Shown: positions 1 to 63,641 of the stretch, in pieces
How positions within the stretch are numbered: position 1 is the first letter of the stretch
Layout of the letters: each line of letters begins with the position of its first letter
Origin: a virus
Taxonomy: Duplodnaviria > Caudoviricetes
IMG/VR virus record: IMGVR_UViG_3300036830_000465
Span: 1-63,641 of that record
Direction: 5' to 3' (one strand)
DNA: 63,641 bases
Made by a program: the position numbers and the translations under genes
The notes under the pieces: generated by a model
Told to the model about the DNA's origin: nothing
The model's input: the letters and a program-made list of their open reading frames with translations, nothing else
Databases searched by the model: none

Positions 1-20
1 TGTCATTACTGGGTTCTCCG

Positions 21-779
21 TTATTTCTCGATTGATTTGACGGCGCGCTGCGCTTTCCATCCTGAGTCTCGCAGGTCGGTCCATTCCTTGATCAGCGTCC
101 GCATTCCTTCAACGTTACCATCCATCGACATGTAACGCTTCCCAAGCTGGACGTTTCGGTCGTGATTCGGATTGCCCTCTTCGGTTTCGTGCGAGCGCGG
201 ATGAAACAGGTGGTACACATTCCCATGGACGCGCTCGTTCGCGCCGCGCAATGTTTGCGGGGCTATTCTAAGGGCCCAATCATCTACGCCCCAGTAGTAC
301 AGGCGCTCGTCCAGCCACCCGATCTCATCGAATAGGTCTCGCCGGAACGCCTGGCAATTTGAAAATGTCGGGCCATAGGAACCATACGGAGGTTCGAGTA
401 AGTCGTCGGCCGGTTTCTCCGGAAGCCGCAGCGTGCCAGCCAGCAGCGCATCGGTTGCCGCGCCGTTTAAGGCATAGCGCCAGTCGTGACAATAGACCAT
501 TCTGCCCGTGTCTGCCGCGATCTGGAGGCCTTGCCGGACCTGCAGCACGCCTTGCATGATCACGTCAGAATCGATGATCAGGCAGAGTTCCCAGTTGCCA
601 GCATCGCGCGCCGCGTCATTGACCGCTTCGGCACGGGAGAATCCCCCGATGTTGTGGTGACCTTCGAAAATCTCGAGGTCTGGAAAGTAGTGTTCCCACC
701 AATCGCGGCAGAATCCCCAGAGGCGATCACGGCGGCCGCTGTCTTTGCGGCGGGGAACGAGGATGACGGTTTTCATCAT
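21..779 (-). CDS. GT-A fold glycosyltransferase (GT2/GT7C-like)
   Basis: IIDSDV DxD motif, WGVDD, YHLFH C-terminal motif. Confidence 0.85.
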   Translation of the reverse strand: MMKTVILVPRRKDSGRRDRLWGFCRDWWEHYFPDLEIFEGHHNIGGFSRAEAVNDAARDAGNWELCLIIDSDVIMQGVLQVRQGLQIAADTGRMVYCHDWRYALNGAATDALLAGTLRLPEKPADDLLEPPYGSYGPTFSNCQAFRRDLFDEIGWLDERLYYWGVDDWALRIAPQTLRGANERVHGNVYHLFHPRSHETEEGNPNHDRNVQLGKRYMSMDGNVEGMRTLIKEWTDLRDSGWKAQRAVKSIEK

Positions 780-949
780 CGGATTGTCATGGGCGGCGCC
801 GGAGGCGGCGCTGGCTTCAGATATAGCGGTGGGGCCGGTATCCGGTCGTTGCCAAACCTCGGCGGTGGAGGAGGATTTGGAGCTTTAACCGGCGGCCATG
901 ATTTTCGATTTCGAATTCCGGGACAGTATGAGCAGTAGAACAGGCGCAT
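776..949 (-). CDS. Small Pro-rich hypothetical protein
   Basis: Fills the gap between two genes; stop overlaps the downstream ATG (ATGA); start at 949 chosen manually. Confidence 0.4.
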   Translation of the reverse strand: MRLFYCSYCPGIRNRKSWPPVKAPNPPPPPRFGNDRIPAPPLYLKPAPPPAPPMTIR

Positions 950-986
950 CCTTCGATGGAAAATCAAATGAATGATTCTGGGCAGG

Positions 987-2288
987 CTAATATCCACTTC
1001 CAGTCCTTTCGATTCCGATATGTGTAACCCGAGGCCCGTCGCTTCGCTTCCCCAGAAACGCACACCGGTAGCCCTGATCCCACAACCGCGGCCCAAACTT
1101 CCCCTCTGATCCCGGAGCTTCCGGCCAGCCCATTCTCGCGATGCGGATGGGATACATACTGGGATTCGTCGAAAAGAACGCCCGGTGCGTCAGGTAATCT
1201 ACCCCGCCCCAGGACTCGTCCTTATAAAGGTCGGGCCACTGCGCAATGAACCCACCATCCGCTGGCTCCGCGCCCCACGGCTGGCGGCGCAAGCACACCT
1301 GCGCAAGGTCCGGATGGCTCTCCAGCAGGTTAAACGTTTCGTTCAAGTCCCACGGCTGATTGAGCAGAAAATCGTCTTCGCAGTGAACGATATATTCCGC
1401 GTGCGGCGGAATCAGCGCCCAGCCCTTTTGAATCGCGCCGGCGAAACCCAGGCGCCCCTGACTGTGGAAGATCGTAAACTCCGGAAACGCCGCGTCCAGC
1501 CATGCGGCATACTCCGGGCTCTGCGAGTCGTCGACCATGACATGGGAATTGCAGCGGGCCCGCACGCTGGCAAAGGAAGCCATCGTCCGCTCCATGCACT
1601 GCCGCCGCCCATCGGTAAGAACCAGCATGGCAATGTGACGGTCTTTGGCCCGGAAGATATCCGGGTGCACACGATCAGCGACGAACTGACGCTCGAACTG
1701 TGGCGGCAGCGTAATATCCGCCGTGATGTCTTCACGAATGTAGAGCATCCAGTTCTGGCGGTACCAGGGCGGAATCGCGGCCACATCCCAGAACTTGGAT
1801 TGAATAAACGGATGCGCCCAGAATTTCCGCTGATAGAAACGCTCGGCCCACCAGGACTGCCATTTTTCCGTCTGATGCCCTTCGCCGCCCTGGCCGGGGA
1901 TCGCCGCGGAGAACAAGACCATCGGCGCCATGTTGCACAGGTCGGCAACCAGCCGCTCTGCAGCGGCCGCGCTCAGGTGCTCAGCCACTTCCAGGCAGAT
2001 CGCCAACTCGCGCATTTTCCCGGCGATGTAACGGGACGATTCGAAGTTGTGGCGCCTGTACTCACCGACCGCGATCTCCATGCGCCGGTCCGCCCATTCG
2101 TGCCCGTCCACACCGTACACTTCGGCGGCGCCGCAGCGTTTGGCTTCGGCGAGAAAGTGACCCTCGCCACAGCCAATATCGATAATGGATTGCGGGTTGA
2201 ATAGGTCCATCAGCCAGGGAATCACCTGCGCTGCCGCAGCCTGACAGCCCGGACGAATGCTGTTGTAGAAGGCCTGATCGTAGCTCAC
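987..2288 (-). CDS. Class I SAM methyltransferase fused to C-terminal GT-A glycosyltransferase
   Basis: IIDIGCGEG and CLEVAEHL in the N-half; MVDDS and HCEDDF in the C-half. Confidence 0.85.
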   Translation of the reverse strand: MSYDQAFYNSIRPGCQAAAAQVIPWLMDLFNPQSIIDIGCGEGHFLAEAKRCGAAEVYGVDGHEWADRRMEIAVGEYRRHNFESSRYIAGKMRELAICLEVAEHLSAAAAERLVADLCNMAPMVLFSAAIPGQGGEGHQTEKWQSWWAERFYQRKFWAHPFIQSKFWDVAAIPPWYRQNWMLYIREDITADITLPPQFERQFVADRVHPDIFRAKDRHIAMLVLTDGRRQCMERTMASFASVRARCNSHVMVDDSQSPEYAAWLDAAFPEFTIFHSQGRLGFAGAIQKGWALIPPHAEYIVHCEDDFLLNQPWDLNETFNLLESHPDLAQVCLRRQPWGAEPADGGFIAQWPDLYKDESWGGVDYLTHRAFFSTNPSMYPIRIARMGWPEAPGSEGKFGPRLWDQGYRCAFLGKRSDGPRVTHIGIERTGSGY

Positions 2289-2827
2289 CGCGTGACCTTC
2301 AGGACAATTTCAATGCCGTGCTCGATTTCCCCGGCGCCGTGGCGGATGACTTCTTTGGTGAACGCGCATCCGGCGGCGCGAATGATATCGGTGAATTCAG
2401 TCTCGTTGAACGACAGGTCGGGTACCTCCGCGTGATTGAAGTGAATCCGGATGTCCCGGGTCGGACCATCATGCAACGGAGTGAATAAAACGATGAATAA
2501 TTTATTGCGGAACGAGGCCAGCGCGTTCTGGAGGATGGCCTTCCATTCGTAGTTATGCTCAAAAACATGGCGGATAAAAAGTGCCGGCACATCCGATCGG
2601 TAGGTTTCCAGATCGACAATCGCATCGACGTTCGGGCTTTTCGATCCATCGATGCCACGGTACTGGATTCCGCGTGGCAGCAGCCCCTTAAACCATCCAG
2701 GTCCGCAACCCCACTCCTCGATGAACGTTTGGTCCGCCAGCCAGACCGCGCCCATGTGATAGGTGGTGGTCACGCCATACGGGAAAACGGTTTCATGGTA
2801 TTTGTCCCACTTGCCCACATTGCTCAA
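2285..2827 (-). CDS. SAM-dependent methyltransferase-like protein
   Basis: EWGCGPG, YRGIDGS, RHVFEH; TTG start at 2827 overlaps the upstream stop (TTGA). Confidence 0.75.
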   Translation of the reverse strand: MSNVGKWDKYHETVFPYGVTTTYHMGAVWLADQTFIEEWGCGPGWFKGLLPRGIQYRGIDGSKSPNVDAIVDLETYRSDVPALFIRHVFEHNYEWKAILQNALASFRNKLFIVLFTPLHDGPTRDIRIHFNHAEVPDLSFNETEFTDIIRAAGCAFTKEVIRHGAGEIEHGIEIVLKVTR

Positions 2828-3453
2828 ATCAATCCTGCTTTCTGCGCGAGCGGCGTGTAGCGATCGCGAATTTGACCACAGATCTCCTGATATTGGCGAT
2901 GTTCCAGCTGGTTTCTCGATTGGGGGCGCCAGTTCTGGCGGTAGATCGAGCGCGGCGCAAAGCCGATCGAGGCGCCGGCTGTCCACGATTTCAAATAGAA
3001 AGCCCAGTCCTCGCAGATTCTCCAGTCGTCAAAGCCGCCCAGCCTCAGGAACAACTCTCGCCGGATGAACGCGCCGACGACAATGTAGTTGCCGGTCAGG
3101 AGTGGCCGCGGTTCGATCTCGAATGGTTCCGGCATCGGCGTTTCGTTTGGGCCTTCCGAGAGCACGCGCACCCGGGGCCGCCGAATGTCTCCGGTAGCCT
3201 CCAGCATCCCCTCGATATATTCCGGCTCCAGCTCGTCATCGCCGTCCAGGAAGCATAGCCAGTCGCATTCGGTCATGGCGGCTGCCGCGTTACGGGATTC
3301 CTGAAGCGTGCCGCGGTGAATGCGCAGTATTTCGTCGGGCTGGTGAGTCTGGGTTTGCAGCGAACCCACAGCGCGCCGGGCAAACTCATTCCATATGGAA
3401 CGGTCGCCGAATGTACAGATGAGCACGGCGGTGGTCTCAGAAGCAGATGCCAT
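2824..3453 (-). CDS. GT2 family glycosyltransferase
   Basis: RNAAA, WLCFLDGDD, GGFDD..EDW. Confidence 0.88.
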   Translation of the reverse strand: MASASETTAVLICTFGDRSIWNEFARRAVGSLQTQTHQPDEILRIHRGTLQESRNAAAAMTECDWLCFLDGDDELEPEYIEGMLEATGDIRRPRVRVLSEGPNETPMPEPFEIEPRPLLTGNYIVVGAFIRRELFLRLGGFDDWRICEDWAFYLKSWTAGASIGFAPRSIYRQNWRPQSRNQLEHRQYQEICGQIRDRYTPLAQKAGLI

Positions 3454-4024
3454 ACTTTTCTTTGTAAAGCGCCCAGCCGCGATTAAGCCAATAGGTCTTG
3501 TAAACAATCACCTCGACCGTGTCGTCTTCCGGGCTCTGATGCGTGATTGGCAGGGAGACCGGCGTCACGTCGAAGCCAGCATTTTCTGTTCGTAACTCGA
3601 AGTCGGTTTCCTCGAAGCTCCAGTGGAACCGGCAATCGAACATGTCCAGGCGCTCGAACCATTCCCGCCGGACGAACATCGCGGCCCCACAGACCCAGTT
3701 CTTCAGGCCCCACAGCTCAATAATTTCGCGGTTTTTCCCAAAGCTTTCGCCGCACACCATCGTCTTCGGCAGTCCGGCAAAGCACCGCTCCACCGCCTCC
3801 AGCGATCCGCTGACGACGGCATCCGGGTTGATGAATCCGAGAATGTCGGCGCGGGCTTGCAGCGCGCCCAGGTTGCAGGCCTTGGCGAAACCACGATTGT
3901 CGATGCGGTTGTCGATGACGATGAAATTGCCAATGCAGGGATCCGCCGCGAGAATCGGACGCAGCGCTTCGGCCTGGTCGTGGGTTTTTTCGTTATAGAC
4001 CACCGTCACCACGTCAATGCTCAT
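3437..4024 (-). CDS. GT2 family glycosyltransferase
   Basis: NRGFAKACNLG, FINPD, GAAMFVRR, FEETDF. Confidence 0.88.
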   Translation of the reverse strand: MSIDVVTVVYNEKTHDQAEALRPILAADPCIGNFIVIDNRIDNRGFAKACNLGALQARADILGFINPDAVVSGSLEAVERCFAGLPKTMVCGESFGKNREIIELWGLKNWVCGAAMFVRREWFERLDMFDCRFHWSFEETDFELRTENAGFDVTPVSLPITHQSPEDDTVEVIVYKTYWLNRGWALYKEKYGICF

Positions 4025-4368
4025 ACCGCTTTGACCACAACCCAGATGTCCGGCGCCGACGTCGAGGGGTAGGGATGCGTGCCGTCTCCATCGGCGACAA
4101 ACCAGCGCGCACGATACGGGGAAAGATCGGCTGAGAGATCGTCGGCGTCGCGATTGAATCGCGCCTTACTGAGCGCCTCGTCTTCCCAGACGACCTTGCC
4201 GCTGGTCACGACGGCCACACCGTCGCAGCCGCACAATTCCAGGGAAATGGTTTTCCCGGTGGCGTCAAACGGCGCCGGATCGTCAAAGGAATCAAACGCG
4301 CGGTTTTTCAACTGAACGATGACGGGCTCGTCAATGCTTTCGATAATGGAATCCAGCGTCAGGCTCAT
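4021..4368 (-). CDS. Virion structural protein, BppU-N-like
   Basis: Size and pattern (P.D.TG.TI.L, D.DL....Y.A.W, YPS) resemble BppU N-terminal domains; late-operon context. Confidence 0.5.
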   Translation of the reverse strand: MSLTLDSIIESIDEPVIVQLKNRAFDSFDDPAPFDATGKTISLELCGCDGVAVVTSGKVVWEDEALSKARFNRDADDLSADLSPYRARWFVADGDGTHPYPSTSAPDIWVVVKAV

Positions 4369-4629
4369 TCACTCCACCTTTCCAACGGTTCGGACAAGCG
4401 CCGCGGGAATACTCGAGCGCTCGATTGCTGCGTTGTGGCCCGACCGGACCATGGCCGCCGGCATGGCGCTCCCGAGATCGCGGGCATCGACGGTCGAGCG
4501 GTAAACCATATCCGGCAGGAAGTAGGACGTGAGGCGCGCGGCCACATGGGTAATGTTGTCGCCGAGATCTTCGACGACGGCCGGCGTCTGCCCCAAAGAG
4601 AATCGCCCGATCGGTGCTCCTCCAAACAT
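4369..4629 (-). CDS. Hypothetical virion-associated protein
   Basis: GGAG before ATG 4629; tightly packed in the operon. Confidence 0.55.
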   Translation of the reverse strand: MFGGAPIGRFSLGQTPAVVEDLGDNITHVAARLTSYFLPDMVYRSTVDARDLGSAMPAAMVRSGHNAAIERSSIPAALVRTVGKVE

Positions 4630-4636
4630 CGCTCCC

Positions 4637-5320
4637 TCAATCCAGATAGCTTCGCCATTCGGCGTCGTAAGTCTGCGGCGGCCCAATGCCGGGCAGGCCT
4701 TCAGTGAAATGCACCAGCGCGGGATCGATGTCCGGATTCGAATGGCCGGACAGCCAGTTCCAGGCTTCCGGCAGAAATCCGATTTCATGGTCCGGCAGCC
4801 AGCAAAACCGGTGCAGATCCCGGCCGGGTAACAAATTCAGCAAGTCGAGTGTCAGCCGCTGATGTGACGGGTGAGACAGATTCCAGAGCAGGACGCTGCT
4901 CCAGTTTTTGCGCGGATACGCGGTCTGAACATGGACGCCTTTCTTCACTGCCGCCGCCGGCTCGTAATGATGGGGAACCGCCATGACGGCAAACTGATGA
5001 TCCGCCAGCGCGAACAGCTGCTGAATGTCGGCGCGAAACAACACGTCTCCATCCACGAACAGCACCCAGGGGCAATCATCAATCTGCGGGATGAAGAAGC
5101 GCGCAATCGCATGTGCGGTGCTCATCGGCGCCTGAGAGATATCGTCCCAGGCTCGGCCATCACGAACGCTGGTCGCTCTCGTATAAAGCTGGTGCGCCAG
5201 ATGATGCCGGGAGATCCACCGGATATCGACGGGAGCGGTGGCGTGCCGGCGCAGCGATGCCGTCGCCACGCGCACCGCGTCCTGCTCGTCCGGATCCCAG
5301 CCGATGTACACGCGATTCAT
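4637..5320 (-). CDS. Glycosyltransferase (GT8-like, phage/CDI type)
   Basis: YIGWD, STAHAIARF, FVDGD, YPRKNWSS, VHFTEG. Confidence 0.85.
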   Translation of the reverse strand: MNRVYIGWDPDEQDAVRVATASLRRHATAPVDIRWISRHHLAHQLYTRATSVRDGRAWDDISQAPMSTAHAIARFFIPQIDDCPWVLFVDGDVLFRADIQQLFALADHQFAVMAVPHHYEPAAAVKKGVHVQTAYPRKNWSSVLLWNLSHPSHQRLTLDLLNLLPGRDLHRFCWLPDHEIGFLPEAWNWLSGHSNPDIDPALVHFTEGLPGIGPPQTYDAEWRSYLD

Positions 5321-5328
5321 GGCTGAAA

Positions 5329-5583
5329 TCAGGCAGCCTCTCCGGAGCCGGACCCGGCTTTCGAATCTTCGGTATCGACTGAAAATGGGACGCCGGCAAA
5401 CATCTTCTCCTTGAGGCTGCGCACCTCGGTCTTCAGGGCTTCAACCTGCGATTGCAGGACCGCCTTTTCGGCTGCGTCTGCGGTGGCCGTGATGGTCTTT
5501 CGGATCTCGGCGATCTTGACCCGGATTTCATCGACGCGGCGGACATAGAGTTGCTTGTTCTGTTTCTGTGGATTATTAGCCAT
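5329..5583 (-). CDS. Small coiled-coil protein
   Basis: GGAG RBS; heptad pattern. Confidence 0.6.
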   Translation of the reverse strand: MANNPQKQNKQLYVRRVDEIRVKIAEIRKTITATADAAEKAVLQSQVEALKTEVRSLKEKMFAGVPFSVDTEDSKAGSGSGEAA

Positions 5584-5595
5584 GGCGGATTCTCC

Positions 5596-6918
5596 TTATT
5601 TGCGTTTGGGTTTCGGACCGACGACGACGCGAAGCTCGCTCCCGGCTTCGACAATTTTCCGGATCTGAAAATGGCGTTCGAGTTTGGTTTCCCACCACTC
5701 CCGGCACTTCTGGATCAGATGGGTGTTGCGGCCGTCCGGCAGCGTCTTCTGTGCCGGGCGCATGCTGATGGTGAAGTAGCCGGCCTTGAGGACGCACCGG
5801 CGCAAATCGTCCAACACCAGATCGATGAATTCCGGCTCGATGTGTTCGAGCACGTCCGTACAGACGACGATATCGGCGGGCTTTGGACACTCGGTCTTGC
5901 CGGGAATCGCCGGGTCGTATTCCGCGATTGCCCAGGGGATGTTTTTACCGAGATGCCCCTTACCGCAGCCGTAGTCGAGAATGTTCTTGGTTTTCAGGAG
6001 TTCTGAAAAATGAATTACGATCGCTGCGTGCCGCGCGCCGCCCACGCCATAAGCCAGATTCTCGCGGTGCAACTGCTCGTTCATCGAGCGGTATTCCACC
6101 GACAGCAGTTCGGGTTTCTTCGATGCCATCGCCGGCATCCCGTTCTTATGGGTTTTCCGGACATAGCGTTTGGCCATCGCCTGGACCAGGCCTTCACCGT
6201 GGAACGTGGCGGTCACATCCGGCAGCTGATCCAGTTCGTGCCAGGTCTCTTTCGCGCACTGCAGCATGGCCGTTGTGGTGCGGTAGGACACCCCCTCGTA
6301 GTCGATGACGCTGAAATCCTGCGGCTGGTTCGGATGCGCCGCCGCGTGCTTGCCGAACGGCCCCTCGCAGCCGTCCATTCCAAAGACATGCAAATTGGTG
6401 TAGCCGAGAAAACGGGCGATGGTCATGGCGCGCAAGCCAACATTGGATCCGCCGGTGATTGCCCATTCGCCGCGTGGCTGCAGGCGCAGCAGCTCAAGCT
6501 CGTTGGTGAACACGTGCCAGAGCCGGACGTCAAAGCCTTCCAGGTGATCAAACAGCTTGGGATGACAGGCCGAGGCAATCAGGTATTCCACGCCCGCGTG
6601 CGGCAGTCCCAGTAGCGCCACCTTGTGTTCCCGCGGATCGACCTCGACGTGATGCGTGGGAATGATGCCGCGATCGATCAGGAATTTGTGGCTGCCCGAG
6701 CAGCTGATAATGGTTTTATAGGACCGGATCTCTTCCCAGGTTTCATTGAGGCTCGGCCCGTAGCAGACGATCGCCGCCGGCTGCGATTGCAGCCGGCCTT
6801 CCTGGATCCGCCCGCGCACGCGAGCGGTCGAGAGCCGGACCTGTTCGTCCCGAAGCCAGAGCGGAATGCAGTATTCGACTTTCAGTTGTTCATCGATGTG
6901 AAGCGTCCGGGGCTCCAT
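5596..6918 (-). CDS. Maf/DUF115 (MAF_flag10/MptE-like) domain fused to SAM methyltransferase
   Basis: AIVCYGPSL, VEVDP, GGSNVG..A...GY..LHVFGMD; C-terminal ILDYGCGKG and CTDVLEHI; true start near 6918 (TGATG overlap). Confidence 0.8.
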   Translation of the reverse strand: MEPRTLHIDEQLKVEYCIPLWLRDEQVRLSTARVRGRIQEGRLQSQPAAIVCYGPSLNETWEEIRSYKTIISCSGSHKFLIDRGIIPTHHVEVDPREHKVALLGLPHAGVEYLIASACHPKLFDHLEGFDVRLWHVFTNELELLRLQPRGEWAITGGSNVGLRAMTIARFLGYTNLHVFGMDGCEGPFGKHAAAHPNQPQDFSVIDYEGVSYRTTTAMLQCAKETWHELDQLPDVTATFHGEGLVQAMAKRYVRKTHKNGMPAMASKKPELLSVEYRSMNEQLHRENLAYGVGGARHAAIVIHFSELLKTKNILDYGCGKGHLGKNIPWAIAEYDPAIPGKTECPKPADIVVCTDVLEHIEPEFIDLVLDDLRRCVLKAGYFTISMRPAQKTLPDGRNTHLIQKCREWWETKLERHFQIRKIVEAGSELRVVVGPKPKRK

Positions 6919-7535
6919 CACGCCCATAAATCGATCCTTCCCACGCCGGTATAGTCGCGAACGATGACGTCGGTGATTTCCACGTCGCCGATTGCGCCCG
7001 GCGGCTGCACCATGAGGCCCACCTGTCCTTTGCCGCTGGCAATATTGGTGTCCGTGGCTTTGGTGATCAGGACGCCATTCTGATAAACGAAAATACTGCT
7101 GCCGATGGCGACGGCTGTATAGATATCGCCGACAGTCATCGTGATCGTCGGTGGGGTATTGATCGCCGTTTCCACGCCGGCGACCAGCGCCCACATCTCG
7201 GCGCGCTGACTGCTGCCACTGGCATTCATGACGAAAAATATTTCGTAGCCGTTGTTGCCGGCCACATCCGCACGCAGGAACAGAATCACCGAAGTCACGC
7301 CAGGGTTTGCCGGATTGAGCGTGGCCAGTCGGCAGCTCACCATCTGATCCGGCGTTGGCGTGAATCCGCCGAAGATTCCGGTGTTGTAGGGGCCCGGGTT
7401 CACCAGAGCTGAGGACCGGACCTTGTTGCCCACCACCTTCAGGGGGACTCCGGTGGTGCCCACGCTCCACTTGCCGCCGCTCGATAGCGGATTCTCGTCG
7501 GCCTGCGGGAAGCTGTCCTTGTAGTACTGGATCAT
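6918..7535 (-). CDS. Beta-rich (ConA/lectin-like) virion protein
   Basis: Beta-strand-rich composition; coupled to the fibre gene. Confidence 0.55.
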   Translation of the reverse strand: MIQYYKDSFPQADENPLSSGGKWSVGTTGVPLKVVGNKVRSSALVNPGPYNTGIFGGFTPTPDQMVSCRLATLNPANPGVTSVILFLRADVAGNNGYEIFFVMNASGSSQRAEMWALVAGVETAINTPPTITMTVGDIYTAVAIGSSIFVYQNGVLITKATDTNIASGKGQVGLMVQPPGAIGDVEITDVIVRDYTGVGRIDLWA

Positions 7536-10500
7536 GCGATTTTAAACACCTGAATGTAGGACCCGGCTTCAATGGTGATCGCCGCCGTGGTGGTGCTGGC
7601 TTTGGCCTGCAGCTGAATGACGCCCGTGGTGCTGACCACAAACAATCCGGTATAGGTCACAAACGCGCTGATCTGGGTTGCGGAAATCGTCGACACAATC
7701 ACCGAGCCCGACGCCGCGTCTCCGTCGAAGGGAACGTGCTGGCCGACTACGGAAATGGTCTGGAATCCCTGGAGAGCCGAACCCGAGGCATAAACCTTGC
7801 CGCGCGCCCGAACCATAGCCGGGAAGGTCAGCCCGAACCCATAAGGCTGGGCCGCCGCACCGCGCAGCGTGTAGAGAAATGCCTGTAGCTGATAGATGCC
7901 GCCCGCCACCACGGCAGCGCTCAGTCCCGCAATATTGGTCAGCGACGTCGCCGAAATCACCACCGGCGATGCGAGAACTCTTGTGATTGGCCCCTTGACC
8001 ACGGCAGAAAGTACCGATACCTGTTGGCTGAGCACAGAAACGTCCTGGGATACGGCATTAACAGCCGAGGCGCGGACGCTCGCTTCGTTGCTGAGAACGG
8101 TGGAAATCACGCTCGCCTGCTGGCTGATGACAGACAGCCCTTGAGATAATGCGTTCACGGCAGAAACACGGTTCGCTGTTTCTGCGCTCAGGGCATTACT
8201 GACGATCGAGGCGGCGTTCGATGCGGCATTGACTCCCGAAATTCGATTGCTCGTCTCATTGCTCAAGGCATTGCTGACCACGGACACACCTTGAGAGAGA
8301 ACCGAAATCTGCTGGCTCAGGATGGAAACCGAATTCAGCAGCGCCGCTGCTGCCGACACCCGGTTCGAGGTTTCATTCGACAGCGCATTACTCACCACGT
8401 CAATCGCGCTTTTCGCCTGGGCGCTGACCGCGGACAGCTCATCGCTCGTCACGGATCCCGTCCCGGCCGCGACCGCGCTGTTTGCCGAGACTCGATTCGA
8501 AAGCACATTGTGCGCTGAAGTGAGATTGGAGACCTGAGCCGTCAAGACGCTGATCTGCTGGCTCAGGACCGATGCCGCTTGACTTAGGGTGTCATCTTTT
8601 GAAATTCGCGCCGCGGTCTCAACGCTTAACGCCTGAGACACGATGGATGCTGCGCTTGAAGCCGCGTTCGCTACCGAGAGGGCATTCGATGCCGCCGTCG
8701 AGACGATCGACACGGCCTGGCTCACAATGCTTGCCGCGTTGCTGGCGGCGTTGACGCCCGATATCCGGTTACTGGTTTCGTTGCTGAGCGCGTTGGCGGC
8801 AACAGAAACCGATTGCGAGGCCACACTGACCGCCTGGGATAGCAGGGATACCTGCTGGCTCAAGATCGATACGGAATTGGAAAGCGCGTTGTGCGCGGAC
8901 TGCCGATTGGAGATCTCATTCGAAAGGCCCTGCGACGCCACCGACACACCCTGGCTCAAAGTGGAAGCCTGTTGACTCAGCACCGAGGCCGCCTGGCTCA
9001 CCACGTTCACCGCAGACGCGCGATTCGATGCCTCGTTCGAGAGGCCCTGAGACAGTAGCGAGAGCGCCTGGCTCAGCGTGGACACCTGCTGGGAAAGCAC
9101 CGAAATCCCCTGCGACAGAGTGTCATCTTTCGCCACCCGGGCGGCCGATTCCACGCTCAGGGCCTGGGAAATAATCGACGCGGCATTGCTGACGACGTTG
9201 ATCGCCGAGGCCGCTTTCGCCGACACCGCCGAGAGTTCATTGCTCGTCACGCTGCCGCTTCCGCCACCGGCCGATACCAGATTGCTGACCGTGTTCGACA
9301 GCGTATTATGTGAGGCCGCCAGCGCGGACAGTGAATTGGACAGCGCGGCATCAGCCGAGGTGCGATTGCTGGTTTCGTTACTCAGGCCTTGCGATAAAAC
9401 GGATGCTGCTTGACTGACCGCGTTGACGGCTGAGGTTCGGACCGAGATTTCATTGGAAAGTGCGCCGCTTAGAATGGACGCCGCCTGGCTGAGAACCGAG
9501 GCTTGCTGCGACAGCACGGACGTGGCGTTCGACAGCAGGTCGTTCTTAGCAATCCGCGCTGCGGTTTCTACGCTGAGTCCCTGGCTGACCACACTGGCAG
9601 CATTACTTGCCGCATCGGCAACGCTTTTGACGTTCGAGAGTTCGGTGCTGGTGACACTCCCGGAGCCGCCACCGGCGGCGCTGTTGGCGGAAACGCGGTT
9701 ACTCAGGACGTCGTGCGCAGAAGCCAGATTGCTGAGCGTGTTCGATACCTGCCCGATGGCCGAGCCGCGGTTCGACGTTTCGTTGCTGAGGGCCTGGCTG
9801 ATAACGGAAGCACTTTGCGACAGGGAGTCCACGGCTGCCACTCGAACCGACTGCTCGTTCGACAGCGCACCGGAAACGCGGTTGACCGCGGAACTGCGAT
9901 TGGACGTTTCATTGGAAAGCGCCTGGGAGATCACCGAAGCGGACTGGGATACCGCGTCCACCTGCCCCTGCCGGGCGACGGCTTCGGTCGATACGAGACC
10001 GGACACCAGCGCCAGCCCCACGGCGATCGCGCTGATGGCATTGGAGGCCAGCGCGATCGCGGCGGTAAAGACGCCATCCACTGATGTGCGGGCGGCGGAT
10101 TCGACGCTCAACTGCTGGGAGACGGCCGAGATCCCGCTGGCCAGCTGCACGTCCACCGACGCGCGCGACGCGGATTCTGCGGCAATGCTCTCTGACAGAA
10201 CTGAAACGGCGGCGCTCAAGGCATCGTCGCCGGCTACTCGCGCGCTGGTTTCATTCGATGCCGCCTGTCCCAATCCTGCGGTTTCGGCGGCAAGCACGGA
10301 AACTGCAGCGCTCAGGGATTCGCGGGCGGCGCTTTCGGAATCGAATGCGCTTTCAATGTCGTCGAAATCTTTGGCTGTGGCCGCCCGGGCAATGTTGTCA
10401 TTGGCGCCAATCGCCAGCGCGGCGGTACCTTCTTGCGCCCTGGCATCGAGCGTCAGGACATCGCCGGCGCGATTCGACACCCGGACAATTTCCGCGCTTC

Positions 10501-10684
10501 CGTTCAGCGGAAACGAATCGGCAGCTGGCCAGACAATCAAGTTGTACCAGGTGGACGGATCGGCAAGTACGGCGAGAGGAAACCGGGCCCCATGCCCGGA
10601 CTGCAGGGTGAGGCTCAGTCCCGATAAGGCAGGGCTCGGTGCGGCGAGAACCGTCGAGTAGGCCAGATTCGTTCTCGGGTCCAT
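7532..10684 (-). CDS. Long Ser/Ala/Val-rich coiled-coil fibre protein
   Basis: N-terminal EIVRV...GDVLTL..RAQEGT anchor-like motif; repeated SNETSNR/SVETAAR and S-x-L-S-Q heptads; beta-rich C-terminal domain. Confidence 0.8.
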   Translation of the reverse strand: MDPRTNLAYSTVLAAPSPALSGLSLTLQSGHGARFPLAVLADPSTWYNLIVWPAADSFPLNGSAEIVRVSNRAGDVLTLDARAQEGTAALAIGANDNIARAATAKDFDDIESAFDSESAARESLSAAVSVLAAETAGLGQAASNETSARVAGDDALSAAVSVLSESIAAESASRASVDVQLASGISAVSQQLSVESAARTSVDGVFTAAIALASNAISAIAVGLALVSGLVSTEAVARQGQVDAVSQSASVISQALSNETSNRSSAVNRVSGALSNEQSVRVAAVDSLSQSASVISQALSNETSNRGSAIGQVSNTLSNLASAHDVLSNRVSANSAAGGGSGSVTSTELSNVKSVADAASNAASVVSQGLSVETAARIAKNDLLSNATSVLSQQASVLSQAASILSGALSNEISVRTSAVNAVSQAASVLSQGLSNETSNRTSADAALSNSLSALAASHNTLSNTVSNLVSAGGGSGSVTSNELSAVSAKAASAINVVSNAASIISQALSVESAARVAKDDTLSQGISVLSQQVSTLSQALSLLSQGLSNEASNRASAVNVVSQAASVLSQQASTLSQGVSVASQGLSNEISNRQSAHNALSNSVSILSQQVSLLSQAVSVASQSVSVAANALSNETSNRISGVNAASNAASIVSQAVSIVSTAASNALSVANAASSAASIVSQALSVETAARISKDDTLSQAASVLSQQISVLTAQVSNLTSAHNVLSNRVSANSAVAAGTGSVTSDELSAVSAQAKSAIDVVSNALSNETSNRVSAAAALLNSVSILSQQISVLSQGVSVVSNALSNETSNRISGVNAASNAASIVSNALSAETANRVSAVNALSQGLSVISQQASVISTVLSNEASVRASAVNAVSQDVSVLSQQVSVLSAVVKGPITRVLASPVVISATSLTNIAGLSAAVVAGGIYQLQAFLYTLRGAAAQPYGFGLTFPAMVRARGKVYASGSALQGFQTISVVGQHVPFDGDAASGSVIVSTISATQISAFVTYTGLFVVSTTGVIQLQAKASTTTAAITIEAGSYIQVFKIA

Positions 10685-11383
10685 TTACTCCACCCGCGAA
10701 ATGACATGACAACCCTGATTGGAATTGACCGCGCCTGCCGCATCCAGCCGCAGATGCGCACACCGCCGGTCCGGCACCGAGACCACTTTCAAGCCGGCGC
10801 GAATCGCCGAGAGCGTGAAGAACCCGTCGTGCCCGCCATACTCGAAACTGTTAGGAACCAAATCGAGAAACGGCTTCGGTGTCGCGCTGCCCGGATGACG
10901 CATGCCGGGGGCCAGATCCGTGCGGAACCACGGGTCCGGTAGAACCTCAAAAACGGACCGCTTAATTAACATGCAGCCGGTGCCCAGCGTGTGCAGTTCG
11001 CCATCTAGTGTCCGGATTTCCGAGTTCCGGTTCGGCCCGCCCACTTTCAGGTTGTAGTTGATCGCGGCAACGTCGGCGTCCATGGCCAGCATTTGCGGAA
11101 TGGCGTCGAGGGGCGCCACAACATCCTCTTCGAGAATCCAGGCGTAATCGATCGGCGATTGCAGGAACTCCCGAACCAGCACATTGAAGCTGTCGGGAAT
11201 CGGCAACTCCCATTGCCGGAATTGCCGCACGCGGGACTGAATGCACTCGCTATCGATCGCAACCGACAATGCGAAATCGATCGAGTCCGCAGACTCCGAA
11301 AACTCCAGCCCGCGCGTCGGGCGCAGCACGGCCAGCGAAGGAGGCCCTCCAGCCGCACCGGCCCGATCGCGCAGGATCTCCAT
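10685..11383 (-). CDS. GT-A glycosyltransferase
   Basis: WILEEDVV, GTGCMLIKRSVF, YGGHDGFF; paralog of 17114-17722. Confidence 0.8.
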   Translation of the reverse strand: MEILRDRAGAAGGPPSLAVLRPTRGLEFSESADSIDFALSVAIDSECIQSRVRQFRQWELPIPDSFNVLVREFLQSPIDYAWILEEDVVAPLDAIPQMLAMDADVAAINYNLKVGGPNRNSEIRTLDGELHTLGTGCMLIKRSVFEVLPDPWFRTDLAPGMRHPGSATPKPFLDLVPNSFEYGGHDGFFTLSAIRAGLKVVSVPDRRCAHLRLDAAGAVNSNQGCHVISRVE

Positions 11384-12439
11384 TTACGCGGCCACCAGCA
11401 ATTCAGAGGTATCCACCGCGCAGCGCACCGCCCAGGTCAGGTACGGATCGGAAACACCTTTCAGGATCGTGTCTTCGGAGAGCGTGAAGGTATAGGCGGT
11501 CTGCATGTCGATTTCCGAAAACGCTTCGGCGGAAATCTTCACATGCGGGAACGTCAGCTGGACCTGGTTGTAATAACCGGTCGATCCAATCTGATCGCCC
11601 ACGAAAGTCACACGCAGCTCGCATTCGGTATCGTTTAAAAACAGGTTACGCCGGGCGCTGTCGATGAAGCACACCAGCGAACCGCTGGCCGCCTGATCGC
11701 CAATCAGCGCCTTGCTCAGCAGGTTCTCTTCTCCGGATGCGGCGCCGGGCAGCCACCAGCCCTTGGCGTTCTGGGTGATGTTGAAGCTCATGGACAGCAC
11801 GTCGGTCGAGATGCGCGTGGCGTAGGAGCCACCCGATGCGGCGAACCGGATGTCGGCCTTCAGTAATTTGAAAAACGACTGCGAGGCCGCAAGCGACGGC
11901 ATGGATGTGGCATTGCTGGCCATCTTCCGGGCGAACCCTTCCCAGGCTAAAACGACATGATCGTTACGCTCGGCCTTGACGCTGTAGCTGTTGATGACCG
12001 CGCCGCTGATCAGGTTCTGATATTCACCGCCCATCTTTTCGATGAAGCTGGTGTTGATGCAGTTCGGGTTCGATGACGGCGACTGGAACGTGAACGAATG
12101 GTCATAGACGCTCGGCGCACTGGCGCTGTTGGGCTGCGAGGACGCGAGGCTTCCCAGCACGTTGGCCGCGGCAAACAGCGCCGAAAGTTGCGTCATCGAA
12201 TACTCGCGCGAGGGAATCACCAGGCGCTGGTCGATGTTGTCTTTGAACGTGGCGAAGCTGTGGCCCTTGCCATACCAGGACCGGTCACTGACCTGATCGG
12301 GGAATTCCTGTGTGCTCGGGGTGAAGCCCCGCTGGGGCAGCATTTTGTTGATTTGGGACGCGGTGATTCCGGTCCCGATGGCGCTCTGCTTGTTCAAGGA
12401 GAACGCGAATTGCATCTCTCTGGCTCTTAAAACGGACAT
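11384..12439 (-). CDS. Major tail tube protein
   Basis: 351 aa, strong GAGGAGG RBS, follows neck genes; YDHSFT motif. Confidence 0.75.
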   Translation of the reverse strand: MSVLRAREMQFAFSLNKQSAIGTGITASQINKMLPQRGFTPSTQEFPDQVSDRSWYGKGHSFATFKDNIDQRLVIPSREYSMTQLSALFAAANVLGSLASSQPNSASAPSVYDHSFTFQSPSSNPNCINTSFIEKMGGEYQNLISGAVINSYSVKAERNDHVVLAWEGFARKMASNATSMPSLAASQSFFKLLKADIRFAASGGSYATRISTDVLSMSFNITQNAKGWWLPGAASGEENLLSKALIGDQAASGSLVCFIDSARRNLFLNDTECELRVTFVGDQIGSTGYYNQVQLTFPHVKISAEAFSEIDMQTAYTFTLSEDTILKGVSDPYLTWAVRCAVDTSELLVAA

Positions 12440-12459
12440 GATTTCATCCTCCTCAAACG

Positions 12460-12882
12460 TTACAGATATTCACCGAACAGGATCGTGACTTCGATGGCGC
12501 CGTAGGCTCGCGTTTCCATCCCATAGCTGGGCGCGACCTTCACCACGTTGCCTTTCCACTCTTCCGCGTTCGCGGTGGCCGCCTTGATGGCGTCCTTGAT
12601 CAACTGCGCTTTCTCAATCAGCGTGACGGCGATGTTTTTGTTCGGCTCGGCCGGCACATAGAGCCAAACCTTGAACATCGTCCGGGCATTGAACGGCTCG
12701 ATCCATTTCAGATCTCCACCTACGATCTCCAGCGCCTCGTCATCCCAGATCAGATACATCGCCGGTATGGGCGATGTCGTGGGCGGCAAGGGAATCGGAT
12801 CGATCTTGGGCAGCGTCTCGATTCCATTGAGAACGTCCTCGATCTGTCCGTAGAGCCGTAACAGTCCGTTGCGTTCTGCCAT
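12460..12882 (-). CDS. Tail terminator/completion protein
   Basis: Position and size before the tube gene. Confidence 0.55.
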   Translation of the reverse strand: MAERNGLLRLYGQIEDVLNGIETLPKIDPIPLPPTTSPIPAMYLIWDDEALEIVGGDLKWIEPFNARTMFKVWLYVPAEPNKNIAVTLIEKAQLIKDAIKAATANAEEWKGNVVKVAPSYGMETRAYGAIEVTILFGEYL

Positions 12883-13358
12883 CAGCTTCTCGTGACCCGG
12901 ATGACCCGGTCCTGAAAGCTGTTGCCGATGGCTTTGCTGAATTCGTTCTCCGCGGTATCCGTCATGTAAGGCACCGACTGATCGAGCCCCGGCTGGATGA
13001 ACGGCCGTGCGGCAAACGTTTTCGCGGGAATGTTGGCGCGGCGGCGGAAAATGAATTCACCGCCCACCGCAAACCGCAGGGCTTTGGCGCGAATCGGAAC
13101 GACCGTAAACGCCGGGCGTGTGAATCCCAGCTCCCAGCCCACGCCATAAACGACACTCGTGCCCACGGTAAAACTGTCGTTGGTTTCTGAGGCCTCGTCG
13201 GCAATCGAGCGCACCAGCGTTCCGGTGCGCCGCTTCAGGACCTGCCCGGCGAGGAACTTGTCGCGGATGGTGTTGACCACGTACAGGCGCGATTTCGCGA
13301 CCCACGTTTTCATCGCGCCCAGAATCGCGATGCCGACCGATGAAGTGGAATCGCTCAT
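12882..13358 (-). CDS. Neck protein (HK97 gp10-like)
   Basis: RTGTLVRSI, YGVGWELG, ARPFIQPG; ATGA-coupled start at 13358. Confidence 0.75.
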   Translation of the reverse strand: MSDSTSSVGIAILGAMKTWVAKSRLYVVNTIRDKFLAGQVLKRRTGTLVRSIADEASETNDSFTVGTSVVYGVGWELGFTRPAFTVVPIRAKALRFAVGGEFIFRRRANIPAKTFAARPFIQPGLDQSVPYMTDTAENEFSKAIGNSFQDRVIRVTRS

Positions 13359-14041
13359 CGCGTGGCGCTCGGGAACACGCCACGCTTGAGACCGCGCAGC
13401 ATGCCCAGCTCCTGTTTGGTTAAGTGACAGTCCAGATACGAAGTGGACATCCCGTCCATCGTGATCGAGGACACATTCCACTGGTTATTTTTGAACTGGT
13501 TGAAAATGCGGGCGGCCGCCATGAAGCAAACCGTCCGCATCAGATCGAGATCGCCCGATGCGGCCGCGAGGGTGGAATAGTTGGCCAGCATGTTCATGGT
13601 CCCGGCCGGGAAACCGTAATACGGCCACGCTTCGATCAGGATCCAATCGAGAATCCGGATGATGCCGGTGGCCAGCTCCACCGCGTACACGTTGGGTGGA
13701 ACCGTCGAGGTGGCCGTCACACTGCCATCGGTCGGGCTGCGTTCGGTGACAATGCGCAGGGACGCAAATGCCGACAACGGCGCGCGGCGCAGCATGAGGC
13801 TCCGGACCGGACGGATAATGATGTCGTCCTGGACCACCGGACGCGGGATGGAATATTCCTCGTTGGCAATGGTCAACGCCTCGCCCGTGGCGTTGCATTC
13901 GCGCTTCACCAGCGCTTCGACGGCACGAATGACGATCGATTCCCGGTCCACCTTGCCGCCGCCGAATGTGCCCGCTGCGGCAAAGCCCGCGCACATGGTG
14001 GCGTATTCGAGATTGGTGGCCAGGGTGCCGACGTCAGCCAT
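13355..14041 (-). CDS. Head-tail adaptor
   Basis: Position; SSITMDGMSTSY C-terminal motif typical of adaptors. Confidence 0.6.
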   Translation of the reverse strand: MADVGTLATNLEYATMCAGFAAAGTFGGGKVDRESIVIRAVEALVKRECNATGEALTIANEEYSIPRPVVQDDIIIRPVRSLMLRRAPLSAFASLRIVTERSPTDGSVTATSTVPPNVYAVELATGIIRILDWILIEAWPYYGFPAGTMNMLANYSTLAAASGDLDLMRTVCFMAAARIFNQFKNNQWNVSSITMDGMSTSYLDCHLTKQELGMLRGLKRGVFPSATR

Positions 14042-14582
14042 TCAACTCCTTGATGCGGTTTTCAATCGCGGCAATGACGCCAACGCGGCCGTTCTGAAAT
14101 TCCGGATGCGCTTTCTCTCCAGCCAGCAAGGCCTGGAGCGTGGGCACATCGTTGACGCCGGCAACCAGAGTTTTGGAGTCCGCACTGTTCAGGGAATGGG
14201 TTTCGGTGCCCGCGGCTGAAACTTGGACGGGCTCGGGAGCGGCGGCAACAAGATCGGCGAGCGCAAATTCCTGTCGCTGATCGCCCCAGACGCACAGGGC
14301 CTGGCATTCGGCAATGCGCTCGATCTTCATTTCCGGGCCGCCCGATTTCAGAACAACGGATTGTCCGGGCGCGAGAGCGGCGGGCGGAGGCGGGGCTGCC
14401 GGTGGAACGGCCGGCCGCTGCGCCACATGGGCGACGGCGCCGGTCAGAAGGCGTTCCTGGCGTTCGGTGACCTCCACATAGGGACGGCCTTCATTGTCAG
14501 GATCCCGTTTCATCTGGACGATTTCACCGCCGAGATTCAATTCCAGTTCGTACGCCGGCATGTAGATGCGCTTCAGGGCCAT
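14034..14582 (-). CDS. Post-capsid protein with internal YodC/DUF2158-like domain
   Basis: GQSVVLKSGGPEM.I......CVW motif; helical C-terminus. Confidence 0.65.
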   Translation of the reverse strand: MALKRIYMPAYELELNLGGEIVQMKRDPDNEGRPYVEVTERQERLLTGAVAHVAQRPAVPPAAPPPPAALAPGQSVVLKSGGPEMKIERIAECQALCVWGDQRQEFALADLVAAAPEPVQVSAAGTETHSLNSADSKTLVAGVNDVPTLQALLAGEKAHPEFQNGRVGVIAAIENRIKELNG

Positions 14583-14598
14583 AGAGATCTCCTTCGGA

Positions 14599-14637
14599 AA
14601 GTAATGCGGAAGCCGCCCGGTGAAGGACGGCTCCCGC
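14599..14637 (-). terminator. Stem-loop after capsid gene (terminator/attenuator)
   Basis: 13-bp stem GCGGGAGCCGTCC/GGGCGGCTTCCGC, loop TTCACC, followed by ATTACTTT. Confidence 0.6.
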
Positions 14638-14660
14638 GGATTGCATCGACTGGGCAGCGG

Positions 14661-15683
14661 TTAGGCTGTCGGGTTGATGACTGTGGTACGCGTGGCGATA
14701 TTCAGTCGCACCGTGTGATCCGAAAACGCATCCCCATCGAGAGCGCCAAACTGGATCGCCTTGTGCTTTTCGCTCAAGTCGGTTTCCTGTTTGAATTCGA
14801 CCACCTTCGGCTCCGGACCCACAGAACCGAGAACTTCAATGAATTCCCAGCGCAGCTTGTCCATGGAGACGATGAACGTCGGATAGGCATCCGGAGTTCC
14901 GGCCACTACCGAATTGAAGGGATCGGAAAACACCGGCAACCGGCCGGCCGCGGTGTCGAGATAGGTCACCGGCACGCCCTGAACCAGAGGATCGCTGGGC
15001 TGGATGTACACCATCTTCTCACCCATGATCTCCTGCTCTTGCCGGATGAAATCCGCGACCATCGCATTGGTCAGAATGTGCGTCGGACGCACGTTCTTGG
15101 CTGTGGTGTTGATCATCGTGATCACAGCCGCCCGGATAGCCTTGATGACCGACGTCGAAGCTGAAACCGAAGAACCGCTGCCGCAGAGAATCTTCAATCC
15201 GTCGAAGTCCAGCGGATCGCCCGACGACGTTCCGTTGTAGAACTTGTCGGTCCAGAGCTTCCGCATGGCAACGACCATGTCATTCAGATCCAGCTGTGTC
15301 AGATCGCCGTACTGCTGGCCCTGTTGCGCATAGACAGATCGTCCGTAGATTCCGAACGCCCGGTCGGAGGTCAGCGCCTTGATTTCCCGCGGTGTGCGGG
15401 CGGAGCGTGTCGCCGTAGTCGCCGAATAGTCGATGTTGTTCTTGTCGACCATCCGGGCGGCCCCGAAACCGGTCTGGACAAAGCCGGCCGTCCAGTCGCC
15501 AACGGCCTTGACCTTCTTGACCATTGCCCAGACGGGATACTCCCGCCTCAGGTCGTCGAAGATCACTGGCTCATACTCGTCGTGAATCAGGAAGCCCTCG
15601 CCATACGAAATGTTCGGCGGAACATTGGCGGCCCGCAGAGCGGCCTTCTGATGCGACATTGCGCGAATCGATGAGATATGCAT
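14661..15683 (-). CDS. Major capsid protein (HK97 fold)
   Basis: 340 aa after protease/scaffold; FYNG....PLDFDGL motif. Confidence 0.82.
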   Translation of the reverse strand: MHISSIRAMSHQKAALRAANVPPNISYGEGFLIHDEYEPVIFDDLRREYPVWAMVKKVKAVGDWTAGFVQTGFGAARMVDKNNIDYSATTATRSARTPREIKALTSDRAFGIYGRSVYAQQGQQYGDLTQLDLNDMVVAMRKLWTDKFYNGTSSGDPLDFDGLKILCGSGSSVSASTSVIKAIRAAVITMINTTAKNVRPTHILTNAMVADFIRQEQEIMGEKMVYIQPSDPLVQGVPVTYLDTAAGRLPVFSDPFNSVVAGTPDAYPTFIVSMDKLRWEFIEVLGSVGPEPKVVEFKQETDLSEKHKAIQFGALDGDAFSDHTVRLNIATRTTVINPTA

Positions 15684-15685
15684 TG

Positions 15686-17113
15686 TTAGTTCACCCCCAT
15701 CAGTTCGCGTTCCAGGCGTTTCTTGATTGGGACGATGGAATCAAGCGCACGCTTGCGCTCATCCCCGGTCGTCGAAGCATTGATGTGGGCGATGGCCATA
15801 TTGAAGCCGTCGATTGTGGTTTCTTCTCCGACGACGGAATCCGGCGCCCACCGTTTGACGGTTGCCAAATCGGCGGCCGACAGCTTCATCAGTTCTGCGC
15901 CGGAAAGCGTTTTTCGTTTTCCGTTCTGTTCTTCGGCTCCCGCGCCAACTCCGGCAGTCTTCAGGCCAGCCGTTACCGCAGCGGTAACAGCCTCGGTGAT
16001 GGTTTTCGTCAGATCGGCGGCCGTCAGTGCGACTTCCGGCTTTTTGCCGTCCTCGGTCTTCTCCGGCGCTTTCTTGCCGGCGGCCTCCAGCGCGTCCAGG
16101 CGGGCACCGACTGCCTGTTGCGTGGTTTTCACCTCCGCAATACCGGCTGTCAACGGAGCCAGCAGGGTCGCCATGAGAGCCTTCAATTGCTCTTCATTCA
16201 TGATCGTGTTTCCTTTTAAGGAAAGCTCGGGCTGCGTGCTGCGTGTGCTGGGTGCGCCATGAGCGGGTTGATGGTTTTCGAGATCCGCGGATGCTGCATT
16301 GGGAGGCGGCGGAGTCTCGAGCTTATTGGCGGCCAAATTGGTAAAGAAATAGGCGGCGGCTTCCCGGCGAAGGGCGGTTGCGCCGCGCCATTCGAAATCA
16401 TCCAGAATGAGAATCGTCTCGCCGGGAGCGACTTCAGAATCCAGGTGCGCTTTAAAATTCTTCAGGTCGTAACTGAACCCCAGTTCGCCACTGCGGGCCC
16501 GGTCGATGATTTTGGCAATCAGCGCCGGGTCGGATTTCTTATCCAGGAATCCCGAAGCGTAGACCTGATAGATTTCGGTTCCGGGAACCCGCTCACTGCG
16601 GGAATCGAGAAACTGGCCGATCTGCGCGGCATTGTCGTGACTGTCGAGTCCCTGGGCGGCGAAGACACTCTTACCGATCAGGCCAGCCACGCGCGCATTC
16701 ATCACTTCAACGGGAATCAATACGCGCAAGGGGCCGACGACTTTTCCGGCGTCATCCTTAATAAACTCGGTGCCACCGACACAGCCATCGCTGACATAGC
16801 CGGCACAGGTGACTGTCGCCAGAAACGGCTGTTTGGTCAGGTCGCTGGCGCCGGCCGTCAGCTGCAGCGGGATGTCGGCAAGCTGCAGACTCATCGTCAC
16901 TGGCACGCGAATGGCGCGGGCGGCGGCCCGGAGGCTATCGCCAGTGATGATCGTTTTCGGCAGCCAGCCTTTCCCGTTACAGCGGCCGCAGGCTTCCGGG
17001 ATGCCTTCCTTCAAAACGCGTCCGGATCCATGGCAGGTGCTGCAACTGACACAATCTTTGCAGTTGGGATACGGCCCATTCCAGTCCGGATTTCTGCAGC
17101 GCGCGCACGCCAC
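15686..17113 (-). CDS. Prohead protease/scaffold with N-terminal Cys-rich zinc finger
   Basis: LDSHD...IG and LGFSYD (His/Ser catalytic-type motifs); helical scaffold C-half; CxxCxGxG twice at the N-terminus. Confidence 0.7.
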   Translation of the reverse strand: MACARCRNPDWNGPYPNCKDCVSCSTCHGSGRVLKEGIPEACGRCNGKGWLPKTIITGDSLRAAARAIRVPVTMSLQLADIPLQLTAGASDLTKQPFLATVTCAGYVSDGCVGGTEFIKDDAGKVVGPLRVLIPVEVMNARVAGLIGKSVFAAQGLDSHDNAAQIGQFLDSRSERVPGTEIYQVYASGFLDKKSDPALIAKIIDRARSGELGFSYDLKNFKAHLDSEVAPGETILILDDFEWRGATALRREAAAYFFTNLAANKLETPPPPNAASADLENHQPAHGAPSTRSTQPELSLKGNTIMNEEQLKALMATLLAPLTAGIAEVKTTQQAVGARLDALEAAGKKAPEKTEDGKKPEVALTAADLTKTITEAVTAAVTAGLKTAGVGAGAEEQNGKRKTLSGAELMKLSAADLATVKRWAPDSVVGEETTIDGFNMAIAHINASTTGDERKRALDSIVPIKKRLERELMGVN

Positions 17114-17722
17114 TTAGAGTGCCTCCACTGTGTGGCAGCCGTGATTGCTGTGTGCTTGGCCCATGTGGCGAACCCTCAAATGCTCGACTTCAATTCCGTC
17201 AATGCGGTGAATATCGATTCCTGCCTGCTGGAGCGCGTAGCAGAAGGAAATATCCTGACCACCGTATTGCGTTTCTCCGGCAGACGGCGCGAGCCGCTGA
17301 CGGACGCCATCGCGATCAATCGTGAAACTTCGAGTGGAGAACCAAGGCAAGGGGAGCGTTTGGAAGATCTGCGCAGCAACGAGCGTGCAACCGAGGCCGC
17401 AAAATAACACGCGGCCCGCCTTGTCCAGCGCTGTCGAGCGGCCTCCACCTTCCAAGGCATAGTCGACGCACTGAACCAATTGCGGCGATTGTACATGAGA
17501 AATCAAATCACGCGGAACAACAATGTCTTCCTCGATGTAAAGAATCGATTCACATCCCAGCGACAAGGCCCGCCTGGTGATTTCGTTCTGCGCGCCGGGA
17601 ATCGGTTGATCGTGGGTGAGTAGCAGCCGGGTCTCGATGGCCGTGGCCCGGCGCATTTCCTCGATGGCTTCCATGGTTCGGCTGTGGACAAGGCCGCGGG
17701 AACACAGGCAAATCGCGATCAT
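17114..17722 (-). CDS. GT-A glycosyltransferase in head module
   Basis: LYIEEDIVV, GLGCTLV, YGGQDISF. Confidence 0.8.
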   Translation of the reverse strand: MIAICLCSRGLVHSRTMEAIEEMRRATAIETRLLLTHDQPIPGAQNEITRRALSLGCESILYIEEDIVVPRDLISHVQSPQLVQCVDYALEGGGRSTALDKAGRVLFCGLGCTLVAAQIFQTLPLPWFSTRSFTIDRDGVRQRLAPSAGETQYGGQDISFCYALQQAGIDIHRIDGIEVEHLRVRHMGQAHSNHGCHTVEAL

Positions 17723-17916
17723 TTCGTGATGCGAATCACCGCGCCGGCTTCCGCCGATTCGTGCTCGGCGATCATGGCTTCCATGTCGTCGACGGCTTTT
17801 TGGTGGAGCGCGATCGCTTCTTTGTGCGCGGCAACGCAGGCTTTCATTTTGTTGAGGTTTTTCTTCGAGAGCGCTTTGCCGACAGCTTCGAGGCCTTCAT
17901 TCATTTCAATATCCAT
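17719..17916 (-). CDS. Hypothetical protein
   Basis: Coupled ORF, helical. Confidence 0.55.
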   Translation of the reverse strand: MDIEMNEGLEAVGKALSKKNLNKMKACVAAHKEAIALHQKAVDDMEAMIAEHESAEAGAVIRITK

Positions 17917-18116
17917 CCCGTCAAAAGAGAAATTCCCAATGTGATCGCGCTACCGATCGCGAGCATCCGCAGGCAACTGGGACACAGGCACCGCGGCGGC
18001 TCGGAGCAGTTGACGCACCGGCTGAAATTGAATTTCACGAAACGAAATTGTCCGGAAGGAAGTGCAGCGTTTGGAGCGGAAGGTGGCCGGAGGTTTCGGG
18101 CGGCTGTTTCATTCAA
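17901..18116 (-). CDS. Hypothetical protein (Cys motif plus hydrophobic tail)
   Basis: Overlaps both neighbours in operon fashion. Confidence 0.4.
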   Translation of the reverse strand: MNETAARNLRPPSAPNAALPSGQFRFVKFNFSRCVNCSEPPRCLCPSCLRMLAIGSAITLGISLLTGWILK

Positions 18117-18339
18117 TGATCTCCAGACGGAACCGCCGCTGATATTTCATGCCGCAGCAGTTGAGAATGTGCCGCAGGGCTTCGGCGGTTTTGCCGAGCT
18201 TGCCGATGACCTTACCGATGTCGTTCTTATGCGTCCGCACTTCGAAAATGGTATTTTCCTCGCCGACGATTTCCATGATTTGCACATCTTCGGGATGGTC
18301 GACCAGGGCCTTGACGTTATCTTCAACCAACTGCTTCAT
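18109..18339 (-). CDS. khpA: Single KH-domain RNA-binding protein (KhpA/UPF0109)
   Basis: LVDHPEDV...DIGKVIGKLGKTAEALR; AGGAG RBS; 76 aa. Confidence 0.88.
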   Translation of the reverse strand: MKQLVEDNVKALVDHPEDVQIMEIVGEENTIFEVRTHKNDIGKVIGKLGKTAEALRHILNCCGMKYQRRFRLEIIE

Positions 18340-18368
18340 ATTGAGTTTCTCCTGAGTTAGAGCTTGAG

Positions 18369-20081
18369 CTAGAGCCATTGATCCACCTCGTCGCTGGGGA
18401 CATATAACGCCGTACAGCGACAATTCTTCACGACCACACCATTGGCGATGTAATATCCTCTACGTGTTTCGAGGGTAAATACATGACCGCTAAAATCACT
18501 TCTTTCGACAGAGACGATCTTGTCCGTGCCCGTCAGGACAGACTCACGCTTGAGCAAATGGCAGAGCGCTTCGGCTGCAGCATTCCCCTTATATCGAAGC
18601 GCCTCGTAGAGTGGGATTTCGAACGAACGGGCGGGCGACTGAAATTTGATACCGCCGAGATCGTTGCGCGTTTCAAGCGTGGCGAATCGGTCAAGGCGAT
18701 CGCCGCGGCCTTGAATACGTCCAGAAACGTTATCGGCCGCCGACTTCACGAATCGCGCATCACGCCCCGCAATAGAAGCGAAGGCATGCTTCAGAGAATG
18801 GCGAATTCTACGGCTGAGGAGCGGAGCCGTTGGTCTGATGCCGCCCATGCTGCAGTTCGCGGGAACCGCCAGCATTTCATCCGTACGGCCCTTACAAGGA
18901 ATTGCAAGATCGGTCGGGGAGAACTGGACATGATTGGCTGGCTCGGTGAGCGCGGCATTGCCTGCGTTCCGCAGAAGCCGGTCCAGTCGTATGTAATCGA
19001 TATCGCCTGCGCCCCGGTCGCCGTAGAAATTTACGTTCTGATTAGCAATCCGATGACTTTCGTGAAGCGCCGAAACCGAGCGATAGAAATCATGAAATCC
19101 GGATGGAGCTTTATCGGCGTTTGGATTTCGCAGAGACACCCGGTCTTGATCGAAGCGGCCGCTGATCACGTGGTCGCCTTCATTCAGGAGTCCAAGGGCT
19201 TTCCAGCCGGAGAGCGTCAGTACCGGGTGATTCGGGGTTCCGGTGAGCTTTACGCCGCTGGCCGTTTGGATGGTGACCACCTGACCGACATATAGCTGCC
19301 GGAACAGGCCTGCAGCATCCGGCGATTCAAATTCAGTCTCACCGATAAAGCAGTTCGCTATTTCTTCGATCGGTCCATTGGGGTCCAGGGGATAAAGGAG
19401 TCCGTTGCTGAAGGTGTCATCCATGTCCACCGCCTCCCGGATCTGATGCGACTCCCGCACCTTCTCATCCTGAGAGTTCGACCAGATCTTCTGGAGGTCG
19501 AGACCGGTCGCCTTCGCATTGATGTAGTCGCCGCCACTGGCGGCAATGCCGGTTTCCACCTGAGCAATCAACTCCGAGCGCGACACGCTCATTTCGTCGA
19601 ACAGGTCGCGGATATCCTTCGCGGTCTCGACAATGCTGTTGCCGTTTTTGATGCCTTCGGCCACGCGCACCGAAACGCGCTTCAGTGTGGTCTCGGCGAT
19701 ATCGTCGGAGACTTTGGCAACGCGGGACTTGGCAAACGCCGTCGCCTGCTTATCGAACAATTTCAGGTCGATGTTGACGCCGAGGTCGTGCAGCCCGGCA
19801 TTGTTCTGCGTGCCGGTCAGCTTCATCGCGCCTTTGATTTTGACCTGCAGCAGCTTGTTCCATTCCTTCTGGGACTCCGATAACACCTCAGTCACGGCAA
19901 TGTCGATCGAGTGGCCATCGTTGAAATCGATCTGCCGGGAGGCCTCCAGGCCGGTAATGCGATCGGCAATCATACGGCCCTGCTTTCGGAATAATGGCTT
20001 GAGCTTCTTTGCGAACTCGCGCTCGTAAGCGAGGAGTTTGGCCGACCGCTTCTGCTGGTATTCTTCAATCGTTTTTACCGT
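18369..20081 (-). CDS. MuF-like minor head protein containing an intein; frame open back to the A9 run at the portal 3' end
   Basis: RSELIAQVET, KIW....D.KVR.SH, FSNGL.YP.DP, N|CRC; first in-frame ATG at 19973. Confidence 0.85.
   Translation of the reverse strand, partial: TVKTIEEYQQKRSAKLLAYEREFAKKLKPLFRKQGRMIADRITGLEASRQIDFNDGHSIDIAVTEVLSESQKEWNKLLQVKIKGAMKLTGTQNNAGLHDLGVNIDLKLFDKQATAFAKSRVAKVSDDIAETTLKRVSVRVAEGIKNGNSIVETAKDIRDLFDEMSVSRSELIAQVETGIAASGGDYINAKATGLDLQKIWSNSQDEKVRESHQIREAVDMDDTFSNGLLYPLDPNGPIEEIANCFIGETEFESPDAAGLFRQLYVGQVVTIQTASGVKLTGTPNHPVLTLSGWKALGLLNEGDHVISGRFDQDRVSLRNPNADKAPSGFHDFYRSVSALHESHRIANQNVNFYGDRGAGDIDYIRLDRLLRNAGNAALTEPANHVQFSPTDLAIPCKGRTDEMLAVPANCSMGGIRPTAPLLSRRIRHSLKHAFASIAGRDARFVKSAADNVSGRIQGRGDRLDRFATLETRNDLGGIKFQSPARSFEIPLYEALRYKGNAAAEALCHLLKRESVLTGTDKIVSVERSDFSGHVFTLETRRGYYIANGVVVKNCRCTALYVPSDEVDQWL
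18423..19352 (-). mobile_element. Intein (310 aa) in MuF
   Basis: Starts CFIGET, block B TPNHPV, ends VFTLET....Y.ANGVVVKN followed by +1 Cys; splits the conserved NCRC motif. Confidence 0.88.
18483..19295 (+). CDS. HTH-HTH plus Vsr/DUF559-like endonuclease nested antisense in the intein
   Basis: Two HTH segments (LEQMAERFGCS, SVKAIAAALNTS); E.....L...GI....QK....Y.IDIA...VAVEI nuclease-type motif. Confidence 0.78.
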   Translation: MTAKITSFDRDDLVRARQDRLTLEQMAERFGCSIPLISKRLVEWDFERTGGRLKFDTAEIVARFKRGESVKAIAAALNTSRNVIGRRLHESRITPRNRSEGMLQRMANSTAEERSRWSDAAHAAVRGNRQHFIRTALTRNCKIGRGELDMIGWLGERGIACVPQKPVQSYVIDIACAPVAVEIYVLISNPMTFVKRRNRAIEIMKSGWSFIGVWISQRHPVLIEAAADHVVAFIQESKGFPAGERQYRVIRGSGELYAAGRLDGDHLTDI

Positions 20082-21454
20082 TTTTTTTTACGGACGGCGG
20101 TTAATACCAAAGAACGGGAAGCGGAGGCGGATCCGGAATCACCGTCCCCCTCATCGGGCGGCGGCACGCCCAGCACGGCCTTGTACTGCGACACGAACTC
20201 GCTGTGGCTCATATCGTCGGTCCCATCACCGGCCGGAGCAAATCCCAGGGCGGCGCGGTATTCTCCGCGGCTGATGCCATCGGCGAGCCACTGCTTGGTG
20301 GCCAGGTCGGTCTGTTCTTTCTCGTCCCAGGGATCGATGTTCGTGTAGGTGTAAACCAGATCCAGAATCTTCGGATCATTGGCGAGTTTGGCAATGCGGG
20401 GAATCACACGCTCGGTAATCCGGTTGGCCAGCGCGATACCGTAGGGCCGGACCGACTCTTCGATGCTGGCCGCCTGGCTGACCTCACCCTGGCTGCGGTT
20501 CACATCGCGCTCGATATTGAAATCCTGAGCCTTGAGCCGGAACGAAAACGCAAACACGCGGATCAGGATTTCCCAGTACTTGAGATACATCCCGTCGTCG
20601 TCGAGCGCCTTCAGCTGCAGCGTTTCTGGCTTGCCCATGCCGCCGAAAATGCCGGGCTTGGCGCGGCCAGTCAGCGTCGATTCCCAGTAATTCTGAAACC
20701 GGTCGACCATCGTCTGGTCGGCGGCCTCTCCCAGGGAAACCAAAAACGCAGGGTAAGCATCGGAAGCGACGTTGGCCTGATAGTTGGACAGCTTCAAGTA
20801 GGCGTCCATAGTGCTCAGCGCGACTTCGAGTGGGGACACGCCATAGGCCGTCGACGAGCGCCGGCGCATGATGATCGCTTCAATCTGGGAATCCAGCAGC
20901 GGGACAGGTTTCGGGCCGCCCTGCTGGACCCAGCGCGGCTTTGTGGGATCGCCGGCCCAGAGTTCGGTGCGCTCCAGACACCAGCCGGGAATCGGGATCA
21001 GCGCCAGAATGTCGTTCGGTACCGGCGCCGGCGTGGGTTTTTCCACGTATTCAAAGACACCCATGTCGAACGTCAGCTGATCCTCGACAATCTGCCCGAC
21101 AAACGTGGGCCAGTCGCCATCGTCGATGTTCGGATTGTCGAGCACGCGGCGCACGGTATCGATCTGTTTGGAATAGTCCACGCTGTCGTCGATGTGTTCG
21201 GGCGACGGCTCGATGCTGTATTCCAGCGCCTTCACCTTGTCCGTGATGAGGGTAATGGCACGCGATGCAATGGGAGTTTCTGCAAGCTTGATCAGCGTGC
21301 GCCAGTCGCGCCGCAGCTTTCGGGATTCGCTGGAGCCTCTCGGCCGCGGAACGCCACCAAACCGCAGCTGGGCCGCGGGAATGGTCACCTGCTCGGCCGC
21401 CCGCAGTTCGGGTAACGGCTGGAGCAATCCAAACTTTTCGAGAAGCTCTCTCAA
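20075..21454 (-). CDS. Portal protein
   Basis: 459 aa after TerL; LDNPN, YGVSPLE motifs. Confidence 0.88.
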   Translation of the reverse strand: MRELLEKFGLLQPLPELRAAEQVTIPAAQLRFGGVPRPRGSSESRKLRRDWRTLIKLAETPIASRAITLITDKVKALEYSIEPSPEHIDDSVDYSKQIDTVRRVLDNPNIDDGDWPTFVGQIVEDQLTFDMGVFEYVEKPTPAPVPNDILALIPIPGWCLERTELWAGDPTKPRWVQQGGPKPVPLLDSQIEAIIMRRRSSTAYGVSPLEVALSTMDAYLKLSNYQANVASDAYPAFLVSLGEAADQTMVDRFQNYWESTLTGRAKPGIFGGMGKPETLQLKALDDDGMYLKYWEILIRVFAFSFRLKAQDFNIERDVNRSQGEVSQAASIEESVRPYGIALANRITERVIPRIAKLANDPKILDLVYTYTNIDPWDEKEQTDLATKQWLADGISRGEYRAALGFAPAGDGTDDMSHSEFVSQYKAVLGVPPPDEGDGDSGSASASRSLVLTAVRKKKR

Positions 21455-21684
21455 TTAGCGTGTCCCTTTTTCAGGCGTTCGGCGAACGACGATCCCACTT
21501 TTCCAAACTGGGATGCCAGGACAAGTGCAGCTTCAACGAGGAGAACCAGCGGCCAAAAGAGCATGATCAAGCCGAGCGTGGTGGCCTGCTTCGGCGGCGC
21601 CATGGCCAGAATATAAGCGACCAGGAATATCGCGCCGGTCAAACAATACAGCAGAAGCAGCAATGCGGCGAAGGGTAATTGCAT
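21451..21684 (-). CDS. Small two-TM membrane protein
   Basis: Two hydrophobic helices; AGG RBS. Confidence 0.55.
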   Translation of the reverse strand: MQLPFAALLLLLYCLTGAIFLVAYILAMAPPKQATTLGLIMLFWPLVLLVEAALVLASQFGKVGSSFAERLKKGHAN

Positions 21685-21712
21685 GGGACCTGAGCCTTTC
21701 TCCGGTGAACGG

Positions 21713-23092
21713 TTAAAACATGAAAACGAGTTTCTGTTTGCGCACCTGCTCCAACGCATAGCGAATGGAATCGATGACGTGATTCTGCTTGTCAACCGGC
21801 ACCGGCAGCACCAGGCCGGACTGCGGATCGACTTTCCACGAGTAATTGCGCAGCTCCCGCAGGGTGTTCACGCAGCGCGGGTGAACGACGACGTCATAGC
21901 TCTTGATGAACTCGATGCCGTCCTTGACCGAGTTCGCGCCTTTTTCCGCGGCGATCATCTTCGGGAAACCATGGCTCTTCATGTGCGCGATGGTTTCCGG
22001 CCGCGCCGAATCGGCCCGGATGGGCCAGTCCCGGGAGCCGGGAATTCCCGGACAGTCGCGCCACCGGTTCATGCCGTCCGACTCCCATGCCTCGACGTTC
22101 AAGCCGCGCAGCTGGCGGTCTGCGGTGCCACCGAACAGGAATGGCAGGTAGGCGATATCGCAATGCTGCGCATAGGCCTCGTAATCGATGTAGAGGGTTT
22201 TCTCTTCGATGAACGTGCGCACCAGCACACTCGGATCGACCGCATAGCCCCAGTCTCCGCCGAAGAAAAAATGAGTGCCTTCCTTCGGCTCCGGGAATTC
22301 TCCGGGCTTCGCCTCTCGAAAGTTTTTAAAGATCCGCGCCTCGGAATTGCGTTCGTAGCCGCCCATCCAGATGTGTTCGTACTTGTCGGAATCGCGCTTG
22401 CGGTCCCATTCCATATCGACACGCAACGATGACGGGAACCACGGATTGTCCCAGTAGTTCACCTGGCGGACGATGGCTTCCGGATGCAGCTCCCAGTTTT
22501 GCCCGGGCTTGCGCGGGCCGTTGCCGCGGAAGAAATCATCGACCGGATCGGAAGGGTTCGTGGGATTCCAGGAGAACCACAGTTCGGCACGTTCCGCCAG
22601 CTGCAGATCCATGACATCGGTGGATTCCGAATCTGTCGGCGCGCTGGCAGGCCGGTCTTTCCGGATGGTCGGCGTCAGCTTTTCGAAGCTGGCTTTCGAA
22701 ACCGTCTGCGCCTCTTCGACCCAGACGCGGTCGATGCCTTCCATGGATTTGATCGAGTTGATGCTGCTGCGCAGTCCGGCAAACACGAACAGGGAATTGT
22801 TTTTCCGGCCGCGGATTTCCGTGTCCGTCGATTCGAACAGATCCGACAGGCCAAGCGCGGCAATCTTGTCATCGAGCAGCAGCTTCACCGAATCTTTGAT
22901 CGATGCCTGAATCTCACGGCAGCAGAGCGTGCGGTACGGACGGCTGACACTGGTGGTAATCAGCGCCTCGGCGATGGAATGACTCTTTGCGGAACCGCGG
23001 CCGCCCCAGACGCCTTTGTAGCGCATCGGCTGATAGAGGAAATCGAAGACTTCCGGGATGTGCGATTTAACGTGGAGTGTCGGACTTGACAA
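21713..23092 (-). CDS. terL: Terminase large subunit (PBSX family)
   Basis: GGRGSAKS Walker A, WVEEAQ Walker B, GGDWG, ADSARPETI, NHVIDSIRYA. Confidence 0.95.
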   Translation of the reverse strand: MSSPTLHVKSHIPEVFDFLYQPMRYKGVWGGRGSAKSHSIAEALITTSVSRPYRTLCCREIQASIKDSVKLLLDDKIAALGLSDLFESTDTEIRGRKNNSLFVFAGLRSSINSIKSMEGIDRVWVEEAQTVSKASFEKLTPTIRKDRPASAPTDSESTDVMDLQLAERAELWFSWNPTNPSDPVDDFFRGNGPRKPGQNWELHPEAIVRQVNYWDNPWFPSSLRVDMEWDRKRDSDKYEHIWMGGYERNSEARIFKNFREAKPGEFPEPKEGTHFFFGGDWGYAVDPSVLVRTFIEEKTLYIDYEAYAQHCDIAYLPFLFGGTADRQLRGLNVEAWESDGMNRWRDCPGIPGSRDWPIRADSARPETIAHMKSHGFPKMIAAEKGANSVKDGIEFIKSYDVVVHPRCVNTLRELRNYSWKVDPQSGLVLPVPVDKQNHVIDSIRYALEQVRKQKLVFMF

Positions 23093-23426
23093 ACGTGACC
23101 TCCACCTTGATTTCCTTCAGGCCTTCGATATCGGGCGCGACTTCGATCCGCTGTGTGGGCTTGCCTTCGACGCGATTGGCGATCTCGCGCAGGGCTTCCA
23201 CGTCGCCGTGAAGGGCGCGGCGCGCGAGTTGATCGGCCATCTTTTCAGCGACCGTCATCCTGCGCTTCCGGGGCTTCGCTGCGGTTTCGTCATCGTTGAG
23301 CCGGCGATCCAGCAGATCGCGCAATGCGTCGGAGATCGGCAATCGCTTCGGCCGCCCGCTGGGATTGCCGGATTGACCCTTCACCCAGGGAATTAAATTC
23401 TGGTGGCCCTTGTTGGTTGTGGACAT
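23067..23426 (-). CDS. terS: Terminase small subunit (DUF5681-type)
   Basis: KGQSGNPSGRPK; directly upstream of terL. Confidence 0.8.
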   Translation of the reverse strand: MSTTNKGHQNLIPWVKGQSGNPSGRPKRLPISDALRDLLDRRLNDDETAAKPRKRRMTVAEKMADQLARRALHGDVEALREIANRVEGKPTQRIEVAPDIEGLKEIKVEVTFVKSDTPR

Positions 23427-23513
23427 GGCTCCTCACGGTGGAGATCGAGGAGCAGCTGAGCGCGGCGCGCCCGGAGTAGGAGGAAGAACGTGATTTGATT
23501 TTATGCCTGATGG

Positions 23514-23762
23514 TCAAGCGGGCCATTTCTGTTCCCGCTCCAGGCGTTCCTTTTCAAGCTTCTCCGCAAACAGCAGCAGATTTTCCCCGTAACCAATCTG
23601 CTGGAATGCCTCGCCCTTGACCTTGATGAAATTCAGGGCAGCATCCAGCGTCGGGAAATCCCGGTAGCCATTCGGAAGCACAAGTGTCTTGACCACGCCT
23701 TCAATGAATTCGTTCTTTTTGTTGTAGCTGCTGGGAAGCTGCTGCAGGTAGCGAACGATCAT
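23514..23762 (-). CDS. Hypothetical protein
   Basis: GGAG RBS; ATGA coupling. Confidence 0.55.
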   Translation of the reverse strand: MIVRYLQQLPSSYNKKNEFIEGVVKTLVLPNGYRDFPTLDAALNFIKVKGEAFQQIGYGENLLLFAEKLEKERLEREQKWPA

Positions 23763-23938
23763 GAATCGGTTTTCTCCCCCACCGTCAACGCCCCCCTCTT
23801 GTAATTCTCCCGGTGCATCACCTTGTTTTCGTCAAACCAGATGCAGGCCACGGTGTCGCCGGACTGGTACTGCACGGTCATGCGGACGCCGGACTCGGAC
23901 GTCACGATGGTTCCGGACTTTAAGCGGTCATCAGGCAT
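23759..23938 (-). CDS. YodC/DUF2158-like small protein (59 aa, absent from ORF track)
   Basis: Manual translation MPDDRLKSGTIVTSESGVRMTVQYQSGDTVACIWFDENK...; AAGGAG RBS. Confidence 0.7.
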   Translation of the reverse strand: MPDDRLKSGTIVTSESGVRMTVQYQSGDTVACIWFDENKVMHRENYKRGALTVGEKTDS

Positions 23939-23948
23939 AGGACTCCTT

Positions 23949-24128
23949 TCAATCTTGATTCTCAGTAACCACCGTCAGCGTCTTCGGATCGAACCCGCCG
24001 CGCTTGCGTGTCTTGCCCTCAAACCAGACGCAATTCACGCGGTCCTTCGTCACATGCTCGACGGTCATCGGGACAGTACTACCGGTCTGGGTCACCACGT
24101 CGCCAACGGTGAATTGTTGGTCAGACAT
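23949..24128 (-). CDS. YodC/DUF2158-like small protein
   Basis: FTVGDVV......PMTV........CVWF; AGGAG RBS. Confidence 0.75.
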   Translation of the reverse strand: MSDQQFTVGDVVTQTGSTVPMTVEHVTKDRVNCVWFEGKTRKRGGFDPKTLTVVTENQD

Positions 24129-24492
24129 TACGTTTCTCCTTGACGCACAATTTTCGGGAAAACCAGCCACGGAAACCGACTGACGGCTTCGGCCTGATCG
24201 TCCATAGCGCATCCGCGTCGAGTTGCGGGTCTCTGTATGGTTCTGGCCTGATCGTATTCAGTGGGCTTGCATCGCGCCGCGGATCTCGGTGAGGCAGGCA
24301 GTAAACGTGACGGTCAAGCTTCGCCCAGAGTTGGACGATCTGATCTTCAATCTCGCGATGTGCCCGCTCCGCCGCGTGCGCCCTCTTGAATAAATCCTCG
24401 CATTCGGCGCTGACGCGGCGTTCTTCCGTCTGAAGTGTCCCGATCTCTTCCAATATTGCGAGCTTTTCCAGCCGGTCTTTCGTCTCTGCCAT
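24121..24492 (-). CDS. Hypothetical coiled-coil protein
   Basis: RBS, operon packing. Confidence 0.55.
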   Translation of the reverse strand: MAETKDRLEKLAILEEIGTLQTEERRVSAECEDLFKRAHAAERAHREIEDQIVQLWAKLDRHVYCLPHRDPRRDASPLNTIRPEPYRDPQLDADALWTIRPKPSVGFRGWFSRKLCVKEKRNV

Positions 24493-24494
24493 AG

Positions 24495-25028
24495 CTATCC
24501 TTCCAAAATCGTGAATGGGCCACGCACACCAGCACTGAAACGCTCGGCCGCTTTCAGGGCAATCTCAATCCGTGGCCTTGGTTCAACGTGTGACGTCGCG
24601 AACATCGCGCCATTTGCAACTTGGTCACCGCAGCCACAGGCTGCGAATCCATCGGCGGCGGCCGCAACTTGGTAGTCGCTATCGACGTAATACAGTTTGC
24701 CGCGGTAGCCCAGCAGAAACGTTCCGCCGCGTTCTCTGCCATCGTGCGACGTTGCGAATCCCCCGGATTTCAGAATGTCGCGAACCGCATTGATGAACGT
24801 CGTCACAAGAAAGCGGTAATCATCCACGCCTTCGGCGCGGGACGGCGGACTAAAACTGAATCGAAGGAGCTGCCCCATGCGAAACGATGTCGTGAAGCCG
24901 AAAAGGAATTCGCCGTTCTTGAAAACCTTTTCGTCGGAGCGCACCGTTAAGTCCAGCCCGGAAACTCCGGCGCTGTCCCCTCCGATATATACTTTGCCGT
25001 TTTCGGCAATGCCGACAATGCAGGTCAT
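24495..25028 (-). CDS. Ntn-hydrolase (HslV/proteasome beta-like) peptidase
   Basis: N-terminal (M)TCIVG, GGDS, EKVF, A.GCG...A.GAM. Confidence 0.78.
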   Translation of the reverse strand: MTCIVGIAENGKVYIGGDSAGVSGLDLTVRSDEKVFKNGEFLFGFTTSFRMGQLLRFSFSPPSRAEGVDDYRFLVTTFINAVRDILKSGGFATSHDGRERGGTFLLGYRGKLYYVDSDYQVAAAADGFAACGCGDQVANGAMFATSHVEPRPRIEIALKAAERFSAGVRGPFTILEG

Positions 25029-25303
25029 GCTTGGCAGGCCCCGACGTGAACGGTGTCATCGCTGCGCATCGCAGCTAATGCACGGCCTATTGTTTTAAAT
25101 GCGCTGGTGGTGGTAGTACCGGGATTTGCATCGTCGCCATGGATGGGATCGACGTAGAAGTTGGTGCCATAAAAGACAGGCGCATTGTTCGACTCGAAAA
25201 GGATTCCTTCCGTTGCAGGCGCTGGCGCAGCTTCAGCCGCAGTGGGAACTGCAACTGCCAGCGGAATCCCCAGCAGTGACTTGAGTAAGTGTCTTCGGTT
25301 CAT
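25025..25303 (-). CDS. Tat-signal mini-protein with DUF1565-like motif
   Basis: MNRRHLLK + hydrophobic stretch + AEA; YVDPIHGDDANPGT....FKTI..A. Confidence 0.6.
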   Translation of the reverse strand: MNRRHLLKSLLGIPLAVAVPTAAEAAPAPATEGILFESNNAPVFYGTNFYVDPIHGDDANPGTTTTSAFKTIGRALAAMRSDDTVHVGACQA

Positions 25304-25671
25304 ACGGTGCTTCCTTTCGGCCTGGCGACGGCAAGACGCAGGCGCTCAATACATTTATCGGTCAGGCGAATATTGCCGTCGTCCAGCAGTTCGGCAAATC
25401 CAGCCTCGGCTAGCTCCTCTGGACACGGCCCCAGGAATGGGTTCGTCAGTAGACTCTTCCAGTACTGGCTCTTTTCGCTGAGAGCCTTCAACACTGCAAT
25501 GATTTCACTGCCCATGATCGGGCGCCATACGTTGCCGCGCTCAGCCAAGGCCTGCACGATGCAGGCGGCGGTAAATTCAAGCTCCGTACGGCCAAGAGTT
25601 GCCGTTAGCGGGATACCGCAAATCTGAACATCGGCCGGATTGAAGTCTGGCGCTAGAGTTGTCTCGCTCAC
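25300..25671 (-). CDS. Hypothetical protein
   Basis: GAGG RBS; coupled stop/start. Confidence 0.55.
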   Translation of the reverse strand: MSETTLAPDFNPADVQICGIPLTATLGRTELEFTAACIVQALAERGNVWRPIMGSEIIAVLKALSEKSQYWKSLLTNPFLGPCPEELAEAGFAELLDDGNIRLTDKCIERLRLAVARPKGSTV

Positions 25672-25708
25672 TTGATGCCTCGCATTCTAATTAAGTCATC
25701 GCGGCCGG

Positions 25709-25879
25709 TTATTTAGTGCGAAAAGTCAGATGGCTTTCTGACCATACCTGAATGATGATTTCGCCATCCTCATACTCGACATCTTCAGCGATGCCGAGTG
25801 GTTCACCGTTGTTATAAAGGCGCACCTCGCAGTCGTCGCCCATATCTTGCATCGCGTCGATTAATTCGCGCTTCGTCAT
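25709..25879 (-). CDS. Small acidic hypothetical protein (56 aa)
   Basis: Manual translation MTKRELIDAMQDMGDDCEVRL... Confidence 0.5.
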   Translation of the reverse strand: MTKRELIDAMQDMGDDCEVRLYNNGEPLGIAEDVEYEDGEIIIQVWSESHLTFRTK

Positions 25880-26000
25880 AGCTCTCGCTTTCTATTTTGC
25901 GATGGCCGGATTTGCACCGGCCGCTTAACGGCTGCATCGGGGAAAGGATAAAGCCCGATTGCAATCTTCCGGCGCACCCGGGAAGAGCACCGCGCAATTC

Positions 26001-26435
26001 CTACTGATCCTCGACCGGCCCGGTCTGGATCGTGAAGCCCACAGCCTCGGCCGCAATCACCGTCACATCCAGCGTCCCGGTGATCGAGCGCACGCCTTCA
26101 CCGAGATCGGCATCGGCCGTCACGTTGACCTGAACGCTGCCCGGCGCGAGTCCGGAGATCACGCAGGATAGGCCGTCTGCTGCGGGAGACAGGGTCACCA
26201 CGCCATCGGCGGACACTGACCAGAGCGGACCGCCATCGACGGCGGCCGGATTGCCCTTGACGTCAACGGGCTGAATCGAGACATTGCACTTTTGAACGGC
26301 GGACAAACTGAGCATGGAAATCTCCTTGTGATGAAAAATGAAACGAAATCCGGCGGCCGAACGCTTCGGCCCCAGATGCAACAGGACAACGATCAGGACG
26401 AAGAGAATCGCGATGAGGATTAAATCGAAAATCAT
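26001..26435 (-). CDS. Ig-like domain protein with N-terminal TM anchor (second start at 26315)
   Basis: TM MIFDLILIAILFVLIVVLL; D.KGNP...W.VS..G.V...V.V.A Ig-like pattern. Confidence 0.65.
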   Translation of the reverse strand: MIFDLILIAILFVLIVVLLHLGPKRSAAGFRFIFHHKEISMLSLSAVQKCNVSIQPVDVKGNPAAVDGGPLWSVSADGVVTLSPAADGLSCVISGLAPGSVQVNVTADADLGEGVRSITGTLDVTVIAAEAVGFTIQTGPVEDQ

Positions 26436-26956
26436 GCGGCGGGGGTTCCTTTCGCGGTGCCAGTGGATGTTTCTCTGAATTGAAAGAACTGGCAGCCGCG
26501 CGCCAAGCAATACCAGGGGAAGTCGAAGCGAAATATAGGGCGGCTGAAAGTCGTGATCTCGCCACACTTCGGACATGTGGCATCGTGGATAAACTCGTAT
26601 TGGCTAGGAACTTCGGTTGTGCTGGCGGTTCCTTTCCGCTCCGATTCCGCAGGCACGAACTTAAGATCCGCTCGGTTGTAGAGCGTTTGACATAGCTGTG
26701 CTGTACACCGGAAAAATGTATTACTGGCCCTAGGTCTGGTGAGGTCCGAGGGGATTCCACACTGCGGACACTTGCCGCCGCGTATTCTCTCTTCGTTGCC
26801 GAAAACCTCGACGATGATCGGAGAGTCTTTGGTGTCTGGCTTCAGCCCGTAAAGCTCCCGTATCGCCTCCAGTCCTGCAATCCCGCGGTCAATCAACTCG
26901 CGTTCGTGTTTGAGATCCGCCAGGGCTTCATCGAGTGTGGATGGGGCGAATTTCAT
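26432..26956 (-). CDS. Zinc-ribbon protein
   Basis: CPQC/CTAQLC and CPKC/CLARGC pairs. Confidence 0.6.
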   Translation of the reverse strand: MKFAPSTLDEALADLKHERELIDRGIAGLEAIRELYGLKPDTKDSPIIVEVFGNEERIRGGKCPQCGIPSDLTRPRASNTFFRCTAQLCQTLYNRADLKFVPAESERKGTASTTEVPSQYEFIHDATCPKCGEITTFSRPIFRFDFPWYCLARGCQFFQFRETSTGTAKGTPAA

Positions 26957-27414
26957 AAGAGTTCTCCGACTTGAATTTCCGCACGTTCCGGCAGGCCATA
27001 AAACTTTCGAACATAGATTTCGACAAACTGCGCGTCATCGGTCACGATCGTCCCGGTCAGCGAATCGAACACGGCGCGCAGCAACTTGTCTCCATCGGGC
27101 TTCACCGTCATCCCGGGCCGCGACTTCACCGACGCGCCCTTGGGACGTTCGAAGAAAAAATCCACAGCGATCGACACCGGCCGGTTCTTCCCGATCAACG
27201 GCGCACCCAATGCCATCGCGGTTTCGCTCAGCTGTTGGCGCCACGGTTTGAGATTTTTGTTGTCGCTCGTGATCACGGCGCGGCCGAGACTCTTGATGAA
27301 AAATGCGCGGGTGCTGCCCTGCGGCTGCGGTTTTCCAAACACGGTAAATTTCACCGACGTTGGCGACAGCGGGCTCGCCGGAGAATCGCTGAACAGTGGC
27401 GTTGCGGCGCTCAA
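26953..27414 (-). CDS. rusA: RusA family Holliday junction resolvase
   Basis: G.PQPQGS, KPDGDKLLRAVFDSLTG..VTDDAQ. Confidence 0.88.
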   Translation of the reverse strand: MSAATPLFSDSPASPLSPTSVKFTVFGKPQPQGSTRAFFIKSLGRAVITSDNKNLKPWRQQLSETAMALGAPLIGKNRPVSIAVDFFFERPKGASVKSRPGMTVKPDGDKLLRAVFDSLTGTIVTDDAQFVEIYVRKFYGLPERAEIQVGELL

Positions 27415-27677
27415 TTTGCCGCCGCCCGCTTCGCCGCCAGCATCTGCAGCGTCCGCTGTTGCAACCGTGGCAGCATCACGCAGTCACAGCAGAATTTCAC
27501 CGCGACCAGGCCGTCACCGGGATCTTGGCCGATCGAGGCAATCGTTCGCGCGTCGGCCATGAAGAGCGCGGCGTGCGCGGCATCCGGTATGCCGCAAATA
27601 ACGCACGGCCGGCGCTCGGCCCGGACTTCGGACATCCGCCGGGCGAGGTGGTCCTGCATGTTGAATTCAGGGCTCAT
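27411..27677 (-). CDS. Small Cys-motif protein
   Basis: CVIC...CCDC; coupled. Confidence 0.55.
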   Translation of the reverse strand: MSPEFNMQDHLARRMSEVRAERRPCVICGIPDAAHAALFMADARTIASIGQDPGDGLVAVKFCCDCVMLPRLQQRTLQMLAAKRAAAN

Positions 27678-28393
27678 AATTTCTCTGTTAGCACTGGGGT
27701 TTTCGCCTGGATTTCTTCGAACTGGCGCTTTAGGAGAGCCTTCCGCTGCTCGAATTCTTCGGGGGTCTGTTCGTGGGGAATCCGGAGTTTTTTCTCCGGC
27801 GCTGGTGGGCGGGATTTCACTTCCGGCAGAGCCTTTTTATCACCCGCCATGGACTGGAGTTGCTTCAGGGTTTCTCCGGCCAGTTGCCGGCTGAGATACG
27901 TCTGGGCGCCGCCTTCGGCGGTGAACCGCTGGTGCGCGGCCAGGAAGTCCCGCCGGTTGAACGGCGCCGCGGTTTCCAACGGCGCGAATAAGGCCTGGAT
28001 GCCGCCGATTTGACGCAGTGCGTACTCGATCGCGGGTGTGATTTTCGCCTCGCCGCCGCCGTAAAACCCGACATCGGGATGCCAGTGATGCCGCGCAATC
28101 TGCTGCACGAGGTCCCAATCCTGCTCGGCCTGCAATTGCGGATTCTGGCCCGGGATCCTCGCGATAATGAAACTCAGCAACGGAAACATGCTGGGCTTAT
28201 CCCATTCGCGCAAGGTCCGGTTAAACGCTTCAGCCAACGCCGCTTCCGGGATGGACGCCAACTGCTCCAGGTAGACCGCCTGGGCTGTCTCCGTCAGATC
28301 CGCGTTCATCGCTGCCGAGATCTTCAGCATCCAGCCGAGCACATAGGCGCGCTGCGGCTTCGATATTTTTTTCGATTCGGGTTTTGGACTCAT
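27674..28393 (-). CDS. Putative helicase loader (lambda P-like position)
   Basis: Follows initiator; Y...L......L..A...MFP pattern. Confidence 0.55.
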   Translation of the reverse strand: MSPKPESKKISKPQRAYVLGWMLKISAAMNADLTETAQAVYLEQLASIPEAALAEAFNRTLREWDKPSMFPLLSFIIARIPGQNPQLQAEQDWDLVQQIARHHWHPDVGFYGGGEAKITPAIEYALRQIGGIQALFAPLETAAPFNRRDFLAAHQRFTAEGGAQTYLSRQLAGETLKQLQSMAGDKKALPEVKSRPPAPEKKLRIPHEQTPEEFEQRKALLKRQFEEIQAKTPVLTEKL

Positions 28394-29183
28394 GGGGCTT
28401 GGCTCCTGCGTGGTTTATGGGTTTTCCGTAGCGGTCAAGGGGTGAGTTTTTGAACGTGTCGAACTTCGAGACGAAGTGCTGGAGGCTGTATTCGTCGAAC
28501 GGGGACGCGAAATAGTTCTCGACCGCGGCTTCCCATCCGGGCGGGGTGGCTGTGGTTTCAATTCCCAGGCGCTTCCGGAGTTTCGCCAGCTGCGGAAAAT
28601 CCCCGGAACGCCAGCCGTAAGGGTTGCCCATTCGGAGTTTGTATGAAGCTGAAAACTGGTCAGCCGCCAAATCCGGCCTCCCGGCGCGTTTTTCAGCCGC
28701 CGGGGATTCCCCTTGCTTCTTTCCCATTTCCCCTTCTTTTGGAAATGGAGATGGAGAGGGAAATGGAGATGGAGATGGAGGGGTTGTCTTTTGCTTAACC
28801 CGGGTGGTTGGTTTTTGGTTAACCAAATTCGGGTTGCCGCCCAAGCTTCCCGCAGCCTTACGGATTTTCCGGAGAGCCTCATCGCGGACCATCCGGCGGT
28901 TCATAATGGCGCCATCCTCCCGGCGAGTTCCGGTACCACTGTCAAGAATGGCTATAATCGACTTACGGCACTGACTCATTGATAAACCTAGGTTATTTGC
29001 GATATCTCTCTCGGTCATCGGCCTGCCGTTGGGCAGCAACAGAACGCCGCGTTCGGGCGAATCGTGCATGATGCAGACCATGTCGAGCCATACACTTCGG
29101 TCGTGCCGCGGCATTGAAAGGACGGCATGATCGTTGCGCCAATCCTGCGGATAAAACTGGAAGGATGGGAACTTGTCATTCAC
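28230..29183 (-). CDS. Replication initiator (YdaU/DUF1376-like)
   Basis: PSFQFYPQDW, NRRMVRD, R.AAG.LGGNP, PSPSP linker. Confidence 0.78.
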   Translation of the reverse strand: MNDKFPSFQFYPQDWRNDHAVLSMPRHDRSVWLDMVCIMHDSPERGVLLLPNGRPMTERDIANNLGLSMSQCRKSIIAILDSGTGTRREDGAIMNRRMVRDEALRKIRKAAGSLGGNPNLVNQKPTTRVKQKTTPPSPSPFPSPSPFPKEGEMGKKQGESPAAEKRAGRPDLAADQFSASYKLRMGNPYGWRSGDFPQLAKLRKRLGIETTATPPGWEAAVENYFASPFDEYSLQHFVSKFDTFKNSPLDRYGKPINHAGAKPHESKTRIEKNIEAAARLCARLDAEDLGSDERGSDGDSPGGLPGAVGVHPGSGVG

Positions 29184-29191
29184 TGAAAATT

Positions 29192-29359
29192 TCAGCCGAA
29201 AATCTTCAGAAAAACTGTGACGGCCGCGAGTAAAAACAGCGCCCCGCCGAGCAGGATCCCCTCGGCCTGATGGAGACGCTTCTGTTCCTTGAGGTATGCC
29301 GGGTCGGCAAAATCCGCGCGCCGGTAGTTGAAATAGTGATTCGGTGTCGGGGTGTGCAT
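29192..29359 (-). CDS. Small membrane protein
   Basis: AAAGGA RBS; C-terminal TM. Confidence 0.5.
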   Translation of the reverse strand: MHTPTPNHYFNYRRADFADPAYLKEQKRLHQAEGILLGGALFLLAAVTVFLKIFG

Positions 29360-29406
29360 GGTTTGTCCTTTCATGGGTTACAATGCCCGCCTTCAGAGGT
29401 GGCAGG

Positions 29407-30537
29407 ATGTCGCTGTATAAACGCGGGCTGGTCTGGTTCTACGATTTCAAATTTGGCGGCCGGCGCCACCGTGGCTCGACGAAAGTCCGCAACCAGGCTA
29501 AAGCGCGGCAGATTGAAGAAAAACTGAAAACCGATCTGGCGCTGGGCAGGGCCGGGTTGCTGCAGTTGAAGCCCGCGCCGCAATTCCGCGTCTTTGCCGG
29601 CGGGAAATTCACCGATCACATTGAGGTCCACCACGCGAACAAGCCGCAGACCGTCAAGTTCTACGCCGAGAAAATCCGCCGGCTGCTCGAGTTCGCGGCG
29701 CTCGCCGATGCCCACCTGAACCAGATTGATGCTGATTTGATCGAGCGCTATGTCCAGTTCCGGGCGAAGAAAGGCCGCAAGCCGGGCGCGATCAACAGGG
29801 AACTGGCGACACTGCGCAAAGGCTTGAATCTCGCCGCGGAATGGAAGCTGCTGGCCCGGCCGCCGAAAATCCGGCTGATGCCCGGGGAGACCGGCAGGGA
29901 TTTCGTTCTGACCTACGCCATGGAAAAGGCTTATCTGGCGGCGGCGCCGAACCCCTTGAATGACGTCGCGGTACTGGGTCTCGATACCGGGCTGCGCCTG
30001 GCTGAAGCCCTGGCGCTGCAGTGGACGGACTTGACGGCAAACCGGGACGGCGACTGGATTTATCTGACGGTGCGCTCGGGCAAGAGTGCCAACGCGCACC
30101 GATCGATTCCGCTGACCGACCGTGGCCGGGCGATGTTGACCGTACGCCGCGAGGTTTTTCCGGATGCGCTCTGGGTCTTTCCCGGGCAGCGGAAAGGGAA
30201 GCACCTGACGGTCTGGGCGCTGGACAATATCCACGCGCAGCTGCGCCGGACGGCGGTCGATGCCGATGGCAAGACCATCTTCCCGCCGGAGTTCGTGATA
30301 CACTCCCTGCGCCATACGTTCGGAACGCGGCTCGGGGAAACCGGCGCCAACCCGTACCAGATCATGAAGTTGATGGGCCACTCCAGCCTGACGGTGAGCC
30401 AGAAGTACGTGCACCCGACTGCGGGGGGATTGGAGGCCGTCATGCGAGGTCTGGAGGCGATGAATCGTTTGGTGGGTGGTGAAACCGTAGAATCTCATGC
30501 GGGTACCCCCACGGTCCGTTCCCGTCCTGGTTCATGA
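29407..30537 (+). CDS. int: Tyrosine integrase
   Basis: TGLR, HSLRH, LMGH, KY catalytic set; N-terminal arm-binding segment. Confidence 0.95.
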   Translation: MSLYKRGLVWFYDFKFGGRRHRGSTKVRNQAKARQIEEKLKTDLALGRAGLLQLKPAPQFRVFAGGKFTDHIEVHHANKPQTVKFYAEKIRRLLEFAALADAHLNQIDADLIERYVQFRAKKGRKPGAINRELATLRKGLNLAAEWKLLARPPKIRLMPGETGRDFVLTYAMEKAYLAAAPNPLNDVAVLGLDTGLRLAEALALQWTDLTANRDGDWIYLTVRSGKSANAHRSIPLTDRGRAMLTVRREVFPDALWVFPGQRKGKHLTVWALDNIHAQLRRTAVDADGKTIFPPEFVIHSLRHTFGTRLGETGANPYQIMKLMGHSSLTVSQKYVHPTAGGLEAVMRGLEAMNRLVGGETVESHAGTPTVRSRPGS

Positions 30538-30869
30538 GTGGTTCGTCCCCGGCTGACCCGGTCGTCCGTGTTTTCCTGGGCTGTTCCAGCGCGAAGATGC
30601 GCGGGGTTGCAACAGGGCGGATTGTCGCAGGAGTGGAGGACGAGCATGCCGTCCGGTATCGGGCCGGATGATAAAATGTATGCCGCGCGATGGGCGGCAA
30701 CGTTATGATGGTGACCGTTATGGCGAACGGAGAAGAGGCCGTAGCCCTTTTGATTTCGGGAGGCTTTCCAGATCCAGCAACGATTGGAAGTCCGCTCGAC
30801 CTTAGCCCAGAATCGGTGGCGATGGGCGAGGAGAAGTTCGGGAGTAAGCAGCAGGCCGCAGTTCATCAT
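30495..30869 (-). CDS. HNH endonuclease
   Basis: RFWAKV, CWIW, GYG, AHR, LHSCDNPPCCNPAHL. Confidence 0.9.
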   Translation of the reverse strand: MMNCGLLLTPELLLAHRHRFWAKVERTSNRCWIWKASRNQKGYGLFSVRHNGHHHNVAAHRAAYILSSGPIPDGMLVLHSCDNPPCCNPAHLRAGTAQENTDDRVSRGRTTHEPGRERTVGVPA

Positions 30870-30882
30870 GAACGGGTTGCCC

Positions 30883-31098
30883 TACCCCCATTTTTCACCC
30901 CATCGTGTTTTTTTGGTCTGTAAGTTATTGGCGCCCGTGGCGCAGATGGATAGCGCGACGGACTACGAAACCGATTTAGGGTTTTAGTGGGCGCGGTCAT
31001 CGGTGGCTCACCACCGTCTTTTCAATGGTTTCCACGGGTACGGAAACCCCACCAGACTGCGCTTCCCCGCGTGGGGTACCCCCAGTTTTCACCCCATC
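30883..31098. repeat. attP arm-type direct repeats
   Basis: TACCCCCA(T/G)TTTTCACCCCATC at 30883-30904 and 31077-31098 (21/22 identical) flank the tRNA fragment. Confidence 0.8.
30931..30969 (+). pseudogene. 5' half of tRNA-Arg(ACG), probable attP core
   Basis: GCGCCCG-TG-GCGC-AGATGGATA-GCGC-G-ACGGA-CTACGAA; no T-arm (no TTCGA) downstream. Confidence 0.75.
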
Positions 31099-31263
31099 CT
31101 TTTTCGAGGAATCCACGTATGCCCAGAGATCCACTTCATCGATGCGCACCAGGTTGCCCAGCTTCACGATCGGGATTTGATTTTCCCGGATCCGGAGCTT
31201 CAGGAAACTGATCGAGACCTGGAGAATCTCCGCCGCCTGTTCGCGCGTGAGAAGCTTTCTCAT
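30997..31263 (-). CDS. Excisionase (HTH_17)
   Basis: LLTREQAAEILQVS...I....IP.VKLG..VRI. Confidence 0.82.
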   Translation of the reverse strand: MRKLLTREQAAEILQVSISFLKLRIRENQIPIVKLGNLVRIDEVDLWAYVDSSKKDGVKTGGTPRGEAQSGGVSVPVETIEKTVVSHR

Positions 31264-31598
31264 GATTTCGTCATGTCCTCCAGTTGCTTGTTGCTCACCG
31301 GCCGCAGCAGAAAATCTTCCAGCATGAACGTCCCCGGATGCGTCACCGAAAAGTGACTGCCACAGGTGCAGCGGTACAGGACCGTCGTGCAGGAATGGCC
31401 GAGCAGGACCGGCGATACCGCCACCGGCGTGAGCTTGCCGGAATGGGTACAGTCGGGTTCGGGTGCGGGTGGTGGCGCTGGTGGTAGAGCGGCGGCCTCA
31501 ACCCGGCGTTTGCGAATCTGCCGTTGCGCGAGGACGGCCATGCAAAAGCAATAGCCGGAGATGATGCCGAAGGTGAGAAAGGCGGCGCGTTCAATCAC
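31260..31598 (-). CDS. Membrane-anchored Cys protein
   Basis: N-terminal TM, CTH/CTCG. Confidence 0.5.
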   Translation of the reverse strand: MIERAAFLTFGIISGYCFCMAVLAQRQIRKRRVEAAALPPAPPPAPEPDCTHSGKLTPVAVSPVLLGHSCTTVLYRCTCGSHFSVTHPGTFMLEDFLLRPVSNKQLEDMTKS

Positions 31599-31801
31599 CA
31601 GCCGCCCCGTTCTTCAGATTGGCGGCAATGGCATCAATCCACTCCAGCCATGTTGGCCAGAGTGTACCTTCGGCGTCGTGTTGTGCGGTCCGATCAATTG
31701 TATGTTCCACCGAATTACCTTCGGTCGGAACGGGGCGGTAGCTTGCGAGGCTGGCGGCAGGTTCGCTGAAAATGAAAATTAAATCAAGAAATATTTTGCG
31801 G

Positions 31802-32017
31802 TCACGGCAGATCAATGCAGGACGCTGGGTTGTCCGGCCTACAGCGCAACAATCTTCCAATGCTTCGGCGGAGGCCGAGCGGCAATCCATATTTCTGAAT
31901 CGCAATCACGGCATACTCGGAACATGTCGGATGAAACCGGCAGCTGATTTTCCGCACAAGGCGCGGCGAAATCCGGCACTGATAAACGCGAATCAGCCAG
32001 AGCGTAAACCGCTTCAC
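31802..32017 (-). CDS. yidD: YidD membrane protein insertion efficiency factor-like
   Basis: IRVYQ..ISP......CRFHPTCSEYA..AI.KYG...G......RLLRC.P. Confidence 0.85.
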   Translation of the reverse strand: MKRFTLWLIRVYQCRISPRLVRKISCRFHPTCSEYAVIAIQKYGLPLGLRRSIGRLLRCRPDNPASCIDLP

Positions 32018-32364
32018 GTCGCTTGGTGTTCGACGATTTCTTTGGTGACCGCCCGCGATCCGCACTTCGGGCATTTATTCAAATCGATTGGCGTTTTCGT
32101 GGGGATAAAAACTGCGGGCAGGCATCCCGTACAGCACATCATGGCCTTGCCAGCATCTTGCATCGCATTGCCAGCCTCTCGAAGCGAATCCATCTTTCCA
32201 TAATGCCAGACGTTTCCACATGCGGCGCAGGTGCAGCGGGTTTCTTTAATCAGGCGCGGACCTGGGGCTAGTTCCTTGTGGCAATATCCGCAGATGACAG
32301 CGAAGTCTTTGATGGTTTTGCCGCAGAACGGGCAGACTTTCGTTTTTGGGGGCTCAGCGCTCAA
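32014..32364 (-). CDS. Multi zinc-ribbon protein
   Basis: CPFC, CGYC, CAAC, CPKC; start uncertain. Confidence 0.7.
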   Translation of the reverse strand: MSAEPPKTKVCPFCGKTIKDFAVICGYCHKELAPGPRLIKETRCTCAACGNVWHYGKMDSLREAGNAMQDAGKAMMCCTGCLPAVFIPTKTPIDLNKCPKCGSRAVTKEIVEHQAT

Positions 32365-32893
32365 TTTCTTTCCATTCCGGACTGGAGGCATCGGCGATTT
32401 TTCCGGTTTCCCATCGAATCGTTCCGTCTTTCGATGAAACGTAAAGCGATGGGTCGTCGGGCCGCAGCGGTATCGCTCTTACGAAATAATCCCTAGCGTC
32501 GGCAGCTGCTTCCATCTGGAATTTGTATCCTTGGCTGTCCGATAGGTAAAGCTCCGGCTTGCAGTAAGCGGGGAGTTCGATAAAACTCTTTGCAAAAAGT
32601 CCCCGATTCTCTGCGAGGTATGTCACTTGACATGTCATTAAGGTGTTCAGCATAGCCCGGACCAATTTCCGTCTCGATTTCGTTCTCTCCGTCGCAATGC
32701 TAAGGCTGGCATTGGCTTCTGTCGCGACGGCGGTTGAAGGATATTTATCAACGACGGTCTTTAGGAGAGCCTCGGATTCCGCTTGATTCCCGGCCCGCTC
32801 CGCAGCCAGCGCCTGATTGAATGCAGTCCGCGCCTTCTCTTCGTTGCTTGTGCAGCCGAAGATCAAGAGCGCGAGAAGTAAGAATATCGCCAT
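32354..32893 (-). CDS. Lipoprotein with TPR-like and pilin-like C-terminal domain
   Basis: LIFGC lipobox; VVDKYPST; Q..Y....G.FA...GYKF...Y...A.P. Confidence 0.65.
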   Translation of the reverse strand: MAIFLLLALLIFGCTSNEEKARTAFNQALAAERAGNQAESEALLKTVVDKYPSTAVATEANASLSIATERTKSRRKLVRAMLNTLMTCQVTYLAENRGLFAKSFIELPAYCKPELYLSDSQGYKFQMEAAADARDYFVRAIPLRPDDPSLYVSSKDGTIRWETGKIADASSPEWKEIER

Positions 32894-32909
32894 GGGGCTC
32901 CTTCCGCAT

Positions 32910-33464
32910 TTACCGGAATCCGATAGCGATTCCGATCTTGATTTCCAGTATCGATCTTCCGACGATTCCCCGTAGAAACCATTTCGATTTTGGGGTTCGA
33001 AACCGGTCTATATATCCGGCGGTGACATATGGGCAAGGATCATCGTCGATGCGATAGCCGCCGCCAACCATCATGCCGGTCGACGGGATTATAGCGCTCG
33101 CGTCAATCATTCCAGCCATCCTGACGGTCCCCGCGCCGCCGCATGATCCGTCGCTTGCAAATTGTCCAGTGTTGAGATTTCGGCAGCGAGTCTGGCCGTT
33201 CGACAGATGGTCCGTGGCAAACCCCGACGGTGCCGAGCCGCGAAGATTGTAGGCGTCGAATGCGGCTGTTGCGAAGAAACCCTGGCCCAACAATAGCGAC
33301 GCCCCAAGATTGCCGCCCGTAGAATTGTTCTTGCTCATCTGCCCTACTTGAGTGAATCCGATATCGAGAAGAAATCCCGGAGTCACGTGCTGGGCCCGCA
33401 ATTGGACGGAAACAGAAAGCATGGCGAGTGCAACCAGGGCCATGCGCGTTTTCCAAATTAACAC
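32910..33464 (-). CDS. Secreted/outer-membrane beta-barrel-like protein
   Basis: Signal peptide; alternating beta strands; ends GIAIGFR. Confidence 0.5.
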   Translation of the reverse strand: MLIWKTRMALVALAMLSVSVQLRAQHVTPGFLLDIGFTQVGQMSKNNSTGGNLGASLLLGQGFFATAAFDAYNLRGSAPSGFATDHLSNGQTRCRNLNTGQFASDGSCGGAGTVRMAGMIDASAIIPSTGMMVGGGYRIDDDPCPYVTAGYIDRFRTPKSKWFLRGIVGRSILEIKIGIAIGFR

Positions 33465-33577
33465 CTTCGATCCTTAATCCCTCCCGAAAGAGCCATTCAT
33501 CGAAACGTCGCTTCAATGCAAAATTGTTTTGGGTTGGGAAGCCTACGGCGCGCGGGGCTTATTTACGGCTCCCGCCT

Positions 33578-34036
33578 TTAGCCAGTCTGCAATTTGGACG
33601 ACGCGCGCCGTTTTCCCTGTACCTCAGCGGTCCTTCCCTTTTCGTTCGCGGCAATGTTTCCGACCTGCTCTTTGCTTTCGGCCGGAGGTTCCATGTCATT
33701 AAAGGCGGCCGTCAGATAGCGCTTCACGTCACGTTCAAACGCTTCATCGTTTAAAAGTAGATCTAGCCACCGGTGCAGTTTTGCGTTCCTCTCTCTAATT
33801 TCCGGCAGGGATATGCATTCCTCAACTCTGTAGTCTCCGAGTTCCACGATCCGCTCGAATAGCTCCATTGACGGTTTAGTGCTCCCGTTTTCGAGATGGG
33901 ATATTGCGCTCTGGAAGTTTTCCTTATCGCCTCCCAGTTGAAGCGCGGCACCAAACTCGGTCTGGGTCATCTTTTTCTTTGCGCGAATGTCGCGCACTAA
34001 GTTCTTTAATTTCACCGCATAGGAAGTAAACCCCAA
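33578..34036 (-). CDS. Repressor (XRE HTH)
   Basis: IRAKKKMTQTEFG...AISHLENG..KPS; divergent from Cro-like gene. Confidence 0.8.
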   Translation of the reverse strand: MGFTSYAVKLKNLVRDIRAKKKMTQTEFGAALQLGGDKENFQSAISHLENGSTKPSMELFERIVELGDYRVEECISLPEIRERNAKLHRWLDLLLNDEAFERDVKRYLTAAFNDMEPPAESKEQVGNIAANEKGRTAEVQGKRRASSKLQTG

Positions 34037-34075
34037 ATCGGATTGGAATTAGATGGGAAATCAATATACTTCTGC

Positions 34076-34104
34076 TTGACATATAATTCAGTTACATGTA
34101 TGTT
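34076..34104 (+). promoter_or_regulatory. Sigma70 early promoter
   Basis: TTGACA-17 nt-TATGTT. Confidence 0.7.
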
Positions 34105-34114
34105 TCCATTCGAA

Positions 34115-34330
34115 ATGAGACTGGATGCGAGAAAGTTAATCAATGCGAGACATCGAAAGATGATGAGCCAGGCCGAGCTTGCGGACGCGTGCGGCCTCAC
34201 CAGGCAGACAGTTTGGAATGCAGAGCACGGCGAGGTTCTTTCAACCGGAACTGCAAAATCATTGGTTCGATTTCTGGAACTGGACCCGGACGACGTGGTG
34301 CTTCCCATGGAGGGTGGCGATGCAGCGTGA
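34115..34330 (+). CDS. Cro-like HTH protein
   Basis: MSQAELADACGLTRQTVWNAE.G. Confidence 0.8.
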   Translation: MRLDARKLINARHRKMMSQAELADACGLTRQTVWNAEHGEVLSTGTAKSLVRFLELDPDDVVLPMEGGDAA

Positions 34331-34580
34331 GACAACGATTGTCATTTCGAATAAGCCGCGGTGCCTGTGGCCGCGGTGTCCGAACGAGGGAACGAGTCGC
34401 GGCAACTGCAATAACCATTATCAGGTTTATAAGCGCGGCGTAGAAATCACGAAGGAATGGACATGGGAAGAATTGGAATATGAAGGACTGACCATTCCAA
34501 AACAGCGGAACGCCCGCGCGTTCATCCTTCAGAGGCTCGGCAAGAAAATAGCGGCAGAGCCGGTCGGTATAGGCCGGTAA
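34320..34580 (+). CDS. Small Zn-binding protein
   Basis: C.xxxC......RG.C..HY; GGAGG RBS. Confidence 0.6.
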   Translation: MQRETTIVISNKPRCLWPRCPNEGTSRGNCNNHYQVYKRGVEITKEWTWEELEYEGLTIPKQRNARAFILQRLGKKIAAEPVGIGR

Positions 34581-34679
34581 ACATTTAACACGTCGGAACT
34601 GTGGCGGAGCTTGCGAGGCACCCCATATATCGACAAAACGGCAGTTCGAACTTACGGGAGAGCTGCGTTCGGAGGAACA

Positions 34680-35327
34680 GTGGACAAGTTACGCGCCTTT
34701 CACGGCGATGAATCAATCAAGAGCGAGTGGATTCATCTTCTGGAAACTCGCCAAGAGAAAGGCCTGATAGTCCGGCGTCACGGACTGGATGGCATCTATG
34801 GTCAGCCGGTCGACTACGTGCGCAATCTGGTTTTACCGGCGTCCTTCGAGCCAATTGAGCTCGCCCTGTTTGAAAACCTCCCGGATCCGGCGTGGGAGCG
34901 CTTCCCATTGTTGTTTCTGGAGGCGGTACCGGTTGGCGCGGATCTGTCGCGGGTAACGGCAAAATTCATGCACTGGATCTTAACCGGCCCAGATTCCCGG
35001 CTGGCTCAAATCCACGAAGCCGTAGCGCCACTGTTTTTCGGTCTACCGGCTATTGATGGAGTTGCGGAGGCGCTACATCGAACTCTCGGCGGCGAGATCG
35101 TCCCTTCGGAGGAATGGGAAACCCTGAGAGCGAAGACCGATACCTCCGGTGCATTCGCGCTTCCCGCCGCATGGATGGCCGCCGCGATGCAGGGCAACCC
35201 CGAACATGCGGGGCAGGCCATTCGTGAGACCGCCAGAATCCTCGGCGAATCCCACGTGCCCGCGCTGGCGGACAAATTGCTGGAGCTGCTGGCCGCGGCG
35301 CCGGTGGTGGAGGGCGAGCAATCATGA
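34680..35327 (+). CDS. Hypothetical protein
   Basis: GGAGG RBS before GTG 34680. Confidence 0.65.
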   Translation: MDKLRAFHGDESIKSEWIHLLETRQEKGLIVRRHGLDGIYGQPVDYVRNLVLPASFEPIELALFENLPDPAWERFPLLFLEAVPVGADLSRVTAKFMHWILTGPDSRLAQIHEAVAPLFFGLPAIDGVAEALHRTLGGEIVPSEEWETLRAKTDTSGAFALPAAWMAAAMQGNPEHAGQAIRETARILGESHVPALADKLLELLAAAPVVEGEQS

Positions 35328-35566
35328 CTCTCCCCGAACTTTGGACGCGCTTCAATCGGCATCACGACGCGATTCGCTGCAAGCGATGTCCCATCGTTTT
35401 CCACGTGGACGCCACGCGAGAGTCCCTGGAATCGCACTGGATGGAGCGGCATGACCCGTCGATTGAGCAGCGGAGTTTCTCGATTCCACGGACGGAGTTT
35501 GGCGTGGGCGAGGACAGGCTGCAGGCGGCGGACAACAGTTATTTCAAAATGTGGGGGATGCGATGA
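35324..35566 (+). CDS. Hypothetical protein
   Basis: Coupled at both ends. Confidence 0.55.
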   Translation: MTLPELWTRFNRHHDAIRCKRCPIVFHVDATRESLESHWMERHDPSIEQRSFSIPRTEFGVGEDRLQAADNSYFKMWGMR

Positions 35567-36396
35567 GCGAAGCGACCCGCCCGCAGCTTCATTTTTCGGC
35601 GCTGGAGAAACTCTGGGCCTGCGGCGTCGCTTTCGCGCGCCGGTATCTGAACAAGGAGCGCGGGATCGCTCCCAGCTATATCCATGTGGGAAAGGCCGTC
35701 GATCACGCGGCCAACACCAACCTGCAACACAAAATCGATAGCGATTCCCTGCTGCCGGTCGAGCAGGTGGTCGACGAAGCCCGCGACGTTGTCACGCGCA
35801 GCATGGAAGACGAGGGGCTGCAGCTCGAGCCCGCCGATCGCGTCATCGGTGAGAAAGCCGCCAAGGCTGCGGTGGTCGATAAGACTGTTCGCGTCTGCAA
35901 GGCCCACGCCATGACTCTGGCGCCCCGGTTGAAACCAAAACGTGTTCAGGCGAAATGGTCGCTGGAAATTCCGGGAATGCCGTTTGACCTGGTGGGCACG
36001 CGCGACTTGGATGAAACCGACGATTCCGTCGCGGACCTGAAAACTTCAAAGCAATCGCCGAATAAAAATCAGGCCGTCACCAGCGATCAGCTCACCACCT
36101 ACGCCCTGTCGGTTCACGTAATCGGTAAAGTCCCGGTCCCGGTAAAAGTCCACCTCGACTACATCGTCGATTTGAAGACCGGAACGAAGGTGGCCGACCG
36201 GCTGACATCCACTCGCGGGAAAGATGATTTTGGCGTCCTGCTGCGCCGCCTGGAAAACGCATCGACCATTCTGCAGAAGGGCGCTTTTACCCCGGCCAAT
36301 CAGGGCCGCGACTGGTGGTGCAGCGTCCAGTACTGCGAGTTCGCCACAACCTGTCCCTATTTTCGAATGTCTCTGGCCGAATCAGAAGGAGAGTAA
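35563..36396 (+). CDS. PD-(D/E)XK RecB-family exonuclease
   Basis: G.AVD, GTRDL, ADLKT, QL..Y, C...C.F...C. Confidence 0.82.
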   Translation: MSEATRPQLHFSALEKLWACGVAFARRYLNKERGIAPSYIHVGKAVDHAANTNLQHKIDSDSLLPVEQVVDEARDVVTRSMEDEGLQLEPADRVIGEKAAKAAVVDKTVRVCKAHAMTLAPRLKPKRVQAKWSLEIPGMPFDLVGTRDLDETDDSVADLKTSKQSPNKNQAVTSDQLTTYALSVHVIGKVPVPVKVHLDYIVDLKTGTKVADRLTSTRGKDDFGVLLRRLENASTILQKGAFTPANQGRDWWCSVQYCEFATTCPYFRMSLAESEGE

Positions 36397-36398
36397 AC

Positions 36399-37646
36399 AT
36401 GTCCACAGAAGTCGCGAAGGTCGATCAGGTAAAAATCGAATTATTAAAACCCATCAACGATGAGAACAATGTCCGCGCATTACTGGCTCAGTACCGCAAG
36501 GCATTCGAAGTCGCCGCAGTCAAGCACCTCGACGTCGACCGGCTGCTTCGCGTCGCGCTGATGACAGTATCCCGCAGTTCCGCATTGTTGGAGTGCACCG
36601 CAGCCAGCCTCCTTGGTTCAGTGATGCTGTCGGCCCAATTGGGCCTGGACATTGCGGCCCGCGAAGCATATTTGGTGCCCTTCAAAAACAAATACGGGAA
36701 GCGCGAGTGTCAGCTGATCCCGGATTATCGCGGGATCATGAAGCTGGTCCGGCAGAGCGGAATGGTTTCAAATTTCCGCGCGCGCTGCGTCTACAGGCAA
36801 GACAAGCTCGACATCGAAGAGGGCCTCAACCCGAGATTGGTGCACGTTCAATCCTATGAGCACGACTTCAAGGACGAAGACCTGATCGGCGTGTACACGG
36901 TCGCCGATTTCTGCGGTCCTGATGGTGCCCCTAGCGGCCTGAAGGATTTTCAATTCATGCCAATCGGTGCGATTAAAAGAATTCGCGCACGCAGCAAGGC
37001 CAGTAATGACGGACCGTGGGTGACCGACTTCGCGGAAATGGCGATGAAGACCGGCATCAAGCACCATGCGAAAACGCTGCCGCAGAATATTCAGATTGCC
37101 ACCGCGCTGCAGCTGGACGACCGGGCGACGATGGCACGGCCTCAGAAAATACAGATGTTTGAAGAAAATGGATTGACCACGATCGGCATTGATCCGGTTG
37201 AAGACCGCGACGATGCTCCGGAACGTGCCCGCGGCGTTGTCGACATCAATTCCCTGAAAGCGGGCTCCGAAGAAAACCGCGGCCACGGCAACGACAACCT
37301 CGATCAGGTTGGCAAGGACGCCGGCAAACCTGAGACGAAAACCGATAAAACTGAGACGCTCGACCAGAAACGCGCACGCCAGACCGCCGAAGCTGAGACG
37401 AAGAAGACCTCCCCTGAGAAGGCGGCCGCCTCTGACGGCGCCGATCCGGAAGCCGCGCTAACTCAGGAACAGCAGGAACAGCTGGAGACGGTCCGTCTCA
37501 ACCAGAACGTCGAGCCGCGCACCTGGAATACGTGGATCCGCAAAGCCTTCGATATCAAGTTGAGTTCCCATCTGCGGCAAAAACATTTCCCCCGCTGCCT
37601 CGCCTGGTGCGAAGCGGGAGGTCAGGAGCAACAGGATGCGCAGTAA
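36399..37646 (+). CDS. recT: RecT family recombinase
   Basis: AQLGL, AYLVPF, YRG...LV.QSG, GPWVTDFAEMA.KT. Confidence 0.9.
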   Translation: MSTEVAKVDQVKIELLKPINDENNVRALLAQYRKAFEVAAVKHLDVDRLLRVALMTVSRSSALLECTAASLLGSVMLSAQLGLDIAAREAYLVPFKNKYGKRECQLIPDYRGIMKLVRQSGMVSNFRARCVYRQDKLDIEEGLNPRLVHVQSYEHDFKDEDLIGVYTVADFCGPDGAPSGLKDFQFMPIGAIKRIRARSKASNDGPWVTDFAEMAMKTGIKHHAKTLPQNIQIATALQLDDRATMARPQKIQMFEENGLTTIGIDPVEDRDDAPERARGVVDINSLKAGSEENRGHGNDNLDQVGKDAGKPETKTDKTETLDQKRARQTAEAETKKTSPEKAAASDGADPEAALTQEQQEQLETVRLNQNVEPRTWNTWIRKAFDIKLSSHLRQKHFPRCLAWCEAGGQEQQDAQ

Positions 37647-39036
37647 CAACGATCGGCCGGCGGTTCATGTGACCGCCCTCCGCATACACAACTTCATGGG
37701 TCTTTCGGATTTCGAGATCAAGCCCGGCAAAGTAACTCTCGTCCGGGGTTCCAACGGCGTCGGAAAGACATCGATCCTCGAAGCATTCAAAGCCGTTTTG
37801 AAAGGAGGTCATGATGCGAGTTTAATCCGGAAGGGCGAGGACGGCGCCGAGCTCGGCCTCGTCCTTTCCGATGGCGCGGACATTCAGAAGCGCATCCGCC
37901 AGGGTGATTCCAAAACGCAGGTCGACCACCCGGACTTCGGGCGGCTGCCCTCATCGGCGAAGTACCTGGGGAGTCTCTGCGATGCGTTCGCCGTCAATCC
38001 GGTGGAGTTCCTGACGGCCAAACCGGACAAGCGCGTGGAGCTGCTGCTGTCGGCGATTCCCATGACGGTGGCGGCTGTCGATCTGGCCGGAATACTCGAG
38101 CTGTGCTCGTCAAAGCCAGACCTGTCCCGGCACGCGCTGCAGGTGATCGCCGGTATCGAGAAAGACCTGTACGACCAGCGCACCGGGGTGAATCGGGCGG
38201 CGAAGGAGAAGCGGGCGACGATCAGCGAAATGCGGCGCGCGTTGCCGAAAGAGTCCGGAAACGCCGAAGAGACTGAACTGGTCAACACCGAGCGCGAATA
38301 TCGAGACATTCAGGCCAGCTGGGAAAAACGTAAAACGGAAGTCATCGAAATTCGCGCCAATGAGATCGGCCTGATCAAGGATGAAGGCCGCGCGTTTGCG
38401 GCGAAACACTTCGCAGAACGTGATCGTGAAATCGAGGCGATCCGCAAAAAGTATCAGGCCGAGGTGGATGCATATGCAGAATCCAAACAGGCCGAGGCCG
38501 CAGCGCTCAATTCAAAGTCGGATGAAAGCCTTCAGGAACTCGCCGAGGAGCGCACTTCACAAACCCAGGAATTTGAATCTCGAATTGCCAGGTTGCGCGC
38601 GGATAGAGACGCATTCGTTCGCTCCAGGGACGCCCGTATCGCCGTCGCCAAAATGGAAAGCGGCGCCGCCACGCTGGAATCCGATTCCTCCGCCTTCTCC
38701 GAAGCGCTGAAGATGCTCGACGACGTGCGCGGCAACCTGACCGAGCAGCTGCCCATCAAAGGCGTGACGCTCCGCGACGGCGACATCTACGTTGACGGGA
38801 TTCCGTTTGACCGCGTGAATGAGTCCCGGCGCATGCGGCTGGCGATTGAGATCGCCATGCTCCGCTCCGGAAACCTTCCGTTCATTGTGGTCGACGGCGC
38901 CGAAGCGCTGGATGCGAACAACCTGGAATTGCTGGCGGACACGGCCGTGGAGATGGGCGTCCAGATGGTTCTCGGTCTGGTGGCGGATGGGCCGAACGGG
39001 GAGCCGCGGCCGCTGGAAATAAAACAGATTGCATGA
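37636..39036 (+). CDS. SMC/Rad50-like AAA ATPase
   Basis: GSNGVGKTS, long coiled coil, IVVDGAE. Confidence 0.82.
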   Translation: MRSNNDRPAVHVTALRIHNFMGLSDFEIKPGKVTLVRGSNGVGKTSILEAFKAVLKGGHDASLIRKGEDGAELGLVLSDGADIQKRIRQGDSKTQVDHPDFGRLPSSAKYLGSLCDAFAVNPVEFLTAKPDKRVELLLSAIPMTVAAVDLAGILELCSSKPDLSRHALQVIAGIEKDLYDQRTGVNRAAKEKRATISEMRRALPKESGNAEETELVNTEREYRDIQASWEKRKTEVIEIRANEIGLIKDEGRAFAAKHFAERDREIEAIRKKYQAEVDAYAESKQAEAAALNSKSDESLQELAEERTSQTQEFESRIARLRADRDAFVRSRDARIAVAKMESGAATLESDSSAFSEALKMLDDVRGNLTEQLPIKGVTLRDGDIYVDGIPFDRVNESRRMRLAIEIAMLRSGNLPFIVVDGAEALDANNLELLADTAVEMGVQMVLGLVADGPNGEPRPLEIKQIA

Positions 39037-39141
39037 GATTGCCTTCGGGCAATTGCGGCCTCGGCACTCAGGGGCGTTAAGGAGGATGCGGGCGGCGGTC
39101 ATAGCGAGAGCCGTTGCGGGCCGCCGCCGCACTCTGGAGGA

Positions 39142-39327
39142 ATGATGGCAGACAACACTCACTGCGAGACGTGCGATGACACTGGAATCATCGAAATACT
39201 TGTTGAATGCAGCAAGCCTGATTGCGATTCCATCGCGCCGACAACAAAAAGCCCAAGGTCTCATTATTTCGATGTTCCGTGTCCGTGTTGCAAATCGAAA
39301 CTCCTTGCAGGGATACGAATCCAATGA
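39142..39327 (+). CDS. Small Cys-rich protein
   Basis: CETCDDTG...CPCC; GGAGG RBS. Confidence 0.6.
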   Translation: MMADNTHCETCDDTGIIEILVECSKPDCDSIAPTTKSPRSHYFDVPCPCCKSKLLAGIRIQ

Positions 39328-39557
39328 CCAAGCGTGAACTTCTCAAGGCTCTGGAGCACACCCCAGACGATACCGTTATCGGTTTCGATGAGGCCGCACG
39401 GTTCGCTGTGGAACGCGTTGAGAATCGCCGGTACGCGCTTCACGCTGGGGCGTGCGCCATCTATAAATTTGAAGGCCCTGCAACATACGAGAACGAGGCT
39501 GCGCGTGTGTCTGTAGAGATCATGGCTGCAATCCAAAAACTGGAAAGCGGGGAGTAA
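39324..39557 (+). CDS. Hypothetical protein
   Basis: ATGA coupling. Confidence 0.55.
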   Translation: MTKRELLKALEHTPDDTVIGFDEAARFAVERVENRRYALHAGACAIYKFEGPATYENEAARVSVEIMAAIQKLESGE

Positions 39558-39725
39558 GTGTACGAACAACTCGGAATCATCTACATCGTCGTCGCCTTCA
39601 TCACGTTCACCGTGGGCATCGGGTATTTCGCGATTCGCGGCGTGCTGGAACATCAGCGTCTCATCAATGAGGGCCGGAAGCGGGATCGCGAAGTGGAGCA
39701 GCTGGAGAGGATCATCAAGCCGTGA
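39558..39725 (+). CDS. Small membrane protein (55 aa)
   Basis: Manual translation MYEQLGIIYIVVAFITFTVGIGYF... Confidence 0.55.
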   Translation: MYEQLGIIYIVVAFITFTVGIGYFAIRGVLEHQRLINEGRKRDREVEQLERIIKP

Positions 39726-39973
39726 GCGACGCGGTAAACCATCCGGCGCACTACAACGCCGGAAAGCTGGAGCCCATCGAGGTTATTGAGGATTGGAAAC
39801 TTGGCTTCAGTCTCGGAAACGCCGTCAAATATATCGCCCGCGCTCCCTATAAAGGCTCAGAGCTGGAAGACCTGAAAAAGGCGCGCTGGTACATCGACCG
39901 ACATATTCAGCAATTGGAAAGGCAGGCGGATGCAACTCGTAGAACCGTACGCAAAAATCCTAAACGTTCCTGA
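39722..39973 (+). CDS. DUF3310 (T7 gp1.7-like) protein
   Basis: VNHPAHY, GNAVKY..R...KG...EDLKKARWY. Confidence 0.88.
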   Translation: MSDAVNHPAHYNAGKLEPIEVIEDWKLGFSLGNAVKYIARAPYKGSELEDLKKARWYIDRHIQQLERQADATRRTVRKNPKRS

Positions 39974-40604
39974 TCTGGCGGCTGGAATCCGGCTACTGCG
40001 CAATGTCGAGTATTACGCCCGCGTGTCGCACCGATCCGAAGAGTCCGCCACCGATGATTCCTGGGAGCGCTTCATTCGCGCCGTCGTCTTGGGCCATGGC
40101 GATTTTTCCGTGATCGAGCATGAGGTCGTCAACGTCGAGATGCTGGTGGATCGCGGGATCACCCATGAGATCGTCCGGCACCGGCTGGCCAGCTACACGC
40201 AGGAAAGCACCCGGTTCGTGAATTACCAGAAGAAGGGCGGCGAAGCGAAGTTCGTTTGCCCATTCACGGATGACGGCACCCTCGATAGCTACGATTGCGC
40301 CGAACAATGGAAGCTCGCGATGCAGATGGCGGAAAAGTCGTACATGTACATGATCGACCGTGGCGTGAAACCCCAGATCGCGCGCAGTGTTTTTCCGAAT
40401 GCGCTGGCCTCGAAAATCATTTGCACGATGAACCTCCGGACGTGGAGGCATTTCTTCCTGATGCGCACCAGCGCTGAAGCGCACCCCCAGATGAAACAGG
40501 TCACGGTTCCGCTCTTGGCGCAATTCCAGCAACGCATTCCGGTTCTGTACGAAGACATCGTGCCCGGTAATCGACAGATCGAAAACATGAGGCTGGCGCG
40601 TTGA
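39930..40604 (+). CDS. thyX: Flavin-dependent thymidylate synthase
   Basis: RHRLASYTQESTR motif, GH.SVIEH. Confidence 0.93.
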   Translation: MQLVEPYAKILNVPDLAAGIRLLRNVEYYARVSHRSEESATDDSWERFIRAVVLGHGDFSVIEHEVVNVEMLVDRGITHEIVRHRLASYTQESTRFVNYQKKGGEAKFVCPFTDDGTLDSYDCAEQWKLAMQMAEKSYMYMIDRGVKPQIARSVFPNALASKIICTMNLRTWRHFFLMRTSAEAHPQMKQVTVPLLAQFQQRIPVLYEDIVPGNRQIENMRLAR

Positions 40605-40834
40605 CCGAATTTTCACCTGAAGACGAGTCCCGCGCCCGCGCCGCCGTTCGCGCTGTCGCCTCCATCAAAGCCAAGCTCGAATCCGGGGCCGAGTTCCGGC
40701 AACCCACTGCGGCGGATTTCTACGCGCGCATGCGGGATGCCACGGCGAAGTATGGGACGCGGACGTTTGTGAGCGAGGGGCAACTCAGCTGGTTAACCAG
40801 TATCGACGAACGTTTGAAAGGAAAGAAAAAGTGA
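40601..40834 (+). CDS. Hypothetical protein
   Basis: Coupled ORF. Confidence 0.55.
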   Translation: MTEFSPEDESRARAAVRAVASIKAKLESGAEFRQPTAADFYARMRDATAKYGTRTFVSEGQLSWLTSIDERLKGKKK

Positions 40835-41028
40835 GCTGTAAAGCGTGCGAAGCGTTTCAGCGCTCTGCCTATACCGCGTTCTTCCGCTGGAGAAACGCCA
40901 CCATCGAAGTCCGCGCCTGCGATGAGCATCGCGCCGAAGTCTTTGACGCGCTACGAAAAGCCCTTCCCTACGATACATCGATTCCTTACGAAGTTGTCGA
41001 TAGAGCGCCAGAGGTCTCCGGTGAATGA
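40831..41028 (+). CDS. Hypothetical protein
   Basis: Coupled ORF. Confidence 0.5.
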   Translation: MSCKACEAFQRSAYTAFFRWRNATIEVRACDEHRAEVFDALRKALPYDTSIPYEVVDRAPEVSGE

Positions 41029-41219
41029 TCTCCAAATATCCCGGCAAATGCCGAATCTGCGGCAAGCCTTACAGGGTGGGCGATGAAATCAATTGGAGTA
41101 AAGAAGATGGTGCCAGCCACCCGGCATGCCGCCCCGCCGAACAGGGAGAGCTTCTCGCCGAGTCCGAAGCCGAGGAGCTGGCGGAGAGACTCGGATTCAG
41201 GAAGCATGATGAGTTTTGA
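41025..41219 (+). CDS. Small Zn-binding protein
   Basis: SKYPGKC..CG...GD.I.W......H..C. Confidence 0.6.
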   Translation: MISKYPGKCRICGKPYRVGDEINWSKEDGASHPACRPAEQGELLAESEAEELAERLGFRKHDEF

Positions 41220-41347
41220 ACGCACCGGCCTTTGCTTCTATTGCCATGAGCCACTGGAAAGCCTCCAGCCCGGCGGTACAGGAACGCGGCATGTGGGGAC
41301 GAAGGTGCCTTACGGGAGTTGCCGCCCATGACTCTGAGCGAGCAGTT

Positions 41348-42031
41348 ATGAGCCGCAAGGTTTGGTCTGCCAGTGACGACGATACTTTGCGACGCCTGTA
41401 TCCGAATGAACCAACATCGACGATTGCGGCCCAATTGGGACGGACGATGGGGTCCATCTACGGGCGGGCATTTACGTTCGGGCTCAAGAAGAGCGCTGCC
41501 TATAACGCCAGTCCGGCGGCATGCCGTCTGCGTCGCGGTGATGCCGTTGGCAAATCGTTTCGGTTTCTCCCGGGTCACGTTCCGGCGAACAAGGGATTGC
41601 GGCGCCCCGGATATGCGCCTGGTCGAATGAAGGAAACGCAGTTCAGGCCGAATGAGCGGCGCGGCGTTGCCGTAAAGCTTTACAAGCCGGTCGGCACGCA
41701 GCGGATCAGTAAGGACGGATATCTCGAACGCAAAGTGAACGACGACATGCCGCTGCAGCGGCGGTGGCGCGCGGAGCATCTCATCATGTGGGAGGCAGCG
41801 AACGGGCCGCTTCCCGCCGGGCATGCTGTCGTGTTCCTGAATGGCGACAAGCGGGATATCCGGCTCGACAATTTAGGACTCATCACGCGCGCCGATCTCA
41901 TGCGCCGCAACACGATCCACAACCTGTATCCGGAACTGAAGGAAACGATCCAGCTCAAAGGCAGGGTTAACCGGGCAATCAAGAAAAGGATGAAATCAGA
42001 TGCCGAAAAATCGTCTCGAAGATCTGCGTGA
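41348..42031 (+). CDS. HNH endonuclease with NUMOD-like N-terminus
   Basis: F.PGHVPANKG, H..WE..NGP.P.GH.V.F.NGD....RLDNL. Confidence 0.82.
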   Translation: MSRKVWSASDDDTLRRLYPNEPTSTIAAQLGRTMGSIYGRAFTFGLKKSAAYNASPAACRLRRGDAVGKSFRFLPGHVPANKGLRRPGYAPGRMKETQFRPNERRGVAVKLYKPVGTQRISKDGYLERKVNDDMPLQRRWRAEHLIMWEAANGPLPAGHAVVFLNGDKRDIRLDNLGLITRADLMRRNTIHNLYPELKETIQLKGRVNRAIKKRMKSDAEKSSRRSA

Positions 42032-42248
42032 CCACCTGTTTGAAACGTTGGAGGCGCTCCGGGACAAAGAGGAGCCGATGGACATTGAGCGGGCGCGGGC
42101 CGTCGCCGAAGTCTCAGGGGTACTCATTGAGTCGGCCAAAGTGGAACTGAAATTTCTCGAGTTGACGGGACAGGAATCACAGAGCAAGTTTCTGAATCCG
42201 AAACCAGAGGCGGCGGAATTACCAGCAAAGACCCCTCAGGGAAAATGA
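42000..42248 (+). CDS. Conserved phage hypothetical protein
   Basis: N.L.DLR.HLF..LE.L....MDIERA.A. Confidence 0.65.
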   Translation: MPKNRLEDLRDHLFETLEALRDKEEPMDIERARAVAEVSGVLIESAKVELKFLELTGQESQSKFLNPKPEAAELPAKTPQGK

Positions 42249-42388
42249 CGCTCAGCACTGCCGCCCCCGCTTCCCCCAAACCCCACGGCACCCGCCTGCG
42301 GTACATGACCGGTTGCCGCTGCACGCCCTGCCGCTCGGCAAACTCGCGGTATGCCAGCAGCCGCCTGGAGAGGTTGTTACAGTCATGA
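42245..42388 (+). CDS. HGT-CRC micro zinc-finger protein
   Basis: Manual translation ..HGTRLRYMTGCRCTPCRSAN; ATGA-coupled at both ends. Confidence 0.6.
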   Translation: MTLSTAAPASPKPHGTRLRYMTGCRCTPCRSANSRYASSRLERLLQS

Positions 42389-43569
42389 TTCCATCAAATA
42401 CGTTTACCTTGCGCCCCTACCAGCGCGAAGCCTCCGAGGCTTCAGTGCGATTCCTCACGTCGCATTCCCGCAAACACGGACTGCTGGTGCTTCCGACCGG
42501 ATCAGGGAAGAGTCTCGTGATTGCCGACATCGTCGAAAAGCTGCAGGCTCCGACGCTCGTGTTTCAGCCATCGCGCGAAATCCTAAAGCAGAACTTCGCG
42601 AAACTGATGAAGTACGGGTTTCGGCCGGCCGTCTATTCCGCATCGCTGGGCCGCAAGCAGATCAGTCTCGCGGTCACCCTGGCGACGATTGGCAGCGTCG
42701 CCAAAAACGCGTCCGATTTCGATCATGTGAAATACATCATCATTGATGAATGTCACGGCGTGAACGCGAAAAGCGGTATGTACGCCGCGTTTTTCCAGCA
42801 GTTGGAATCCCAGGGAATCCGCATCCTCGGACTGACCGCAACGCCGTACCGACTGGTGTCCACGATGGATGGCCCAATCCTGAAGTTTCTGACGCGCACG
42901 CGGCCGCGCGTCTTCGATGAACTGGTTTACTACGTTCAGAACGGTCAGCTCTTCCGCGACGGGCATCTGGCGAAACTCCAATATTTCCCAATCAAAGGAT
43001 TCGACCGTTCGAAACTGCAGGCCAATTCCACTGGCGCCGACTATACCGATAAGTCGGTGCAGCTGCATTTCCGGGAATTGGGATTCTCCGGGAAACTCCA
43101 GCGCGTTGTCGAGCGCCTGGTGGAGATCAAGCGCCGCGGCGTTCTCGTATTCACGCGCTTCGTCGAAGAAAGTAAATATCTCGTGGACCGCATCCCCGGA
43201 GCGGCGATGGTCTCCGCCGAGACCGCAGACGCGGAACGCGATCGCATTCTCAAGGAATTTCAGGCGGGCACGATTCGCGTGGTCTGTAACGTGGGAGTGC
43301 TGACGACGGGGTTTGACTATCCCGAGCTCGATACGGTGGTCCTTGCACGGCCCACAATGTCCCTGGCCCTCTTCTATCAAATGGTCGGACGCTGTGTCCG
43401 GCCGCATCCCAACAAGGTTTACGGCATGGTTGTCGATATGGTCGGGCTGACCGAGCAGTTCGGCCGCGTCGAAGACCTGCGTATCGAGACCGGCCCCAAC
43501 AAACTGCATTACGTCGCCAGTGGCGGGAGACAGCTAACGAATATCGTTTTTAACGGGAGAGGAAGATGA
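42385..43569 (+). CDS. SF2 DExH helicase (RadD/YejH-like)
   Basis: LRPYQ, PTGSGKS, IDECH, GLTATP, TTGFD, QMVGR. Confidence 0.92.
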   Translation: MIPSNTFTLRPYQREASEASVRFLTSHSRKHGLLVLPTGSGKSLVIADIVEKLQAPTLVFQPSREILKQNFAKLMKYGFRPAVYSASLGRKQISLAVTLATIGSVAKNASDFDHVKYIIIDECHGVNAKSGMYAAFFQQLESQGIRILGLTATPYRLVSTMDGPILKFLTRTRPRVFDELVYYVQNGQLFRDGHLAKLQYFPIKGFDRSKLQANSTGADYTDKSVQLHFRELGFSGKLQRVVERLVEIKRRGVLVFTRFVEESKYLVDRIPGAAMVSAETADAERDRILKEFQAGTIRVVCNVGVLTTGFDYPELDTVVLARPTMSLALFYQMVGRCVRPHPNKVYGMVVDMVGLTEQFGRVEDLRIETGPNKLHYVASGGRQLTNIVFNGRGR

Positions 43570-44159
43570 CTAGAACTGTGCATGCCTATACCTGCAAACA
43601 ATGCGGCAAACGTAGCGGAAATATAAGAAAAGGCCGCGTGTTTTGCGGGATGCCGTGCTTCGTTGAATTCAATCGCCAGCGCAAAGGGCCGCGCAGCAAC
43701 CTATTCAAGCACGGGCACGCTGGCTACAGGGATAGCCCTGAATATGTGGCATGGCTGGCAATGAAGCAGCGCTGCTTTTATCGGCGAGGCAAATCATACA
43801 AGGACTACGGCGCTCGCGGAATTACGGTCAGCCCGGAATGGCTGGGCGACGGCGGCTTCGAGCGATTCCTTTCCCATATTGGCCCGAAGCCGACGAAGAG
43901 TCACACGATCGAGCGAATCAGGAACGACGGGAACTACGAACCTGGCAACGTGAAATGGGCCACGCGGATGGAACAGTCTTGCAACAAGAGACCGAATAAA
44001 TCCGAAACGCATTGCCGTCGAGGCGGCCATGAATTCACGCCGGAAAACACAATCTGGGAACTCGGGAAGTATCGACGCTGCCGAATCTGCCGCGATGCCA
44101 GCCGCGATAAATACCGCACAAATCAAAACAATTCACAGTCACAACCCGAAAGGAACTAA
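43566..44159 (+). CDS. HNH-like endonuclease
   Basis: W.AMKQRC, YGARGI.V..EW, TIERI.NDGNYEPGN.KWAT. Confidence 0.82.
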   Translation: MTRTVHAYTCKQCGKRSGNIRKGRVFCGMPCFVEFNRQRKGPRSNLFKHGHAGYRDSPEYVAWLAMKQRCFYRRGKSYKDYGARGITVSPEWLGDGGFERFLSHIGPKPTKSHTIERIRNDGNYEPGNVKWATRMEQSCNKRPNKSETHCRRGGHEFTPENTIWELGKYRRCRICRDASRDKYRTNQNNSQSQPERN

Positions 44160-44162
44160 CCG

Positions 44163-44813
44163 ATGTTTAAATCCGAGCGCGTCCCCTGTTACCTCAATTC
44201 CTTCAGCGGTCATGGCGATGATCCGGACAACAAAGAACTGAAGCTGGTGTTTCACGTCTTCACCATCACGCCGGAACTGGCGACTGAGATTTCGCCGTTC
44301 ATCGCGGATCGGCTCTTCCGCAACGTCGACGGTGAAATGACGCAGGCGCGCGAACTCTCGAAGGCCAGCTTCGCCAGCATTCAGGTGCCGATGCAAAACC
44401 TGACGCTCTATCCATATCCGGAAGCCCAGCCCCGGGAAGGCGCGGCCATGATTCCCGGCGCCGCGATCTCCAATCTGCGGTCTGTTCGCGATCCATCGAG
44501 CATCCGGCTGGAGTTCGATGTGGTGATTCCCATGGACAGCCTGACGATGGACCTGGTCGAGAAGTATTACAAGGCCACCTGCTTTATCACCATGGAAGCG
44601 ATTCAGCGCGAGATCGAAATGACGGACGAAGAATCCGATGCGGATGAGCAGGGCCTTCTCCAGGACGCCGCGGACGCGGAACCGGAAATGGTCGGCGTCG
44701 GGGCGGCGGATGGGAAGTCGGCGGCGGCTGGGCGCGATGATGATGCCAGCGATACCAGCCACATCAACCGGCCGAAGGGCGGTAAAACGAAGCGGAAGGA
44801 AGCGGTGCATTGA
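44163..44813 (+). CDS. Hypothetical protein with acidic tail
   Basis: AAGGA RBS; 216 aa. Confidence 0.65.
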   Translation: MFKSERVPCYLNSFSGHGDDPDNKELKLVFHVFTITPELATEISPFIADRLFRNVDGEMTQARELSKASFASIQVPMQNLTLYPYPEAQPREGAAMIPGAAISNLRSVRDPSSIRLEFDVVIPMDSLTMDLVEKYYKATCFITMEAIQREIEMTDEESDADEQGLLQDAADAEPEMVGVGAADGKSAAAGRDDDASDTSHINRPKGGKTKRKEAVH

Positions 44814-45220
44814 TGAGCGAATCCTGCAGCTCCTGCGCGTTCCGTCCGGGATGCGCGACCTATGACAAGGAAGCGTGGAACCGCCTGCGGTCCACGATTT
44901 CCGCGCTCTCCGGGCGGCCGTTCTTTTGTCACAAAGGCCTGAATTGGCGGAAGCCGATGGCCGTCAAGAATGGAATCGTTGTCGATACGGAAGGGAACTC
45001 CCGGAGGCTGAAGGTTTGCCAGGGATGGAAAAATGAAGTCGTCAAGCATGTCCGGCCGGGGATTGAGCATCGCGCCGAAAGAATCCGGCGGCGGCGCTAT
45101 GGGTCGATGGCAATGGAATGGCTCCAGCTCTGGCTGGACGAAAAGAATCCGCACTTCAAGGCCCGGCTTCAGCGGCGGCTCAATGTCCTGATGCGATTGC
45201 TTCGATGGAGGCAGCGATGA
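44810..45220 (+). CDS. Hypothetical Cys protein
   Basis: C..CAFRPG...F.CH...C.G. Confidence 0.55.
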   Translation: MMSESCSSCAFRPGCATYDKEAWNRLRSTISALSGRPFFCHKGLNWRKPMAVKNGIVVDTEGNSRRLKVCQGWKNEVVKHVRPGIEHRAERIRRRRYGSMAMEWLQLWLDEKNPHFKARLQRRLNVLMRLLRWRQR

Positions 45221-45426
45221 AAGCGCCTCCCAGCAACCTGCGCTACCGCGTCACGGTCACGCGTATGCACGACGATCCCAGCCGGGACGCGGAATTCGAT
45301 CCTCTCTATGAAGGTGAATTCAACGCGAACGAAAACACTGCGGATGAGATTGCCGAGATGTCCGCCAATTGTATCGAAGAAGCAATCAGCTGCGATGTGA
45401 CAGCCAGAATGGACGGCCAGCAATGA
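45217..45426 (+). CDS. Hypothetical protein
   Basis: GGAGG RBS; coupled. Confidence 0.5.
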   Translation: MKAPPSNLRYRVTVTRMHDDPSRDAEFDPLYEGEFNANENTADEIAEMSANCIEEAISCDVTARMDGQQ

Positions 45427-45854
45427 CCAATGACGGCACCGTGCGCGGCCGAGCAAGCGAGCGGCCCACCGGCATTATTCGAACGTTACCGAGCCTCTAC
45501 GGCCAGCGGGCGGCCTTTGCCGCATCCGTGAATTCGCGCGAAGAATCCATCGGTGCCAAACGGTACCGGCAGTCGATGAAGCTGCTGGAGGCTGGAAAGC
45601 TGGAGGCTATTTATATCGCGCTGCAGGCCATCCCACGCTTCGACGTGCTGCATCTGTACCTTCTCATTGATGGCCGGATTGATGCGCGGCTGAACATTGC
45701 AGGTTACGAACCCGGCGACTCCCGGAAGTGCTGGGACGAAACCATCCGCAAGCCGAAATACTGGGCGGTCTGCACGACTCCCGTTAGCCGGCCGCCCGAG
45801 CCACTCCTGCGGCGCGGGTTTCAGGGAATGCGTTATACCGAGGATCTTTGGTAA
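45423..45854 (+). CDS. Hypothetical protein
   Basis: Coupled; ends RGFQGMRY. Confidence 0.55.
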   Translation: MTNDGTVRGRASERPTGIIRTLPSLYGQRAAFAASVNSREESIGAKRYRQSMKLLEAGKLEAIYIALQAIPRFDVLHLYLLIDGRIDARLNIAGYEPGDSRKCWDETIRKPKYWAVCTTPVSRPPEPLLRRGFQGMRYTEDLW

Positions 45855-46354
45855 TGAGCGACGAATCGAAAATTGAATGGACGGAAATTCTAATTGAACG
45901 GTTCTGGTCTTATGTAGACCAGCGCGGTCCTGACGAATGCTGGCCGTGGAAGGCTGCCCGTTTTGAAAAAGGATATGGCCAATTTCGGGCCGGAAAACGA
46001 AAAGTGAAGGCCCATCGTTGCGCGCTGGAACTAACCATTGGTCCTTTGCCGGAAGGATTTCTATCACTCCACAAATGCGATAACCCGCCGTGCTGCAACC
46101 CGGGCCATCTTTTTTCTGGTACCACCAAAGCCAATGCAGAAGACAGAGAGCGTAAAGGTCGAGGATCAAAAGCGGCTCGCCCATCACTTCCAGGAGAGAG
46201 CAATCCAGCAGCGCGATTGGCGGAAAGCGACGTCATCGAAATTCGCAGGCAGTTGGGGATAAAGCATTGCAAGGAAGTCGCAGCGCTATTCAATGTGTCG
46301 CCATCAACGATCCGAGGAATTTGGAAGGGGGAAACGTGGGCATCAGTTCAATAG
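45854..46354 (+). CDS. HNH endonuclease carrying a DUF5131-like N-terminus
   Basis: MSDESKIEWTE then RFW, CWPW, AHR, LHKCDNPPCCNPGHL, C-terminal HTH. Confidence 0.88.
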   Translation: MSDESKIEWTEILIERFWSYVDQRGPDECWPWKAARFEKGYGQFRAGKRKVKAHRCALELTIGPLPEGFLSLHKCDNPPCCNPGHLFSGTTKANAEDRERKGRGSKAARPSLPGESNPAARLAESDVIEIRRQLGIKHCKEVAALFNVSPSTIRGIWKGETWASVQ

Positions 46355-47139
46355 AGTGGACCGACGTCGTTTGGAATTGCATTCGCGGCTGCGTCAAGGT
46401 CAGTCCGGGATGCAAAAACTGTTACGCCGAAACCTTCGCCGAGCGTTGGCGTGGCGTTCCCGGACATCCCTACGAGCAAGGCTTTGACCTGCGTTTGGTG
46501 CCGGAGAAATACGATGAACCGCGCAAATGGAAAAAGCCGCGAAAGATTTTCGTCAATTCGATGAGCGACCTGTTTCAGGACGATGTTCCCGAAATTGCAA
46601 TCTATCGAGTACTCGGAACAATTCAGGCGACACCGCAACATACCTATCAAATCCTAACGAAGAGGCCTGAACGTGCCCTTCGAATCTTTCAATCAATAAA
46701 ATGGGCTGGCTGGCCATTGCCGAACCTATGGTTGGGAGTGAGCGCGGAAAATCAGGAATGGGCCGACAAGCGCATCCCGCTGCTGCTGCAGACTCCGGCG
46801 GCCGTCAGGTTCGTGAGCTATGAGCCTGCGCTGGGGCCGGTGGATTTTAGAGCATGGCTTCTGCCTTACTTCTGCCCAACATGCGAAGCGAGAAATCTGA
46901 ATCGGCCATGTGCGGTATGTGGAAGAGAATGCTATTCCATTCCACGACTGAATCAAATAATTGTCGGCGGTGAATCCGGGCCTGGAGCCCGTTCCATAAA
47001 TCCCGAATGGGCAACCTCCGTTCGCGATCAGTGCGTTGACGCGAAGGTGCCGTTTTTCTTCAAGCAGTGGGGCGGAGTGCAAAAGAAAAAGGCGGGGCGA
47101 TTGTTGGAAGGCCGCGAATGGAATGAGTTTCCCGCATGA
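46336..47139 (+). CDS. DUF5131 (phage Gp37/Gp68) protein
   Basis: SIEWTD.VWN...GC.KVSPGC.NCYA, FVNSMSDLF, LTKRP, GGESG, FFFKQWGG. Confidence 0.92.
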   Translation: MGISSIEWTDVVWNCIRGCVKVSPGCKNCYAETFAERWRGVPGHPYEQGFDLRLVPEKYDEPRKWKKPRKIFVNSMSDLFQDDVPEIAIYRVLGTIQATPQHTYQILTKRPERALRIFQSIKWAGWPLPNLWLGVSAENQEWADKRIPLLLQTPAAVRFVSYEPALGPVDFRAWLLPYFCPTCEARNLNRPCAVCGRECYSIPRLNQIIVGGESGPGARSINPEWATSVRDQCVDAKVPFFFKQWGGVQKKKAGRLLEGREWNEFPA

Positions 47140-47312
47140 CCCACGGCACACTCACCGGCTACATCAACCACTACTGCAGGTGCGGGCTCTGCTGCAGTGC
47201 GCATTCCAAATATCAGGCCATGCGCTACCAGTTGCGCAAGCGGGGCAAGGTCAAGCTCGATGCGGTAAGGTTGTTTGTGTGGCTGGGGCAACAACTACGG
47301 GCCTCAAAATAA
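47136..47312 (+). CDS. HGT-CRC micro zinc-finger protein
   Basis: Manual translation MTHGTLTGYINHYCRCGLC... Confidence 0.55.
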   Translation: MTHGTLTGYINHYCRCGLCCSAHSKYQAMRYQLRKRGKVKLDAVRLFVWLGQQLRASK

Positions 47313-47336
47313 ATCCACGTCACGTTGCTTTTTATA

Positions 47337-47365
47337 TTGACACCGCAGCGTTTCCGATTTAAACT
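47337..47365 (+). promoter_or_regulatory. Sigma70 promoter
   Basis: TTGACA-17 nt-TAAACT. Confidence 0.7.
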
Positions 47366-47398
47366 CCTCTCATGATCGCAATTGAGGAGCGCAAAGCA

Positions 47399-47683
47399 AT
47401 GACAATCACAATCACAACGGAGCGTCACGGATCGATGACGTTGACTACTGAGCATGCGGCCTCCAGTTACCAGCAGTTGGTTGCCGTAAAGGACGGCCAG
47501 GCGTTCGGCCCTGCCGACGTATGGCAGGAGACAGTTTTTGGCGTAGAGACGGCGGCCAGGTTTGCAGCAGACATGTTCGGGATTTCCGGCCTGAGCCGTG
47601 GACAGCTACCGATGGATCAATTTGAGGCGCTGCGCAGATTTTGCGGTGAGCACATGCCTACGGCGTGGGCGGCAAATGTCTAA
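47399..47683 (+). CDS. Hypothetical protein
   Basis: GAGGAG RBS; LTTEHAASSY motif. Confidence 0.65.
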   Translation: MTITITTERHGSMTLTTEHAASSYQQLVAVKDGQAFGPADVWQETVFGVETAARFAADMFGISGLSRGQLPMDQFEALRRFCGEHMPTAWAANV

Positions 47684-47714
47684 TTCCACGATGGCAATCA
47701 CAGGGGAGAACGCA

Positions 47715-48125
47715 ATGAAGAATACGACGACGCTCTACAGTAACGGCAATATCACGATGGGGATGGAGGGCGCGGTGACGGTGTCGCAAAAACCGTCCGA
47801 GACGGCCGTCTACAAAAACGGTCAGCGAATCGCAATGCCACGGCCGCGATATGCGCTGTCGGCCGACCAGCCGCTCTCCGGTCAGCCGGGACGCGCAGAA
47901 TTTGAATCCGACCTGAGGAGCGTCCTCGCCGGTGCGTGCGGCCGGGAATATGCGGCCCAGCTGATCGCCGACACCTACAACAATCAGGACGGCGTGAGTC
48001 CGTACAGGCCCTCGGATGACATTGCCGATGGCGACTATCAGTATCTGCGGTCGCTCGGCGGGGACACCGGCGAGTTGGAACGGATTTATCGTGCTGCGTT
48101 TAACGCTGCCGTGGAGGCCGCGTAA
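47715..48125 (+). CDS. Hypothetical protein
   Basis: GGAG RBS before MKNTTT. Confidence 0.6.
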   Translation: MKNTTTLYSNGNITMGMEGAVTVSQKPSETAVYKNGQRIAMPRPRYALSADQPLSGQPGRAEFESDLRSVLAGACGREYAAQLIADTYNNQDGVSPYRPSDDIADGDYQYLRSLGGDTGELERIYRAAFNAAVEAA

Positions 48126-48130
48126 ATTCG

Positions 48131-48328
48131 ATGACCCGCCAGCAATATAAGGCCCTCCGCAAATCACTTGCCCTCTCACAGCGGGAGATGGGCGAACGGG
48201 TGGGCGTGGCGAAAAATACCATCCAGCGGCGCGAGGCTGGGGAGTTGCCGATTCCGCGGGAAGCCGAACTGGCTATTAAGTGCGTGGCGGAACACGGGCG
48301 ACGTAAGCCGCCGGCCGAATCGAACTAA
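48131..48328 (+). CDS. Small XRE HTH protein
   Basis: LRKSLALSQ.EM...VGV...TI.R.EAG..PIP. Confidence 0.8.
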   Translation: MTRQQYKALRKSLALSQREMGERVGVAKNTIQRREAGELPIPREAELAIKCVAEHGRRKPPAESN

Positions 48329-48528
48329 CTAATCGGCTCCTCCGGCAAGAGTTTCGCGAGGTCCATAGGCTGCCCGGTCTGGCTCTGGTACCCCTCCGCA
48401 ACCGCTCGCGCAATCGCTTCCAATCCTTGAATCATCGCCACGTCTTTTTCCGCTCCGGTTCCGGTGGCGGCCGTCCGCGCCAGCCCGGTAACCAATTCCA
48501 GTATCAGTAGAATAGCTTCCATGTTCAT
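48325..48528 (-). CDS. Hypothetical protein (lysis module end)
   Basis: GGAG RBS; coupled. Confidence 0.5.
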   Translation of the reverse strand: MNMEAILLILELVTGLARTAATGTGAEKDVAMIQGLEAIARAVAEGYQSQTGQPMDLAKLLPEEPIS

Positions 48529-48713
48529 GATTTCTCTCCTTTATCAATGAAGTCCGCAACCTTGTCTTGCGCCTGAGAAAGCAGATTGATGGCATCCGTC
48601 AACAGCACATCGCATCCGGCTTCTTCAACAACGCGAATCGCCTCGCGAATTGCCAGTTCTGCTGGAGTCATCGAGTAGACCTGATTGCGGCGTGGGACAT
48701 CCCCCTCACTCAC
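48525..48713 (-). CDS. Hypothetical protein
   Basis: AGGAG RBS; coupled. Confidence 0.55.
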   Translation of the reverse strand: MSEGDVPRRNQVYSMTPAELAIREAIRVVEEAGCDVLLTDAINLLSQAQDKVADFIDKGEKS

Positions 48714-49066
48714 GGCCTGACTCCTTTGAATGCGGCAATCGCTTTGTTGAGCGCGGCCACAGCGGCGTTTAGTTTGGCGAGTTGCTGGTCCGCGGGCAAT
48801 CCCGCATGAATCGCCTTGTCGTATTCCTGCAGTGCTGGCGCCGCGATGTTGTAGGACGTGACAATCGCGTTCATTGCCGGTTTGAGTGTGGCCGGTAGCA
48901 CGCCCGAGGCAAACTGGTCGCGACTCACATCAATGAGCGTCTTAGCCCCGCTGATGGCATCGTAGGTGGTGGACTCAAACTGATTCGCCGCGCCGGGATG
49001 AATCACGTACCCATGGCAGGCGGTGAGGGACAGAGCGAGGCAGACTGACATGATAAACAGTTTCAT
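48710..49066 (-). CDS. Lipoprotein, possible spanin component
   Basis: MKLFIMSVCLALSLTAC lipobox; helical; lysis context. Confidence 0.6.
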   Translation of the reverse strand: MKLFIMSVCLALSLTACHGYVIHPGAANQFESTTYDAISGAKTLIDVSRDQFASGVLPATLKPAMNAIVTSYNIAAPALQEYDKAIHAGLPADQQLAKLNAAVAALNKAIAAFKGVRP

Positions 49067-49308
49067 GGTTTTTTCTCCGGTGGTGGTGTCGTGGAGACGG
49101 TTTCCGTGACCGAGCCATTCGGCAACGGCCGCTTCAGGGAATTGATGAGTGTGGTCATGGCGACGATGACCGCGCCAATCGTGTTCATGGCCCACGTCGA
49201 GGCCGTGTTGTCGTGCCAGTGGATGAAGAACAGCAGGCAGATCATCAGCGCCAGCAGGATGACGAGCAAAAGTAGTTCGGCGAAATTGGTTTGAATGAAA
49301 TCCTTCAT
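49063..49308 (-). CDS. Holin-like two-TM protein
   Basis: Two TM helices next to the endolysin. Confidence 0.6.
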   Translation of the reverse strand: MKDFIQTNFAELLLLVILLALMICLLFFIHWHDNTASTWAMNTIGAVIVAMTTLINSLKRPLPNGSVTETVSTTPPPEKKP

Positions 49309-49703
49309 GTGAGCCTTTCTCCCGGTGTTTCGGCAACGACCTGCAGGCGGTTGTCGCCCGCCTTTGCCAGCGAGTCCACGTGTTCGCGTACAACACGGCT
49401 TTGAACGATGCAGCCCTTCGAGGCCATTCCCATGTGCTGCGCAGAGTCGCCGTGCATGCGGAATTCCGAGCGTCCAAACATTTCATTGGAGGCGTCTGGC
49501 GTGAGATTCATCGTCACAGGCCCGAGCGTTGGATGTTCATAAGCCGGACCGATGGTGTACCAGCCGCACGGCAACGGGCCAGTCTCGTGAACCGACTGCA
49601 TGTCCGGATTGTTCTTTCCGGTGTAGCGGCCAGCGTAACCGGAGCCGACAAGAAATCCGTTGTGGAGCAGGGAGCCGGTGCGTTGCACGTAAGTCCATGT
49701 CAT
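49305..49703 (-). CDS. Tlde1/DUF2778 (L,D-transpeptidase fold) putative endolysin
   Basis: GYAG, GPLP.G.Y.I, RS.F.MHGD......AS.GCI (HxxxxC-type catalytic pair). Confidence 0.78.
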   Translation of the reverse strand: MTWTYVQRTGSLLHNGFLVGSGYAGRYTGKNNPDMQSVHETGPLPCGWYTIGPAYEHPTLGPVTMNLTPDASNEMFGRSEFRMHGDSAQHMGMASKGCIVQSRVVREHVDSLAKAGDNRLQVVAETPGERLT

Positions 49704-50060
49704 TTATTCGTACCTATCCTCACCCCTGCCGCGCTTCTGCTTCTTGAACCATCCCGCAAACTGCAATCCCAGCGAGCTAAAAATCCCCGCGCCAATCATG
49801 CGCAGCAGCCATGTATCGCTTTCAGCGAGATTCTCCAGCGACGTGATGCGCTGGTTCGAACTGAATCGGTAGTCCTGTAGGTCTCGAATCTCGCGCTCGG
49901 AATTGGCGATGTGCGTGTCAATGCGATCAGCCAGCACTTCGGTTGAGGGCACGTAGTGGTAGTCGTTCTGCGCAAAGACGGCGATATCCCGTCCGAGGCA
50001 ATACAGCATGACGATGAGACAGGCGGCCAGTACGGGCCCGCGCATTTTCATTTCAATCAC
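49704..50060 (-). CDS. Membrane protein (lysis module)
   Basis: N- and C-terminal hydrophobic helices with coiled coil between. Confidence 0.55.
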   Translation of the reverse strand: MIEMKMRGPVLAACLIVMLYCLGRDIAVFAQNDYHYVPSTEVLADRIDTHIANSEREIRDLQDYRFSSNQRITSLENLAESDTWLLRMIGAGIFSSLGLQFAGWFKKQKRGRGEDRYE

Positions 50061-50277
50061 CGCCCCGGTGGATGGTCAGTGGACTATTGAATCGCTGCAG
50101 CATGGCGACGGTCAGCAGGACCACGAGGACAATTGCGACATAGCGGATGATGTCCTTGGTTCGGGCGCTAAGCGGTAGCAGCGGGAGCCATACCGCCAGA
50201 GTCCCGCCGGACAAAAGCCAGATGGTCAGAATCGACATAATGAGGTAGCCATACCCCGGCTGAAAAATGTTGCGCAT
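50053..50277 (-). CDS. Two-TM membrane protein
   Basis: GGAGG RBS; two TMs. Confidence 0.55.
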   Translation of the reverse strand: MRNIFQPGYGYLIMSILTIWLLSGGTLAVWLPLLPLSARTKDIIRYVAIVLVVLLTVAMLQRFNSPLTIHRGGD

Positions 50278-50291
50278 GAGACCTCCAATCG

Positions 50292-52907
50292 TTAAGGCGT
50301 TTGCGTCACTGTGGCAGCCAGTCGTCCGGCCACCGTCCCGTCAATCGTGGCATCCTGCCCAGCGGTAAAGATTTTGTTGACGTCCGGCCCCCACAGCAGG
50401 AAATGCCCGCCGCTGGAGCCGTCCCAGAGCGCCAGCTGCGTCACGGTGACCGCGGGCATGGAATCGAATTCCACCAGTGCTTGATAGTCGAGGGAGAAGA
50501 GTGTGTTGCCCAGCAGCAGCGTCCCTGTGTCCGCCCAATCCGCAATGGTGGCAATCTGGCGCGCGTAGGAACCGCCAGCGACTTCATTGCCGCCGGTGTC
50601 GTCCTTCGCTCCTGTGTGCAATGCCCAATAACAGGGCGCGCTGGTAAAGCCGGTAGCCTTGAAAATGTATTCGAGTAATTTGTTGGCCAGGTACACGCTG
50701 AAGTTTGCCGAGAGCTTGACGACGAGCGAGCCCACGTCGAAAAACGGCGCTTTCCCGGCCTTCAGGGTCACCGGGTAATTCAGGGTGACGCCCATCAGGA
50801 ACGTTCCACCGCTGGAGGAATCCCAGAACCCCACATCCGTGATGGTGGTCAGCGGTGTCGCCGTGAACTGGATCAGCGTCCGGTTTGCAATTTGACGATT
50901 GGCTGCCGTACCCCAAAAGGAAGCGTTTGCCGCAAACCGCCCGTAGCTGCCGCCGGTGACCTCGTTTGCGCCAGTGAGTCCGGTACGCCCCGTATGCAGC
51001 GAAATGTAAATCGGCGACACCAGAAAATCGATGTCCTTGAGCACCTTGTCCAGTAGCGATTGCGCAAACGAATCCGGAGGCGGTGGTGGTGGAGGCGGTG
51101 AACCCGAGAGCGGGATCCCGATCGCGCCCACATAGAACGAGCCGCCGGTGTCGCCGTCCGAAATGCTGATCGCGTTGATGCTCGTGGTCCCGGCCAGCAT
51201 GTCCATCCAGGAGGAGAACGTGACGCCGGCATCAATGGAGACCCGGTACTGGCCAGCATGGCCGGCGGCATCCAGTTGCAGGCGAGTGTCGTATGGCATA
51301 TCCGGAACGTAATCGCCCAGATCGATGAAGCTGGAGGCGCCGTAGTCGAACGCCTGGATCTTGCCGCCCGGTCCGAGGCGCACGGCCGCGCGGTCGCTGG
51401 CATCGAGCGAACCGCCCGACTGCAGCAGAAACGCCATGCTGCTGGTCGGGGTGTTGTAATCGGCCTGCAGAATGACAATCACGGTGCCCGTATCGAATGG
51501 CGCGCAGAATCGGCGCGCTCCGGAGAATGTGGTCGGTGTGCACTTCGCCGCGTTGCCGGCATCGCCGCCGGCCGGTGCGGTGACCACCGTTACCGGCTGG
51601 TCGCCCTGGTCTTCCCAGTCGCCCACCCAGTTGGTCCCGCCGCTGTTGCCGGCCAGCGGAGCGCTCGTGGTGTAGGCAAAATCCTCGATCGGCGGATCCC
51701 CGGAAGGAGGCGGCGCGGAGCCATCGAACTCGAACGCACCACGAGACGGAGGGCTTGAAAACAGCAAACCATCGGCATCGAGCGCAACCCCAACATCGAC
51801 GCCAGCGCCAATGCAGGGGCTCCCGGACTGGAGATGGAAATCCTCGGCGGACGGATCGACAAACAGCGGGTCACCGTCCGAATCGACCCAGTTGTGGGAT
51901 AGCGTGGTGCCGACACCGTTGTCTGTGATGCCCGCCCCGTTGCCCACCGCAATACAGTTTTTGGCAGCGCAATCGATTTCGGCGGATCCGAAAATGAGAA
52001 TCGCGTCGAGCTGGTTGCCGTACAGAACGCAATTGAGAAGTTGCGCCAGAGTCTCAGAATTACTGAGCTGCACCCCAGGCCCGGAATTGTTGTAGATGAG
52101 GCAGCAATAGACGAGATTCCGGTCGCCCGACTGCAGAACAAGGCCACCCGCGCCACCGTTTTCCACGAGGTCGTTGTCGTGGATTCGCACGTACCGCAGG
52201 ATGCAATCGTTAATGACGCCGCCATGCCCCTGATCATTGAATTGGATTCCGTAGCCGTGCGGGGCGTGGTCGTACTCGCCGCCATCGATCAGCAGGTACG
52301 ATCCGACGTTCCAGTACAGGTTATGGTTCTGATTCGTGTCGTTGCCGTTGTGGTGGCCATGGCAGTTGATCAGCTCGATGTAGTCGCCGCCCAGCAAGGC
52401 CCCCTGGTTGAACGCGCCCGTCCACTCCACGTTAACGAATCGGAAGTGATTCATCCCGGCGCCGCTGGCTTGAATGGCGCAATTTAGCTGAGCGGTACCG
52501 CGCCCGGCCGGAATGTTGTACGTCGGGTCGCCCGGGTCAAGGAAGCCGTTCGAGCCGGTGGAATCAAATTTGATGTCCTGAACGATGACGTAATCGCCAT
52601 TGAACATCGCGCAACCGATCGGATCGGTGGAAGTGGCGACGACGGTTTCGCCGGGATATGCGGAGATCTTGACCGGCGCGGACCAGTCGGTGCCGGAGGG
52701 GTAATCCCAGGCATCGAAACTCGGACCCATGCCAAAGATGTATCCAGCATTGGGATGCGTTCCAGCGAGAGTTCCCTCGCGAATCCAAAGCGTCTCGCCG
52801 GGCCCGCGGTCCAGAACGGCAGTCTTCAGATCATTGAATGGCGCACCTATCGACCCATCGCCACCGCCAGCCGCGCCAACGTCGAGGAAGAATTCCGTGA
52901 CTGGCAT
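50292..52907 (-). CDS. Tail spike/fibre: parallel beta-helix, lectin-like domain, tandem C-terminal repeats
   Basis: N/G/I-rich helix repeats, DP.FVD....DFHLQSGSPCIGAG, two Y..LHTG...G.NEV.GGSY.R domains. Confidence 0.75.
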   Translation of the reverse strand: MPVTEFFLDVGAAGGGDGSIGAPFNDLKTAVLDRGPGETLWIREGTLAGTHPNAGYIFGMGPSFDAWDYPSGTDWSAPVKISAYPGETVVATSTDPIGCAMFNGDYVIVQDIKFDSTGSNGFLDPGDPTYNIPAGRGTAQLNCAIQASGAGMNHFRFVNVEWTGAFNQGALLGGDYIELINCHGHHNGNDTNQNHNLYWNVGSYLLIDGGEYDHAPHGYGIQFNDQGHGGVINDCILRYVRIHDNDLVENGGAGGLVLQSGDRNLVYCCLIYNNSGPGVQLSNSETLAQLLNCVLYGNQLDAILIFGSAEIDCAAKNCIAVGNGAGITDNGVGTTLSHNWVDSDGDPLFVDPSAEDFHLQSGSPCIGAGVDVGVALDADGLLFSSPPSRGAFEFDGSAPPPSGDPPIEDFAYTTSAPLAGNSGGTNWVGDWEDQGDQPVTVVTAPAGGDAGNAAKCTPTTFSGARRFCAPFDTGTVIVILQADYNTPTSSMAFLLQSGGSLDASDRAAVRLGPGGKIQAFDYGASSFIDLGDYVPDMPYDTRLQLDAAGHAGQYRVSIDAGVTFSSWMDMLAGTTSINAISISDGDTGGSFYVGAIGIPLSGSPPPPPPPPDSFAQSLLDKVLKDIDFLVSPIYISLHTGRTGLTGANEVTGGSYGRFAANASFWGTAANRQIANRTLIQFTATPLTTITDVGFWDSSSGGTFLMGVTLNYPVTLKAGKAPFFDVGSLVVKLSANFSVYLANKLLEYIFKATGFTSAPCYWALHTGAKDDTGGNEVAGGSYARQIATIADWADTGTLLLGNTLFSLDYQALVEFDSMPAVTVTQLALWDGSSGGHFLLWGPDVNKIFTAGQDATIDGTVAGRLAATVTQTP

Positions 52908-53194
52908 CAGGCTTCACCCGCCAGAATCTTCAGCCGCTGGATTTCTGCCGCGTCGGCTTTTGCCTTTGCGGCATCCGCTTTCGCGCGCGCCTCTGCCTGA
53001 GCCAGAATCCTGCGGATATCGCAATCGCGGTTCATCAGGTACTTGTCATGCAATCGCAGGTGATGGTTATCGACGCGCAACTCACCAATGGCGATATAGG
53101 CCTTCTGTAGTTCTTCGCGCAGGACGGTCTCGGTGGGCCGGGCGTGAATCGCCGTCAAGATTTCTGGATGAAGCGGCTGGAATCGCACTCTCAT
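52907..53194 (-). CDS. Hypothetical protein
   Basis: Coupled at both ends. Confidence 0.5.
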   Translation of the reverse strand: MRVRFQPLHPEILTAIHARPTETVLREELQKAYIAIGELRVDNHHLRLHDKYLMNRDCDIRRILAQAEARAKADAAKAKADAAEIQRLKILAGEA

Positions 53195-55401
53195 GCCGCC
53201 TCGATGTCTTCGACGGTCAAACCACCGCCGATAGAAAACGTTGCCGAGAGGCCCGGCGAGGTGTCCGGTAGAACCGGTTCCACATAGCCAGAGAGAATCA
53301 ATTGCGCGGTTTTCGGCGAAGGAGTCAGCCGCGTTTCCAGAATCACGATGCGCGTTGACACAAAGCCGGAATCGCCAATCCCCTCGATGTGCGTAACCGC
53401 GCAAATGTCGCCCAGATCAATACTGTCGAAATTCTCGATATCGGTTTCCAGTTCGGCCTGGTTGCCGTTTTCGCGCCGCAGTGACAGGTAAAGCGCTCCA
53501 AGGCTGTAGGGAACACTCGGATCCCCGTCGAGCGATCGCGCAAACCACAGACTCAGATTGTCCGGGATATCGTTTTTGAGATTGACCTTTTCCGCTTCGC
53601 TGACAATGTCCGGGGTGTGCCCAAAATATTCATTGCCCGGACTCGCATAGTTGTAGTCGTAATTGACCTGGAGTCGGGAGGCGAAGTCGGCGGAACTATA
53701 GCCGCGCTGCTTAAACGTGCCCTTGATGATGCCGCGGCCTTCAGACACCGTCAGCGCCGGGGTTTTCGTCAGGCCGATGAAATCGAGCGCCCACAGGCCA
53801 TTCCGTTTTCGGAACATCCGCAGGCCCCAGCTCTTGAGGAATCGCCCGATGATATCGCTCAAGGCAAAATCGGCCTTCGTGACAATCAGCGTGCCGCTAT
53901 AACCGCGATCATCGAACTCGGTTTTGACCCGGTCCCAGGACACCGCGTCGAATTCCGAACCATCGGCGGCAAAGCCTGCCCGGGTTTTGAGGAAATATTC
54001 AAACAGGTAAATCGGCCGGCTCTCGTAAGCCATGCCGCCCGCCAGCACGCCATCCCCGGACCAGGTGACCTCGGTTTCATCGGTCGTGTGTACCGTAAAG
54101 TCCCGCGGATCCGCCGCGAATGTGATGATGGTAAAAACCTCGCCACCGGTCGCTGTAAACGTGTCGAGCGTGTAATCGGTCGTGATGGTTTTCAGTTTGC
54201 CGTAGACGTAGACACTGGACACCGTGACCGCTTCATGCGCCGCCACATAGATAAAGTTCACCGGATCAATGCAGAAAGCGGGAAGCTGCCCGGCGTTGTC
54301 GCCCGAGCTCGAGGGCTGAACGCGGCCACCGACCCAGGGGATGAGATACCCCTGCATGTAATTGGGCGTCGCGTTGGGATAGCCGCCGGACACCAGACGT
54401 TTAAGGTATTTGGTAGCGGGCGCCTTGAACCGATCGAGCGAATCATCGGAAACCTCGACCTGAAATTCATCATTGGCGGCAATCCAGTCGCTGATAACGC
54501 CGGTGAATGTCTCCGAAAACGAACTGGCGCCGTCGTTGGGATCGCCCTGTAGTGTGCGCACCGTGCGCCCGCGCCATGCCTGATCCGCCCGCAGGCGCGA
54601 GAAAGACTGATCGCTGTTTTGGAATGTGATGATGACGCTGCCCACACTGAACAGGCCGCACAATCTGGGAATCTGCCGGACGATCGAGCCAATCGAGAGA
54701 ACCCGCTTTTCGTAGAACTTCGCCGGGGTCTCCGAGCCATCCATGGCAAACAGGCGCGTCGCGTCGTCGAACTCCATCTCCACCAGCGGAATGAATTGCC
54801 GGACGTTCGGATCCACGCTGGCCGGGGCGGCCGCTTCCAGAAGATCCAGATTCTCGGAATATCCGGAGGCATCATTGCCGGTCCCCACGCTGTCGTTGTA
54901 GCCGGCCATCACTGCGATATACCGGAATGATGTGGCGGTCACCGTGATCGAGAGCGTTTTGATCAGCACCGTGCGCGCCGCATCGGTATAGACCTTGCAG
55001 CTGAGGGTATTGCCCGAACGCTCCAGCACGCAGTAGTACGGCGTATCGAGCGACATGCTCATCGTGTCGTTGGTGCCGCCGGTGGTTTCCAGCGCCAGCG
55101 TGCGCGCGCTCGAATATGCATAGAGCGCGTGGTAGGCGCCATCGACGTCGGCGGCCCGGAAGTCACCCGCGGCATTCGAGGCCAGCCAGTAGGCGAGCGT
55201 CGCCACGCCGCTGGCGCTGTGCAGATAAATAGTGATCAGGTGCCGGAAGTCTCCGGCCAAATGTCCGGCGCCCAGATCCACCTGAACGCTGCCATTATCA
55301 TTGCGGGTTTCGAAGGCCGCCGCGGTGACGCGGGAGGCGGCAACGGTGAGGGCACTCCCGGCGTCGGTTTCAATGTAGCTGCTGAAATTCTCGATGCTCA
55401 T
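53191..55401 (-). CDS. Tail tip/hub protein
   Basis: 736 aa after distal tail gene; FTGVI, LGDI.AVTH motifs. Confidence 0.65.
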   Translation of the reverse strand: MSIENFSSYIETDAGSALTVAASRVTAAAFETRNDNGSVQVDLGAGHLAGDFRHLITIYLHSASGVATLAYWLASNAAGDFRAADVDGAYHALYAYSSARTLALETTGGTNDTMSMSLDTPYYCVLERSGNTLSCKVYTDAARTVLIKTLSITVTATSFRYIAVMAGYNDSVGTGNDASGYSENLDLLEAAAPASVDPNVRQFIPLVEMEFDDATRLFAMDGSETPAKFYEKRVLSIGSIVRQIPRLCGLFSVGSVIITFQNSDQSFSRLRADQAWRGRTVRTLQGDPNDGASSFSETFTGVISDWIAANDEFQVEVSDDSLDRFKAPATKYLKRLVSGGYPNATPNYMQGYLIPWVGGRVQPSSSGDNAGQLPAFCIDPVNFIYVAAHEAVTVSSVYVYGKLKTITTDYTLDTFTATGGEVFTIITFAADPRDFTVHTTDETEVTWSGDGVLAGGMAYESRPIYLFEYFLKTRAGFAADGSEFDAVSWDRVKTEFDDRGYSGTLIVTKADFALSDIIGRFLKSWGLRMFRKRNGLWALDFIGLTKTPALTVSEGRGIIKGTFKQRGYSSADFASRLQVNYDYNYASPGNEYFGHTPDIVSEAEKVNLKNDIPDNLSLWFARSLDGDPSVPYSLGALYLSLRRENGNQAELETDIENFDSIDLGDICAVTHIEGIGDSGFVSTRIVILETRLTPSPKTAQLILSGYVEPVLPDTSPGLSATFSIGGGLTVEDIEAA

Positions 55402-56189
55402 GCCGCCATCCTCACGCCGCGGGACTCTTCGGTGAGGACAAGATCGGCAACGGTGATCCGGCGGTTAACGACCTCTTCGACCGTCGAGGAACTCAAGGTC
55501 ACCACATAGCCCTTGTACACGGCCGGATCCGGAATCAGGAACAGGTAGATCGCATCACCATTGAGCGAGTCTGTGAAATCGGTTAAGGTCTGCGCCTGCG
55601 CGTCGGTCATTTCCTCGAAGGTGAACACGAACTCGAAATATTTCCGGATCTTGTTGACGCTGCGCGCGCCCAGTTCGCTGCGCTTCGAGTTGTTCTCCTG
55701 CACGTGGCGGCGGCGCCAGTCGTAACTGAAGTTGTTATCCAGCGTGACGGCCAGGCCAATCATCAGACGCCCGATGGAATAGGCGTGCGAGGCAGTAATT
55801 GCGTCGACGATGCCGATGGTCAGGTAGCGATCGGTGCGCGTGGAGGCCGTCCGGAAGTACGCATCGATCTCCCGGTACGTCATCGTGTCGGTGTGGTCGA
55901 TCACGCCGGACGTGGTGCCGCTTTTAATGGTGATGACGACGCTCGGATCGAAATCGTGATTGACGAGCATGATCTGGTTCCACGGTGTCGGCGCGCCCAG
56001 ATCGACGGTAATGAGGTTGTTGTAGCCGCCGGTAACGTTCGTCGTGGTATACCGCTGCGAGATGTCGGTGGTCTGCAGGTTGAGCTGCGAACTGCCCGGC
56101 GCCGCGCTGTAGTTCACGCCCCAATTGGTGGCATTGCTCAGCGGCTGAAACAAATCGTCGGTGGATCGCAGGAAGGTGAAGAAGCTCAT
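55398..56189 (-). CDS. Distal tail protein
   Basis: Follows tape measure; L.NH.F, IGRL.IG. Confidence 0.62.
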   Translation of the reverse strand: MSFFTFLRSTDDLFQPLSNATNWGVNYSAAPGSSQLNLQTTDISQRYTTTNVTGGYNNLITVDLGAPTPWNQIMLVNHDFDPSVVITIKSGTTSGVIDHTDTMTYREIDAYFRTASTRTDRYLTIGIVDAITASHAYSIGRLMIGLAVTLDNNFSYDWRRRHVQENNSKRSELGARSVNKIRKYFEFVFTFEEMTDAQAQTLTDFTDSLNGDAIYLFLIPDPAVYKGYVVTLSSSTVEEVVNRRITVADLVLTEESRGVRMAA

Positions 56190-59100
56190 ACGCGCGCGGC
56201 GCTCCCGGCGCGGTTCACGGCTTCCTTGAGCCTGCCATCGGTTTGCAGTCCGCGGATGATTTCTTCTCTGATCTTTCGGCCGGTATCTGCCGGTGAGTCG
56301 GTTGCCGTTCCGTAAACGTGAATGTCGCCAACGGTGATATTGCTTCGGCCGCTATCTCTCGACGATCCCCGGTTCTGCGCCGCCGTGGTGACCCGCTCCC
56401 CCTGGTGCAGGAAATACGCGCCATCCCAAGGCACCCACGGCGTCCCCATCGCGTATTGGGTCAGCGGCGTGCCGACTTCGGTACCATAGCTGACCGTGCC
56501 GTAACCCGGCGAGTAGGTGTTGACGAGGTTTGTGTTGGAGGTATCCGGCGCGACCGTGCGCACGATGCTGTCAATCCAGTTGAGCCAGTTGTTGACAAAC
56601 GGACTTTCTGTAGCGAAGAACTGATCGCCGACCTGCTTGCGGTCGCTGCTGTTGCCCTCCCAGCGGATAACCGCGCCGGTGACATCGCTCCACGCCTGAT
56701 ACATGGCCTGCTGCGCATTGGTGGCCTCGTAGGGCTGAATGGTTCCGGCATCGACGCCGGTGGTCACGGCATTGATGATTCCGGCGAATTGCTGATCGAA
56801 CGGATTCTGGAAGTTTTTAACCAGATCGTTGGCTTCAAAATGCGCCATGGATTTGATCAGGCCGGTGATACCCAGAACCGAACCGGCAACGGCCAGCGTG
56901 ATCGGATTGGTGGCAAAGGCGCCGATGGAAGCAAGAGTTCCGCCGCCAGCAGTTCCGGCGGTAGCCGCGGCGGCGCTCCCAGCACCAACGACGTTATCGG
57001 CGCTGAATCCGGCCTTCGCCAGGGCCGCGCTGTAACCCCCATCTCCACCCAAAGCGTCGAGGAATCCGGCGGTCAATGATGTCAATTTCTCCCGCAGCGG
57101 TCCCAGCGCCGCATCAATGATGGAATTCAGGGTCTTATTGAAAAACGTCTCGAACTCGTTTTGGATCGGCCCGATGAACCAGCCCGCGATTTTCTCTCCG
57201 GCATCTTTCGCGACATTGCCCATCGTGAGGGCGCCCTGATGAAAGTGATCGAAGAAGGTGTCTGTGATGTTGCCCCACGTCAGGGCCTCGCCGTGCAGCG
57301 TGGCGCTGATGCCTTCGATGCTGGTATTGACCGATGCGACGTGCGCCTCATACTGTTTTTGCGCCGCGTCGAGGGCCGCCGTACGCTTCTTCTCGTCCGA
57401 TTCATACTGCGCCGTGGTGACCTGATCGAGCGAGGCCTGGAAGCCCGCGATGAGTTTGTCCTCACCTACCAGAAAGGCAGCATTGGACGCCGACAGGTTT
57501 TTTGAGGCATCGGCAACAGCCTGCATTCCGCTGGTAATCAATTTGGTTTCGTCGTCGAAGAATTTCTCCAGCGAGGCGGCGCTGGTTTTCGCGAGACCGG
57601 TATTGATCTCGCTGATCATGTGGGACCAATCGTTGATCTGCTTGGTGTTGTTATCGAGGAAGGTCTTAAAATCGAACGAACTCGCCAGTGCCTGAACGCT
57701 GGCATTGACCGTGATTCCGGCCGCATGAAATTTGCTCGCCATGTCGGAGGCCTGCTTGCCCATTTCCGGCAGCAGCTGATTCAGCGTTAGTCCGCGGCCT
57801 TGAAGCAAAAGAATCGCGCCGGCCAGGTCTTTTTCCGCGGCCGTGGTGGGAATGACCGACGCGGTAAGACTGGCGACCGCGTCGGCATGCCTTTTCGCCT
57901 CCTCTTCCGCCTGCTTCAATGCGAGAGTAACTTTATCGATTACCGGCGGAACGATGCCATGGGCCTTTATGAAATCCTGAATTTTTGCGGTGTTGTCGCC
58001 AATGCCATCGGAATTCGTCAGTAGGGCATTGCGCATATCCCACAGGTTTGCGGAGGTCTTTAAGATGGAATTTCCGGCATCGGTCAACGTCTTTCCGAGC
58101 CCGGTCTGACCGAGAGCCGTTGCCAGCGTGCCCGCGCCTTGTCCCAGGGCGCCAAGATAGAAAATCAAATCCGCCGTGACACCCAGAACACCAGCAGCCA
58201 AAACATCCTTGTAATGGAGGGCCGCAGTGGTCAGGCCAACGAACGCGAGAATGGAGAGACTGATCGGGTTCGCATCCATTACGAGATTGAGGGCCACCCA
58301 TGCGGTTTTCAGATTCGCAATTCCAACAATCAAACCGCCAGTCCCTAGCAGAACCGCGCCTACTTCGACCGCCGCTCGCGATATATCCAGAAGGGAGGTC
58401 ACGACGTCCGGGTTTTCCTTCGCCCAGTCTTTTACCTGGACAATGGCGTCGGTCGCCGAAGTGATCCATTTCTCCAGAATCGGATAAGCCTCTTCGCCAA
58501 TCGCATGCGACAGGCCCGTAAAACTGAGATGTAAATTGTCGAGCGTGTCTTCGAACTGATTGGCCTTGTCTGCGGCTTCCTTGTCGAAAACAATTCCCAG
58601 CCGGTGCGCCTGATCCGCGAGTTCGGAAATGCCGTCACGCCCGAGATTCAATACGGGAATCATGGCCAACCCGCCGCGGCCAAAGAGTTCGACGGCAAGT
58701 GCGGATTTTTCCGCACCGTCCGCCATGTGAGAAAACTTATCGGCGACGTCCAGAAGAACATCCTGCGTGGGGCGCAGCTGGCCGTTAGCAGAGGTGGCGC
58801 TGATGCCGAGTTTCAGGAACGTATCAGCGGCCGCGCCTCCCTTCGTCTGGGCGTCTTCCATGTGCGTCGCGAGAATCCGCAGCCCGGAGGTCATGGCATC
58901 AAGGGAAGTGCCTTGCTGGCTGGCAACGTAGCCCCACTCGGAAAGCGCAGTCGCGGAAAGACCGGTGCTCTGGTAAAGCGTGTAAATCTGAGACCCGGCC
59001 TTTGATGTCGAGTCCGCCATTTCAAGGAGCGTCCCAATGATCGTCACGCCAGCCCCGGCAATGGCGGCCCCGGACAAAGCGAATGTCGAGCCGACCTGTG

Positions 59101-59254
59101 TCCAACTGACTTCCATCTCCTTTGCCGCGTCGCCAGACTTTTCGCCTAAGTCCTCCGCAGCGTCAGAAGTGCGCTCAATGCCCTGCGCAATCTTCTCGAA
59201 TGTCGAGATGACGCCTTCTTCGTTGATCTTGGTGATGAATTGGATGGTTGGCAA
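56186..59254 (-). CDS. Tape measure protein
   Basis: 1022 aa Ala-rich helical; A.ELFGRGG..M.P.L; YAMGT.WVP.DG..FLHQGERV. Confidence 0.9.
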   Translation of the reverse strand: MPTIQFITKINEEGVISTFEKIAQGIERTSDAAEDLGEKSGDAAKEMEVSWTQVGSTFALSGAAIAGAGVTIIGTLLEMADSTSKAGSQIYTLYQSTGLSATALSEWGYVASQQGTSLDAMTSGLRILATHMEDAQTKGGAAADTFLKLGISATSANGQLRPTQDVLLDVADKFSHMADGAEKSALAVELFGRGGLAMIPVLNLGRDGISELADQAHRLGIVFDKEAADKANQFEDTLDNLHLSFTGLSHAIGEEAYPILEKWITSATDAIVQVKDWAKENPDVVTSLLDISRAAVEVGAVLLGTGGLIVGIANLKTAWVALNLVMDANPISLSILAFVGLTTAALHYKDVLAAGVLGVTADLIFYLGALGQGAGTLATALGQTGLGKTLTDAGNSILKTSANLWDMRNALLTNSDGIGDNTAKIQDFIKAHGIVPPVIDKVTLALKQAEEEAKRHADAVASLTASVIPTTAAEKDLAGAILLLQGRGLTLNQLLPEMGKQASDMASKFHAAGITVNASVQALASSFDFKTFLDNNTKQINDWSHMISEINTGLAKTSAASLEKFFDDETKLITSGMQAVADASKNLSASNAAFLVGEDKLIAGFQASLDQVTTAQYESDEKKRTAALDAAQKQYEAHVASVNTSIEGISATLHGEALTWGNITDTFFDHFHQGALTMGNVAKDAGEKIAGWFIGPIQNEFETFFNKTLNSIIDAALGPLREKLTSLTAGFLDALGGDGGYSAALAKAGFSADNVVGAGSAAAATAGTAGGGTLASIGAFATNPITLAVAGSVLGITGLIKSMAHFEANDLVKNFQNPFDQQFAGIINAVTTGVDAGTIQPYEATNAQQAMYQAWSDVTGAVIRWEGNSSDRKQVGDQFFATESPFVNNWLNWIDSIVRTVAPDTSNTNLVNTYSPGYGTVSYGTEVGTPLTQYAMGTPWVPWDGAYFLHQGERVTTAAQNRGSSRDSGRSNITVGDIHVYGTATDSPADTGRKIREEIIRGLQTDGRLKEAVNRAGSAARV

Positions 59255-59692
59255 TTATGCGCCCCTCGACTGCCGTTCCCACTCCCAGGCAAATGCGCTG
59301 AGATGTTGAAATTCGGTTTCCCGTAAATCCGAAATCGTGAGAAGTCCAAGTCGAGCGGCGTGATAGAAACGCTGAGCGAGGTCGATGTCCGGCCAGTATA
59401 GTTCGATTAACTTTTCGTCGTCCTGTTTTTCTTCCGTCTTCTCCTTGCCCCGGGGGTTATCCGGGCATCCGTAACAGGCGTGCGGCGACATGCTGAGTTT
59501 GCCGCATTCCAGCTTTGGTTTCAGATTGAAGAGCCATTCCGCGGCCGCCTGCTTGTCGCTGTCGCTGGCATCGGGCTTCGGCAGTTTCGGAAAGATGTCT
59601 CTCCATTGTGGCTCCCATTGGCATGTTCCCGAAGATCCCCGCAGGTGCGCGGCAACCGCAGTGCGGAATTCTTCGAGAGCTACACGTTTTTT
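59255..59692 (-). CDS. Tail chaperone GT extension reached by -1 frameshift
   Basis: A_AAA_AAC at 59692-59686; -1 frame open into the 59255-59491 ORF. Confidence 0.8.
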   Translation of the reverse strand, partial: KKRVALEEFRTAVAAHLRGSSGTCQWEPQWRDIFPKLPKPDASDSDKQAAAEWLFNLKPKLECGKLSMSPHACYGCPDNPRGKEKTEEKQDDEKLIELYWPDIDLAQRFYHAARLGLLTISDLRETEFQHLSAFAWEWERQSRGA

Positions 59693-60453
59693 CTCTGCGC
59701 CTCCTGAAACAACTGTTCAATCGCGTTGATCTTCCATTGAAAGGGAAGTGTGCGAACGACGTCGGCGCGATCGCCGATAACACCATCCACATGGTGAATC
59801 ATGGCGTCGTAGAGCTTTCCCAGTTCTTTGTAATTGACCACCACCTTGCGCGCGCCACCGTCGAGCGTGCGGAACTTCTGCGAACGCTGATACGTGGTGG
59901 CCTGTTGCGCGGTCGGCAATTCGAAGTGATGCACGAGGCATAATTCCTGCTCGACGTTGTTATCGTCGGCCAGCAACATGCGCTGCTCGACGCTGGGCAG
60001 ATCCTCCAGCAACTCATCGAGTGTCGGCGCCGCGCGTTCTGCCGCCTTCGGCGTTCCGACCGTCAGTAGACCCTGAAGCACGGTATGCAGCCTTAGATTG
60101 TTGATGCGGTCCAGCCGGTCGAATTGTTCGGGCGAGAGTTCGGTTCCCTGATAGGCCACGGCAATCCGGTGATCATCGAAGAAGCGAGCGATCGCGTCGA
60201 TCGAGCCAGGCTCGTGATCGGTGCCGCCGTCTTTGTCCGGAGAAGCGACGGAATACCCGTTGCGTTCGCGCAAGATGGCCATGGTGCGCTCGGCAGTGGC
60301 GGGCTTCAGGTGACAGAAGAATTCCAGTTTTTGGCCGGCGCGTTTGATCGTCAGGGCGACACAGAGACGCTCGCCGGAAAGATCGTATTGGGGAATCGGT
60401 GACTGACTGAGGTCGGTGGAATTGAGGAGGACGAGGACATTCTTACCTTGCAT
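59680..60453 (-). CDS. Tail assembly chaperone G
   Basis: Upstream of TMP; ends ..RKNV* at the slippery site. Confidence 0.75.
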   Translation of the reverse strand: MQGKNVLVLLNSTDLSQSPIPQYDLSGERLCVALTIKRAGQKLEFFCHLKPATAERTMAILRERNGYSVASPDKDGGTDHEPGSIDAIARFFDDHRIAVAYQGTELSPEQFDRLDRINNLRLHTVLQGLLTVGTPKAAERAAPTLDELLEDLPSVEQRMLLADDNNVEQELCLVHHFELPTAQQATTYQRSQKFRTLDGGARKVVVNYKELGKLYDAMIHHVDGVIGDRADVVRTLPFQWKINAIEQLFQEAQRKNV

Positions 60454-60516
60454 TGTCTTGATCTCCGTCCCGGCTCAGCTGGAGATACGCGACAATGCCG
60501 GGTTGAAAAATGTTAG

Positions 60517-60810
60517 TTACAGTGGGCGATCCGGACAGCCGGTGCACCCGTCGGGATTCAGCGCAATCAAAGAACACGCTGGCTTCAACGCGGCTATCTT
60601 CTCAGAATTACCCGCCGCCCGCAATACCAACTCGAATCGATGACGTTCCGGACACTGACTGTCGGCCAGAAGCCTGAAGTCGAACACTTTCAGGTGGAGC
60701 GCCCTTCTCTTGCCATCGTACTCGATCGATGCGGAATCCACTTCAATGCGGTGGCCGTTATATTCGATCTCGATCGCATGGCGATTCTTGTCCAGTCTGG
60801 CGGTGATCAT
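60517..60810 (-). CDS. Hypothetical protein (left flank of cassette)
   Basis: ATGA-coupled to the HTH gene. Confidence 0.6.
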   Translation of the reverse strand: MITARLDKNRHAIEIEYNGHRIEVDSASIEYDGKRRALHLKVFDFRLLADSQCPERHRFELVLRAAGNSEKIAALKPACSLIALNPDGCTGCPDRPL

Positions 60811-61070
60811 TTTCTCAATCGTACGCCAGGACCGCCGCCATTCTTCTCAATAAAAATCACTCCAGCTTTTGTGAGCGCCGCACAGATCCGCTCCATTGTG
60901 CCGGATCGCTGGTTTGCCCCTGCGGCTTCAATCATGACGAGAGTTCGCAGTGATACCCCGCACTCTTCCGCCAGTCTATCGCGCGACCAATTCAGAAGTG
61001 CACGCGCCGCCCTGATCTGAGAGGCCGTAATTTCAGTTGCATGTTTTGTGCAATATTCTCTTGACTGCAT
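60807..61070 (-). CDS. XRE HTH regulator of the inverted cassette
   Basis: QIRAARALLNWS...LA...GVS..T...E...GV.FI..NGGGPGVRL; start uncertain. Confidence 0.85.
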   Translation of the reverse strand: MQSREYCTKHATEITASQIRAARALLNWSRDRLAEECGVSLRTLVMIEAAGANQRSGTMERICAALTKAGVIFIEKNGGGPGVRLRK

Positions 61071-61097
61071 CGCGTGCAGTATTGCACGATTCGTGCA
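61037..61097. promoter_or_regulatory. Three TGCA-bounded palindromes (operators) overlapping a TTGACT -35 element
   Basis: TTGCA-N7-TGCAA 61037-53; ACTGCA-N5-TGCAGT 61064-80; TGCACGA-T-TCGTGCA 61083-97. Confidence 0.65.
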
Positions 61098-61135
61098 TCT
61101 GTCAAACGACAGAAAAACACACCAAGGAGAATGCA

Positions 61136-61798
61136 ATGGCAACTACGAAGACCTCGGAAACAAAGTCGGTGGCAATTCCAGCGCCGAGATTCGGAAGGGC
61201 TGAATTCCTGATTGAGGGCACCGCCCCGCTCGTCATCCATCGGTTTTCAGCGAAGACAAAAGAGCAGATGAAACAAAAGATGGAGACCGGCAAGGCCGCC
61301 GGGAGCCGCAAAAACCGTGAGGCCAAACAGACCGATGATCTTTACAAAGAAGCGCGCTATATCAGCAAGGAAGGCTGGGACGGGTTTCACGCCGGAGCCG
61401 TGCGCAACGCTCTCATTTCAGCGTGCCGCCTTGTCGGCTTCAAAATGACGCTCGCTAAACTCTCGCTATTCGTCGAGGCCGATGGGCGCGATGCGGAAGA
61501 GCCCCAGATTCCACTCGTTCGAATCATCGGAAAATGCGTCAAGCAGGAAGATATGGCCAGGGTCGAAACCGGACAGCCTTACGTCACAGTTCGGGCGGCG
61601 TTCCATGAATGGAAGGCTAAGATCCGGCTGCGCTGGGACGAGGATCAGTTCACACTACAAGACGTTACCAATCTTCTCTCGCGAGTTGGAATGCAGGTCG
61701 GCCTGTGTGAGGGGCGCCCCGATTCTCCGAATTCTGCAGGAATGGGATGGGGCTTGTTTGAGATTTCCAAAACCGAACCAAGAAAGGCGACAGCGTGA
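61136..61798 (+). CDS. RAMP/Cas7-like protein (putative RNA-guided effector)
   Basis: IEGTAPLVIH first strand, A.AVRNAL..A helix, C-terminal Gly-rich loop VGLCEGRP....GMGWGLF; AAGGAG RBS. Confidence 0.6.
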   Translation: MATTKTSETKSVAIPAPRFGRAEFLIEGTAPLVIHRFSAKTKEQMKQKMETGKAAGSRKNREAKQTDDLYKEARYISKEGWDGFHAGAVRNALISACRLVGFKMTLAKLSLFVEADGRDAEEPQIPLVRIIGKCVKQEDMARVETGQPYVTVRAAFHEWKAKIRLRWDEDQFTLQDVTNLLSRVGMQVGLCEGRPDSPNSAGMGWGLFEISKTEPRKATA

Positions 61799-62235
61799 CA
61801 AATCAGAAAATCATTTCGGAGCTTCGGCGCATCGCGAAAAAGCACGATGGCCTATTGAATCCATCGGACGTTGTCGAAGAGGCTCGCTCGAAATCTTCGC
61901 CGCTGCATGGAAAGTTCGAGTGGGACGATTCCGCGGCTGCGGAGCGTTACCGGCTCTGGCAGGCCCGTCAGCTTATCTCGGTTACCGTCGAATATGTCGG
62001 CGGCAATAAGGACGGCGTTCTTTCCAGAGTATTCGTAAGCCTCAGTTCGGACCGCAAAGAAGAGGGTGGCTACCGGACGATTGAAGCTGTCATGTCGAGG
62101 CAGGGAAGCCGCGAACGATTGCTTCAGGATGCGCTGGACGATATGCAGACATTCAGGGATCGTTATTCGGCGCTCAAGGAATTGGCCGGCGTCTTTGCGG
62201 CGATGCGCAAAGTCAGGGGCAAAGCAGCGGCATAG
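61795..62235 (+). CDS. Conserved partner protein of the RAMP-like gene
   Basis: GTGA-coupled; L.P..VV..AR...SPLH..FEWDD..AA..YRL.QAR.LI. Confidence 0.75.
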   Translation: MTNQKIISELRRIAKKHDGLLNPSDVVEEARSKSSPLHGKFEWDDSAAAERYRLWQARQLISVTVEYVGGNKDGVLSRVFVSLSSDRKEEGGYRTIEAVMSRQGSRERLLQDALDDMQTFRDRYSALKELAGVFAAMRKVRGKAAA

Positions 62236-62244
62236 AGACTCTTT

Positions 62245-62570
62245 GGCGTGGATGGGCAGGTGGGGTCGTGCACGAAATGGCCTGTGGCGGCTGGGAGAGC
62301 TAAGGATGGGAATGGCTCTGCAGGTTAGGCGAGTCGGGTCAATGTCGGGACGGGAGTGTTCTGGTGTGGATTGTTAAGGCGCGGCAGGTCAGGTCAGGAA
62401 TGTTCAGGTGCGGCCGGGGTAGGCTGGTGAGGCCTGGGGTGGCAGGACAGGCGAGGTACGGATTGGACTGGATGGCCCAGGAGTGGAAAGTTTCTGTAGG
62501 GCAGGCAAGGTGCGGTATGGAAAGTCGGGGCGGGAAGCGTCGCGGGTAGGTAAGACGCGGCAGGCAAGTC
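62245..62570 (+). repeat. 5-nt periodic GGNNN array in GGCA-delimited units (putative guide ncRNA)
   Basis: (G/T)GCAGG at 62255, 62319, 62383, 62441, 62500, 62559; 39 of 56 pentamers start with GG and 53 of 56 with G. Confidence 0.85.
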
Positions 62571-63404
62571 TTAGCTTCCGAGAATGGGGACTGGATCAAG
62601 CACCAGCTCCCCCATTCTGTCCTCGCGAAAATAGAAGTAACGCTCGAACCAATCGCGCAAGGCGGGCTCACCGCCGCGTTCGTAGGCCGCATAGTAGCTT
62701 CGCCAGTGCGCCCCCTCGTGTTCTGGAAGATTCGCCACCCGGTAAGCCAATCCGCCGTTGATCGATTTTTTTATGAAATGCTCGGCGCTTCTGTAGGGAA
62801 AGTGTGCGATGCGCAGCGCCGTCGTTTTCTTCGTTTGAAGAAGGCTCCCATCCGCATTCAGCGCGCTGTGATTGCCTTGCTGGACGGTCATCCCTGGGCT
62901 TGCGCGGAATATAACTTTCGGTAACACGTTCGGCGGCTTGTGCCGATGCTGGATGCGGAGGAAGGGATTCGCGTTCTCCTTGTCCATGTGACAAGGAAAG
63001 TAGTTGGCCATCGGAATTTCGAAACCGCGAACGTCGTCTTCCATTTCGAAGGACCGGAGATAGTCGCTGAAGGTTTCGCCGGTGTTGCAGATTAATAACT
63101 CGTCGGCATCGAATGGCACCAGCCAGGGGCGCTCGACGCCGGATAACTCGATTGCCCTGCCCACGAGAGATGTCATCTTCTGGCTCTGGTAGTAGCCCCG
63201 CTCCGGATCGTCGATAAGAATGATTGGGATGCCCGCCGATTTCTGAATGGTGGAAATCTGATAGCGCGTGCTGTCGGATGAGGCATTATCCGCAATGATG
63301 ATGCCGTCCACGCCGGAGGCGATGAGATGGAGTAGGGTGAAGGAAATGATGTCGGCTTCGTCCTTTACCATTCCAACAGCCCAGACCTGCGGAGCCTTGC
63401 TCAC
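62571..63404 (-). CDS. GT2-like glycosyltransferase (right flank of cassette)
   Basis: MVKDEADII, IADN.SSDST, WLVPFDADE, HFPYRS. Confidence 0.88.
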   Translation of the reverse strand: MSKAPQVWAVGMVKDEADIISFTLLHLIASGVDGIIIADNASSDSTRYQISTIQKSAGIPIILIDDPERGYYQSQKMTSLVGRAIELSGVERPWLVPFDADELLICNTGETFSDYLRSFEMEDDVRGFEIPMANYFPCHMDKENANPFLRIQHRHKPPNVLPKVIFRASPGMTVQQGNHSALNADGSLLQTKKTTALRIAHFPYRSAEHFIKKSINGGLAYRVANLPEHEGAHWRSYYAAYERGGEPALRDWFERYFYFREDRMGELVLDPVPILGS

Positions 63405-63640
63405 TGCGCGAATGCCGAGCGCTCGGCCAGCATCAGTCTTTCAACCGTGGCATCGTGAAGAAGTCGCGCCCCATCGAGAGTTATCGAGCACTCGTAGCTT
63501 TGCTGAAATCCGGAGCTGTCCTTAATCTCGACCGCCCATGCGCCATGCAGCTGGTGATACCACGTCTCGACTTTCTGGCCATTATCGAGCGTCGTGATTC
63601 GTGATCCGTCCGGCCACTGCCTCTCGTTGACGATTGTCAT
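63401..63640 (-). CDS. Hypothetical protein
   Basis: Its RBS (GGAG) lies across the circular junction near positions 16-19. Confidence 0.6.
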   Translation of the reverse strand: MTIVNERQWPDGSRITTLDNGQKVETWYHQLHGAWAVEIKDSSGFQQSYECSITLDGARLLHDATVERLMLAERSAFAQ

Positions 63641-63641
63641 T

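What the first reader, a model, noticed from the sequence alone, without database searches (positions are those of the whole stretch)
18423..19352. Intein whose endonuclease is encoded on the opposite strand
Seen: a 310-aa intein splits the MuF NCRC motif. Its middle shows no recognisable LAGLIDADG or HNH motif in the sense frame yet has no stop codon. The antisense strand holds a fully nested 270-aa ORF (18483-19295) with two HTHs and a Vsr/DUF559-like nuclease motif, overlapping splicing blocks B and F, so 813 nt code on both strands. The penultimate intein residue is Lys, not His. Inference: homing is supplied by an antisense gene, uncoupling nuclease timing from late expression. I recall alternate-frame intein endonucleases being reported in actinophages, so novelty needs a literature check.
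Basis: partly seen in the sequence, partly recalled or inferred. Interest (0 to 1): 0.8.

Follow-up and report, generated by a model that had tools for sequence, protein, structure and literature searches.

The report
Intein carrying an antisense homing-endonuclease gene
A phage head-assembly gene is interrupted by a self-splicing intein whose middle encodes, on the opposite DNA strand, a real DNA-cutting enzyme gene; the layout is genuine and widespread but was first described in a 2025 preprint.

Summary
A 310-aa class-1 intein (18423-19352, minus strand) splits a MuF-like head protein at its N|CRC motif. A 270-aa ORF (18483-19295) lies fully inside it on the plus strand, codon for codon opposite the intein frame.

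The antisense ORF is a real gene:
- It has 25 homologues (E 1e-17 to 1e-45).
- Its model (pLDDT 88) shows two HTH units plus a Vsr-like nuclease (Z 11.0 to 1cw0).
- Substitutions in its core are mostly silent in its own frame (43825 vs 13717); at the intein ends the bias reverses.

The sense middle is not a nuclease: residues 128-269 model below pLDDT 50.

The endonuclease's ribosome-binding site and ATG are the antisense image of intein block F. Its C-terminus lies opposite block B.

In a set chosen by a nuclease-core motif, 35 of 35 unique relatives are nested in the same way. Relatives occur in 107 cultured phage records, and the four I inspected do not annotate the gene. Salmonella phages SE1 and GRNsp27 show an exact intein presence/absence difference.

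A 2025 preprint (Gosselin et al.) already reports antisense Vsr-like endonucleases in actinophage inteins, so this is a new member of a known kind. Homing activity and expression timing remain inferred. This copy has unusual active-site residues.

The parts
18369..19973 (-). MuF-like (SPP1 gp7-type) head morphogenesis gene, 534 aa precursor including the intein
   Evidence: ORF. Pfam Phage_Mu_F E 1.3e-8; phrog_15127 head protein E 5.5e-51. It lies in a minus-strand block after the large terminase (21713-23092) and portal (20075-21454) genes.
19353..19973 (-). N-extein (aa 1-207), ending ...I-E-E-I-A-N
   Evidence: Intein delimitation.
18423..19352 (-). Class-1 intein, 310 aa: Cys1, block B T39/H42, C-terminal Lys309-Asn310
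   Evidence: Pfam Intein_splicing E 9.2e-9. The model matches the Mtu RecA mini-intein 2in8 with Z 12.8, rmsd 1.7, 106 aligned residues, 31% identity.
18372..18422 (-). C-extein (17 aa) starting with the +1 Cys of the C-R-C motif (18420-18422)
19155..19352 (-). N-terminal splicing subdomain (intein aa 1-66), including block B at 19227-19238
   Evidence: pLDDT 90-98. Sense-frame selection dominates here.
18546..18971 (-). Sense-frame linker (intein aa 128-269), predicted disordered; it serves only to keep the two splicing halves in one chain
   Evidence: pLDDT 35-47. Sense identity is 0.18 against HEN-frame identity 0.33 (intein 126-260). Conserved sense residues such as F-H-G-D are the antisense image of the HEN motif V-A-V-E.
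18423..18539 (-). C-terminal splicing subdomain (intein aa 272-310; blocks F and G)
   Evidence: pLDDT 84-97. Sense-frame selection dominates.
18483..19295 (+). Antisense homing-endonuclease (HEN) gene, 270 aa, codon-aligned with the intein frame
   Evidence: ORF. 25 homologues with E 3e-45 to 2e-17. Core-only search: 1175 representative clusters at E<=1e-3. Model pLDDT 88. Substitution pattern.
18471..18475 (+). Shine-Dalgarno-like GAGGG, 7 nt before the HEN ATG, encoded opposite intein block F (T-L-E)
   Evidence: An SD-like 4-mer lies at -16..-5 in 48 of 55 family sequences against a background of 0.14, and in 19 of 30 in the unbiased set.
18510..18620 (+). First helix-turn-helix unit (HEN aa 10-46); absent in many relatives
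   Evidence: Helices 10-18, 23-30, 34-46. Z 5.1-5.7 to DosR and NtrC1 DNA-binding domains. Gapped in most rows of A1.
18651..18752 (+). Second helix-turn-helix unit (HEN aa 57-90)
   Evidence: HTH_23 E 3.9e-5. Z 6.8, rmsd 1.5 to the gamma-delta resolvase HTH.
18906..19262 (+). Vsr/DUF559-like nuclease domain (HEN aa 142-260) with E147, D173 and E182
   Evidence: VIA Z 11.0 to Vsr 1cw0 (rmsd 2.8, 109 aligned), 10.2 to I-Bth0305I 3r3p, 9.7 to 3hrl. Family profile vs 3hrl E 6.9e-5. 14 of 26 family members hit Pfam MTES_1575.

Best explanation
The MuF head-morphogenesis gene of this phage carries a class-1 intein at its conserved N|C-R-C motif.

The intein is a composite of two genes on opposite strands.
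- Sense strand: two HINT splicing halves (aa 1-66 and 272-310, perhaps extending to about aa 125) joined by a stop-free, largely disordered linker. The linker only has to stay open so that the halves remain in one chain.
- Opposite strand, codon for codon: a separate 270-aa protein with one or two helix-turn-helix DNA-binding units and a Vsr/DUF559-like nuclease domain. Its Shine-Dalgarno sequence and start codon are written into the antisense of intein block F. Its C-terminal 47 residues lie opposite the block-B region.

Because the frames are codon-aligned, each gene only has to avoid three codons (TTA, CTA, TCA) to keep the other frame open.

Most likely mechanism (inferred): the nuclease is made from its own plus-strand transcript. 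It cuts intein-less MuF alleles of co-infecting relatives at or near the N|CRC-coding site, and repair copies the whole intein-plus-nuclease unit into the cut allele. Protein splicing then keeps MuF functional.

Shown here: anatomy, homology, fold, selection in each frame, obligate nesting across the family, and an intein presence/absence pair in related cultured phages.

Inferred: cleavage, target site, transcription and timing.
For: Anatomy.

Homology and fold of the HEN.
- 25 homologues of the whole ORF (E 3.2e-45 to 2.3e-17).
- Core-only query (aa 17-223): 1175 representative clusters at E<=1e-3, 416 at E<=1e-10.
- Near-invariant R96, E147, Q164, Y170, D173 and E182 in 163-171 of 173 aligned rows.
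- Model pLDDT 88. Vsr 1cw0 Z 11.0, I-Bth0305I Z 10.2, 3hrl Z 9.7. Family profile vs 3hrl E 6.9e-5.
- Pfam MTES_1575 in 14 of 26 members.

Selection, on 55 unique intein sequences. Counts are single-nucleotide codon differences.
- HEN core: silent-in-HEN/changing-in-sense 43825 vs the reverse 13717.
- Intein-only ends: 902 vs 7057 and 1080 vs 4976.
- The result is the same with a sense-frame alignment: 26207 vs 6413 for intein 126-260, 901 vs 7140 for intein 291-310.
- The sliding profile switches sign at about intein 55 and about 275.

Sense middle: disordered. The intein model matches only HINT domains.

Translation signals: the start column is ATG in 41 and GTG in 10 of 55. SD-like motif in 48 of 55 against background 0.14. 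In the unbiased set: ATG 15 + GTG 6 of 30, SD 19 of 30.

Nesting.
- 80 of 80 loci (a biased set).
- 35 of 35 unique ORFs in a set chosen by a nuclease-core motif.
- 4 of 4 inspected cultured phages.

Mobility: SE1 (272-aa intein) vs GRNsp27 (none). Exteins are 339/348 aa identical and the junction is exact. PMC6776784 notes the same polymorphism (passages).
Against: - No evidence of transcription or translation. No sigma-70-like promoter was found in 17900-19700 (0 found, 0.9 expected by chance). The HEN is the only plus-strand gene in a minus-strand late block.
- The window's copy deviates at conserved nuclease positions. It has V171 where 169 of 173 rows have Asn, and no His between E182 and residue 196. 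That is the expected general-base region of the EDxHD family, although 29 of 173 rows share this lack.
- The window protein alone reaches no nuclease Pfam family at E<=0.01.
- Foldseek E-values are weak (best 0.077).
- No close relative of this phage's MuF was found (best 31-37% identity), so no intein-less allele or recent movement can be shown for this phage.
- Pairwise substitution counts are not phylogenetically independent.
- 17 of 80 loci were dropped before the count because my pattern could not delimit their inteins.
Confidence: 0.85

Rival explanations
1. The architecture is real, but in this phage the endonuclease is an inactive relic. The intein is now inherited vertically, and the antisense ORF has simply not yet acquired a stop.
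For: V171 replaces the Asn found in 169 of 173 rows. There is no His in the general-base region. K205 sits where Asp or Asn is usual. No nuclease Pfam hit for this copy alone. No close relatives were found to show recent movement. The preprint also expects such decay.
Against: - The ORF is full length, with ATG and GAGGG in place.
- E147, D173, E182 and the other near-invariant residues are kept.
- 29 of 173 rows lack the His yet keep intact ORFs, which suggests a viable subtype.
- In the frame-aligned layout a relic should soon collect TAA, TAG or TGA through silent Leu/Ser changes in the sense frame. None is seen in 270 codons.
Confidence: 0.25
2. The antisense ORF is a chance or 'shadow' ORF of a GC-rich gene. 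The sense-frame insert is the functional domain.
For: Long nested antisense ORFs are common in this window, for example 403 aa inside the portal gene and 412 aa at 9423-10661. Codon-aligned antisense frames stay open easily.
Against: - Homologues down to E 3e-45.
- Vsr-like fold at pLDDT 88.
- Substitutions are silent in the antisense frame 3-4 times more often than in the sense frame in the middle.
- The sense middle models below pLDDT 50 and matches no fold.
- Conserved sense residues in the middle map exactly onto conserved HEN residues.
Confidence: 0.02
3. The antisense protein is made but does not drive homing. It could be a DNA-binding regulator. Its transcript could damp MuF expression. 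Or it could be a nuclease used against competing phages, without copying the intein.
For: It has one or two HTH units. The catalytic region of this copy is atypical. Its transcription would converge on the late operon.
Against: - The family was found only inside inteins: 35 of 35 in the unbiased set. 167 of 173 aligned rows carry the antisense image of block B Asn-His.
- Acidic catalytic residues are conserved.
- The exact intein presence/absence among 93%-identical extein genes is the pattern expected of homing.
Confidence: 0.08

Closest known systems
Full inteins with an anti-sense VSR-like homing endonuclease in actinobacteriophages (Gosselin, Arsenault & Gogarten, bioRxiv 10.1101/2025.01.02.630785; I read the abstract, section 15 in full, and passages of sections 3, 6-8, 14 and 28)
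   Same: - A contiguous intein with the endonuclease ORF on the antisense strand.
- A Vsr-like fold: their Z 10.6 to 1CW0 over residues 144-267, mine Z 11.0 over 142-260.
- A helical N-terminal extension.
- A sense middle without recognisable structure.
- Minor capsid (MuF-type) proteins among the host genes.
- Gordonia phages such as Vivi2 and Fosterous carry relatives of the window's HEN.
   Different: - The window is an uncultured IMG/VR virus of unknown host. Relatives occur in phages of Salmonella, Pseudomonas, Klebsiella, Vibrio and others.
[quoted passage not shown]
Fractured genes: split inteins with a free-standing Vsr-like endonuclease gene between the halves (Dassa et al. 2009, PMC2677866; abstract and passages)
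   Same: The same kind of nuclease (Vsr-like, with an N-terminal DNA-binding module) sits between the N- and C-terminal splicing parts of an intein in phage genes.
   Different: There the endonuclease ORF breaks the host gene into two genes and the intein works in trans. Here the sense frame stays open through the endonuclease gene, so the intein remains one chain. The nuclease is read from the other strand.
I-Bth0305I, prototype of the EDxHD homing endonucleases (Taylor et al. 2011, PMC3239194; abstract and passages; PDB 3r3p)
   Same: N-terminal HTH/NUMOD-type DNA-binding region plus a C-terminal Vsr-like catalytic domain. Structural match Z 10.2, rmsd 3.1, 91 aligned residues. Conserved Glu, Asp and an extra acidic residue.
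   Different: I-Bth0305I is encoded in a group I intron in the sense orientation. The window protein lacks the general-base His of the motif. Sequence similarity to 3r3p was not detected by HMMER.
Anti-sense LAGLIDADG endonucleases in inteins (Gorbalenya 1998; Gogarten 2002; known to me only as cited in the preprint; papers not read)
   Same: A homing endonuclease ORF on the strand opposite the intein.
   Different: A different nuclease family. Reported in bacterial dnaX and SpoVR-like genes.
The 'large intein' in the capsid morphogenesis gene of Guernseyvirinae-like phages (Snoke announcement, PMC6776784; UPWr phages, PMC8425127; passages only)
   Same: The same host gene and insertion site. 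The same intein family as in Salmonella phages SE1 and LSPA1, which hold relatives of the window's HEN. Presence/absence among relatives was noted there.
   Different: The passages I saw mention no endonuclease on the opposite strand. The GenBank records I inspected annotate none.

Membership tests
Class-1 intein (HINT superfamily) | N-terminal nucleophile (Cys/Ser) at position 1 | tested here: met
   Cys1 at 19350-19352. It is invariant in 52 aligned inteins.
Class-1 intein (HINT superfamily) | Block B Thr-x-x-His | tested here: met
   T39 and H42, invariant in alignment A3.
Class-1 intein (HINT superfamily) | C-terminal Asn followed by a Cys/Ser/Thr +1 extein residue | tested here: met
   N310 followed by Cys.
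Class-1 intein (HINT superfamily) | Penultimate His (common, not universal) | tested here: not met
   Lys309. In 55 family sequences the aligned column is His 31, Ser 6, Lys 4, Arg 3, Ala 2, other 2, gap 7. Some ends were imprecisely delimited.
Class-1 intein (HINT superfamily) | HINT fold | tested here: met
   The model matches the Mtu RecA mini-intein 2in8 with Z 12.8, rmsd 1.7, 106 aligned residues. 62 chains reach Z>=8; all 50 entries shown (lowest Z 8.9) are intein, Hedgehog or BIL HINT domains.
Class-1 intein (HINT superfamily) | Protein splicing activity | not testable with these tools
   Inferred from the intact catalytic residues and from the gene sitting in the head-morphogenesis module between portal and downstream genes.
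Intein with anti-sense VSR-like HEN (Gosselin et al. 2025 preprint) | Contiguous (not split) intein with a complete endonuclease ORF on the opposite strand, between the splicing blocks | tested here: met
Intein with anti-sense VSR-like HEN (Gosselin et al. 2025 preprint) | Antisense product has a Vsr-like nuclease fold; the sense middle has no recognisable fold | tested here: met
Intein with anti-sense VSR-like HEN (Gosselin et al. 2025 preprint) | Found in an actinobacteriophage | not testable with these tools
   The window is an IMG/VR virus record without a host. Relatives occur in phages of both Actinobacteria and Gammaproteobacteria.
EDxHD / Vsr-like homing endonucleases (I-Bth0305I) | Vsr-like catalytic fold with an N-terminal HTH/NUMOD DNA-binding region | tested here: met
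   Z 10.2 to 3r3p and 11.0 to 1cw0. HTH units at aa 10-46 and 57-90.
EDxHD / Vsr-like homing endonucleases (I-Bth0305I) | Conserved Glu and Mg-binding Asp | tested here: met
   E147 (167 of 173 rows) and D173 (171 of 173 rows), both present in the window copy. Their equivalence to the I-Bth0305I residues is inferred from motif order, not from a residue-level superposition.
EDxHD / Vsr-like homing endonucleases (I-Bth0305I) | General-base His (H213 in I-Bth0305I) | tested here: not met
   The window copy has no His between E182 and residue 196. It has Y184 and N189 where many relatives have His. 29 of 173 rows likewise lack a His there.
EDxHD / Vsr-like homing endonucleases (I-Bth0305I) | Site-specific double-strand cleavage next to the insertion site | not testable with these tools
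Pfam MTES_1575 / DUF559 / Vsr nuclease families | Significant profile match | tested here: inconclusive
   The window protein alone has no hit at E<=0.01. Among 26 family members: MTES_1575 14 (best E 5.3e-9), DUF559 3, Vsr 2. The family profile matches the DUF559-like structure 3hrl at E 6.9e-5.
MuF / SPP1 gp7 head morphogenesis proteins | Phage_Mu_F domain and the conserved (H-P-)N-C-R-C motif | tested here: met
   Pfam Phage_Mu_F 36.0 bits against a cut-off of 29.6. Removing the intein restores ...A-N|C-R-C.... The intein-less GRNsp27 allele reads ...H-P-N-C-R-S....

The most novel reading that the evidence does not exclude
This nuclease lineage may exist only as the antisense partner of one intein lineage: a co-evolved two-strand gene pair, not an occasional accident.

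- Its ribosome-binding site and start codon are hard-wired into the codons of intein block F.
- About 100 codons appear to be constrained in both frames. These are the nuclease catalytic core and C-terminal hairpin opposite intein residues 21 to about 125, including block B.
- No free-standing relative appeared among the 150 best clusters, nor among 35 loci found through a nuclease-core motif.

If so, it would be one of the largest and most anciently conserved sense/antisense overlapping gene pairs known in phages. It is present but unannotated in many cultured Salmonella, Klebsiella, Pseudomonas and Gordonia phages.
Probability: 0.45. Interest if true: 0.65.

Novelty: new member of a known kind. 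Interest (0 to 1): 0.45.

Why it matters
- It shows how a selfish nuclease can join an intein without breaking it. Inserted in the codon-aligned antisense frame, each gene need only avoid three codons for the other to stay open. This supports the 'splicing domain first, endonuclease later' view of intein origins.
- It exposes an annotation gap. In the four cultured phage records I inspected the nuclease gene is not annotated, and 107 records hold a relative, including phages considered for therapy.
- It offers a clean natural system for studying long antisense overlapping genes and convergent transcription within a late operon.
- It shows that about 140 residues of arbitrary linker can be tolerated between intein halves.

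For this window alone, the finding is a further example of a layout reported in 2025.

Tried and rejected
- Single-sequence PDB search with the HEN found nothing (best E 0.71, actin-related proteins).
- Foldseek alone gave only weak E-values (best 0.077). The structural claim rests on VIA-align Z-scores.
- ORF length as evidence was rejected, because long nested antisense ORFs are common in this window.
- The invariance of the block-B Asn and His codons (AAT 55 of 55, CAC 54 of 55) looked like proof of dual constraint. I rejected it as an artefact. The loci were selected through a peptide pattern that is the antisense image of block B. In the unbiased set the ratios are 18:7 and 18:7.
- The '80 of 80 nested' count carries the same bias, so I repeated the test with a nuclease-core motif.
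- The search for related loci with a core-only alignment failed in both collections because no stretch was conserved enough.
- Searching for close relatives of this phage's MuF N-extein gave only 8 loci at 31-37% identity. No intein-less allele of this particular phage is available.
- The promoter scan of 17900-19700 found no sigma-70-like site.
- Sequencing runs: none was listed, and no RNA holder was listed.
- No tRNA genes in the window.
Nesting for them is inferred only from the C-terminal motif.
- Supplementary tables of the preprint are closed. They may name the phages and clusters with antisense VSR-like endonucleases.
- An apparent premature stop in L002 lies upstream of the real start, and the one in L001 is the natural stop.
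Full report
**1. What is there**

The minus-strand ORF 18369-19973 encodes a 534-aa protein. It has a Phage_Mu_F domain (aa 100-189, E 1.3e-8) and an Intein_splicing match (aa 214-517, E 9.2e-9). It also matches phrog_15127 'head protein' at E 5.5e-51. It follows the large terminase (21713-23092) and portal (20075-21454) genes on the same strand.

The intein is aa 208-517, window 18423-19352, 310 aa. It has Cys1, block B T39-x-x-H42, C-terminal Lys309-Asn310 and a +1 Cys. Removing it restores ...A-N|C-R-C..., the MuF signature.

The plus-strand ORF 18483-19295 (270 aa) lies wholly inside the intein. Its codons are the exact reverse complements of the intein codons: HEN residue k lies opposite intein residue 291-k.

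The window is a complete IMG/VR record of 63,641 bases, estimated 68% complete, with no host given.

**2. ORF length is not evidence**

The window has many nested antisense ORFs of 200-412 aa, including 403 aa inside the portal gene. The case must therefore rest on other grounds.

**3. The antisense ORF is a real, conserved gene**

- A whole-ORF search found 26 proteins at E<=1e-3. Twenty-five have E between 3.2e-45 and 2.3e-17.
- A search with the core only (aa 17-223, which avoids both overlaps with splicing blocks) found 1175 representative clusters at E<=1e-3 and 416 at E<=1e-10.
- In an alignment of 173 rows, these residues are near-invariant: R96 (171), E147 (167), Q164 (164), Y170 (163), D173 (171), E182 (171).
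- An AlphaFold2 model from 26 sequences has mean pLDDT 88.
- VIA-align gives Vsr 1cw0 Z 11.0 (rmsd 2.8, 109 aligned, residues 142-260), I-Bth0305I 3r3p Z 10.2 and the DUF559-like 3hrl Z 9.7. Residues 51-92 match the resolvase HTH at Z 6.8.
- Foldseek E-values are weak (best 0.077), but the same proteins lead the list.
- A family profile matches 3hrl at E 6.9e-5.
- 14 of 26 members hit Pfam MTES_1575, 3 hit DUF559 and 2 hit Vsr. The window copy alone hits only HTH families.

**4. Which frame is under selection**

I delimited inteins in 63 of the 80 loci. Seventeen were dropped because my pattern failed. With the window this gave 55 unique sequences. I counted codon pairs that differ by one nucleotide.

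- HEN core (aa 17-223): changes silent in the HEN frame but not the sense frame number 43825, against 13717 for the reverse. HEN-frame identity is 0.356 against 0.225 for the sense frame.
- The 20 codons at each intein end outside the HEN ORF: the bias reverses, 902 vs 7057 and 1080 vs 4976.
- Re-aligning in the sense frame gives the same picture: intein 126-260, 26207 vs 6413; intein 291-310, 901 vs 7140.

A sliding profile shows three regimes:

| Intein residues | log2 (HEN-silent / sense-silent) | Dominant constraint |
|---|---|---|
| 126-260 | +1.6 to +2.9 | HEN frame |
| about 56-125 (opposite the nuclease core) | +0.2 to +1.1 | mixed |
| 1-55 and 276-310 | -0.9 to -2.9 | sense frame |

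The counts are pairwise and not phylogenetically independent, so they describe direction, not rates.

**5. The sense middle is a linker**

A model of the intein from 52 sequences has pLDDT 90-98 for residues 1-66 and 84-97 for 272-310. Residues 78-125 reach 69-84, and residues 128-269 fall below 50.

It matches only HINT domains. The best is the Mtu RecA mini-intein at Z 12.8, rmsd 1.7, 106 aligned residues and 31% identity. Endonuclease-bearing inteins align over about 108 residues only.

Conserved sense residues in the middle (F109-H110-G111-D112, V121, L127, P83) lie exactly opposite conserved HEN residues (E182-V181-A180-V179, Y170, Q164, W208). They are therefore antisense images, not evidence of a sense-frame domain.

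**6. How the two genes are fitted together**

The HEN start codon lies opposite the His that precedes block F. The sequence upstream, consensus C-T-G-G-A-G-G-T-T-G-T-A-n-A-C before the ATG, is the antisense of block F H-V-Y-N-L-Q.

- The start column is ATG in 41 and GTG in 10 of 55 sequences.
- An SD-like 4-mer lies at -16..-5 in 48 of 55, against a background of 0.14.
- In the window the SD is GAGGG at 18471-18475.
- At the other end, HEN residues 224-270 lie opposite intein residues 21-67, with V249-I250 opposite H42-N41.

**7. A bias I had to correct**

The loci were found with a peptide pattern that is itself the antisense image of block B. The '80 of 80 nested' count and the apparent invariance of the Asn/His codons are therefore biased.

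I repeated the search with a motif from the nuclease core (119 or more matching stretches, 80 loaded).

- 37 of the 80 loaded loci encode a core relative.
- All 35 unique HEN ORFs are covered by a codon-aligned open frame on the other strand. That frame is longer than the HEN frame in 34; the exception touches a contig end.
- In this set block B Asn is AAT 18 / AAC 7 and His is CAC 18 / CAT 7. The start column is ATG 15 + GTG 6 of 30, and an SD-like motif is present in 19 of 30.
- Among the 173 aligned family rows, 167 carry V/M followed by I/V at the two positions opposite His-Asn.

I found no clearly free-standing member.

**8. Distribution**

tblastn against cultured phage genomes found 107 records: Salmonella 59, Pseudomonas 15, Gordonia 11, Klebsiella 8, Vibrio 3 and others.

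I inspected four: Salmonella phage vB_SenS_SE1, Klebsiella phage KpTDp1, Pseudomonas phage vB_Pae_BR313c and Gordonia phage Vivi2. In each, the intact HEN ORF lies codon-aligned inside an annotated opposite-strand CDS (MuF, structural or hypothetical), and no CDS is annotated for the HEN itself.

Most host proteins end the N-extein with ...(H-P-)N and resume with C-R-C. Ten atypical ones gave Phage_Mu_F (1), Phage_min_cap2 (1), VG15 (3), one with a Glyco_hydro_19 segment, and four with no extein family.

**9. Mobility**

The SE1 MuF gene has a 272-aa intein. Several closely related Salmonella phages match the same gene in two pieces covering 55-56% of it.

In GRNsp27 the gene reads straight through ...P-A-H-P-N|C-R-S-T-T.... 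Exteins are 339 of 348 aa and 971 of 1044 nt identical to SE1.

The Snoke genome announcement notes the same intein and a relative that lacks it (PMC6776784, passages). This is the pattern expected of homing or of precise loss. It does not show which.

**10. This copy**

- It keeps E147, D173 and E182.
- It has Val171 where 169 of 173 rows have Asn.
- It has no His between E182 and residue 196, the region of the EDxHD general base (Taylor 2011, passages). 29 of 173 rows share this lack.
- No sigma-70-like promoter was found in 17900-19700.
- No close relative of this MuF was found.
- Activity and expression of this copy are therefore open.

**11. Literature**

Gosselin, Arsenault and Gogarten (bioRxiv 10.1101/2025.01.02.630785) report inteins with VSR-like endonucleases on the anti-sense strand in actinobacteriophages. 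I read the abstract, section 15 in full and passages of sections 3, 6-8, 14 and 28.

- Their host genes for non-canonical endonucleases include minor capsid proteins.
- Their model matches 1CW0 at Z 10.6 over residues 144-267.
- They cite earlier anti-sense LAGLIDADG cases (Gorbalenya 1998; Gogarten 2002; not read by me).
- They also cite the split-intein 'fractured genes' of Dassa 2009 (PMC2677866; abstract and passages).

Searches for intein with 'opposite strand', 'antisense', 'anti-sense', MuF or minor capsid, and Jerseyvirus or Guernseyvirinae found no other description of the antisense gene. The library lacks most subscription journals.

**12. Verdict**

The kind is already described, so this is a new member.

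- the strict codon alignment of the two frames;
- translation signals embedded in block F;
- the overlap with block B and the frame-specific selection profile;
- the apparently obligate nesting;
- the spread into many cultured, unannotated phages of Gram-negative hosts.

Homing, expression and timing remain inferences.

Noticed in passing
window 18109-18423 (-): Directly after the MuF gene lies a small ORF with a strong KhpA/KhpB-type KH (RNA-binding) domain match (E 8.9e-21). This is an unusual neighbour in a head-morphogenesis block. Its likely ATG slightly overlaps the end of MuF.
   Followed up: partly
window 20204-21415 (+), 16259-17407 (+), 9423-10661 (+), 1185-2204 (+): Other long nested antisense ORFs (339-412 aa) lie inside minus-strand structural genes. 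I took them as chance products of composition and did not test them for homologues.
   Followed up: no
L033, L074, L075 (IMG/VR loci): In these MuF genes the intein appears to sit two residues further on, after N-C-R and before the second Cys. This suggests two adjacent insertion sites in the same motif.
   Followed up: no
L020:2398-4593 (-): The same intein-plus-antisense-nuclease unit sits in a protein with a Glyco_hydro_19 (chitinase/lysozyme-like) segment and no MuF match. This is a possible switch of host gene.
   Followed up: partly
L090 (Salmonella phage SE1), L091 (Klebsiella phage KpTDp1), L092 (Pseudomonas phage BR313c), L093 (Gordonia phage Vivi2): In all four GenBank records the intact antisense nuclease ORF is not annotated. 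In two other Salmonella phage records (PK2, vB_StyS-sam) extra 'hypothetical protein' features lie under the MuF gene and may be this ORF.
   Followed up: partly
window 18993-18995 (HEN residue 171): The window's nuclease has Val where 169 of 173 aligned family rows have Asn (the Y-N-x-D motif). It is the only row with Val.
   Followed up: partly
alignment A1; family-wide: Family members come in one-HTH and two-HTH forms (the first HTH is absent in most rows). They also come in two active-site subtypes after the V-A-V-E motif: one with G-x-W-H and one with N-P/H-P.
   Followed up: partly

What the first reader, a model, noticed from the sequence alone, without database searches (positions are those of the whole stretch)
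60807..62570. Candidate RNA-guided system: HTH, RAMP/Cas7-like gene, partner gene and pentamer array
Seen: a 1.76 kb cassette whose two main genes and array run against the late operon, with a divergent HTH and three palindromic operators. It holds a 220-aa protein with a C-terminal Gly-rich loop, a coupled 146-aa protein, and a non-coding array that starts ~10 nt after the stop and ends flush with the neighbouring GT stop. No cas1/cas2, CRISPR repeats or obvious nuclease are present. Established: RAMP/Cas7 subunits polymerise on guide RNA with a fixed nucleotide step. Inference: the protein coats array-derived RNAs at one subunit per 5 nt. From memory this resembles recently reported phage RAMP systems with GGY/NN repeats (VIPR); verify before claiming novelty.
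Basis: partly seen in the sequence, partly recalled or inferred. Interest (0 to 1): 0.93.

Follow-up and report, generated by a model that had tools for sequence, protein, structure and literature searches.

The report
Phage VIPR locus, staggered guide array
This is a phage copy of the recently described VIPR RNA-guided silencing system: a small Cas7-like protein, a partner protein and a tail-less array of five-base guide repeats, so it is a new member of a known kind, not a new kind.

Summary
At 61136-62570 (+) there is a 220-aa gene, a 146-aa gene overlapping it by GTGA, and 9 nt later a 326-nt non-coding tract (62245-62570). The tract parses into 67 five-base steps (G1 63/67, G2 52/67, G at position 3 only 4/67). 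It falls into blocks of 59-64 nt, each closed by a 4-nt GGCA-type step. It is the top-scoring tract of this kind in the window: score 94.7 against 12.3 for the next best.

Among 26 homolog loci, 25 carry same-strand pentamer arrays. These include cultured Mycobacterium and Gordonia phages and a cyanophage.

It is not type II: there is no 3' tail, the Vap is unrelated to vap1, and the G-loop differs.

The divergent HTH with three clustered palindromes is real, but it is absent from the homolog loci and is probably a local regulator.

No natural target was found, and no expression data were available.

Verdict: a new member of a known kind, of modest interest.

The parts
60807..61070 (-). XRE-type HTH regulator gene, 87 aa from the ATG at 61070 (the open frame runs on to a TTG at 61142). 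Probably local to this locus and not a conserved VIPR component.
   Evidence: Pfam HTH_3 at 5.4e-7. PADLOC control-protein/HTH models at about 4e-5. No homolog in 26 related loci or in two actinophage loci.
61038..61097 (.). Three palindromes of the form TGCA-N5-7-TGCA (61038-52, 61066-78, 61083-97) lie in the divergent intergenic region. They are candidate operators. A minus-strand promoter-like site (TTGACA-16-AATACT, 61105..61078) points at the HTH gene.
   Evidence: These are the only 3 matches in the 63.6-kb window, and all sit within 60 nt. A promoter consensus match is present. An inverted repeat is reported. Binding by the HTH is inferred.
61136..61798 (+). vipr: a 220-aa minimal RAMP with a single RRM, a thumb hairpin (about residues 135-156, R153) and a long Gly-rich loop (189-207, GLCEGRPDSPNSAGMGWG).
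61795..62235 (+). vap-like accessory gene, 146 aa and translationally coupled. The N-terminal half has helix-helix-helix-strand-strand topology (winged-helix-like, weak evidence). The C-terminal part is a helical hairpin.
62245..62570 (+). Staggered vrRNA array of 67 GG(H)NN steps. Blocks are 62245-58, 62259-322, 62323-386, 62387-425, 62426-444, 62445-503, 62504-562 and 62563-570. Each block is closed by a 4-nt step (GGCA five times, TGCA once, GGCT once), so that the next block starts one base out of register.
   Evidence: The same architecture appears in homolog loci. No Rfam family reaches its gathering score. GC skew is 0.50.

Best explanation
The cassette is a VIPR (Viral Interference Programmable Repeat) system carried by a temperate phage.

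The proposed mechanism has five steps:
1. vipr, vap and the array are transcribed together from the divergent intergenic promoter region.
2. Vipr protomers coat the array transcript, one protomer per five-base step. They sequester G1, G2 and the third base and expose the two variable bases.
3. A 4-nt GGCA step every 12-13 steps breaks the register. This delimits five to six tail-less guide RNAs of about 59-64 nt, a 'staggered' array.
4. Each Vipr-vrRNA filament reads double-stranded DNA by pairing two bases and skipping one. It silences genes of a competing phage or other mobile element, and the Vap protein helps at the DNA.
5. The neighbouring HTH probably sets when the operon is on.

**What is shown and what is not**
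- Shown here: the fold, the homology to a solved Vipr, the array and its recurrence beside homologs.
- Taken from the preprints: the stoichiometry, the skip rule and silencing.
- Inferred: co-transcription, the register slip as the unit boundary, and the HTH's role.
For: **Protein**
- The RAMP fold is predicted at high confidence.
- All listed top structural matches are CRISPR type III/VII effector entries (Csm/Cmr, Cas7 or Cas7-11).
- The only significant PDB sequence match is SUSP1 Vipr: E 0.042 with the single sequence and 3.4e-6 with an 85-sequence profile. hhalign gives 95.3%.
- Residues aligned to SUSP1's RNA contacts (named in 10.64898/2026.04.26.720927, section read):
  - R138 aligns to R153, present in 81/85 family sequences.
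  - D177 aligns to E192, present in 62/85.
  - R179 aligns to R194, present in 85/85.

**Array**
- It is on the same strand as the genes and starts 9 nt after vap.

**Recurrence**
- 25 of 26 homolog loci have a same-strand array scoring 50 or more beside vipr/vap.
- Crisp examples are L011 (blocks of 9, 9, 10, 9 and 12 steps), L005 (14, 15) and L017 (12, 10, 9).
- Across the clade, 130 of 236 four-nt steps are GGCA and 182 of 236 are NGCA.
- The preprint's legend of fig. S18 describes staggered arrays in which vrRNAs derive from 1-nt overlapping positions.
- As a positive control, the detector finds arrays on both sides of SUSP1 vipr.

**Context**
- The window is an IMG/VR virus record with a tyrosine integrase.
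- It has no Cas1 and no CRISPR-like repeats.
- No self-target scores above shuffled guides, as the preprint reports for its own systems.
Against: - No expression or processing data exist for this locus.
- The array is degenerate. G2 is missing in 15 of 67 steps and position 3 is a purine in 21 of 67. In SUSP1 the position-3 pocket excludes purines.
- SUSP1's stacking Trp178 aligns with an invariant Gly (G193, 85/85). Homology to SUSP1 Vipr covers only 63 columns.
- H35 aligned to H17 rests on an insignificant alignment stretch, and His is found in only 33/85 family sequences.
- The Vap fold assignment is weak, and the Vap is unrelated to the one tested Vap.
- No natural target was found. All-against-all guide matching in the local set equals the shuffled controls, apart from one hit.
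- According to the preprint, small-RNA sequencing confirmed the ribozyme-interspersed and single-vrRNA forms. It does not say this of the staggered arrays.
Confidence: 0.88

Rival explanations
1. The locus is a decaying relic. The vipr and vap genes are intact, but the array has drifted so far that few or none of its blocks still give working guides.
For: - G2 is 78% and Y3 is 69% here, against 94-100% in crisp relatives such as L009, L011, L017 and L021.
- One block is split by an extra 4-nt step (39 + 19 nt).
- No target was found for any block.
- The G-loop motif is the same in loci with crisp and with degenerate arrays, so a changed protein specificity does not explain the degeneracy.
Against: - G1 is kept in 63/67 steps, and the register holds over 326 nt with boundary steps at regular intervals of 59-64 nt.
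- Several relatives are equally degenerate: L007, L015/L016, L018 and L025.
- Both genes are open and conserved.
Confidence: 0.15
2. The RAMP-like protein and array form a ribonucleoprotein that acts on RNA, or has some role other than silencing double-stranded DNA. Examples are type-III-like transcript binding or a packaging or regulatory RNP of the phage itself.
For: - The closest solved folds are RNA-targeting Csm3/Cmr4/Cas7-11 subunits.
- This clade differs from the tested type II in its G-loop, Vap and array form.
- No DNA target was found.
Against: - Homology to SUSP1 Vipr is specific.
- The repeat grammar is the one shown to read dsDNA.
- No nuclease or Cas10-like partner is present.
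Confidence: 0.05
3. The G-rich tract is unrelated to the two genes. It would be a short protein-coding stretch, a G-quadruplex-forming DNA element, or a chance compositional feature.
For: - Small ORFs overlap the tract (62364-62549 +, 61 aa; 62339-62692 -, 117 aa).
- The equivalent tract in phage Donkeykong is annotated as a CDS.
- GG runs spaced by 3 nt could form two-tetrad quadruplexes (my inference).
Against: - The conserved feature is a 5-nt phase with 4-nt slips, which is incompatible with a reading frame.
- It scores far above shuffles and above the rest of the window.
- The same kind of tract accompanies the protein in 25 of 26 loci while its variable dinucleotides differ.
Confidence: 0.02

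Closest known systems
VIPR systems with 'staggered' vrRNA arrays (bioRxiv 10.64898/2026.04.26.720920; Results, three Methods sections and passages of supplementary figure legends read)
   Same: - A minimal RAMP gene plus one accessory gene, with no cas genes and no CRISPR array.
- Viral context.
- Tandem GG(Y)NN pentamers on the gene strand.
- Units that follow one another directly with a one-base overlap.
   Different: - Position 3 is relaxed here: A in 17 and G in 4 of 67 steps.
- I could not assign the locus to one of the seven types. The type tree, tables and figures are in supplements or images that were not available.
- The preprint does not list staggered arrays among the forms confirmed by small-RNA sequencing.
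Type II VIPR of Escherichia phage SUSP1 (NC_028808.2; PDB 36pp)
   Same: - Gene order is vipr then a 146-aa vap, with arrays in the flanking non-coding DNA.
- The thumb Arg and the G-loop acidic-x-Arg motif are homologous.
   Different: - SUSP1 vrRNAs are separate units of about 100 nt, each with GGT-rich repeats and a structured 3' tail. Here there is no tail and no spacer between units.
- The G-loop here carries an 8-residue insertion, and Gly replaces Trp178.
- The Vap shows no detectable similarity to vap1.
CRISPR type III/VII Cas7-family backbone subunits (Csm3, Cmr4, Cas7-11 domains)
   Different: - Sequence identity is 6-16%.
- There is no CRISPR array, Cas1, Cas10 or other cas gene.
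- The step is 5 nt on a repeat-only RNA, not 6 nt on a spacer.
TIGR-Tas (PMC12045711; search listing and abstract only)
   Same: It is a phage-borne RNA-guided system with a compact tandem guide array and no adaptation genes.
   Different: The effector is a Nop-domain protein and the array period is 18 nt (period as quoted in 10.64898/2026.10.21.760802). The proteins are unrelated.

Membership tests
VIPR | Sequence homology to an established Vipr | tested here: met
   PDB 36pp_D 'SUSP1 Vipr protein' is the only significant hit, at profile E 3.4e-6. hhalign against SUSP1 28474-29061(-) gives probability 95.3% and E 2.3e-8, but over only 63 columns.
VIPR | RNA-contact residues of SUSP1 Vipr (H17, R138, D177, W178, R179) | tested here: inconclusive
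   R153, E192 and R194 align and are conserved (81/85, 62/85, 85/85). W178 aligns to an invariant Gly. H35 aligns to H17 only in an insignificant stretch and is His in 33/85 sequences.
VIPR | Adjacent same-strand array of tandem GGY/NN (or related NNNGG-type) pentamers, at least 4 units | tested here: met
   The array has 67 steps with G1 63/67, G2 52/67 and position-3 Y 46/67. It is unique in the window. 25 of 26 homolog loci also carry one.
VIPR | Accessory vap gene next to vipr | tested here: met
   A coupled 146-aa gene is conserved next to vipr in 17 of 26 loci and in two actinophages. Which of vap1-6 it is could not be determined.
VIPR | No CRISPR array or adaptation genes; viral or proviral genome | tested here: met
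VIPR | vrRNAs expressed and co-purifying with Vipr | not testable with these tools
   No sequencing run could be listed for the locus.
VIPR | Guides match natural DNA targets by the one-base-skip rule | tested here: inconclusive
   The only lead is block 62387-62426, which matches 15/16 bases at L011/L012:198-221 with the skip bases on codon third positions. All collection scans were empty or chance-like.
VIPR type II (SUSP1 / P. fulva clade) | Each vrRNA ends in a conserved structured 3' tail; accessory gene is vap1 | tested here: not met
   No spacer or tail lies between blocks, whereas SUSP1 has them. hhalign of the Vap against vap1 gives probability 0.65%.
CRISPR-Cas type III (Csm3/Cmr4 Cas7) | Encoded with a CRISPR array and other cas genes (Cas10, small subunit, Cas6) | tested here: not met
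   There are no CRISPR-like repeats and no Cas1. PADLOC, Pfam and NCBIfam give no cas assignment to the cassette proteins.

The most novel reading that the evidence does not exclude
In this large, tail-less clade the only thing that separates one guide from the next is a one-base register slip, the 4-nt GGCA step. The Vipr filament itself would then act as the ruler that sets guide length and the processing sites, with no ribozyme, no hairpin handle and no dedicated nuclease. In addition, the cassette would be an autonomous 'moron' inside the tail-gene module, switched by its own HTH repressor and so expressed from the prophage. Neither point is shown in the text I could read. Cultured M. smegmatis and Gordonia phages with the same layout would make both points testable.
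Probability: 0.35. Interest if true: 0.45.

Novelty: new member of a known kind. Interest (0 to 1): 0.3.

Why it matters
The result files a striking-looking locus under a system first posted in April 2026. The novelty claim therefore falls away.

**What it adds is practical**
- The Vipr clade found here is very large: 5481 database proteins at E<=1e-3 and 1998 clusters at 50% identity.
- The clade consistently uses the staggered, tail-less array form.
- The preprint reports small-RNA sequencing for the ribozyme-interspersed and single-vrRNA forms but not for this one.
- The clade includes cultured, genetically tractable phages of Mycobacterium smegmatis and Gordonia terrae.
- In at least one of these phages the array is annotated as a protein-coding gene.

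**Open questions that could be tested there**
- How tail-less guides are cut and measured.
- Whether a purine at repeat position 3 is tolerated.

Tried and rejected
**Periodicity and repeat tools**
- Global period-5 Fourier power of G is not exceptional, because of the phase slips.
- Tandem Repeats Finder misses the array.
- No Rfam family reaches its gathering score. The best are CPEB3_ribozyme at 18.1 bits and mir-363 at 17.9 bits, both far below their cut-offs.

**Family libraries**
- Pfam, NCBIfam and PADLOC give nothing meaningful for Vipr or Vap.
- The ESM Atlas lists only unnamed viral clusters for Vap.

**Vap fold**
- Foldseek finds nothing at E<=1e-3.
- The winged-helix reading therefore stays a hint.

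**Self-targets**
- None scores above shuffled guides.

**The one target lead**
- Block 62387-62426 matches 15/16 bases at L011/L012:198-221.
- Its estimated chance is about 0.005 for this block's search alone.
- It loses weight in the all-against-all test of 188 guides, where the distribution equals the shuffles and one shuffle reached 2 mismatches.

**Exact-pattern scans for targets**

| Guide scanned | Collection | Result |
|---|---|---|
| Block 62387-62426 | IMG/VR | 14 scattered hits in unrelated contigs, about the chance number |
| Blocks 62445- and 62504-, 10 steps each | IMG/VR | 0 hits each |
| Block 62445-, 10 steps | genome contigs | 0 hits |
| Block 62445-, 10 steps | metagenome contigs | 1 hit in an AT-rich contig with almost no ORFs and no extension; rejected as chance |
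| Blocks 62259- and 62323-, 8-step seeds | IMG/VR | 7 and 10 hits; extensions match 1-5 of 10 bases, as expected by chance |
| Two crisp guides from relatives L005 and L024 | IMG/VR | 0 hits each |

These scans accept exact matches only, so a target with a few mismatches would be missed.

**Other**
- Repeat position 3 does not covary with the G-loop sequence.
- Sequencing runs: none was listed.
- A VIPR type (I-VII) could not be assigned from the text available.
Full report
**What is there**

The last 2.8 kb of the window holds a compact cassette on the plus strand, set against minus-strand genes on both sides. Those include the 1022-aa ORF at 56186-59254 (a length typical of a tape measure protein, my reading) and a GT2 glycosyltransferase at 62571-63404.

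The cassette consists of:
- a 220-aa gene at 61136-61798, with a good ribosome-binding site;
- a 146-aa gene at 61795-62235, whose GTG start overlaps the upstream TGA stop;
- a 326-nt G-rich non-coding tract at 62245-62570, starting 9 nt later and ending at the base before the stop of the convergent GT2 gene.

Upstream and divergent is an XRE-type HTH gene (Pfam HTH_3, 5.4e-7), most likely starting at the ATG at 61070. The 65-nt gap between the two genes and the first bases of the HTH gene hold three TGCA-N5-7-TGCA palindromes. These are the only three matches in the whole window and all sit within 60 nt. A minus-strand promoter-like site points at the HTH gene.

**The array**

Read in fives, the tract looks only loosely periodic. 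Its global period-5 signal is unremarkable and Tandem Repeats Finder does not report it. The reason is that the phase slips by one base at intervals.

Once a 4-nt step is allowed, the tract parses into 67 consecutive steps:
- Position 1 is G in 63, and position 2 is G in 52.
- Position 3 is almost never G (4 of 67; A 17, C 27, T 19).
- Positions 4-5 are mixed.
- Blocks are 14, 64, 64, 39, 19, 59, 59 and 8 nt long.
- Each block closes with GGCA (five times), TGCA or GGCT, followed directly by GG.

A chain detector scores this tract 94.7, against 12.3 for the next best tract on either strand. Scored on the array alone it gives 63.3, against a maximum of 12.8 in 300 dinucleotide shuffles. I set the detector's emission values after seeing the array, so the margin matters more than the exact number.

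**The 220-aa protein**

No Pfam, NCBIfam or PADLOC model covers it. It matches only an unnamed PHROG, phrog_4652.

The family is very large:
- 5481 proteins at E<=1e-3 among 5700 candidates, none with a Pfam domain among the 120 listed;
- 1998 clusters at 50% identity.

By sequence, the only PDB match is 36pp_D, 'SUSP1 Vipr protein':
- E 0.042 with the single sequence;
- E 3.4e-6 with the profile.

I fetched phage SUSP1. hhalign of the family profile against its 195-aa gene next to the arrays gives probability 95.3% and E 2.3e-8 over 63 columns, covering the thumb, the last RRM helix, the G-loop and the final strand.

Three of the SUSP1 residues that the cryo-EM preprint names as RNA contacts align with conserved residues here:
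- R138 with R153;
- D177 with E192;
- R179 with R194.

Trp178 aligns with an invariant Gly. The G-loop here also carries an 8-residue insertion that includes a conserved aromatic residue (W205, 62/85).

**Relatives carry the same thing**

I examined 25 IMG/VR loci (48-79% identity) and cyanophage Cy-LDV1 (54%). Of these 26 loci, 25 have a same-strand pentamer array scoring 50 or more beside the gene. The array lies downstream of vap, upstream of vipr, or on both sides. The one exception is a contig that ends 779 nt after the gene.

Many of these arrays are crisp GGC/GGT-NN runs of 9-16 steps, separated by the same GGCA step. Across the clade, 130 of 236 four-nt steps are GGCA.

Cultured actinophages have it too:
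- In Gordonia phage ODay a 34-step array fills the gap after the homolog.
- In Mycobacterium phage Donkeykong a 71-step array lies inside an annotated CDS just upstream of the homolog.

The 146-aa partner follows the gene in 17 of 26 loci and in both actinophages.

**What it is**

These are the defining features of VIPR systems as described in bioRxiv 10.64898/2026.04.26.720920. I read its Results, three Methods sections and passages of the supplementary figure legends. The features are:
- a minimal RAMP (Vipr);
- one accessory gene (vap);
- no cas genes or CRISPR array;
- a viral location;
- vrRNAs made of GGY/NN pentamers.

That preprint lists 'staggered arrays with overlapping vrRNAs', in which vrRNAs derive from 1-nt overlapping positions. 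This is exactly the GGCA|GG architecture seen here.

Two preprints give the mechanism I adopt by homology:
- 10.64898/2026.04.26.720927 (abstract and one section read);
- 10.64898/2026.10.15.759431 (passages read).

The mechanism has three parts:
- one protomer per repeat, with GGY sequestered and NN exposed;
- dsDNA read with every third base skipped;
- silencing of competing phages and satellites, with Vap required in SUSP1.

A further preprint, 10.64898/2026.10.21.760802 (passages read), reports 99 period-5 clusters, including non-canonical motifs. A relaxed third position is therefore not new either.

**How it differs from the studied type II**
- There is no structured 3' tail and no spacer between units.
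- The Vap is unrelated to vap1.
- The G-loop is different.
- Which of the seven types this is I cannot say. The tree, tables and figures that define them are in supplements or images I could not see.

**The Vap**

**The HTH**

The HTH gene and its clustered palindromes are real. The gene has no homolog in any of the 26 related loci or in the two actinophage loci. None of 10 upstream neighbours examined has an HTH domain; they include an HNH endonuclease, a DNA methylase, an integrase and unknowns.

ODay does have two HTH genes at the same place. There the cassette is inserted between the tail assembly chaperone and the tape measure gene, much as in this window. I read the HTH as a local switch of an autonomous cassette, not as a VIPR component. 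This reading is an inference.

**Targets**

I applied the one-base-skip rule to the window's blocks.
- No self-target scores above shuffled guides.
- One lead emerged. Block 62387-62426 matches 15 of 16 bases in a 108-aa CxxC-containing ORF of two related phage contigs (L011/L012:198-221). All skip bases fall on codon third positions.
- The lead is weak. In an all-against-all test of 188 guides, the hit distribution otherwise equals the shuffled controls.
- Exact-pattern scans of IMG/VR, the genome collection and the metagenome collection were empty or chance-like.
- These scans cannot see targets with mismatches, so the negative result says little.

**Array quality**

The window's array is at the degenerate end of the clade: G2 78%, Y3 69%, A3 25%. 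Several relatives are similar, and one has A at position 3 in 53% of steps. The G-loop motif is the same across loci with crisp and with degenerate arrays. Either the clade tolerates such steps or some arrays are decaying. I give the relic reading 0.15.

**Context and verdict**

The window is a whole IMG/VR virus record, estimated 68% complete. It has a tyrosine integrase, no Cas1 and no CRISPR-like repeats.

The finding is a correct observation with a correct interpretation, of a system that is already described. It is a new member of a known kind. The remaining interest lies in the untested staggered architecture and in the cultured relatives where it could be studied.

Noticed in passing
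L043:1953-2302 (Mycobacterium phage Donkeykong NC_051648.1, record about 36885-37234): A crisp 71-step staggered GGC-NN array lies inside the annotated CDS gp48 ('hypothetical protein', L043:1938-2324). It sits directly upstream of the Vipr homolog gp49 and the Vap homolog gp50. The annotated gene is probably the guide array. 27 Mycobacterium phage records carry the homolog.
   Followed up: partly
L044:1614-4155 (Gordonia phage ODay MW534375.1): A cassette is inserted between the tail assembly chaperone and the tape measure gene. It holds two HTH genes (gp17 on the minus strand, gp18 on the plus strand), the Vipr homolog gp19, a 34-step array at 3083-3248 in the gp19-gp20 gap, and the Vap homolog gp20. 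This is the same 'moron in the tail module' layout as in the window.
   Followed up: partly
L018:2272-2677 (minus strand); L015/L016:2755-2847: Some relatives carry a second pentamer array on the opposite strand upstream of vipr. The score is 98.7 in L018 and about 29 in L015/L016. These would be divergently transcribed arrays.
   Followed up: no
L011/L012:198-221, within ORF 93-419 (-): A 108-aa CxxC...CxxC protein gene of a related, VIPR-bearing phage matches window block 62387-62426 at 15 of 16 variable bases, with the skip bases on codon third positions. It is a possible natural target, but statistically weak.
   Followed up: partly
window 29344-30537 (+): A tyrosine integrase (PF00589, 72.8 bits) is present, so the phage is temperate or the record derives from a prophage.
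   Followed up: no
window 28740-28777: A short tandem repeat is present: TGGAAATGGAGATGGAGAGG, two copies with 18-nt spacing. It is the only direct repeat of 20 nt or more within 120 nt found in the window.
   Followed up: no
L003, L004, L009, L011 (for example L011:3413-4057): In several relatives the space between vipr and the array holds no homolog of this Vap, by tblastn or by profile search. It holds another ORF instead (214 aa in L011). In L021 and L022 the array follows vipr directly. The accessory gene is therefore interchangeable or dispensable within one Vipr clade.
   Followed up: partly

Follow-up and report, generated by a model that had tools for sequence, protein, structure and literature searches.

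A viral VIPR cassette with guide units that probably target the alleles of its two flanking genes in cassette-less relatives

Why should the units of a guide-like array resemble, at two of every three bases, the genes on both sides of the cassette that carries it? This question was raised by a 63,641-nucleotide caudoviricete genome (IMG/VR record IMGVR_UViG_3300036830_000465), the whole record of which is referred to below as the window and constituted our own-genome scan. A first-pass annotation had proposed that the array units read their targets as NN-x-NN-x and are aimed at homologous alleles of related phages around the insertion site. Our follow-up analysis makes it likely that the locus is a VIPR (Viral Interference Programmable Repeat) cassette, whose units 2 and 5 are directed against the alleles of both flanking genes found in relatives without the cassette, and with which the carrier may silence its kin.

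Composition of the cassette and its relation to known systems

The features of the locus are as follows (window coordinates; the stub and units were delimited by parsing the array).

60517..60810 (-), left-flank gene from the open reading frame list, 97 amino acids, no known family
60807..61142 (-), helix-turn-helix (HTH) regulator, divergent from vipr (Pfam HTH_3, E=5.4e-7)
61136..61798 (+), vipr, a 220-amino-acid RAMP protein with an RRM core, glycine-rich loop, and thumb (phrog_4652, E=7e-12)
61795..62235 (+), vap, a 146-amino-acid accessory protein, overlapping the vipr stop (phrog_15946, E=1.8e-23)
62245..62563 (+), staggered vrRNA array of GGNNN pentamers in five units (period-5 G autocorrelation, 0.35)
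62245-62259 (+), stub of 3 pentamers
62259-62323 (+), unit 1, 13 pentamers
62323-62387 (+), unit 2, 13 pentamers
62387-62445 (+), unit 3, 12 pentamers, with a 1-nt slip near 62422-62426
62445-62504 (+), unit 4, 12 pentamers
62504-62563 (+), unit 5, 12 pentamers
62581..62618 (no strand), hairpin between the array end and the glycosyltransferase stop codon, from a fold of 62560-62630
62571..63404 (-), right-flank family-2 glycosyltransferase (GT) (Pfam Glyco_tranf_2_4, E=7.6e-9; 36.4 bits versus a cut-off of 27.5)

On sequence grounds, positions 60811-62570 (1.76 kb) are a VIPR cassette comprising the HTH regulator, vipr, vap, and the five-unit array. The cassette fits exactly between the GT stop and the start of the 97-amino-acid gene, in what looks like a phage tail-gene region. 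The HTH stop overlaps the start of the 97-amino-acid gene, and a promoter-like site at 61105-61078 (-) lies inside the annotated HTH reading frame, so the true HTH start may be an ATG near 61070. For the 97-amino-acid gene, no Pfam or PHROG family passed the cut-off, two homologs were found among 5.8 billion proteins, and no relatives were found in IMG/VR or in the scanned genome contigs. The hairpin region (62560-62630) folds at -23.5 kcal/mol (z, -1.49; 17 of 200 shuffles were as good); the hairpin may be a two-way terminator, and no T-run terminator was called there. Pfam and PHROG searches detected neither nuclease (HNH, GIY-YIG, LAGLIDADG, etc.) nor recombinase domains in the HTH, Vipr, and Vap proteins and no Cas families among the seven neighboring proteins.

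The Vipr profile matches PDB entry 36pp_D ("SUSP1 Vipr protein"; E=3.1e-4, 23.4 bits, 53 columns), and tblastn against SUSP1 Vipr gave no match. The RNA-contact residues of SUSP1 Vipr are R138 in the thumb, D177, W178, and R179 in the G-loop, H17, and K33. In the 53-column profile alignment, R138, D177, and R179 correspond to R153, E192, and R194 of the present protein, which are invariant across 22 sequences; W178 aligns to G193, and H17 and K33 fall outside the aligned stretch. A Foldseek search with an AF2 model (pLDDT 78.9, pTM 0.75) gave 22 structures at E<=1e-3, headed by Csm3/Cas7 of type III complexes (E ~1e-4, TM ~0.5). A vap homolog lies 3' of vipr in 16 of 25 related loci according to tblastn on the fetched loci, although a single-sequence scan of viral contigs with vap found nothing. 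The Vap model (pLDDT 89.6) gave weak forkhead or winged-helix-like fold matches (E, 0.2 to 1), with no nuclease among them, and Vap is possibly a winged helix followed by a long C-terminal helix.

The array is the only GGNNN stretch of its kind in the window. Every unit closes with (G/T)GCAG, and the unit that follows opens with that same final G, giving six delimiter positions. Only 62 to 75% of the pentamers in the present array start with GG, so the array could be decaying. The family-wide pentamer profile is G (.94), G (.85), and a pyrimidine (C+T,.79) followed by two variable bases; guide units were called in 24 of the 25 related loci, and 82 of their 126 units have GGCAG as the closing pentamer. 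Tandem Repeats Finder did not detect the array, direct-repeat arrays were absent from 58000-63641, and Rfam returned four matches at E<=10, none close to the gathering score and none a hammerhead. A TRAP-like RNA wound round a ring protein was our first idea and was abandoned in favor of VIPR after comparison with the published descriptions.

VIPR systems, such as type II of Escherichia phage SUSP1, have been described in three preprints (bioRxiv 10.64898/2026.04.26.720920,.720927, and 10.64898/2026.10.15.759431), of which the available text gives the following features: vrRNAs of 9 to 16 tandem GGYNN pentamers, a "1-nt skip rule" (i.e., an NN-x code; bioRxiv 10.64898/2026.04.26.720920), natural targets that lie in other mobile elements at an NN match of at least 80% and are absent from the carrier's genome, and a staggered array form with 1-nt overlaps, mentioned in the legend of fig. 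S18. The present phage-borne locus shares with VIPR the small RAMP protein gene followed by vap, guide RNAs of GG-headed pentamers with two programmable bases each (12 or 13 pentamers per unit here), the 1-nt-skip, wobble-aligned target code, and probable targets in competing mobile elements with lower self matches. It differs in the great distance of its protein from SUSP1 Vipr, a third pentamer base that is less strictly pyrimidine, units ending in a constant GGCAG with no separate pseudoknot tail seen, the inclusion of an HTH regulator, and guides apparently aimed at alleles of the genes adjoining its own insertion site. In the main texts of two of the VIPR preprints, we found no flank-directed targeting. 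The locus is assigned, by its sequence features, to VIPR generally rather than to any one of types I to VII. The predicted fold of Vipr also resembles Csm3/Cas7 of class 1 CRISPR (type III) complexes, which, as described in the VIPR papers, likewise line up as oligomers on a guide RNA, their thumbs interrupting base pairing at regular intervals. Unlike class 1 CRISPR, this locus has no CRISPR repeats, spacers, cas genes, or adaptation module, and VIPR has a period of 5 nt in the guide versus 3 nt in the target, compared with 6 versus 6 in CRISPR.

Guide matches in the window and in relatives without the cassette

All of the literal matches reported in the first-pass annotation are present in the sequence. 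The twelve dinucleotides of unit 2 are pentamer positions 4 and 5 at 62323-62382; read with a one-base skip, they match 60720-60685 (-) in the 97-amino-acid gene at 6 of 12 dinucleotides and 17 of 24 bases, the site encodes the reported 12-residue peptide (9 residues compatible with the guide), and the CG CG of the guide corresponds there to two Arg codons, AGA AGG. Unit 5 (62504-62558) matches 62768-62736 (-), a conserved GT motif near residue 213, at 7 of 11 dinucleotides and 16 of 22 bases. A third proposed match, of unit 4 to 60305-60327 (+), is literally there (6 of 8 dinucleotides) but as a target is attributable to chance: the full guide scores 13/22. Within the window alone, the flank matches are themselves at chance level (71 to 73% of guide positions), with one site at >=17/24 for unit 2 versus 0.5 expected and three at >=16/22 for unit 5 versus 1.1 expected from order shuffles. 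Adding the constant last pentamer gives unit 2 a P(max>=observed) of 0.80, and other window sites then outscore the unit 5 site; under the unit definition of the first-pass annotation, the resident sites are wobble-aligned and top or joint-top window-wide. The best self matches of all five guides do not exceed 76% (unit 3, 16/21; unit 2, 71%; unit 5, 73%).

A different picture emerged from L053, a 64.8-kb metagenome contig in which both flanking genes are adjacent, with no cassette between them (contiguous homologs: GT, 5173-5985; 97-amino-acid gene, 6001-6291; 257-amino-acid gene, 6382-7173). No vipr, vap, or array was found in the 12.3 kb analyzed of this contig, VIPR elsewhere on it being possible, and the HTH gene is missing both at this empty site and from the 25 Vipr loci. 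The homologous sites in L053 match unit 2 at 19/24 (79%, versus 71% in the resident) and unit 5 at 19/22 (86%, versus 73%), with P=0.001 each (2,000 shuffles); unit 5 also reaches 86% in L052. The guide base is found in L053 at 6 of 7 resident-mismatched positions for unit 2 (P=8e-5) and 3 of 6 for unit 5 (P=4e-3) (binomial model that assumes independent sites and equal substitution odds), and L034 and L046 each rescue 6/6 such positions. For unit 4, the homologous L053 site scores 12/22, and 0/9 mismatched positions are rescued. For units 2 and 5, but not for unit 4, these results support the proposal that the guides address homologous alleles in the vicinity of the insertion site, and the accompanying claim that the resident copies are the poorer matches is confirmed. 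The resident copies are off at six to seven guide positions, which places them under the published 80% threshold.

The L053 bases that restore the guide match include both Arg codons of the unit 2 site; this pair reads AGA AGG in the resident, with CGN CGN at all three true homolog loci (L054 and L055 being identical at the site), and AGR codons make up 177 of the 1,494 Arg codons in the window. The two target sites lie ~90 bp to the right and ~160 to 190 bp to the left of the empty site in L053, ~300 bp apart. In 225 kb of GT-homolog loci, the five best unit 5 matches all fall on the same GT motif. In 1.12 Mb of decoy bacterial loci (genome contigs from the GT-alignment scan, with GT homologs of <=39% identity), no match of unit 2 reached 19/24, and the three best of unit 5 (18, 17, and 17 of 22) were again on the GT motif; the top matches thus recur at one motif in three separate locus sets. 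No 100% target was found, the best for unit 2 (79%) being just below the published 80% cut. Units 1, 3, and 4 had no target in the DNA scanned (i.e., the window, the fetched homologous loci, and the 1.12 Mb of decoys). At the peptide level, unit 5 had no perfect match among 120 GT homologs (best, 10/11, in two), and a viral scan based on P0005 gave two distant loci.

The NN-x-NN-x reading put forward in the first-pass annotation agrees with the published skip rule and was reproduced here. Only a skip of 1 exceeded the shuffled null (unit 2, P=0.007; unit 5, 0/300 shuffles), with P values of 0.52 to 1.0 for skips of 0, 2, and 3 in both units. Both sites are in frame, the skipped base being codon position 3. 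Guide-register controls using other pentamer positions were confounded by the tendency of the GG register to pick up Gly-rich DNA. In a blind search of 126 guides against a 1.05-Mb database, unit 5 on L053 was the best match (E=0.0028 per guide, or ~0.35 after correction for 126 guides); it is therefore the rescue test and the homologous sites specified in advance, and not this blind search, that carry the case.

Other VIPR loci and alternative explanations

Two further loci repeat the pattern, with flank-allele matches of 83 to 91% and 0/3,000 shuffles scoring as high. The first guide of L024 matches both L139, which is cassette-less, and L140, in which another insert, of 962 bp, occupies the site, at 20/22, versus 17/22 in the resident; its last guide matches L140 at 16/18, versus 10/18 in the resident, 10 bp past its own array. 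A guide of L014 scores 30/36 on an integrase motif of L142, versus 25/36 in the resident. The integrase of L025 had no relative besides itself. Partial self-flank matches are not enriched family-wide (9/126 at P<0.05 versus 6.3 expected; in a second count, 3/223 at P<0.01 versus 2.2 expected). The 25 loci place the cassette in unrelated gene contexts, indicating that it moves.

These data bear on whether a genuine VIPR could have guides aimed elsewhere, its flank matches being coincidental. The null-level scores in the window, the chance status of the unit 4 match, which was found in the same way, and the corrected blind-search value all fit such a coincidence. It would leave unexplained why the relatives' sites match better, with gains at the very positions mismatched in the resident, why one motif comes out on top in separate locus sets, and why L024 and L014 behave alike; we regard it as very improbable. 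The partial resident matches could instead be real targets through which VIPR tunes its own operon, given that under the first-pass unit definition they are wobble-aligned and lead the window. Against this, they fall short of the 80% level of natural targets, the available text of the VIPR papers reports no self matches of >=80%, and relatives beat self in all three loci examined, which leaves self-regulation with hardly any probability.

Free-standing homing endonuclease genes of phages are selfish inserts between conserved genes, known for "intronless homing" and marker exclusion; they attack sequence beside their own empty site in relatives, and the carrier copy is polymorphic and resistant. 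The present cassette is likewise inserted between two conserved genes, probably aimed at the neighborhood of the empty site, and accompanied by a putatively resistant carrier copy; it differs in that recognition would be RNA guided, no nuclease was detected, and the expected action is silencing rather than cleavage. Nuclease-free homing or drive can be envisaged: a co-infecting genome bound at each flank of its empty site would suffer stalled replication or transcription, and this would favor recombinational copying into it of the cassette and the resistant alleles beside it. The guides do bracket the empty site in L053 and address both flanks in L024, the cassette moves, and the resistant site beside the element mirrors the endonuclease case. 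However, vipr, vap, and the HTH gene encode no nuclease or recombinase domain, what the L014 guide matches is no more than a conserved integrase motif, in a gene of 44% identity, and VIPR type II, in the available text of the preprints, works by repression. Homing of this kind is thus unlikely.

Proposed action and implications

We return to silencing of cassette-less kin as the proposed role of units 2 and 5. By analogy with SUSP1, each vrRNA would be covered by Vipr protomers, with a single protomer at every GGN pentamer head, exposing the next two bases; the exposed bases would pair with double-stranded DNA, skipping every third base, and block transcription. During co-infection, or against a resident prophage, a cassette phage would silence the operon of its cassette-less kin while its own is spared. 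We infer that the recoding of the resident sites serves the avoidance of self-targeting, and an interpretation as inter-phage competition, suggested in the first-pass annotation together with self-avoidance, fits the literature. Because escape alleles lie in tight linkage with the cassette, recombinational escape would tend to carry the cassette along. It is possible, and we suggest this tentatively, that the VIPR cassettes of this clade are RNA-guided selfish linkage elements, their guides directed at each flank of the empty site in cassette-less kin and the alleles beside the carrier's own cassette serving as a linked "antidote"; in its boldest form, flank binding would promote cassette copying (i.e., nuclease-free RNA-guided homing).

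The wobble-skipping code was published in 2026 as VIPR; the present locus adds information on which sequences are selected as targets. Three independent loci (the window, L024, and L014) have guides that match relatives' conserved codons in genes adjoining the cassette, and at least two of the targeted relatives (L053 and L139) have an empty site, the carrier copies being the poorer matches. A practical rule for predicting vrRNA targets would be to search the alleles of neighboring genes first. The present locus also offers naturally paired "sensitive" and "resistant" sites for measuring VIPR mismatch tolerance, among them an Arg-Arg pair whose synonymous recoding a wobble-blind guide can register. 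These observations provide a concrete, testable account of how silencing cassettes may spread and persist among recombining phages; the logic parallels that of homing endonucleases or poison-antidote drives, with RNA supplying the guidance.

Layout of the locus and its assignment to VIPR

The window is a single contig of 63,641 bases, in which a cassette at 60811-62570 separates a 97-aa gene from a glycosyltransferase (GT) gene.

Features of the cassette and its neighbors.
Within 60811-62570, minus strand: HTH gene (Pfam HTH_3, E = 5.4e-7)
Within 60811-62570, plus strand: 220-aa gene, vipr (phrog_4652, a family of no known function)
Within 60811-62570, plus strand: 146-aa gene, vap (phrog_15946, a family of no known function)
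62245-62563: noncoding stretch (array) with a G every 5 bases
Right of the array and convergent with it: family-2 GT (Glyco_tranf_2_4, E = 7.6e-9)
Left flank: 97-aa gene of no known family
Beyond the 97-aa gene: 257-aa gene
Beyond the 257-aa gene: 1,022-aa ORF resembling a tape-measure protein

No family match in Pfam or PHROG underlies the label "chaperone G" that the first-pass annotation gave to the 257-aa gene. The HTH gene and the 97-aa gene overlap at the stop of the former and the start of the latter. The divergent region shared by the HTH gene and vipr (61020-61142) contains a minus-strand promoter-like site (61105-61078; 10/12 matches). Since this site stops a few bases short of an in-frame ATG near 61070, translation of the HTH regulator may begin on a leaderless transcript, as is known for some phage repressors.

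VIPR systems comprise an RAMP protein of ~20 kDa (Vipr), an accessory vap gene, and vrRNAs of 9 to 16 GGY/NN pentamers, whose NN bases pair with double-stranded DNA (dsDNA) by a "1-nt skip rule" in which the skipped base is mostly the codon wobble position; the targets described are competing phages and satellites (bioRxiv 10.64898/2026.04.26.720920; companion preprints 10.64898/2026.04.26.720927 and 10.64898/2026.10.15.759431). Profile and structure predictions place the window locus among VIPR systems. When 22 homologs of the 220-aa protein are combined into a profile, it matches the solved SUSP1 Vipr protein (PDB 36pp_D; E = 3.1e-4), and this alignment sets the SUSP1 thumb Arg and two residues of its G-loop against residues that are invariant in the window Vipr family. 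For the AF2 model of the 220-aa protein (pLDDT, 78.9), Foldseek returned 22 matches at E <= 1e-3, led by Csm3/Cas7 subunits; the vap model is of high confidence (pLDDT, 89.6), but its matches are weak and winged-helix-like. Vipr homologs (48 to 79% identity) are encoded on 25 viral contigs, 16 of which have a vap homolog adjoining vipr and 24 of which yielded guide units; the HTH, GT, and 97-aa genes are absent from all 25. Pentamers across these loci show G (.94), G (.85), a pyrimidine (.79), and then two variable bases; 82 of 126 units close with GGCAG. Both the system and its code are already published; the window locus adds to them a new, distant member whose array is staggered. Vipr homologs labeled "hypothetical protein" also occur in Cyanophage Cy-LDV1 (54% identity) and, at about 30% identity, in 27 Mycobacterium and 5 Gordonia phage records. 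In two loci of the same Vipr clade (L004, 4610-5300; L008, 3372-4100), the gene following vipr is longer, lacks a tblastn match to the 146-aa vap, and is probably a different accessory gene.

The array is the only period-5 G stretch in the window (G autocorrelation in 62245-62563 of 0.35, 0.28, and 0.31 at lags 5, 10, and 15), and a test for this period finds it at once; its ~320 nt escaped both Rfam and Tandem Repeats Finder, the latter run at its most permissive score. It was parsed into pentamers headed by G-G, forming a three-pentamer stub and five units of 13, 13, 12, 12, and 12 pentamers (starts at 62259, 62323, 62387, 62445, and 62504, respectively). Units end in (G/T)GCAG, and the final G doubles as the opening G of the unit that follows, so that unit length is 5n-1; neighboring vrRNAs that share 1 nt have been termed "staggered arrays" (fig. 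S18 legend, bioRxiv 10.64898/2026.04.26.720920). Unit 3 has one additional 1-nt slip. The dinucleotides read in the first-pass annotation are positions 4 and 5 of the pentamers, and its omission of the constant last pentamer was, we think, right.

Guide matches in the window and in relatives

All matches that had been read by eye for units 2, 5, and 4 are present in the window; by score alone, they are at chance. The unit 2 match (17/24) is the single best window site, with 0.5 such sites obtained from order shuffles, and the score of unit 5 (16/22) is reached at two further sites as well, where 1.1 such sites are expected. With the constant last pentamer included, unit 2 had a P(max >= observed) of 0.80, and the site of unit 5 was not its top match.

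Two guides, units 2 and 5, are complementary to flank alleles of relatives, wobble-aligned with a 1-nt skip. IMG/VR includes 25 relatives of the GT (34 to 44% identity); across 225 kb of their loci, the five best unit 5 matches all fell on the homolog of the originally proposed site, reaching 19/24 (18/22 without the constant pentamer; shuffle P, 0.004 to 0.03). The 97-aa gene has just two homologs among 5.8 billion proteins. A metagenome scan recovered L053, a cassette-less relative on a 64.8-kb contig, in which homologs of the GT (60% identity), the 97-aa gene (60%), and the 257-aa gene (57%) are contiguous. Its GT and 97-aa homologs lie ~15 bases apart versus the 1.76-kb cassette of the window, and no vipr, vap, or array was found in the 12.3 kb examined. 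At exactly homologous sites, L053 matches unit 2 at 19/24 and unit 5 at 19/22 (P = 0.001 each; 2,000 shuffles); units 1, 3, and 4 gave nothing in the 12.3 kb (P, 0.73 to 1.0). The proposal that guides are aimed at relatives' flank-gene alleles stands for units 2 and 5 and falls for unit 4, whose match in the 257-aa gene (13/22 over the full length, 12/22 in L053, 0/9 mismatches rescued) failed every test. Unit 5 has a second wobble-aligned partial match of 16/22 at 60560-60591 (plus strand, opposite the 97-aa gene), which is probably due to chance, as it is not among the top two unit 5 matches in L053.

The matches are poorer in the carrier than in L053, as had been suggested for mismatched or recoded resident copies. 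A test free of bias from choosing the resident match, counting guide bases in relatives at resident-mismatch positions, gave rescue of 6/7 for unit 2 in L053 (binomial P = 8e-5), 3/6 for unit 5 in L053 (P = 4e-3), and 6/6 for unit 5 in loci L034 and L046 (P about 1e-5), all under an approximate model. The two Arg codons at the unit 2 site are CGN CGN in L053 and two other loci (L054 and L055) versus AGA AGG in the cassette carrier only; of the 1,494 Arg codons of the window, 177 are AGR. A set of decoy bacterial loci (1.12 Mb) gave no unit 2 match of at least 19/24, and its three best unit 5 matches again fell on the GT motif. The 1-nt skip alone exceeded the null, so the wobble-skipping code read from the array agrees with the published rule (bioRxiv 10.64898/2026.04.26.720920). 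At the peptide level, 2 of 120 GT homologs fit unit 5 at 10/11 residues and none at 11, and no perfect guide target was found in the DNA scanned.

Flank-directed guides at other VIPR loci

Two loci, L024 and L014, provided the strongest partial self-flank matches elsewhere with relatives for comparison; for a third candidate (L025), no relatives were found. In L024, the guide that opens the upstream array scores 17/22 against the neighboring aminotransferase-like gene of the carrier and 20/22 (91%) in each of the relatives L139 and L140; in L139, 66 bp take the place of the 1.66-kb cassette. For the last guide of the downstream array, the match to the beginning of the right-flank gene is 10/18 in the carrier, 10 bp past the array, and 16/18 in L140. 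The observed scores of both guides were reached by 0/3,000 shuffles. L140 carries a different insert of 962 bp at the cassette site (4272-5234), with no vipr or vap match, and this site looks like a hotspot for cargo. In L014, the integrase C-terminal catalytic-Tyr motif is matched by a guide beside the integrase gene, with a score of 25/36 in the carrier and 30/36 (83%) in L142 (44% protein identity; 0/3,000 shuffles), with 6/11 mismatches rescued and 1 match lost. This guide is carried by a separate 19-pentamer unit (6951-7045), followed by an A-run and adjoining the integrase 3' end, which stands apart from the L014 arrays (5191-5526 and 5706-5986) and resembles a "solo" vrRNA. A crude search revealed no family-wide excess of partial self-flank matches; the flank-targeting rule is thus supported at three loci rather than across the clade. 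The main text of two of the VIPR preprints does not mention targeting of flank genes, insertion sites, or their alleles; the nearest published observation, from the companion preprints, concerns certain vrRNAs whose match to the vrRNAs or vipr genes of other phages is better than to their own.

Proposed mode of action

In silico support covers family membership, unit architecture, the empty site, the complementarity of units 2 and 5 to relatives' flank alleles, and the poorer carrier matches. By extension from work on SUSP1, Vipr would coat each vrRNA, the complex would bind dsDNA and block transcription, and sites under about 80% identity would escape. The L053 target sites lie ~300 bp apart in an apparent single operon that continues into the 257-aa and tape-measure-like genes, and binding there would shut this operon down in a competitor lacking the cassette. 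In the carrier, expression of the downstream genes could come from the promoter-like site on the HTH side of the cassette. Since the cassette is flanked by the resistant alleles, a competitor escaping through recombination would tend to acquire the cassette with them.
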